Shown here: positions 1-29,701 of the stretch, in pieces
Layout: each line of letters starts with the position of its first letter
Position numbering within the stretch: the stretch's first letter is position 1
Source: Verrucomicrobiota bacterium
GTDB taxonomy: Bacteria > Verrucomicrobiota > Lentisphaeria > Oligosphaerales > JAFGRS01
DNA: 29,701 nucleotides
NCBI GenBank assembly: GCA_019136035.1
Contig: JAGVUW010000553.1
Coordinates: 1-29,701 of the forward strand
Direction: 5' to 3'
Made by a program: the position numbers and the translations under genes
Notes under the pieces: model-generated
Database searches by the model: none
What the model saw: the letters and a program-made list of their open reading frames with translations, nothing else
What the model was told of the DNA's origin: nothing

Positions 1-5
1 GTCGG

Positions 6-209
6 GCGTTCGGCGCTGGGCGTTCCCGCTCCCGTCGTTCCCTGTCGAGCCCAGTCGGCACCTCTCGCGCCCGGCCCCCTCGGCGTTGGGCGTTGGGCGT
101 TCAGCGTTCGGCGCTGGGCGTTCCCGCTCCCGTCGTTCCCTGTCGAGCCCTGTCGGCACCTCTCGCGCCCGGCCCCCTCGGCGTCGGGCGTTCAGCGTTG
201 GGCGTTCCC
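6..209. repeat. Near-perfect tandem duplication (98-bp and 91-bp copies) with GCGTT heptamer stutters
   Basis: 6-103 recurs at 104-194 with a couple of substitutions and loss of one 7-bp (g/a)GCGTT(c/g) unit; it may continue upstream of the window. Confidence 0.85.
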
Positions 210-211
210 AT

Positions 212-279
212 CTCCCCCGCCTCCCCCGCCTCTCCTGTCTCTCGTGTCCCTTCTGTCCCGTGTGTCCCTTGTGTCCCTT
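212..279. repeat. 9-bp periodic stutter repeats downstream of the minus-strand gene
   Basis: CTCCCCCGC x2 (212-229), then GTGTCCCTT/CTGTCCCGT/GTGTCCCTT/GTGTCCCTT at 244, 253, 262, 271. Confidence 0.8.
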
Positions 280-307
280 CCTGCACTCCCCCGCCTCTCC
301 CGCGGTA

Positions 308-2056
308 TCACTCGTCCTTCTTGCTGAAGTACCCCTGGTCGACCAGCCACTGGCCGCAGGTCGGCCAGGCGGTCTCCAGGTCGACCTCGCCTGCCGGCAG
401 GGGGAACTCGGCGCCGATCAGGCGTCGGAGTTCCATGAGCAGCCCCAGTCGGACCTCGTCCGGCAGCTCGTCGCGGGTGCGCATCTGTGCCGTGCAGTAG
501 CGTATGGCCGCCGCCGGCGGCAGGCCGGCACCGGCGAGGGCCCAGCGCCAGGTGGCGACCCAGTCGCGCGGCAGACGCACCGGCGGCGCCTGCACCGGGA
601 AGGCCGCGCCGGCGCTGCGGGCGAGGGCCGCCACGAGGTCGGCCTGGAAGGCCTCCGCGTCGCGCGGCACATCCAGGACCAGCCAGCGCAGGGCCGTCGT
701 CAGGCCGTCGTTGTCGAGACGCCCGGCCTGACGCAGCCAGAGCGACGCCGCCAGCCACTGCCCGAGGATGTCGCCCTCGCGATCGTAGGCTGGGAAGCCG
801 GCACTGCCGGCCGCCTGGGCCAGGCAGGCCAGAACGGCCTTCTTGAGGTTGTTGTGGACCGGCCCGCGCCCCCACAGGGGCTGCAGGGTCTCCAGAGCGC
901 GCTCCGGCGACGACGGCCGCCAGGCCAGCAGGCCGAACGACAGGAGCTTCTCCTGATTCAGGGCCACCAGGGCCGCGGCGGTCGGGTCGGTGATCGACGT
1001 CCCGACATTGGCGAGGTGCCGGAAGGCATACTCGAGCATGCCGCGGCCGTGGTACCGCGTCTCGGCGCCCCTCGTCGCCTCCCAGGGCATGGCACGGTCG
1101 CAGGCCGCGTCCTCTGCCAGACGCACCAGCAGGGCCGTCACTTCCGGGCTGCGCAGGGCCTGGCTGTGCCACGCCAGGAAGGCCAGGTCGCCGAAGTCGA
1201 CCGGGTCGGCCAGGCGGCGCCGGATGTAGGCCTCGGCGCGGGGGCTGCCGGTGTTGCACAGGGTGACGATCGCCCAGATGCGGCTCTCTCGCACCGCCTC
1301 CTTGCCGGGCTCGTCGCGGTCGGCCATGGCGATGAGCGGATCGACGGCGACATCGCCCAGCGCGGCCAGTTGTGAGGAGACGCCGATGCCGCCGTAGGCG
1401 CCCTCCCCCATCTTCGCCAGCCAGCGCCGCATCTTCGCCTCGCGTTCGTCTGCCGCCATGCGCTCGCCGGGCTTCGGACGCAGCAGGATCGGCCAGGCGT
1501 CCGAGGCCAGGGCCAGGTCGGGCCGGCGACCCGCCGGCGCCGAGTACAGGATCGCCCGCAGGACGTAGATCTGCGGCACCAGGGCGGCACTCGCCACCGG
1601 AGACGCCTCCGGGGCTACCTTCGGCAGGCCATTCTCGAAGGCCTCGAAACGGCTGAACTTCAGGATGTCGAAGCTGACGCGGCAGAGCACGGCCACCCCC
1701 GCCGGCGGCGCCTTGCCGGGCTTCAGGAGGTCGGCCTCGACCGCCTCGAGGAGGTTTTGCGACACCATCATCAGGGAGCCCTTCGGGTCCGTCAGCACCA
1801 CGATGAGGCCGCTCTGCCGCTCCGCCTCATCGGCCGGCAGCACCGGGGTCGTGCCGCCCTGGCGCAGCTCGATGAGGACCTCCTGGCCGGAGTCCTGCTC
1901 GAAGTCAGCCGCGGCGGTGCTCAGGCGCAGCGCCAGCGACCGGAAGTCCTTGCCGAAGACGGGGTCCTTGCGGACCACCGCGTCGTCGTAGTCGATCCAG
2001 GCGCGGCCGACACTGCCCAGCACCAGGACGAGCGCCACCAGCAGACGGTGTGTCAT
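308..2056 (-). CDS. Secreted hypothetical protein (~582 aa), helical-repeat-like C-terminal part
   Basis: Within ORF 308..2128. The ATG at 2056 has a GGAGGT RBS (complement of acctcc 2061-2066) and a signal-peptide-like start MTHRLLVALVLVLGSVGRA. The longer start runs into a repeat element. Confidence 0.75.
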   Translation of the reverse strand: MTHRLLVALVLVLGSVGRAWIDYDDAVVRKDPVFGKDFRSLALRLSTAAADFEQDSGQEVLIELRQGGTTPVLPADEAERQSGLIVVLTDPKGSLMMVSQNLLEAVEADLLKPGKAPPAGVAVLCRVSFDILKFSRFEAFENGLPKVAPEASPVASAALVPQIYVLRAILYSAPAGRRPDLALASDAWPILLRPKPGERMAADEREAKMRRWLAKMGEGAYGGIGVSSQLAALGDVAVDPLIAMADRDEPGKEAVRESRIWAIVTLCNTGSPRAEAYIRRRLADPVDFGDLAFLAWHSQALRSPEVTALLVRLAEDAACDRAMPWEATRGAETRYHGRGMLEYAFRHLANVGTSITDPTAAALVALNQEKLLSFGLLAWRPSSPERALETLQPLWGRGPVHNNLKKAVLACLAQAAGSAGFPAYDREGDILGQWLAASLWLRQAGRLDNDGLTTALRWLVLDVPRDAEAFQADLVAALARSAGAAFPVQAPPVRLPRDWVATWRWALAGAGLPPAAAIRYCTAQMRTRDELPDEVRLGLLMELRRLIGAEFPLPAGEVDLETAWPTCGQWLVDQGYFSKKDE

Positions 2057-2102
2057 GACGACCTCCAGGGGGCACCGAAGCCGGATCGGTCCGGGTCCCA
2101 GT

Positions 2103-2241
2103 GCTGTGTAAAAGTCCGGTTCTGGCACCCCTGCAGGGTGCGGGGTTCGTGGGTTCGCGTTTCCGGGGGGGGCGTGCTCTCGCGCGACCCCCGGCTACGA
2201 TCTGGCACCTTTTCGGGGTGGCCGGGTGAGCGCTGACGCGA
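2103..2241 (+). repeat. REPIN/BIME-like three-hairpin intergenic element, copy A
   Basis: GTCCGGTTCTGGCACCC..AGGGTGC..CCGGGGG..CGACCCCCGGCT(A/G)CGATCTGGCACC; homologous to 17425-17530 (-) and 19842-20056 (+). Confidence 0.85.
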
Positions 2242-2451
2242 TCGCCGATCAGCCCTGTCCCGGGACGCCGCCGACTTGGCACCGGGCCATTACGGCACCA
2301 CAGTAGCCAGCCGTGGCCGGTTTCGCCAATCGTGGCGCCGTAAGCCCCGAGCCGCGCTCGAGGTGCGGTCAGGGCGGTCCGTGCGGTGTGTGACCGCCGG
2401 GCCGGGCGGCGTCACCGGGCGAACCGGCGCAGCGAGGACCCGCCAGGAGCT

Positions 2452-3780
2452 ATGGACACCGTTCGACGTTTTCTGGGGAAGGCTGTGGCCTGCCAGGCCT
2501 GCGGCCGCGAGCATCGCGTGGGCGTCCGCGAGGCGCTCCTGATCGACGACGCCTGCGCGCGTCTGCCGGCCGTCACGGCCGCCCTTGGGCTGCCGCGCGG
2601 CGCCGTGGTTATCGCGGACGCGCGCACCCGCGCCGCTGCCGGCGCGGCCGTGGTGGAGGCCTTTCGCCAGCGCGACGGCAGCGTCACGGAGATCGTCCTG
2701 CCCGACCCGCCGGGCGGGGGCGGACCGGTCTGCGATGACCACACCCGCCGCGCTCTCGACCGCATCGTGCCCGCCGAGGGCCTCCTTGTCGCGGTCGGCT
2801 CCGGGGTCGTCAACGACCTGGTCAAGTGGATCGCCGTCGATGCCGGCCGGCCGTACGTCGTCGTGCCGACCGCTGCCAGCATGAATGGCTACACCTCCGC
2901 GAACATCGCGCCGACGCTCAAGGGCGTGAAGAGCCTCCTGGAGGGCCGCGAACCGGTGGCCGTGGTCACCTCGACGGCCATCCTGCGGTCGGCGCCCGCC
3001 GCCCTCACCGCCGCCGGCCTGGGCGATGTCATGGCCAAACCGGTGAGCAGCGCCGACTGGAGGCTGAATCACCTCCTCTTCGACGAGTTCTACTGCCCAT
3101 TCTGTGCCGACCTCATTCGCGAGATCGAGCCGATCTACATGCAGGCGCCCGAGGCCATCGCCCAGGGCCGTCCGGAGGGCCTCGAGGCCCTCTACGAGGC
3201 CATCCTCCTGACCGGCTTCAGCATGACCATGGCCGGGACCTCATCGCCGGCTTCCGGGGGCGAACACCTCATCAGCCATACCCTCGACATGATGGCTTCC
3301 CGCGATGGACTGCAGCATGACCTCCATGGACGACAGGTCGGCCTCGGGACCCTCTTCTGCGCCGCCCTCTACCAGGAGGTGTTCCGAGCCCACCCGGGAC
3401 GCTTCCGCCCTGGCCTGACCCGCACCGAGCCCGCCTTCTGGAAGGGCTTCGCCGACGCCGTCGAGGCCCAGCACATCGGCAAGCGCCGGCGGCAGACACA
3501 GGCCGCCGAGCGGCTCAACCGCGAGAGCGGCCTCTGGGATCGGCTGGCGCGCGAGGCGGCCGAGCTGTGCTGCTCGCCGGAGACGGTCCGGCGCGTCCTG
3601 ATCCAGGGCGGCGCTGCCTATCGGCTCCGGGATATCGGGGTCAGCCGCGAGCGCTTCATCGAGGCGGTCAATCACGCGCACGAGCTGCGCGAGCGCTATA
3701 CCATCCTGGAGCTTGCCCGCAGCGCCGGTGTGCTCCCGGAGCGGACCCCGGAGCTGGTCGAGGCATGGCTGTGCGGCTGA
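2452..3780 (+). CDS. egsA: sn-glycerol-1-phosphate dehydrogenase family (EgsA/AraM type)
   Basis: AVGSGVVNDLVK, PTAASMNGYTS, GLGD and SGGEHLISH motifs plus HG-QVG; ATG 2452 follows an AGGAG RBS; N-terminal CQACGREH. Confidence 0.85.
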   Translation: MDTVRRFLGKAVACQACGREHRVGVREALLIDDACARLPAVTAALGLPRGAVVIADARTRAAAGAAVVEAFRQRDGSVTEIVLPDPPGGGGPVCDDHTRRALDRIVPAEGLLVAVGSGVVNDLVKWIAVDAGRPYVVVPTAASMNGYTSANIAPTLKGVKSLLEGREPVAVVTSTAILRSAPAALTAAGLGDVMAKPVSSADWRLNHLLFDEFYCPFCADLIREIEPIYMQAPEAIAQGRPEGLEALYEAILLTGFSMTMAGTSSPASGGEHLISHTLDMMASRDGLQHDLHGRQVGLGTLFCAALYQEVFRAHPGRFRPGLTRTEPAFWKGFADAVEAQHIGKRRRQTQAAERLNRESGLWDRLAREAAELCCSPETVRRVLIQGGAAYRLRDIGVSRERFIEAVNHAHELRERYTILELARSAGVLPERTPELVEAWLCG

Positions 3781-3846
3781 GCGGCGTGGGCGCGAGTCAC
3801 GCGCGGCCTTACCCGCGCCAGCCCTGAGTATGGGAGTGCAGTAGCG

Positions 3847-4719
3847 ATGAAGGGCATCCTCCTTGCCGGCGGCTCCGGCACCCGCCTCTATCCCCTCACC
3901 CGCGTCGCCAGCAAGCAGCTCCAGCCGGTCTACGACAAGCCGATGGTGTACTACCCGCTGTCGACCCTAATGCTGGCCGGTGTGCGCGAGATCCTCATCA
4001 TCACGACCCCCGAGGACCAGTCGCGCTTCCAGGACCTCCTCGGCGATGGCCATGCCTGGGGCCTGGACCTGCACTACGTCGTCCAGCCGCGCCCCGAGGG
4101 CATCGCCCAGGCGTTCATCCTTGCTGAGAGTTTCATTGGCGCCGAGGGCGTTGCCCTCATCCTCGGGGATAACCTCTTCTACGGCCGGATCGGCCTCGAT
4201 CAGATCGTCAGCGGCTTCCGCGGCGGCGCGCAGATCTTCGGCTACCCGGTGCGCGACCCGGAATGCTATGGGGTCATCGAGTTCGACTGCGATGGCAAGG
4301 CCATCAGTCTCGAGGAGAAGCCGGCCCGGCCGCGCAGCCAGTACGCCGTGCCCGGGCTTTACCTCTATGGGCCTGATGTCGTCGAACGCGCCCGACGCCT
4401 CAAACCCTCGCCGCGCGGGGAACTGGAGATCACCGACCTCAACCGCGGCTACCTCGCCGAGGGACGCCTGACCGCCACCCGCCTCGGCCGCGGCATCGCC
4501 TGGCTGGATACCGGCACCCCAGCCGCCCTCCTCGAGGCAAGCCTCTTCATCCACGCTATCGAGACGCGCCAGGGCTTCAAGATCTCCTGCCCCGAGGAGA
4601 TCGCCTACCGCCGCGGTTTCATCGACCGTGATGGCTTCAGGGAACTGGCCGCTGCAGCCCCGAAGTCGGACTACGGCGACTACCTCCGCCGGCTGGCCGA
4701 CGAAGCGATGGCCCTCTGA
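3847..4719 (+). CDS. rfbA: Glucose-1-phosphate thymidylyltransferase (RmlA)
   Basis: MKGILLAGGSGTRLYPLT, SKQLQPVYDKPMVYYPLS, LEEKP, RGELEITD, WLDTGT. Confidence 0.97.
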   Translation: MKGILLAGGSGTRLYPLTRVASKQLQPVYDKPMVYYPLSTLMLAGVREILIITTPEDQSRFQDLLGDGHAWGLDLHYVVQPRPEGIAQAFILAESFIGAEGVALILGDNLFYGRIGLDQIVSGFRGGAQIFGYPVRDPECYGVIEFDCDGKAISLEEKPARPRSQYAVPGLYLYGPDVVERARRLKPSPRGELEITDLNRGYLAEGRLTATRLGRGIAWLDTGTPAALLEASLFIHAIETRQGFKISCPEEIAYRRGFIDRDGFRELAAAAPKSDYGDYLRRLADEAMAL

Positions 4720-4864
4720 GACGCGCCCTGAAGGCACACGGCACACTCCCGGCCAAGGCCGGTACTCGGCGATGACTCGCCGTGCCCTATCCGGCGTTCT
4801 GCGCCGGTGAAGCGGCTATCGCCGTACCCAACCGCGGTGGTGCCTACGAGGCCGAGGCGAGGCG

Positions 4865-4905
4865 TCAACGTTGTCGGCGCCTGGTTGTCCGTGTTCAACG
4901 TTGTC
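4865..4905. repeat. Pair of 11-bp direct repeats with palindromic core
   Basis: TCAACGTTGTC at 4865-4875 and 4895-4905 (30-bp period; core CAACGTTG is self-complementary); GTTGTCC half-site at 4884. Confidence 0.6.
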
Positions 4906-5020
4906 CACCGTTAGGGGGCCAGCCTGGACCCCTGTTTCGCCCCCCGCGCCCTAGGCTGTTCGCGGTCCTGCCCCCGCCTCCCTCCGGCCTCGCCCGCCCG
5001 CCCTCACAGCAGCCCCTGAG

Positions 5021-5086
5021 GTTATTAACGTATAGTGCAGTGGACTCAAGTATACCGCAATGAAGTATAGTGCAGTATCATAAAGA
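5021..5086. repeat. AT-rich island with iteron-like repeats; candidate tubC centromere/operator
   Basis: GTATAGTGCAGT at 5030-5041 and 5065-5076, related GTATACCGCAAT at 5050-5061; a further GTATAGTG at 5239-5246. Confidence 0.6.
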
Positions 5087-5217
5087 ATCGCCAGGCGGCC
5101 GCAAGCCGCGGCGGGAGCAGGGGATAGAGGCGGTGGGACTGGGGCCGAGGGCAGGGCGCCGGGGAGGGTCAGGGGGCAGGGGAGGGGGGCGGCAGGGCCC
5201 CCGGCCAAGGGCGGCGG

Positions 5218-5245
5218 TTGACCTTGAATCAAACTATAGTATAGT
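5218..5245 (+). promoter_or_regulatory. sigma70-type promoter for the tubR/tubZ-like operon
   Basis: TTGACC (5218-5223) - 16 bp - TATAGT (5240-5245), 38 bp upstream of ATG 5284. Confidence 0.7.
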
Positions 5246-5283
5246 GACTTTCAGAACCCCTGGGCTGGAGATTCAGGACGGCC

Positions 5284-5610
5284 ATGAAGGACCTGTTCGA
5301 AGAACAAGTCGAGAACCTCTCCGAGGCCCACTTTCTGGTCCTGTACTGGGCCGCCCAGGGCGAGGGTCGTCAAGCGAAGTACAACATCACCAACTGCTTT
5401 GATGACCTTAAGCACTGCGGCATTACGCGGACCAAGCAGACGGCCGTGGCCGCGGTCGAGGCGCTCAGTGCCCTGCGCTTTGTGACCCTGCGTGGCGAGG
5501 GCAACCGTCGCAACCTGTACATCTCCCGCCACGGCGCCCGCGCCCTCGAGGCATTGGTGCTGCGCCAGAAGTTCACTCCCAGATCATCGGCTTACCTGGA
5601 GGGCCTGTGA
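5284..5610 (+). CDS. Small winged-helix DNA-binding protein, TubR-like (108 aa)
   Basis: Helix TKQTAVAAVEALSALRFV, wing TLRGEGNRRNLYIS, then helix RHGARALEAL; size and position directly upstream of a tubulin-family gene. Confidence 0.7.
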   Translation: MKDLFEEQVENLSEAHFLVLYWAAQGEGRQAKYNITNCFDDLKHCGITRTKQTAVAAVEALSALRFVTLRGEGNRRNLYISRHGARALEALVLRQKFTPRSSAYLEGL

Positions 5611-5611
5611 C

Positions 5612-6709
5612 ATGGTTATCGGCATTGGTGGAGCAGGCAGCAAGGTCGCGGCGAAGCTCGACGCGCAGGCAACTCTGATCAACGTCTCCGAGACCGAGCT
5701 GGAGAAGATACCCCAGGCCGGCCGCCGGATTCTGGCGGTGGTGCATGCCGAGCACGGTCGTTTCCGCGGTTCCCGGAAGAACCCGAGCATTGGGCATGAC
5801 GCCTACCTCTCGGTGCGCCGTGAGCTCCAGGAGCTGGCGCGCGGCGGCATGGTCTTCAGCAGCACCGGCGGCGGCACCGGCAACGGCATCACCACCGGTC
5901 TCCTCCAGGACCTCGCGGCGCGCGAGACCATCCCGGAGTCTGAGAAGACGTCCTTCGGGCTGGTGTTGCCCTATGCCCCGCTCGAGCCGGCCGAATTTGT
6001 GCGCAACACCATCGACTTCCTGCGTGGGCCGCTCTCGGAGGCCATCGACAGCGGCAACACCGGCAACATCTTCCTCTTCAGCAACCGCGTGAAGTTCGAG
6101 TCGAGGCTCTCCGAGGAGGCCTTCAACATCAAGATGGTCGAGTCGCTCAAGGTCTTTCTGGCGATCCCCGACAAGAACGACACCCTGCGCCTGCTGGACG
6201 GTCACATCGACCCGGAGGACTTCAGCCTCTTCATGGCGCGGCCGTACTTCAACCACTTCACCTACTTCGACTACGACCCGGGCACGCCTTTCGGCAAGCA
6301 GCTCGAGGCCAACACGAACGCGCTGTTGCTGCCGCCCGAGACCCCGATCGAGGCGCTCTTCCTGATCGAGGTGCCCGCCGGCGGCGACCCGACGGTGTTC
6401 TACGACGTCCTGCAGCACTTCAACGACCTGAATGTGGCCCCGATCTACAGCGTCGTCGAGAATCCCGAGCTCAAGCAGCCCTTCATCACCGTCGGCCTGC
6501 TCTACTCGCGCAAGCCCGCCGAGCTCCTGGACGACTTCAACAAGCGCAACGAGCAGCACGCCCAGGTGAAGGTGCGCAAGTCCCTCGAGCAGTACGTGGA
6601 TCTGCCGCGCCTTGATGTCAGCCTCGAGAAGGAGGCCAAGCGTGCCGCCAAGCAGCGCGGCAGCGACGAGGATATCCTGCAGGTGCTCAAGCGCCTCGGC
6701 AAGCTCTGA
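5612..6709 (+). CDS. Divergent tubulin/FtsZ-superfamily GTPase, TubZ-like (365 aa)
   Basis: T1 GIGGAGSK, T2 INVSETEL, T3 GSRKNPSIG, T4 signature GGGTGNG (5867-5887), T5 LP..E, T6 FSN, T7-like GHIDPEDF (6200-6223). ATG 5612 lies 1 nt after the tubR-like stop, with GGAGG RBS at 5598. Superfamily is secure; the TubZ subfamily is inferred. Confidence 0.88.
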   Translation: MVIGIGGAGSKVAAKLDAQATLINVSETELEKIPQAGRRILAVVHAEHGRFRGSRKNPSIGHDAYLSVRRELQELARGGMVFSSTGGGTGNGITTGLLQDLAARETIPESEKTSFGLVLPYAPLEPAEFVRNTIDFLRGPLSEAIDSGNTGNIFLFSNRVKFESRLSEEAFNIKMVESLKVFLAIPDKNDTLRLLDGHIDPEDFSLFMARPYFNHFTYFDYDPGTPFGKQLEANTNALLLPPETPIEALFLIEVPAGGDPTVFYDVLQHFNDLNVAPIYSVVENPELKQPFITVGLLYSRKPAELLDDFNKRNEQHAQVKVRKSLEQYVDLPRLDVSLEKEAKRAAKQRGSDEDILQVLKRLGKL

Positions 6710-6806
6710 GAGGCGCGTCGGCGCCGTCCGCCGCCGGGCGCGGCACCGCCGCGGGCGGCGCCTGAGAACAGGCGCCACCAGGACCGTCGGGAAGGGAGAG
6801 GCAGGC

Positions 6807-8813
6807 ATGATGGCCGAACACCTTCGCATGGCGAGCTGGTGGATCACCTGGAAGGACCTCGACTGGCCCTCGCCGGACAATCTCGACCTCATCCGCCGGC
6901 GTGCCGACGCCATGGCCGGGGCGCATGTGAACGCCGCCGGCGTCTTCGGGGCGCACTTTCGCTGGGACTTCCTGCCCATCTTCCCCGTTCTGCACGACTA
7001 CCTGGCCACGGTCCGGGCGGAGCTGAAGGCCCGCGGTATCCGCCTGATCGACCACCACTCCGCCACCCTGATCCACCGCTACGAGACGCGCGCCGAGATG
7101 CAGACGGTGAAGCTGCACTCCGGCCCACACCTGCCATTCGCCCCGACCTGGAGCGCCGCCGCCAGTTGGGAGTACCGCGGTCGGAAACTCAACGCCTGGC
7201 GCGAGATCGATGTTCGCGACGGATCCGTGCTCTTCCATCCCGGCTATACCGCCGAGATGTTCTGCTACCAGAATGACGACTTCATCGACGCCTATCTGGA
7301 GTACGTCCAGGAGTTGCGGCGCGACACCGACATCGATGGACTGATGAGCGACGACATCTCGCAGTACATGCGCTGGCCCGGCTGCGGCTGTACCGCCTGC
7401 CGGGAGAAGTTCCGGCGCCGTACCGGGATGGCGCTGCCGGCGGCGAGTGACCGGAGGTTCTGGGCCAACTGGGACAGCCCGGCCTGGCTCGAGTGGATCG
7501 ACCTGCGTTTCGAGGCCGCGTCCCACTTCTTCACCCGCCTGCGGTCGATCCTGCCGGAGGCCTTCCCGCTGATGAGCTGCTGCTCCAACAGCTCGTCGGC
7601 CACGGCGCCGCAGATGGCCCATGACATCCGTGACATGAACGCCGGCTGCAACCTGGTCCACCTCGAACTCTGCGGCAACACACCGCCTTACCCGCACGAC
7701 CCCAAGACCAAGAGCCCGCCGATCGCCAGCCGGATCATCTCGTCGCTGCATCACCTCGGCGCCGCAGACGAGAAGGGCAGTGAATGTGTCGGGCAGGGCT
7801 ATGGCTTCACGGCAGCGACGGCCGGCATCGTCTGGGCGGTCAACAAGACCGTCGGTGCGGCCTGCTGGTTCTCGACCCTGAAGGCACGTCTGGGGCTGCC
7901 TGACAGGATCCTGGCGACGCTGCCGGATGACGCCGCGCCGGCCGCCACGGCGTTCGGCTTCGAGAAGAGCCACCCGGAGCTCTTCAATGGCCACCCCGCC
8001 GCACAGGCCGCCGTGCTCTTCCCCTACGAGACCCGCAACCACACCGCCTTCGGCAGTCTCTTCAACGGCGTCACGCGTGACTTCGAGGACACCCTCTCCC
8101 TGCTCTTCCGCAACGGCATCACGCCGGTGGTCGAGACGCAGATGCCGACCACGACAGCGCGCTGCCCGCTCCTGATCCTGCCCTCGGCCCTGCGGCTGAC
8201 CGCCGCGGAGCAGGACGCCCTGCAGGCGTTCGTCCGCGCTGGCGGTGTCGTCCTGGCCACCGGGCCCTTCGCCCTCGGCAGGCCATGGGGTGGCAGCATC
8301 ACGGTACCCGACTCTTTCTTTACCTCGGACGAGTGGATGAAGGCGCCCTTCCCGGCCTTCCCCGGCCGGCCGGAGTGGGAGGCCCTGCCCTCCGGGGTGC
8401 TCTGGAACCCGTGCCGCATCCAGGATTCGGAGGTCTTTGCCGGTGACCTGCTGGGCAAGGTCCGCCAGCACGCGGTACCCCTGCCGGTCGCCATCACTTC
8501 TGCCGAGGGCTTCCTGACGCTGGTCCACCGCATGCCGGACGGGGCGTTGACCGTCCATTGCCTGGCCGCCGAGTTCGCCACGGAGATCGATCAGGAGCTC
8601 GACGCCATGCGCTACCACCGCTCGCGCGTCAATCTCATCACCCGGGCCGAACCGATGGGCACCGACGGCACCATCGGCCTGACCGCCGCCGGCGCGGTCC
8701 AGGCCTTCTCACCCCTGACACCCGGACGCGAGCCCGCGGTCAGCCGCACGGCCGACCGCGTCACGGTCACGCTGCCGGAGCGATGTCCGTACGCCGTCCT
8801 GCGGCTGGCCTGA
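6807..8813 (+). CDS. Hypothetical glycoside-hydrolase-like protein (~668 aa)
   Basis: Start MMAEHLRMASWW after a purine-rich RBS. DGLMSDD followed by GCGCTAC..F resembles TIM-barrel GH/GH42-like proteins; AAVLFP..LLILP..L..FVRAGGVVLATG resembles the GH42 trimerisation (GATase-like) domain. Confidence 0.6.
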   Translation: MMAEHLRMASWWITWKDLDWPSPDNLDLIRRRADAMAGAHVNAAGVFGAHFRWDFLPIFPVLHDYLATVRAELKARGIRLIDHHSATLIHRYETRAEMQTVKLHSGPHLPFAPTWSAAASWEYRGRKLNAWREIDVRDGSVLFHPGYTAEMFCYQNDDFIDAYLEYVQELRRDTDIDGLMSDDISQYMRWPGCGCTACREKFRRRTGMALPAASDRRFWANWDSPAWLEWIDLRFEAASHFFTRLRSILPEAFPLMSCCSNSSSATAPQMAHDIRDMNAGCNLVHLELCGNTPPYPHDPKTKSPPIASRIISSLHHLGAADEKGSECVGQGYGFTAATAGIVWAVNKTVGAACWFSTLKARLGLPDRILATLPDDAAPAATAFGFEKSHPELFNGHPAAQAAVLFPYETRNHTAFGSLFNGVTRDFEDTLSLLFRNGITPVVETQMPTTTARCPLLILPSALRLTAAEQDALQAFVRAGGVVLATGPFALGRPWGGSITVPDSFFTSDEWMKAPFPAFPGRPEWEALPSGVLWNPCRIQDSEVFAGDLLGKVRQHAVPLPVAITSAEGFLTLVHRMPDGALTVHCLAAEFATEIDQELDAMRYHRSRVNLITRAEPMGTDGTIGLTAAGAVQAFSPLTPGREPAVSRTADRVTVTLPERCPYAVLRLA

Positions 8814-8946
8814 GGGCGACAGGGCCCTTCTTCGGCCGTGCCCCCCCGCCCGTCTCTGCATGACGGCGGCCGGCGGGGAAGGCGGACCATCCGGCCATTC
8901 GGTACTTCCTGTCACAACTCGGGCAAAGAGGATACGGGAGGCCTGC

Positions 8947-8974
8947 CGCAAAAAGGCGCAAGAAGCGCAAGGGA
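8947..8974. repeat. Purine-rich 9-10-bp stutter
   Basis: CGCAA-headed units at 8947, 8957 and 8966, between convergent genes. Confidence 0.55.
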
Positions 8975-9063
8975 GGATGGGCGGCGAGCGGAAGCGATCT
9001 CCTCCTGACACAGACGGATCGGCCGGCGGGTCGGCGTGCCGGGGGAGGGGGGTACCCGGTCTG

Positions 9064-10017
9064 TCAGCGCCGGTCGCAGTGGTCGCAGTCGGCCGCCGAG
9101 CAGCCGAAGAGGCCCTGGTTCAGGTAGCGCTCGCCACGGTCGGGGATGAGGGTGAGGACGGTGCAGCCGGGGTGCTGCCGAGCCAGGCGCATGGCCACGG
9201 CCACATTGGCGCCGGCGGAGACCCCGGCGAGCAGGCCGCACTGCAGGGCCAGCTCACGCGCCTGGGCCTCGGCCTCGGCCGTGGCGACGGTGACGACCTC
9301 GTCGATCTCGGCACGGTGCCGCCGGATGATCTCCGTGACGAAGCCCTCGCCGATGCCCTGGATGCCGTGCGGCCTGACCGCGCCGCCGGTGAGCACCGCC
9401 GACTCGGCCGGCTCGATGCCGATCATGCGGCACCCCGGGAAGCGCTCGCGGAGGCGCTGTGAGACGCCGATGAAGGTCCCGCCGGTGCCCATGCCGGCGA
9501 CGAAGAAGTCGACCGGCCCCTGCACCTGTCGCGCCAGGCTCTCGCCGGTGTAGGTGTAGTGAGCCCGGACGTTGTCCTCATTCCCGAACTGGTCCGGCAG
9601 CCAGGCGCGGTCACCGAGGTCGGCCTTGAGCTGCTCGTAGCGGCGCAGGGCGCCCGCCATATCCTCGGCGGCGGGGGTGAGGACCACCTCGGCGCCGAAA
9701 GCCCGCATCATCTGCCGGCGCTCCACGCTCATGTGCTCCGGCATGACCGCGGTGAAGCGATACCCGGCGGCGGCGGCGAGCATGCTGAAGGCGATGCCGG
9801 TGTTGCCGGTGGTCATCTCCAGGATGGTCATCCCCGGACGGGCCTCGCCACGCTGTTCCGCCTGGGTGAGCATGTACCAGGCCATGACGTCCTTGACGCT
9901 GCCGCTGGGGTTCAGACAGGCCAGCCCGGCCAGCACCCTGGACGGGGCCGGCTTGAGGCCCCCCAGTTCCACCACCGGGGTCGTCTGCTGCATCAGCGGT
10001 CCGAGACTGCGTATCAT
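9064..10017 (-). CDS. cysK: PLP-dependent cysteine synthase family (CysK/CysM-like)
   Basis: NPSGSVKD (PLP lysine), TTGNTG, GMGTGGT, HGIQGIG, GVSAGAN, PDRGERYL. Confidence 0.9.
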   Translation of the reverse strand: MIRSLGPLMQQTTPVVELGGLKPAPSRVLAGLACLNPSGSVKDVMAWYMLTQAEQRGEARPGMTILEMTTGNTGIAFSMLAAAAGYRFTAVMPEHMSVERRQMMRAFGAEVVLTPAAEDMAGALRRYEQLKADLGDRAWLPDQFGNEDNVRAHYTYTGESLARQVQGPVDFFVAGMGTGGTFIGVSQRLRERFPGCRMIGIEPAESAVLTGGAVRPHGIQGIGEGFVTEIIRRHRAEIDEVVTVATAEAEAQARELALQCGLLAGVSAGANVAVAMRLARQHPGCTVLTLIPDRGERYLNQGLFGCSAADCDHCDRR

Positions 10018-10071
10018 GGGAGACTCACACTCCTTGCGTCAAAGGCACCAGGCGTCGTCCTGGCGGCGTCG

Positions 10072-10512
10072 TCACTGGACCCCGGTGCTGCCGAAGCCGC
10101 CGCTGCCGCGGGCGCTGGCCGCCAGGTCGGCGGCGGGCTCGAGGACCACCTCGGGGAGCTTCTGGATGACCATCTGGGCGATGCGGTCGCCGCGCCCCAC
10201 CTGGAAGGCCTCCCGTCCGGCGTTGAAGAGGATGACGCCGACCTCGCCGCGGTAGCCGGCATCGATGGTCCCGGGGCTGTTGAGCACGGTCACGGCCTGC
10301 TTGAGCGCCAGGCCGCTGCGCGGCCGGACCTGCGCCTCGAAGCCGACCGGGAGCTCGAGGAAGAGCCCGGTCGGCACGAGCGCGACGCCGCCGGGGGGCA
10401 GGGCGGCGGCGACGCGGGCGCGCAGGTCATAGGCGGCATCGTCGGCGTGTGCCTTGCGCGGCTGCAGGTCCTCGCCACCCGGCTGCATACGAAATCGCAC
10501 GACCACAGGCAT
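10072..10512 (-). CDS. dut: dUTP diphosphatase (trimeric dUTPase)
   Basis: [39 protein letters not shown]. Confidence 0.97.
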
Positions 10513-10660
10513 GGTTTCGGCCTCGACTTGAGAGGGTCATGGCGGTGGCCGGGGGCCCCCGCCAGGGTGTTCAGCGCGCCGTTAACCTAGCCTGGATTAA
10601 GCGGGAAGCACACCGGCGTGCGTCGCGGCGATGGGCACCGCACGGCCCCTGGGCTCGGGA

Positions 10661-10735
10661 CACGGACGGACACGGACCCGCACGGACGGGCACGGACGGG
10701 GCTCTGCCGGCGCCAGCGTTGGGCGTTCGGCGTTC
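10661..10735. repeat. 10-bp CACGGAC stutter plus 7-bp GCGTT stutter
   Basis: CACGGAC at 10661, 10671, 10681, 10691; GCGTT at 10716, 10723, 10730 (same heptamer as at the window start). Confidence 0.8.
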
Positions 10736-10751
10736 GCGTCTGTGGCTCGGG

Positions 10752-11465
10752 CTAGGCCGCCAGGGCTGCCAGGGCGCCGATGACCAGCACCATGAGGGCC
10801 AGGGCCTCGGCCAGGCTGAGCCAGGCGGTGGAGCCGGCCTCGCGGCTGGCCGGTCCGAGCAGCACTGTCAGGGGGGCCGGGAGGATCCAGCACAGCGAGG
10901 CCGCGAACAGCCCCGGCAGGAGGGCGCCGGCCAGGCGGCCGGCGATGACAGCCACGCCGGCGGCCGCCAGCCAGTGGCCCCAGTCCTCCCACAGCGCCTC
11001 GGCGCCGGCACGATGCGACGGCCGCACCGCCGTGGAGGCGTGCACCGCCGCGGCGGCGCTCAGGGCGCCGACCACCATCAGCCAGGCGCCGCGATGGGTC
11101 CCGGCCAGGACGCCGTAGCAGGCGAGTCTGAGCGCCAGGATGCCCTGGAATGCGGCCAGGCGCAGGTAGGCGCCGGTCTCGGCGTTGTCGCCCCCCTCGG
11201 CGAAGCCCTCGAGGAGCCGCACCGTGGCGACGTAGCGCCGTCCGCCGGTGGCCCAGCCCTCGAAGATCAGGATGGCGACGGCCGCCACCACGGCGCCGGC
11301 ACGCGGGCCGAACAGCCACACTGACAGCGCCGCCAGGACCCACTCGGCCAGGCCCAGGCCGGCACCCACTGCCGGGAACCACGGCAGCGCGAGGCCGCCC
11401 CCGGAGCGCCCTGCACCAGGTTCAAAACGCGTCAGAAGCCGCATGGCGGGGGCCCAGTCATTCAC
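10752..11465 (-). CDS. Divergent cobalamin synthase CobS-like membrane protein
   Basis: AMRLLTRF..LPWFPAVGAGLG..TGG fits the CobS N-terminus and the protein is hydrophobic throughout. GTG 11465 with GAAGGA RBS is preferred (ATG 11444 is an alternative). The HxDGxxD motif is absent. Confidence 0.6.
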   Translation of the reverse strand: MNDWAPAMRLLTRFEPGAGRSGGGLALPWFPAVGAGLGLAEWVLAALSVWLFGPRAGAVVAAVAILIFEGWATGGRRYVATVRLLEGFAEGGDNAETGAYLRLAAFQGILALRLACYGVLAGTHRGAWLMVVGALSAAAAVHASTAVRPSHRAGAEALWEDWGHWLAAAGVAVIAGRLAGALLPGLFAASLCWILPAPLTVLLGPASREAGSTAWLSLAEALALMVLVIGALAALAA

Positions 11466-11573
11466 AGTAGGCGGTCCTTCACAGTGCGGTGCCGGCCTGG
11501 CCCGCGGAGACACAGCGTGCCTGTGGCGCTCCGGCCGAGGCTGGCTCAAACCGTTTTTTCAGAGGCGCTCATC

Positions 11574-11601
11574 TTGAATCGCCGGGGTCACGGGTTAAAA
11601 T
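11574..11601 (+). promoter_or_regulatory. sigma70 promoter of the tRNA pair
   Basis: TTGAAT (11574-11579) - 16 bp - TAAAAT (11596-11601). Confidence 0.75.
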
Positions 11602-11629
11602 AGTGCGCCTGTTGAAAACGGAAAATCGC

Positions 11630-11706
11630 GGGGGCGTAGCTCAATTGGTTAGAGCGCCGGCCTGTCACGTCGGAGGTCGCGAGTTCAAGTCTCGTCGCTC
11701 CCGCCA
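11630..11706 (+). tRNA. tRNA-Asp (GTC)
   Basis: 77 nt; GGGGGCG/CGCTCCC acceptor stem, anticodon loop CTGTCAC, TTCAAGT T-loop, encoded CCA. Confidence 0.97.
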
Positions 11707-11752
11707 TTCCTTTCTCTTCAGTACTGTCCGGACAACCTAGCAGTCTGCACGC

Positions 11753-11829
11753 GGGGGCGTAGCTCAATTGGTTAGAGCGCCGGCCTGTCACGTCGGAGGT
11801 CGCGAGTTCAAGTCTCGTCGCTCCCGCCA
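11753..11829 (+). tRNA. tRNA-Asp (GTC), identical second copy
   Basis: Identical to 11630-11706; 123-bp period. Confidence 0.97.
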
Positions 11830-11935
11830 TTCCTCTCCCTCCTCGTCCGTTGCTTTTCCCGCATGGGATGTCGCGTCCTGACGCGATGGGCTGATCATCC
11901 CGCCGCACCTGCAGCCGGCGTTCCCCGTCGCCCCC

Positions 11936-12910
11936 TCACTCGAGCAGCTCGTAGACCGGTGCCATGAGCTTGCCGTAGAAGCCGATGATGCGAATGCCGA
12001 GGTAGATGAGCAGGGCGAGGTAGGCGAGGTTCGGCACGATGATCGCGAGCCGTGCCAGGCGGTTCTCGGCGTCCTCCTGGCAGTGCCTCGCCAGGCGTTC
12101 ACTGGCGTCGTCGAGGCGGCCGCTGATCTCGCCGGCGCGCAGGACATCCAGGAGCGCGATGTCGGCGTCCAGGGGCAGGGGGTCTGCCTCCAGGGCCTCG
12201 CAGAAGGTGCATCCCGCCGTGGCCATGGCCTCCGAGAGCCTGCCGAAGCGCTGTCGCAGGGCCGGGTTGCGGCAGGCGCCCGCGGCCAGAGCCGCGCCGC
12301 GGATCGAGCCGATGCCGGCGCGCAGGCACTGCCCGAAGGCGGTGAGGAAGCGGCTGCTGTCGAGGCGGTACGAGAGGCCGCCGAGGTACGGCACTGCCAG
12401 CCAGAGGCGGCCCAGGGCGGGCAGGTCGAGGATCGCCTGGCCCAGCGTCCGCACCAGGAGCCACAGGACCCACGGCAGCGCCATCAGGCTCAGGGCCTGC
12501 AGCGCCGCACGCTCGAGCGTGAGGCCGCCGACCAGGACACCGATGAATGGCACCAGCACCGCCGCGGCGTGGTACACCAGCGCCGGGTAGATCAGGCTGG
12601 AGATCACCTTCGAGCGCAGTCGCCAGGAGAGCTGAAACCAGTCGCGCAGGGCCTTGAAGACCGCCTCGCGCCGGCCGCTGAGGTCGCCGACCTCGACGAG
12701 GGCCGTCTCGAAGCCGGAGAAGTGCCGCGGCAGGTGTGCCATGGCCTCGCTCAGGCGCAGGCCCTGCTGGAGCATCCCATGCAGCTCGGCGGCGGCCGGC
12801 CGGAAGGCCCCCGGGAAGCGCTGCTGCAGGGCGCGCAGGAGCGGCACTCCGGCCTCCTCCAGGGACGCCAGGGTGCCGTAGAAGACGACGCGGTGCTGCA
12901 GCGCTGACAT
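11936..12910 (-). CDS. Type II secretion / type IV pilus platform protein, GspF/PilC family (324 aa)
   Basis: LEEAGVPLLRAL..GLRLSEAM..LVEVGDLSG; SSLIYP; second repeat LRAGIGS..GEISGRLDD; TM segments. Confidence 0.88.
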   Translation of the reverse strand: MSALQHRVVFYGTLASLEEAGVPLLRALQQRFPGAFRPAAAELHGMLQQGLRLSEAMAHLPRHFSGFETALVEVGDLSGRREAVFKALRDWFQLSWRLRSKVISSLIYPALVYHAAAVLVPFIGVLVGGLTLERAALQALSLMALPWVLWLLVRTLGQAILDLPALGRLWLAVPYLGGLSYRLDSSRFLTAFGQCLRAGIGSIRGAALAAGACRNPALRQRFGRLSEAMATAGCTFCEALEADPLPLDADIALLDVLRAGEISGRLDDASERLARHCQEDAENRLARLAIIVPNLAYLALLIYLGIRIIGFYGKLMAPVYELLE

Positions 12911-12997
12911 CGCCGGTTTCCCTCTCGTGGAACGGCCCCGCCGCGGGCCGGGCCCTGTCGGGGCTGACTGTAGCCCTGCCCAGCCCGCCCCGCCAGC

Positions 12998-13025
12998 TTG
13001 ACGGCCATCGGCGCGGCGCTACACT
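12998..13025 (+). promoter_or_regulatory. Candidate sigma70 promoter upstream of the AAC(3)-family gene
   Basis: TTGACG (12998-13003) - 16 bp - TACACT (13020-13025). Confidence 0.55.
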
Positions 13026-13213
13026 CTGAGGGTGGCCCATGGCGACAGGCCATCGCCGCGCCGGCGCACCGCCGGGGCGGGCCTCGCGCCGTGCCGCCGG
13101 GGTCGGCAGTCGTCGCCCAGACATGGCGGCGCCGCGGCCCGCCCGCCTGGCATCGGACGCAGATCGGCGGCGCTATGGAGAGAACCGCGACATAGGGCAG
13201 GGGAGGCGATACC

Positions 13214-14038
13214 ATGGAACCCGAGAAGGGCAATCCCGCCATCCAGGTGCACGCCGAGGACGTCTGCCGCGCCTTCAGGGCCGTCGGCGCCCAGGCCGGC
13301 GATGTCGTCATTTACCACGGCTCGCTCAGCAGCATGGGCACCGTCGTCGGCGGCCCGACGACCGTCATCGACGGCGCCCTCCAGGCCGTCGCCCCCGGCG
13401 GCACTGTCGCCATGCCGACGCTGTGGTTCTGCCCGGCCGACCCGCCGCGGCGCCGTGAGGACTTCGACCTGGCGACCTCGCCGTCGTACGTCGGGGCCCT
13501 CTCCGAAGCCCTGCGCACCGACCCGCGCAGCCTGCGCAGCCATCACTACTCGCACTCGGTCAGCGCCATCGGCAGCCGCGCCGCCGAGCTGACCGCGAAC
13601 CACGGGGCAGGGGGCCTGTCGCCGGCGCCGTGGGGCTGGGATGCCTTCGCCGACATCAGCCCCTGGGGGCACCTCTACGAATGGAATGCGCTCTATGCCT
13701 TCATCGGCGTCACCATGCGCGTCTGCACCATGAAGCACTACATCGAATCGCGCTACGTGGCGCGCACCATGGCACGCGCCCCGGAGGCGCGTCGGCAGGC
13801 CATGCGTGACGGCCTCACCAGCGGCGACCGCCAGGGCGTCTGGCCGTTCTACAACAGCGAGGCCATGGAACAGCGCCTGACCGAGCGCGGCCTCGTCGCC
13901 ACGAGCCATATCGGCTCGGCCACCCTGCGGGCCGTGCGCACCCGCCCCCTGGTCGAGGTCACCCTCGAGATCCTCACCGCCGAACCCGAGGCCTGGTTCC
14001 AGCCCGCCTTCCTGGAGTGGTGCCGCCAGGCCGACTGA
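13214..14038 (+). CDS. AAC(3)/YokD-family N-acetyltransferase
   Basis: GDVVIYHGSLSSMG, GGTVAMPT, TPS-like SPSYVGALSE, RSHHYSHSVSAIG, CTMKHYIE. Confidence 0.88.
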   Translation: MEPEKGNPAIQVHAEDVCRAFRAVGAQAGDVVIYHGSLSSMGTVVGGPTTVIDGALQAVAPGGTVAMPTLWFCPADPPRRREDFDLATSPSYVGALSEALRTDPRSLRSHHYSHSVSAIGSRAAELTANHGAGGLSPAPWGWDAFADISPWGHLYEWNALYAFIGVTMRVCTMKHYIESRYVARTMARAPEARRQAMRDGLTSGDRQGVWPFYNSEAMEQRLTERGLVATSHIGSATLRAVRTRPLVEVTLEILTAEPEAWFQPAFLEWCRQAD

Positions 14039-14161
14039 GAGCCGGCCGGGCCGCGACGCGGCCGCGGAGCGCCCGGCGCTGGGGAGAGGACCGCCGCCGG
14101 CGGCCTCCGGGGCGGCCGCGGCGCCCTGCGAAGGAGCGCGGCCGGGCATGGAGAGAACCCT

Positions 14162-16294
14162 GTGACTGAGGCCACGACAGCCCGCCGGCCGCCAGCCCGG
14201 ACGCCGTCGCGTCAGCGCGCGGCCCAGCAGGCCCTGATGGTCTTTATGGGTCTGCCGATCCTCGTGCTCCTGGTCACCGCCACCGATGACCCCCAGGGGC
14301 TCTTCGGCACTCAGGACGTCCTGACCCTGCCGGTCGGCGCGCTCCTGGCGCTGCAGGCCCTCGGCGGCCTGTACCTGTGGCTGGGTCCCGTCATCCGGCA
14401 GCGGCCGGTGGCGCTATGGCTGCGTCTGGCGCTGAGTCTGTTGCCGGTGCCGCTCCTCGGTGTCATGTGGGGCCTGGCCTGGCATCTGGCGACCCTCGGT
14501 CTGCTGGTGGTGCTGGTACAGGCGTTCTACCTGGCGCGGTCGCCGGCGCTCGAGGCGGCCGAGACGCTGCGGCCATGGCGTCGTGACCAGGCCGACGCGC
14601 CGGCCGCGCTGGCGCCGCGTTTCGGCCTGGTATGGCGTCTGGCCGCGGGCGTCGGTGTCCTGGTCGTGCTCGTCTCGGGGCATGGCATTGCGCGCACGCC
14701 GCTGGCCTGGTCGGCGGTGCGGGTCTACGTCGGTCTAGCCGTCCTGATCAGCCTGCGTTACGAGATTGCCGATCTGGTGTTGACCGGCCACCGCCGCCTG
14801 GCCTTGGCCTTGGGGCTCTTCCTGGCGTTCAGCCTGGCGGTCGGGCTGCATCCCGCCGGTCGGCCGGCGCTGTTGCCGCTGCTGGGCCTGCGCCAGGCGG
14901 TCGCGGCCCTGGCCCTCTGGCATCACTACGGCGGTGCCGGCGCCCTCTGGCGGCGTCTCACCCGCAATCCCGCCGGGCTGCTCTGTCTCAGCTTCGCCCT
15001 GGCGATCGTTGTTGGCGCGCTGGTGCTGGACCTCCCCGCCGCGGCCAGCGCCGACGGCCCGGCCGTCGGTGTCGTCGACGCCCTCTTCACCGCCACCAGC
15101 GCCCTCTGCGTCACCGGCCTGACCGTGGTCGACACGGGTGCCGCCTTCTCCACCTTCGGCGAGCTGGTGATCCTGACCCTGATCCAGGTCGGCGGCCTGG
15201 GCGTCATGACCATCAGCATCTTCGTTGCCCTGCTCCTCGGCCGGGACACCGGCCTCGAGAGTGAGTCGGCTCTCGGCGCCATGCTGGGCGAAGACCGCAC
15301 CAGGGCGGTCCGCCGGCTGGTCTGGTTCATCGTCGGCACCACGGTGGTGACGGAGGCCCTCGGGGGGCTGGTGCTCGCCGCCGGCTTCTGGCAGGAGGGC
15401 ATGGCGCCGGCACGCGGGCTGTACTGTGGGATCTTCCACGCTATCAGTGCCTTCTGCAATGCCGGCTTCGCGCTCTTCCCCGACAGTTTCGTCTCGCGCG
15501 ACCGGCAGCTCCTCTTCCCGCTCGTCCTCTCGCTGCTCATCGCCCTCGGCGGCCTCGGCTTCAGCGTCCTGCATGGCTTCGGACGCTGCCTGCGCCCGCA
15601 CCGCCGCCGCGGCGTGCCCTGGCCGCTGCACACCCGGCTCGTCCTCGCCGGGTCGGTCCTCCTCTGGCTCGGCGGCATGGCCTGCTTCTGCATTACCGAA
15701 CGCCACGGCGTCCTGGCCGGGAGGCCGTGGCCCGAGGCGCTCACCCACGCCTGGTTCCTCAGCGTGACCGCCCGCACCGCCGGCTTCAACACCGTCGACA
15801 TGACGGCCCTGCATCCGGCCACCGACCTGATTCTGCGCGGCCTCATGGTCATCGGGGCGGGGCCGGGTTCGACGGCCGGCGGCATCAAGGTGACCACGGC
15901 GGCCGTGCTGGTCCTGATCGTCCTGGCACGCCTCAAGGGCCGCGCCCATGGCACCGTCCTGGGCCGCCGCCTCGACGACCTCACGGCCCTGAACGCGGTC
16001 AGCGTCGCCACCCTCGCCCTGGCTCTGGTCGCCCTGGCCTCGGCGCTGCTGCTCCTGACGCAGCCCATCGGCCCGGAGCTGACGCCGGCGATGCTCAGCT
16101 TCGAGGTCATCTCGGCCTTCGGGACCGTCGGGCTCTCGACCGGCGCCACCCCGCATCTCAACACCTTCGGCAAGGCCGTGGTGATCGTGCTGATGTTCGT
16201 TGGCCGCGTCGGCCCCCTGACCCTGCTGGTGAGCATGCGGCCGCGCCGGCGGAGGCCGGTCCAGTACCCGGTCGCGAATGTGATGGTCGGTTAG
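14162..16294 (+). CDS. ktrB: Ktr/Trk potassium transporter membrane subunit with long N-terminal membrane extension (710 aa)
   Basis: Four pore loops with conserved Gly: TATSALCVTGL, HAISAFCNAGF, SVTARTAGF, EVISAFGTVGLS; MFVGRVGPLT; the KtrB core starts near NPAGLLCLSF. Confidence 0.9.
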   Translation: MTEATTARRPPARTPSRQRAAQQALMVFMGLPILVLLVTATDDPQGLFGTQDVLTLPVGALLALQALGGLYLWLGPVIRQRPVALWLRLALSLLPVPLLGVMWGLAWHLATLGLLVVLVQAFYLARSPALEAAETLRPWRRDQADAPAALAPRFGLVWRLAAGVGVLVVLVSGHGIARTPLAWSAVRVYVGLAVLISLRYEIADLVLTGHRRLALALGLFLAFSLAVGLHPAGRPALLPLLGLRQAVAALALWHHYGGAGALWRRLTRNPAGLLCLSFALAIVVGALVLDLPAAASADGPAVGVVDALFTATSALCVTGLTVVDTGAAFSTFGELVILTLIQVGGLGVMTISIFVALLLGRDTGLESESALGAMLGEDRTRAVRRLVWFIVGTTVVTEALGGLVLAAGFWQEGMAPARGLYCGIFHAISAFCNAGFALFPDSFVSRDRQLLFPLVLSLLIALGGLGFSVLHGFGRCLRPHRRRGVPWPLHTRLVLAGSVLLWLGGMACFCITERHGVLAGRPWPEALTHAWFLSVTARTAGFNTVDMTALHPATDLILRGLMVIGAGPGSTAGGIKVTTAAVLVLIVLARLKGRAHGTVLGRRLDDLTALNAVSVATLALALVALASALLLLTQPIGPELTPAMLSFEVISAFGTVGLSTGATPHLNTFGKAVVIVLMFVGRVGPLTLLVSMRPRRRRPVQYPVANVMVG

Positions 16295-16376
16295 CCTGGA
16301 TTACTTGCGAAGCGCGGATGCTTCGCTCGCAATCCACGTGCGCCGCGCTGCTTCGCGTCGCCTGCTCAAGGCTAAC
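16290..16376. other. Structured intergenic element between ktrB and ktrA
   Basis: GTTAGCCT (16290-16297) pairs with AGGCTAAC (16369-16376); inner GCGAAGC (16307-16313) can pair with GCTTCGC at 16320 or at 16350. Confidence 0.5.
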
Positions 16377-16437
16377 CCTGAGCAAGAGGCCGCAAGTGCC
16401 CCGCGTCGGGGGCTGTCAAGACCGCTGGAGGCAACCC

Positions 16438-17190
16438 ATGAGACCCACCACCGCCGTGATCGGCCTGGGCATCTTCGGCAGCGAGGTGGCGCTCTCCCTG
16501 AGCGCCCGCGGCATACCCGTCGTCGTCATCGACGCCGATGAAGCTGCCGTCGAGCCCCTCAAGGACCGGGTGGCGCAGGCCCTGATTCTGGACTCCACCG
16601 ACGAGCAGGCCCTCCTGGACGCCAGCGTCGATCGCATACCGGTCGTAGTCAACGCCATCGGTACCGACCACCTGCAGAACAGCATCCTCACCACCGCCCT
16701 GCTCAGCCGCATCGGTGTCCGCCACATCATCGCCCGCGCCAGCAGCCCCCTGCATGAACGCATCCTCACCCAGATCGGCGCGCATGAGGTCGTCAATCCC
16801 GAACGCGATATGGGCCGCCGCCTGGCCCAGCACATCGCGGTGCCGCACCTCAACGAGATCCTGCACCTGCCAGACAATGTCTCCATCGCCGAGATCGACG
16901 CCCCCGCGAGCTTCCTCAACCACACCCTGGCCGAGCTGGCCGTGCGCGCCACCCACAACCTCAACGTCATCGCCGTCAAACGCGTGCCCATGGCCACGCG
17001 TGAGCGCGCCGCCGCGGCTGACGAGGCGTCCCGCGACGAGGACGCCGCCGGCGGCCACCTCATGGTCCTGAATTTCTCGCCGACCGAGGATCGCTTCATC
17101 CCGGGTGATGTCCTCATCGTTATCGGCCGCGATGAGCACATCCTCCGCTTCGCTCAGGACCTGGCCAAGCCGTCACGGCCGCGGGCCTGA
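16438..17190 (+). CDS. ktrA: Ktr/Trk RCK regulatory subunit (TrkA_N + TrkA_C, 250 aa)
   Basis: AVIGLGIFG Rossmann motif, LDSTDEQAL, ARA..ILTQIGAHEVVNPERDMG; GGAGG RBS at 16427. Confidence 0.92.
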   Translation: MRPTTAVIGLGIFGSEVALSLSARGIPVVVIDADEAAVEPLKDRVAQALILDSTDEQALLDASVDRIPVVVNAIGTDHLQNSILTTALLSRIGVRHIIARASSPLHERILTQIGAHEVVNPERDMGRRLAQHIAVPHLNEILHLPDNVSIAEIDAPASFLNHTLAELAVRATHNLNVIAVKRVPMATRERAAAADEASRDEDAAGGHLMVLNFSPTEDRFIPGDVLIVIGRDEHILRFAQDLAKPSRPRA

Positions 17191-17341
17191 CGGCTCTTCC
17201 TCCTCCAGCCGGGGGTGGCAGGCGCATCCCTGCGCATGTCCCGGCGCCCGGGGGCGCCGGGAATCTGGCTGAAGAGCTGCCCGATCGTTCCGGCGGCGGC
17301 GCTGTACTCAGCCGCCTCCCGCCGCTGCTTGGGGCTGCTTT

Positions 17342-17426
17342 CATCCAAACCGCTATCGGGATCGGGATCGGAATTGACTTCGGCGTTCCGTCGATTTCGA
17401 TAGCGATCCCGATCTCGATTTGGATG
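17342..17426. repeat. Imperfect inverted repeat built of 6-bp ATCGGG-type units
   Basis: CATCCAAA..ATCGGGATCGGGATCGG arm versus TCGATTTCGATAGCGATCCCGATCTCGA..TTTGGATG arm. Confidence 0.75.
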
Positions 17427-17530
17427 CCACATCGCAGCCGGGGGTCGCGCGAGCGCACGGACCCCCGAAACGCCTACCCACGAACCACGCACCCTGGGAG
17501 GGGTGCCAGAACCGGACTTCCAGACAGCCC
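17425..17530 (-). repeat. REPIN-like element, copy B
   Basis: Reverse complement reads GGGCTGTCTGGAAGTCCGGTTCTGGCACCC..AGGGTGCGTGGTTCG..CGCGACCCCCGGCTGCGAT; 29/30 identical to the start of copy C. Confidence 0.85.
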
Positions 17531-17550
17531 CGCGCCGGCGGCCGCGCCCC

Positions 17551-17579
17551 TTGCATTCCTCCTGGGCCGGTGTCATAGT
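17551..17579 (+). promoter_or_regulatory. Candidate promoter giving a leaderless mRNA
   Basis: TTGCAT (17551-17556) - 17 bp - TG-extended CATAGT (17574-17579); the ATG is 7 nt after the -10 box and has no SD. Confidence 0.5.
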
Positions 17580-17585
17580 CCCTCG

Positions 17586-18866
17586 ATGACAATCGATCAA
17601 AAACTAGCTATTTTAGCCGAATCGGCCAAGTACGACGTCAGTTGTGCGTCGAGTGGCACGACGCGTTCCGGCGGCGCCGGGGTGGGGTCGTGCGCGGTCA
17701 CCGGGATCTGCCATAGCTGGTCGGCCGACGGGCGCTGTGTGTCGCTCCTGAAGCTGCTTCTGGGCAACCGCTGCATCTACGACTGTGCCTACTGCGTCAA
17801 CCGCCGCAGCAACGACATCCCGCGGGCCTCGTTGAGCGTGGCCGAGGTCGTCGACCTGACCCTGCGTTTCTACCGCCGCAACTACATCGAGGGCCTCTTC
17901 CTCAGCAGCGCCGTCGAGCGCAGTCCCGACGACACCATGGAGCGCCTCCTCGAGGTCGCCCGCGAGCTGCGGGTGCGCCACGCCTTCCAGGGCTACATCC
18001 ACCTCAAGGCGATTCCGGGTGCCGACCCGGCCCTGGTCCGCCGTGCCGGCGCCTACGCCGACCGCCTCAGCGTCAACATCGAGCTGCCCTCGCAGGAGTC
18101 CCTGCAGCGCCTGGCGCCGCAGAAGTCGAAGCTCGGCATCCTCGGGCCGATGGGCGTCATCCACGACGGCATCGCCGAGTACCGCGCCGAGGCCGTCGTG
18201 CACCGCGCTGCGCCGCGTTTCGCCCCGGCCGGACAGAGCACCCAGATGGTCGTCGGGGCCAGTCCCGAGAACGACCTCCAGATTCTCAACCTCAGCGCCG
18301 CGCTCTACCAGCGCTACGACCTGAAGAGGGTCTACTACTCGGCCTATGTCCCGGTCAGCACCGACAGCCGCCTGCCGGCGCTGCGGACGCCGCCCCTGGA
18401 GCGCGAGCACCGCCTCTACCAGGCCGACTGGCTCATGCGCCTCTACGGCTTCGCGGCCCAGGAGCTCCTCTCGCCCGAGACGCCCTGGCTCGACCCGGTG
18501 CTCGATCCGAAGTGCGCCTGGGCGCTGCGCCATCCGGAGGCCTTCCCGGTCGAGGTCGCGACGGCGCCGTACGAGCGCCTTCTGCGCGTTCCGGGCATCG
18601 GCATGCGCTCGGCGCAGCGCCTTTGCTCGACGCGGCGTTTTGCGGCCCTGCGCCTGGAGGACCTTACCCGTCTCGGCGTCGTCCTGCGGCGGGCGCAGTT
18701 CTTCCTGACCGTCAATGGGCGCTGCCCAGCCGCCGGCGCCATGACGCCGCAGCGCCTGCGGCACTGCCTGATCTCGGGCGACAGCGCCCGCTCGCCCTGG
18801 TGGCAGCCGGACCTCTTCGCCTGGCGTGACGCCCAGGCCGCTCCGGAGGCCTGCGCATGTCCCTGA
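17586..18866 (+). CDS. Putative DNA modification/repair radical SAM protein with helix-hairpin-helix (TIGR03916-like)
   Basis: KLAILAESAKYDVSCASSG, GICHSWSADGRC, CIYDCAYC (CxxxCxxC), GYIHLK, PAGQSTQ, REHRLYQADWL, HhH LLRVPGIG. Confidence 0.93.
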   Translation: MTIDQKLAILAESAKYDVSCASSGTTRSGGAGVGSCAVTGICHSWSADGRCVSLLKLLLGNRCIYDCAYCVNRRSNDIPRASLSVAEVVDLTLRFYRRNYIEGLFLSSAVERSPDDTMERLLEVARELRVRHAFQGYIHLKAIPGADPALVRRAGAYADRLSVNIELPSQESLQRLAPQKSKLGILGPMGVIHDGIAEYRAEAVVHRAAPRFAPAGQSTQMVVGASPENDLQILNLSAALYQRYDLKRVYYSAYVPVSTDSRLPALRTPPLEREHRLYQADWLMRLYGFAAQELLSPETPWLDPVLDPKCAWALRHPEAFPVEVATAPYERLLRVPGIGMRSAQRLCSTRRFAALRLEDLTRLGVVLRRAQFFLTVNGRCPAAGAMTPQRLRHCLISGDSARSPWWQPDLFAWRDAQAAPEACACP

Positions 18867-19621
18867 GCTCCTACCGCTATGACGGCTCCTTCGAGGGCCT
18901 CCTGAGCGCCTTTGCCGAGGCCCGTCTCGAGGACGCCGCGGGGCCGGCGTTCAGTCCGGCGTCGGCGGCGGAGGGCGGCCTTCTCTGGGCGGCGCGCGAG
19001 GTCCCGTTGCGCCCGGCGACAGCCGCGGCCCTGTGGCGCGACCTCGTCAGTGCCGGCGGCGCGGAGGCCGGGCGGACCCTGACTTCGGCCTGGCTGGCCG
19101 AGGAGTCCGCCCTGGAGGGGGCGCTGTACGAGTACTGCTGTCTGACCCTGGAGCGCCGGCAATGCCTCGACGCCTGGGCGGCCCAGCCGGCCATCCGCGC
19201 CGTCCTCGCCGCGGCCCGTCGTGTCGGCCACGAGGTGCACCGCTTCCAGGGCATCCTGCGCTTTGCCGAGACGCAGAGCGGCTGGTACTACGCCGCCTGC
19301 GAGCCGGATCACAACATCATCGCGCTCCTGGCACCGCACTTCGTCGGCCGTCTTGGCGACCAGCGCTGGGCCATCCACGACCGCCGCCGCGACCTGGTGG
19401 TCTGCTGGGACGGCCAGGAACTCCGCCCGGGCCGCGCCCCGGCCGCGCCCCCGGCCGGCGCCGCGGCCGGCCCGGCCCTCTCCGAGGCCGAGGTCGCCAC
19501 GCAGTCGCAGTGGCGGCGCTACCACCGGCACATCGCCATCGACAGCCGCCGGAATCCGCGCCTGCAGCGCCGCTGCCTGCCGCGGCGCTACTGGCCCTAC
19601 CTCACCGAGATGCAGGGCTGA
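18857..19621 (+). CDS. DUF4130 / TIGR03915-like putative DNA repair protein
   Basis: YRYDGSFEGLLSA, VGHEVHRFQGILRF, EPDHNII, WAIHD, RCLPRRYWPYLTE; overlaps the radical SAM gene by 10 nt. Confidence 0.9.
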   Translation: MSLSSYRYDGSFEGLLSAFAEARLEDAAGPAFSPASAAEGGLLWAAREVPLRPATAAALWRDLVSAGGAEAGRTLTSAWLAEESALEGALYEYCCLTLERRQCLDAWAAQPAIRAVLAAARRVGHEVHRFQGILRFAETQSGWYYAACEPDHNIIALLAPHFVGRLGDQRWAIHDRRRDLVVCWDGQELRPGRAPAAPPAGAAAGPALSEAEVATQSQWRRYHRHIAIDSRRNPRLQRRCLPRRYWPYLTEMQG

Positions 19622-19670
19622 CGGGCCCTGCGCCACGGGCACTGGGTTGCTCCGGGAAGGGTGATGCGAC

Positions 19671-19694
19671 CACGAAAGGCACGAAAGACACGAA
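19671..19694. repeat. 9-bp CACGAAAG(G/A) stutter
   Basis: CACGAA at 19671, 19680, 19689. Confidence 0.7.
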
Positions 19695-19841
19695 CGGAGG
19701 AGGGGAGGAGAGGTCTCTCGCCAGGATCGCAGTGAGGATGGCCTGAGGGATAGGAGATCTCCAGACCGGTCGCGAGCGGCGCCACGGCAGCGGGCGGCGC
19801 GCCGCCGCCCGAGCCCGCCCGACCGGCTCCCTGAGCCCGCA

Positions 19842-20056
19842 GGGCTGTCTGGAGGTCCGGTTCTGGCACCCTTCCAGGGTGCGTGGTTCGCGGGTTCGCG
19901 TTTCCGGGGGTCGGGCTCTCGCGCGACCCCCGGCTGCGATCGGGCACCCCTTTCATGGTCGCCAGGTGTGGCGACGGCGCATCGCGGGCTCTACCGCCTG
20001 GAGACCCGGCTGCGATCTGGCACCCTTTCAGGGTGGCCAGGTGGGCGCTGACGCGA
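19842..20056 (+). repeat. REPIN-like element, copy C, with duplicated terminal module
   Basis: Hairpins GCACCCT-tcc-AGGGTGC (19866-19882) and CCGGGGGTCG/CGACCCCCGG (19904-19933); the CCCGGCTGCGAT..GGCACCC..TTTCA..GCCAGGTG module occurs twice (~19929 and ~20005). Confidence 0.85.
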
Positions 20057-20213
20057 GCGTCGATCGGCTTTGTGCGCCCCGCGGCCTGGCTGGCGCTCCG
20101 GGCAAACGCCGCTACATTGAACGACTTGCGCCGGGCCTTTTGCGCCGCGGCGCCGGTACCGCCGTCCATGCGGTCCGTTGTGCGGGCGGGTCAGTGTCAG
20201 GAGAGCGTGTGCG

Positions 20214-22895
<2,682 letters not shown>

Positions 22896-23029
22896 GCGCG
22901 GGAACGTCCGCGGCGGCGCCGTGTCCACACACGGCACAGCCCGAAGCCAGAGACAGCCGGCCGTGCATGGCATGGCCGATGACGAGTGATACAGCGCCTG
23001 CACCAGGCACCAGCGAAAGGCGATGAGAC

Positions 23030-23248
23030 ATGGAAGAGCAGATCCGCAAAGTCCTCGAAGAGCTCCGCGGCCACCTGCAGGCCGATGGCGGTGATGTGGA
23101 CGTGGTCTCGATCGAGGGCACCAAGGTGACCCTCAAGCTCAAGGGCGCCTGCGGCTGCTGCCCGCACGCCCAGATGACCCTCAAGAACGGCATCGAGCGC
23201 ATCCTCCGCGAGCAGGTCAGCAAGGACATCGTGGTGGAACGCGCGTGA
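23030..23248 (+). CDS. NifU C-terminal/Nfu-type Fe-S carrier (72 aa)
   Basis: LRGHLQADGGDV..LKGACGCCPHAQMTLKNGIE. Confidence 0.92.
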   Translation: MEEQIRKVLEELRGHLQADGGDVDVVSIEGTKVTLKLKGACGCCPHAQMTLKNGIERILREQVSKDIVVERA

Positions 23249-23271
23249 ACGCCCCTGGAGGTCCACAGCGC

Positions 23272-23781
23272 ATGAAGCACACCATCTCCGTGCTGGTCCA
23301 GAACCGCTTCGGGGTGCTGGCCCGCATCGCCGGGCTGTTCAGCGGTCGCGGCTTCAACATCGACAGCCTGAACGTCAACCCGACGCACGACGAGAGCCTG
23401 TCGCGCATGACCATCGTCACCCATGGCGATGACGCGGTCATCGAGCAGGTCGAGAAACAGCTCAAGCGTCTGGTCGAGGTGGTGAAGGTCACCGACCTGA
23501 CCGGCAGCGGTTTCGTCTCGCGCGAGCTGATGCTGATCAAGGTGCGCACCACCGGCGGCAATCGCAACGACATCATCCAGATCGCCAGTATCTTCAAGGC
23601 GAATGTGGTCAACGTCGAGCACGAGTCGCTGGTGATCGAGGTGACCGGCCCGGACGAGAAGCTCGACGCCTTCGTCGAGCTGATGGAGGCTTTCGGCATC
23701 ATCGAGCTGGCACGCACGGGCCGCGTCGCCCTGGTGCGCTCGTCCGAAGCCACCGAGAACCTCGAGACTCAGGACACCTGA
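23272..23781 (+). CDS. ilvN: Acetolactate synthase small (regulatory) subunit
   Basis: MKHTISVLVQNRFGVLARIAGLFSGRGFNIDSL..ELARTG; GGAGG RBS at 23257. Confidence 0.97.
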   Translation: MKHTISVLVQNRFGVLARIAGLFSGRGFNIDSLNVNPTHDESLSRMTIVTHGDDAVIEQVEKQLKRLVEVVKVTDLTGSGFVSRELMLIKVRTTGGNRNDIIQIASIFKANVVNVEHESLVIEVTGPDEKLDAFVELMEAFGIIELARTGRVALVRSSEATENLETQDT

Positions 23782-24267
23782 GGCGGCACCGGTCGGTCGA
23801 GGTGGTGTGGTGGCGCGCGGCCATAGGTCATGGCGCCTGTCCGCAGGCGGCTCCCTCGGCCGCGCGCTGCGCGTCCGGGGCAGCGCGCCGCTGCAGCCGG
23901 CTCACCGGCTGCCCGGGAAACGACCGGCGTGGCGCGCCGGAAAGGCCGCCACGGGACATTGTCTGCCGAGGCCTCCCCGTCAGAGCGCCGGACCGAACCG
24001 GCAGCGTGCCGCGCGCCTTCAGGCCGCGGCGGCCACCGGGGTCGCGCCGGGCTGAAACCGCGGCGCCCGCGTCCGCGTCAGCGCGGCACTCTGACCCGGA
24101 GGAGGCGGCCGCACCCCACCGCGATCTTCCACACGCGCCGCTCTGCCTCGACAGAGGCACCGCAATGCCAGGGCGGCGGTGCTTGTCCGGGCCCGGCCCG
24201 GCGGCTATCTTCGTGACTGCGGCCCGCGGGCCTGGTGGCCCGTCGGCCGCAGCGCGAGGAGAGTACT

Positions 24268-26496
24268 ATGCCGTGCATCGAACGCCGCCTGCCCAGCGCC
24301 GGTGTCCTTCGCCTCGACTTCCTCGACGAGCGTGTCGTGCGCGTCCGCCTCGACCCGGCCGGGGAGTTCACCGACACCGGCCTTGATCGCTATGGCTTCA
24401 TCCTGCCACCGAGCGGCGAGCGCCCGGCGCTCAGCCTCAGCGGTGGCGACAGCGCCGGCCGGGCCGCGACGGCGGCGATGGCGGTGACCTGGGGCGGCGA
24501 CGGCGTCCTCCTCGAGGTCCACGACGCCGACGGGCGGCCGCGGCTGCGCCTCCAGAGCGCCACCCTCGCCAGCGTCGGCGCCGAGGTCGTCCTCGGCGTG
24601 GAGCCTGATGAGGACTGGGTCGGCTTCGGCGACCAGACCCGCGACCGGCTCTACCACCGCGGGCAGGTGGCCGACTGCCACGTCCGCAACGTCACCTCGT
24701 ACATCCCGGTGCCGTTCTTCATGAGCACCGCCGGCTACGGCGTCGTGGTCAACACGACGCGCCGCGTCGTCTTCGACCTGGCCCGGCGCGACCCCGCCGC
24801 CCTGAGCTGGCGCGACGGCCGCCGGGCCATCGACTTCTACGTCCTGATTGCGGACAGCTTCCGCGAGCTCCTCGATCTCTACACACGCCTCACCGGCCGG
24901 CCGAAACTGCCGCCGGAGTGGTCCTTCGGCCTCTGGTACATCTGCCGGACTCAGGCCAACGACTACGAGGCCGTCAACGACGCGGTGAACTTCCGCCGCG
25001 AGGGCATACCCTGCGACGTCATCGGCCTCGAGCCCGGCTGGATGCAGACGAACTACGACGGCTCCCTCAAGAAGGACTGGAGCCGCGAGCGCTTCCCGAT
25101 ACCGCCGTACTGCCTGAACGGCCCGCACAACTTCACCAATGCCCTGCGCCGTATGGGCTTCCACCTCGAGCTGTGGCTCTGCTGCGACTACGACCTCTCG
25201 TACGAGGCCGAACGCCGCATCGGCCAGCCCACGCCGAGCGACGAGCAGGCCCGCACCGCCACCTTCTTCCAGCCCGACGCCGAACACGACGAGCACTTCA
25301 GCGCGCCGCGCCGCGCCGATACCCTCACTCGACCCGAGGAGCCGTGGTTCCAGCACCTCCGGCGCTTCGTCGACCAGGGCGCCGAGTTCTTCAAGATGGA
25401 TGGCGCCTACCAGGTCCTCGATCACCCCGACCGCCTCTGGGGTAATGGCATGAGCGACGGCGAGATGCATAACCTCTACCCACTCCTCTACGCCCGTCAG
25501 ATGGTCGAGGGCTACGAGGCGCATACCGGCCGGCGTGGACTGGCCTTCACGCCCTGCGGCTGGGTTGGCTTCCAGGCCTGGGCCGGGACCTGGACCGGCG
25601 ATACCGGTGGCGGCCGCAAGACCCTCGGCGCCATGCTCAACACCGCCCTGGTCGGGCATAGCTGGTGCACCAACGACATGGAGGTCACTCAGAAAGAGGC
25701 CCTCCACGTCGGCTACCTCCTGCCCTGGGCGCAGATCAACAGTTGGAACTACTTCCGGATGCCGTGGGTGCAGGGCCAGGACCTCCTCGAGTCGCACCGC
25801 TTCTACGCCCGTCTGCGCGCCCAACTGATTCCCTACCTGTACGCCTGGGCCTGGCAGGCCACCCGCACCGGCTTCCCGCTGATCGCACCGCTGACCCTGG
25901 AGGCCTGCCGCGAGATCCTGACGCAGTACCTCCTCGGTCGCGACCTGATGGTCTGCGCCTTCGACCACGAGGCGACCTTCCCGACGGGCCGCTGGGCGGA
26001 CTTCTGGACCGGCGCGGTGGTGTCCGGCCCGGGCCGCCACGCCATCGACTGGCCGCATCACTGCGGCGGCGGCCTCTTCCTGCGCGAGGGGGCCATTGTG
26101 CCGATGGGGCCGGTCATGCAGTACCGCGGCGAACGCCCGCTGGACGAGGTCGAACTGCGGGTCTTCCCCGGGCCGCGCCCGTCGGCGTTCAGCCTCTACG
26201 AGGACGACGGCACCACCCTGGCCTGCCGTGATGGCGCCTTCGCCACCACGCTGATCACGATGACCGCCGGCGCCGAGGGCGTCGCCATCGAGATCGGCGA
26301 ACGCCAGGGCGCCTTCGCGGGCATGACGCCGACGCGGCGCTGGTCGCTGCGCGTGGCCGATCAGGCTGCCCGGCCAAGGGCGGTGACGGTGAATGGCCAG
26401 GAGCTGCCGCCGACGGCGTGGTCGCACGACCCGGCCCGCGCCGAGCTCGTCATCACCGACCTCCCGGCAACGGCCCGCATCGCCATCCGGCGCTGA
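24268..26496 (+). CDS. GH31 family glycoside hydrolase (alpha-glucosidase/xylosidase-like) with C-terminal beta domains
   Basis: LTGRPKLPPEWSFG, IPCDVIGLEPGW, FFKMDG nucleophile, HNLYPLLY, WTGDT acid/base, QYLLG, LYEDDG; GAGGAG RBS. Confidence 0.9.
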   Translation: MPCIERRLPSAGVLRLDFLDERVVRVRLDPAGEFTDTGLDRYGFILPPSGERPALSLSGGDSAGRAATAAMAVTWGGDGVLLEVHDADGRPRLRLQSATLASVGAEVVLGVEPDEDWVGFGDQTRDRLYHRGQVADCHVRNVTSYIPVPFFMSTAGYGVVVNTTRRVVFDLARRDPAALSWRDGRRAIDFYVLIADSFRELLDLYTRLTGRPKLPPEWSFGLWYICRTQANDYEAVNDAVNFRREGIPCDVIGLEPGWMQTNYDGSLKKDWSRERFPIPPYCLNGPHNFTNALRRMGFHLELWLCCDYDLSYEAERRIGQPTPSDEQARTATFFQPDAEHDEHFSAPRRADTLTRPEEPWFQHLRRFVDQGAEFFKMDGAYQVLDHPDRLWGNGMSDGEMHNLYPLLYARQMVEGYEAHTGRRGLAFTPCGWVGFQAWAGTWTGDTGGGRKTLGAMLNTALVGHSWCTNDMEVTQKEALHVGYLLPWAQINSWNYFRMPWVQGQDLLESHRFYARLRAQLIPYLYAWAWQATRTGFPLIAPLTLEACREILTQYLLGRDLMVCAFDHEATFPTGRWADFWTGAVVSGPGRHAIDWPHHCGGGLFLREGAIVPMGPVMQYRGERPLDEVELRVFPGPRPSAFSLYEDDGTTLACRDGAFATTLITMTAGAEGVAIEIGERQGAFAGMTPTRRWSLRVADQAARPRAVTVNGQELPPTAWSHDPARAELVITDLPATARIAIRR

Positions 26497-26529
26497 GCTG
26501 GGACTCGCAAAGGGAGGAGGGGATTCCAC

Positions 26530-26557
26530 CGCAGAGGACGCCGAGGGACGCAGAGGG
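26530..26557. repeat. 9-10-bp CGCAGAGG stutter
   Basis: CGCAGAGGA / CGCCGAGGGA / CGCAGAGGG at 26530, 26539, 26549. Confidence 0.6.
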
Positions 26558-26588
26558 GGGAGGGCCGTAAGACGCCCGACGGACGCGC

Positions 26589-26741
26589 GGGGTCAGTCCT
26601 CATAATTGCATTTAGCGCCCGCCGGAGCGCTTGACACGAAAGGGGTTTGGCCAGGGCGGCGCTCCGGGTTGCCTTACGTCGGACGCGCCCCGGGGCGCCG
26701 CAGGCTGGTTGCGGATAAATGCAATTACAAGGACTGACCCC
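26589..26741. mobile_element. MITE-like element, 153 bp, with 26-bp terminal inverted repeats
   Basis: Left GGGGTCAGTCCTCATAATTGCATTTA (26589-26614) versus right TAAATGCAATTACAAGGACTGACCCC (26716-26741): 24/26 complementary. No target-site duplication seen. Confidence 0.7.
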
Positions 26742-26762
26742 AAAGGGGACTATACGGGAGAA

Positions 26763-27746
26763 TCACGGCGACGCCGTGGCTCTCCCCAGGGCGCTCTCGA
26801 TGCCGGCCAGCTCTGCGGCGGTCAGGGCCGGCGCCGCCGCGGCGGCGGCGTTCTCGCGCATGTGCTCGAGGCTCTTCGAGCCGGCGATCACCGTCGAGAC
26901 GCCGGGGAAGGCCAGCGGGAACTGCAGGCAGGCCTGCGCCTGCGTGCGGCCGGGCCGGACCAGGAAGGCCAGGCGGCGGGCGGTCTCGGCACGCGCCGCC
27001 TTGGACTCCGCCGACTGCCAACTGCGGCGGTCCTGGGCGCTGAAGGCGGTCCCGGCGTCGATGGCGCCGGTCAGGAAGCCGGCGCCGAAGGCGCAGCGGG
27101 CGACGATGCCAATCCCGGCGGCCGCGGCGGCCGGCAGCAGGGCCGCCGTCACCGCGACGTCCGTCAGGCTGAGGCTGACCTGGAAGACGTCGATGCCGCC
27201 GCGCCCGACCAGGTCCAGGCCCATTGCCGGCGGGCCCAGGGAGACGCCGACCAGGCGGGCCTTGCCGTCGCGGCGGATCTGCGCCAGGGCCTCCAGGCAC
27301 TCGCCGGCGGCGATGTCGGCCGCGGACGGTCCGTGCAGGAGGTAGACATCGACGCGGTCCGTACGCAGGCGCCGCAGGCTCGCCTCGAGCTGCTGCAGGA
27401 GGTGCGCCTTGGAGAAGTCCTTGTAGTTGGTGCCGTCGGGGCGGAAGCCCTCGCCGCCCTTGGTTTCGATGATCCAGTCGTCACGCCGGTGTCCCTCGAG
27501 GGCGCGTCCGACGACCTCTTCGCTGTGGCCATTGCCATAGCCGGCGGCGGTGTCGAGGAAGTTGATGCCGAGGTCGCTGCAGGCGTGGATCAGCCGGACC
27601 GACTCGTCGTCATCGACCTCGCCCCAGCCATGTGAGATCCAGCCGAGGCTCTCGAAGTGCGCCCGCAGCGGCCCGCCGATCTCCCAGGCACCGAAACCGA
27701 TTTCGGAAACACGCAGGCCGGTCCTGCCCAGATCGCGATAGCGCAT
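26763..27746 (-). CDS. Aldo/keto reductase (327 aa)
   Basis: LGRTGLRVSEIGFG, GINFLDTAAGYG.GHSE, IETK, SLRRLRTDRVDVYLLH, GVS. Confidence 0.93.
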   Translation of the reverse strand: MRYRDLGRTGLRVSEIGFGAWEIGGPLRAHFESLGWISHGWGEVDDDESVRLIHACSDLGINFLDTAAGYGNGHSEEVVGRALEGHRRDDWIIETKGGEGFRPDGTNYKDFSKAHLLQQLEASLRRLRTDRVDVYLLHGPSAADIAAGECLEALAQIRRDGKARLVGVSLGPPAMGLDLVGRGGIDVFQVSLSLTDVAVTAALLPAAAAAGIGIVARCAFGAGFLTGAIDAGTAFSAQDRRSWQSAESKAARAETARRLAFLVRPGRTQAQACLQFPLAFPGVSTVIAGSKSLEHMRENAAAAAAPALTAAELAGIESALGRATASP

Positions 27747-27791
27747 CGACAGGTGCTCCTCTTGTTGCCGTGCCTCGCCGGACGCGGCCGG

Positions 27792-29519
27792 TCACTCGAC
27801 CATGATATCGCGGTGGCTGCCGCCGGACGGGATCATCGGCAGGACGTGCTCCTGGTACTCGACATGCACGTCGAGCAGGTAAGGGCCGTCGTGCGCCAGC
27901 ATCTCGCGGATGGCCGGCTCGAGCTCCGCCTGCGTCCAGACATCCCGCGCGGCGATGTTATACCCGGCCGCGATCATCGGGAAGTTCGGGTACGGCCGGT
28001 CGGCCTTGTCGCTGCGCAGCACTGTGTTGCCGCGGCGGCTGTGGTAGAAGCGGTCCTCCCACTGCGCCACCATGCCCAGGTGCTGGTTGTTCAGGATCAG
28101 CATCTTGACCGGGACGTCTTCGCAGTAGACCGTGCCGAGTTCCTGGATGTTCATCTGGAAGCTGCCGTCACCGTCGATGAGGATGACGGTGTCGCCGGGC
28201 CGGGCGATCTTGGCGCCGATGGCCGAGGGCAGCCCGAAGCCCATGGTGCCCAGGCCGCCCGAGGTCAGGAGCTGGCGTGGGCGCTCGAAGGTGTAGAACT
28301 GCGCCGCCCACATCTGGTGCTGGCCCACGCCCGTGACGATCGTCGCCTTGCCTTCGGTGATGCGGCAGAGGGCGTCGACCACCGCCTGCGGCAGGATCGC
28401 GTCGCGCTGGCGGTAGCTCAAGGGATGCTCGCGCTTCCAGGTGCGGATCTGCTCATGCCAGGCGGCGTAGTCCTGGTAGATCGGCTCCGCCATCAGCTTG
28501 CTCAGCAGGCTGCGCGCGTCGCAGACGATGCCGATGTCGGCACGCTTGTTCTTGTTGATCTCCGACGCGTCGATGTCGGCATGCACAATCGTCGCGCCGG
28601 TCGCGAAGGTCGCCACGTTGCCGGTGACGCGGTCGTCGTAGCGCACCCCGACGCCGATGAGCAGGTCGCACTCGTTAAGGGCGTAGCTGGCGTAGTAGGT
28701 GCCGTGCATGCCGGGCCACTTCAGACTCAGCGGGTGGCGCTCCGGGAAGGCGCCGACGCCCATCAGGCTGGTCACCACCGGCAGGTTGTAGCTCTCGGCC
28801 ACCTGCAGGAGCTCCTTCTCCGCGCCGCTGGCAATGACGCCGCCGCCGACGTACAGACAGGGGCGCTCTGACGCCCGTATCGCCGCCCGCAGACGCGCCA
28901 CGTCCGCGTCGGGGGCCTCGCTGCGCAGCGCGTACGAGAGCGGACACGGCCCTTCCGGGTAGCGCGGCACGATGAGCTTCTGCTGGACGTCCTTCGGGAT
29001 GTCCACCACCACCGGACCCGGCCGGCCGGAGCCGGCCAGGAAGAAGGCCTCGGCCAGGACCTCCGGGAGCTCCTCCGGCTTCAGCACCAGGTAGCTGTGC
29101 TTGACGATCGGCCGCGTGATGCCGATGATGTCCGTCTCCTGGAAGGCATTCTTGCCGATGAAGTGCTGCGAGACCTGGCCGGTGATCACCAGCAACGGGA
29201 CCGAGTCCATGTAGGCGTCGGCGATGCCGGTGACCAGGTTGGTGGCGCCGGGGCCGCTGGTGGCCATGCAGACGCCGGTCCGGCCGGTAGCGCGCGCGTA
29301 GCCGGCCGCCGCGAAGGCGCCGCCCTGCTCGTGACGCGGCAGGACCACTCGGATCGAGGAGTCGCGCAGGGCCTGGTGCAGCTCGATCGAGGCACCGCCC
29401 GGATAGGCGAAGAGCACCTCGACGCCGTGCTGCTCCAGACACCGCACCACCACCTCAGCGCCCTTGATCGCGGTCGTCGAACGAGCCGACCGTCTGCTCG
29501 CTGTCTTTGCCTCGGCCAT
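27792..29519 (-). CDS. ilvB: Acetolactate synthase large (catalytic) subunit
   Basis: FAYPGGASIELH, RHEQG, TSGPGATN, GPVVVDIPKD, TGVGQHQMW, TSGGLGTMGFGLP, ThDP motif DGDGSFQMNIQEL..LNN. Confidence 0.97.
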   Translation of the reverse strand: MAEAKTASRRSARSTTAIKGAEVVVRCLEQHGVEVLFAYPGGASIELHQALRDSSIRVVLPRHEQGGAFAAAGYARATGRTGVCMATSGPGATNLVTGIADAYMDSVPLLVITGQVSQHFIGKNAFQETDIIGITRPIVKHSYLVLKPEELPEVLAEAFFLAGSGRPGPVVVDIPKDVQQKLIVPRYPEGPCPLSYALRSEAPDADVARLRAAIRASERPCLYVGGGVIASGAEKELLQVAESYNLPVVTSLMGVGAFPERHPLSLKWPGMHGTYYASYALNECDLLIGVGVRYDDRVTGNVATFATGATIVHADIDASEINKNKRADIGIVCDARSLLSKLMAEPIYQDYAAWHEQIRTWKREHPLSYRQRDAILPQAVVDALCRITEGKATIVTGVGQHQMWAAQFYTFERPRQLLTSGGLGTMGFGLPSAIGAKIARPGDTVILIDGDGSFQMNIQELGTVYCEDVPVKMLILNNQHLGMVAQWEDRFYHSRRGNTVLRSDKADRPYPNFPMIAAGYNIAARDVWTQAELEPAIREMLAHDGPYLLDVHVEYQEHVLPMIPSGGSHRDIMVE

Positions 29520-29587
29520 GGTCCCAGTCCTCAGTGTTGATCGCGCTGCCCTGCCTCTACCACCCCCACCGGCGCGGGCGCGTATAT

Positions 29588-29623
29588 AAAAACGCCCTCG
29601 CCGTCATCTCGGCGGCGAGGGCG
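29588..29623 (-). terminator. Intrinsic terminator in the ilvB leader (probable attenuator)
   Basis: Minus strand: CGCCCTCGCCG - 9-nt loop - CGGCGAGGGCG (perfect 11-bp stem) then TTTTTATAT, about 70 nt upstream of the ilvB start. Confidence 0.8.
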
Positions 29624-29701
29624 CTGTCTGGTTCGTACCTCGGGGGCCTTCGGGTCCGCGGCGACCTCTCAGTCACTGCGACAGGAGACCCCGACAGCGG
29701 C

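Follow-up and report, generated by a model that had tools for sequence, protein, structure and literature searches.

The DNA analysed here, called the window, is a stretch of 29,701 nt on the forward strand of contig JAGVUW010000553.1 (assembly GCA_019136035.1). It comes from a Verrucomicrobiota bacterium (Lentisphaeria; Oligosphaerales; JAFGRS01), which is represented by a metagenome-assembled genome (MAG) of 4.8 Mb in 866 contigs. The locus of interest consists of two adjacent genes, their promoter, and two blocks of short repeats upstream of the first gene. Its features are as follows.

5023–5077, no strand assigned: distal array, 11 slots of 5 bp (x-A-[C/G]-T-y), 55 bp in all
5087–5217, forward strand: G-rich spacer between the blocks, GC 0.78–0.81, GC skew about +0.4
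5218–5223, forward strand: −35 hexamer TTGACC (GGTTG at 5216–5220 is invariant in seven aligned relatives)
5232–5247, no strand assigned: predicted proximal operator, three phased units at 5232–5246
5240–5245, forward strand: −10 hexamer TATAGT, inside the proximal operator
5275–5278, forward strand: probable ribosome-binding site, AGGA, separated by 5 nt from the ATG (CAGGA does not vary among relatives)
5284–5610, forward strand: tubR-like gene, 108 aa, winged helix-turn-helix protein
5612–6709, forward strand: tubZ-like gene, 365 aa, GTPase of the tubulin/FtsZ fold

The locus was compared with tubulin-like loci gathered from three sources: 22 from GTDB genomes, 25 more from a sample of the phylum, and six from metagenome contigs. 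The genome sample comprised 301 genomes of the phylum, and the search for arrays covered 111 genomes of the class. Counts of arrays and genomes are descriptive and carry no tests; related genomes are not independent.

The 108-aa protein has no Pfam, NCBIfam or PHROG match. Using a profile built from 25 family members, the best match in the PDB was the TubR of Bacillus (Priestia) megaterium pBM400 (4asn), which aligned over the full length. The same structure is the top PDB fold match (TMt 0.82, rmsd 2.3 Å, 21% identity) of the AF2 model, a winged helix with a pLDDT of 95.3, and the TubR of pBtoxis (3m8e/3m8f) is matched as well. The protein can be described as TubR-like, with a similarity that is marginal at the level of sequence (E = 0.0046). 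At the N-terminus of its recognition helix, the residues TRTKQ are invariant. In TubR, this is the part of the helix that enters the groove (PMC5016525). The family is small: a search of 1.84 billion representatives yields 13 clusters at 50% identity. A library-wide profile search returned no Firmicute TubR, and no bridge to one, at library-wide E-values; its top match, P0241 (7,727 aa), was rejected as a spurious match to a surface-protein repeat. Apart from the window, 42 loci include upstream DNA, and a tubR-like frame directly preceding the tubulin-like gene was identified in all except four.

The second gene starts with an ATG at 5612, 1 nt past the stop codon of the tubR-like gene (5608–5610). 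Its 365-aa product carries the tubulin signature GGGTGxG, in which G87, G88, G90 and G92 are invariant, and the acidic T7-like residues D200 and D203 are also invariant. The match to Pfam Tubulin reaches 23.5 bits, which is below the cut-off. By profile, the protein is equally far from FtsZ (2.8e-6) and from TubZ/RepX (5e-6), and it is therefore not filed as a member of the TubZ family. Fold comparison gives a similar picture, with values of 4.5e-17 for FtsZ (TMq 0.62) and 1.4e-16 for TubZ (TMq 0.66). The TubZ structure 4ei7 provides the longest alignment (386 columns) and the highest query TM (0.66), because the long C-terminal helix of the model (residues 302–327) is also covered. This helix is followed by a low-confidence linker and then by a conserved tail, residues 352–365, in which L356, L359, R361, G363 and K364 are the conserved positions. 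The assignment of the two neighbouring genes as TubR-like and TubZ-like, made in the initial annotation from the sequence alone, is supported by profile and fold matches.

The tail was also modelled together with its presumptive partner. Two copies of the TubR-like protein with residues 296–365 of the TubZ-like protein gave a score of 0.77, compared with 0.14 for the best of three controls; this score is a model confidence, obtained with alignments built for this analysis, and is not a measurement. The mark used was attained by 58 of 80 solved complexes and by 2 of 110 mismatched pairs. Between runs, at least 86% of contacts agreed, and the pLDDT of the partner was at least 50. In the model, tail residues 352–365 sit on residues 21–28 and 80–93 of the TubR-like protein, away from its DNA-binding face. 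The modelling supports binding of the TubZ-like tail to the TubR-like protein.

The repeats upstream of these genes had been read as direct iterons of 8–12 bp. The strings themselves are present in the sequence as described: the 12-mer GTATAGTGCAGT at 5030–5041 and 5065–5076, a variant GTATACCGCAAT at 5050–5061, GTATAGTG at 5239–5246 on the −10 box TATAGT, and the palindrome ACTATAGT at 5233–5240. There are three copies of GTATAGTG in the window (5030, 5065 and 5239), against an expectation of 0.09, and no shuffle out of 100 reached three. Across the whole 4.8-Mb assembly, the exact 12-mer occurs only at 5030 and 5065. The offsets between the copies first noted are 20 and 35 bp. Since both are multiples of 5, the repeat unit was redefined as one of 5 bp. 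The repeats are real and conserved, but the direct iteron has to be replaced by a 5-bp-phased unit, TA[G/C]TA, that occurs in both orientations.

Described in this way, the distal array contains both copies of the 12-mer and the variant. Seven of its 11 slots hold a perfect A[C/G]T triplet (5034, 5039, 5044, 5049, 5064, 5069 and 5074), and these seven, which are all the A[C/G]T triplets of the distal cluster, share a single phase. A and T are retained in two more slots, at 5024 and 5059. Over the homologous loci, the oriented unit is TAGTA (reverse complement TACTA), and slots are occupied by A at the second position in 94% and by T at the fourth position in 90% of cases. With A and T at these two positions, the unit is a 5-bp pseudo-palindrome, and the central G or C sets its orientation. 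Orientations are mixed within arrays, with some preference for runs of the same orientation, and the usual array length among homologous loci is 11 slots. Relative to the ATG of the tubR-like gene, the distal array lies at −261 to −207 and the proximal block at −52 to −38, so that about 155 bp separate the two.

The proximal block coincides with the promoter. TTGACC, a 16-nt spacer and TATAGT together give 10 of 12 matches and form the sole sigma70-like site in 4600–5400. The three proximal units read AACTA TAGTA TAGTG, and 15 nt of this block, ACTATAGTATAGTGA (5233–5247), are invariant in seven relatives. An overlap between the promoter-proximal copy and the −10 box had been proposed at the outset, and it recurs: in at least 11 loci, a TTGnnn −35 element is followed after 16–17 nt by a −10 element that lies inside phased units.

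Transcript data are available from two metatranscriptome studies. Logan contigs from one of these, a sludge study, derive from a relative of about 95% identity; they cover 5215–6709 and continue upstream. Contigs of this kind give no start, strand or level of transcription, and contigs from DNA sequencing runs break at the same places. The second study contributed short contig pieces inside both genes. An Rfam search of 4300–5700 produced no match.

The sequence of the spacer between the blocks is unconserved, and its length is 49–334 bp in most loci, but in 19 of 23 loci the coding strand has more G than C. Looping between the two blocks, suggested in the initial annotation from the split layout, is conceivable but unsupported; of the spacer's properties, only the G-over-C bias recurs, and the length varies. 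In the window, the AT-rich array is bracketed by the G-rich spacer on one side and by a C-rich flank (4930–5015, GC skew −0.29) on the other. A hairpin formed by the C-rich arm, the AT core and the G-rich arm was considered and rejected, as single-strand folding gave z = −1.04, no better than shuffles. Slightly further upstream, TCAACGTTGTC occurs twice, 30 bp apart (4865–4875 and 4895–4905), each copy with the palindrome AACGTT. This pair is not kept in the relative of 98% identity.

The motif is conserved upstream of homologous operons, where it again takes the form of a distal block and a promoter-proximal block on the −10 box. When distances between pairs of A[C/G]T triplets upstream of homologues are counted, 221 pairs are found at 5 bp, 173 at 10, 137 at 15 and 107 at the next multiple of 5, against about 10 pairs at other distances. 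No arrays were found upstream of homologues at periods of 3, 4, 6, 7, 8, 11 or 12; the harmonic period of 10 gives four. Chains of at least four phased units are present in 30 of 38 upstream regions, compared with 1 of 411 control windows, leaving eight loci in which such a chain is absent. Arrays of at least six units show the same concentration, with 28 in the 18.9 kb upstream of tubR-like genes and one in 240 kb elsewhere.

The single outside array of this size belongs to locus L029. Two to three MITE-like repeats of about 100 bp are inserted there between the distal array and the promoter, some 100–730 nt upstream of the tubR-like gene. The array has been displaced to −734 because of this insertion, and the spacer is correspondingly long, at 621 bp. 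In all loci examined, the arrays sit on the same side of the tubR-like gene.

Alignment with seven relatives of 86–98% protein identity (98%, 88% and 86%) indicates what has been retained over shorter distances. The intergenic DNA has largely diverged. What survives is GGTTG at the −35 element, 15 nt over the −10 element, and the distal array's phase; conservation is highest in the proximal block that overlies the −10 box. The 12-mer GTATAGTGCAGT is not kept even in the 98% relative, where its copies become GTATAGTAGAGT and GTATAGTAAAGT, yet the 5-bp phase is maintained. On the sequence comparison, a phase that is kept while the letters change is the signature of selection on short phased units, not on long iterons.

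The array is also exclusive to this locus. A genome-wide scan for motif clusters had been proposed, and in the organism's own 4.8-Mb MAG, the distal block proved to be alone in reaching five phased units or more. Elsewhere in that genome, three phased A[C/G]T units are found only at G000:C265:1891-1903 (ACTGCACTGTACT), which may be chance. Exact five-unit arrays are absent from all 23 and all 14 genomes searched in two families that lack tubRZ (37 in total). Those five-unit array matches that could be placed (in genomes G277, G163, G292 and G247) adjoin tubRZ, and the remainder are simple tandem repeats.

The tubulin-like gene was found in 26 of the 301 sampled genomes of the phylum, always as a single copy. 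Eight families have it in every genome sampled, and two sister families (f5 and f6) in none of 69. Among the carriers are genomes assembled as single contigs, of 5.7 and 3.9 Mb. Searched by tblastn with the TubZ-like protein, 72,556 plasmids and 50,697 phage records contained no match. One copy on single-contig genomes, together with this lack of plasmid and phage matches, indicates that the module is chromosomal and vertically inherited. The flanking genes that were read are housekeeping genes, and no rep or integrase gene is among them. Neighbours are common to close relatives only (rfbA upstream and cysK downstream), and flanking genes differ between families, so that the module appears self-contained. 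A conserved third gene resembling TubY was not found at the loci examined.

An origin-proximal centromere is not supported, as proximity to dnaA is inconsistent over three complete genomes: the distance is 43 kb in G203, 1.49 Mb in G163 and 1.08 Mb in G070. Replacement of ParB by tubRZ, genome by genome, was rejected. Of the 301 sampled genomes, 197 have canonical ParB (TIGR00180, E <= 1e-20), and 196 of these belong to other classes of the phylum. G247 is the sole carrier found in the window's class, irrespective of tubRZ, and ParB is also missing from the 69 f5 and f6 genomes that have no tubRZ. ParB and tubRZ are found together in both G203 and G247.

The obvious comparison is with the tubulin-based partition systems of plasmids. 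The direct repeats of the pBtoxis tubC are about 12 bp long. The TubZRC locus of pBtoxis, like those of pBsph and pXO1 (RepX), has the same components in the same order as the present one: repeats, a promoter, a small winged-helix gene and a gene for a tubulin-like GTPase. In these systems, the tubC site precedes tubR, is divided into blocks and consists of several direct repeats, and TubR covers and represses the promoter (PMC6009700, PMC5016525). Both recognition-helix N-termini of a TubR dimer enter one major groove, and only the clustered TubR complex binds the TubZ tail (PMC6009700, PMC5016525). TubR has further been described as coating both sides of tubC (reviewed in PMC5016525). The TubR of pBtoxis represses its own promoter and binds the tail of TubZ; the corresponding tail contact here is a prediction of the model.

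Set against tubC, the present site shares the placement directly upstream of the tubR gene, the short repeats in at least two blocks and, as far as sequence can indicate, the overlap with the operon promoter. There are differences as well. Direct repeats are replaced by 5-bp-phased pseudo-palindromes in both orientations, and no period of 11 or 12 bp is seen. The replicon is not a low-copy plasmid or prophage: systems of the pBtoxis type belong to low-copy plasmids of Firmicutes, whereas the Lentisphaeria system is passed on vertically as a single chromosomal copy. Lastly, the pBtoxis-type proteins are too distant from the present ones for BLAST, and even the TubR of pBM400, the best match by both sequence profile and fold, is marginally similar.

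Other systems share individual traits. The TubZRC of the Clostridium botulinum prophage c-st also has 5-bp iterons (TTGAC and A/TGAA) and a split centromere, with blocks of high and low affinity and a complex that reaches the promoter (PMC6009700). Its iterons are 6 bp apart, giving a period of 11 bp on one face of the helix, in contrast to the period of 5 bp seen here. The c-st tubC extends over more than 350 bp, compared with blocks of 55 and 15 bp, and it is phage-borne and accompanied by TubY, whereas no conserved third gene was seen at the present loci. A TubZ-type gene on a chromosome is known from the TubZ/TubY pairs of some Clostridia (PMC7762940). Those pairs are without TubR, and a segregating role is doubted for them because Soj/Spo0J are present; here, TubR and the array are kept. 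Finally, the arrays bound by omega (pSM19035), ParG and ParR also use short units as both operator and centromere, and omega recognises 7-bp heptads packed tandemly in direct and inverted orientation (PMC5016525). These are ribbon-helix-helix proteins that work with ParA- or ParM-type motors, and they are not homologous to the present system.

Taken together, the two repeat blocks are probably a split, tubC-like binding site of the TubR-like protein, serving both as an operator for the operon's own promoter and as a platform for filament attachment. Both blocks would be bound by the 108-aa protein encoded just downstream. Each 5-bp unit is two-fold symmetric and successive units are half a turn apart, so that successive TubR-like dimers might occupy opposite faces of the helix and coat about 55 bp on both sides. 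Alternatively, dimers could span units 10 bp apart on each face. Because the three-unit proximal block extends across the −10 box, its occupancy should shut off the tubR–tubZ promoter, resulting in autorepression. The 11-slot distal block would act as a high-density platform on which the TubR-like protein is clustered. In the modelled complex, a groove between helices 2 and 5 would then be offered to the TubZ-like tail, and the locus would be tied to filaments.

The layout resembles the combined centromere and operator of the plasmid tubulin partition systems, and a part in DNA segregation is unproven. For a chromosomal module, a centromere of the plasmid kind would have no evident replicon to act on. 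A stronger version of the preferred reading, in which the array is a true chromosomal centromere and TubR/TubZ filaments position or segregate the chromosome or one of its domains, seems unlikely. Such a centromere would have a build not yet described, in which some 11 palindromes of 5 bp follow one another at half-turn intervals and both faces of the helix are covered.

The chief rival reading is that the blocks are an operator only. Autoregulation would then be cooperative or looped, the filament would have a cytoskeletal, division or positioning job instead of a segregating one, and the distal block would not be a centromere. Several observations agree with it, including the single-copy, vertically inherited, chromosomal state of the module, the inconsistent proximity to dnaA, the strong conservation of the proximal block on the −10 box, and the chromosomal TubZ/TubY pairs of some Clostridia that are thought not to segregate DNA (PMC7762940). 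On the other hand, an array of 11 slots and 55 bp, located 75–300 bp upstream and kept across families, exceeds what a repressor needs, and the conserved TubZ-like tail docks in the model on the DNA-binding protein, outside its DNA face. The Clostridial argument depends on the presence of ParAB, and canonical ParB was detected in one sampled genome of this class, G247; that published reason for doubting segregation does not apply here. On this evidence, an operator with no attachment function is a minority view, rather less probable than a combined site.

Two further readings would detach the array from the TubR-like protein altogether. Wherever units are joined, TAnnnT hexamers arise unavoidably on both strands, and the distal block could accordingly be a tandem of −10-like hexamers (TATAGT, TATACT and TACAGT every 5 bp), acting as a polymerase trap or giving rise to a leader or small RNA; the metatranscriptome contigs from the relative of about 95% identity do run on upstream of the proximal promoter. 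These contigs cannot show where a transcript starts, however, and the possibility that the motifs are −10 boxes of several promoters, raised in the initial annotation, finds little support: the distal hexamers have no −35 partner, and 4600–5400 holds a single promoter-like site. Nor is there an Rfam match. A strict 5-bp phase, mixed orientation and a fixed size of about 11 slots are not properties of promoters, and the genome's other promoters lack arrays of this kind, which makes this reading highly improbable. The other possibility is that the units are sites for another factor, such as a nucleoid protein or global regulator, or are origin iterons left by an integrated plasmid or phage. AT-rich islands of repeats in GC-rich genomes do often mark mobile DNA or origins. 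Against this, the genome has a single such array, its link to tubRZ holds in families whose neighbouring genes differ, the flanking genes that were read are housekeeping genes without rep or integrase, the search of 72,556 plasmids and 50,697 phages found no match, and every sampled genome of eight families has exactly one copy of the module. There is very little likelihood, on these grounds, that the site belongs to a different factor or an origin.

To our knowledge, tubulin-based (type III) partition has been characterised only on plasmids of Bacillus and Clostridium and on one prophage. A literature search found no paper on a TubR/TubZ pair in Lentisphaerota. The present system is type III-like. 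Its new elements are the grammar of the site, its footprint, its uniqueness in the genome, its absence from sister families without the operon, and the modelled tail interface. A repeat site, an adaptor and a tubulin-like GTPase have been kept together as a single-copy chromosomal module in several families, within a class of the PVC group in which canonical ParB was found in just one sampled genome. The DNA part is sufficiently well defined, with its coordinates, a 5-bp unit with two near-invariant positions, and a 15-nt operator, to make the question testable. A half-turn-phased palindromic unit would also be a clean substrate for both-face coating by TubR-type dimers, a matter that is open for the plasmid systems (PMC6009700).

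FtsZ, called with TIGR00065 at E <= 1e-25, shows a separate pattern among the families of the class. Family f2, which belongs to the same order and carries tubRZ (for example, G163 and G277), yielded it in only 1 of 21 genomes, whereas it was detected in almost every other family, that of the window (3 of 3) included. In the complete 5.7-Mb genome G163, the FtsZ match reaches only 46 bits. The FtsZ of this family is either very divergent or lost. In the genome of the window itself, an FtsZ-like gene fragment of 31 bits is cut off by a contig end (G000:C267:7-267), and this genome's own FtsZ is for that reason probably present but unassembled.

A final observation concerns the DNA downstream of the module. 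A gene of 668 aa (6807–8813), with a weak match to DUF4350, lies between the tubulin-like gene and cysK. It is also present in the 98% relative (L058) and is absent from the 88% relatives (L061–L063), where cysK is directly next to the tubulin-like gene. The 668-aa gene is an insertion or a deletion, and not part of the module.
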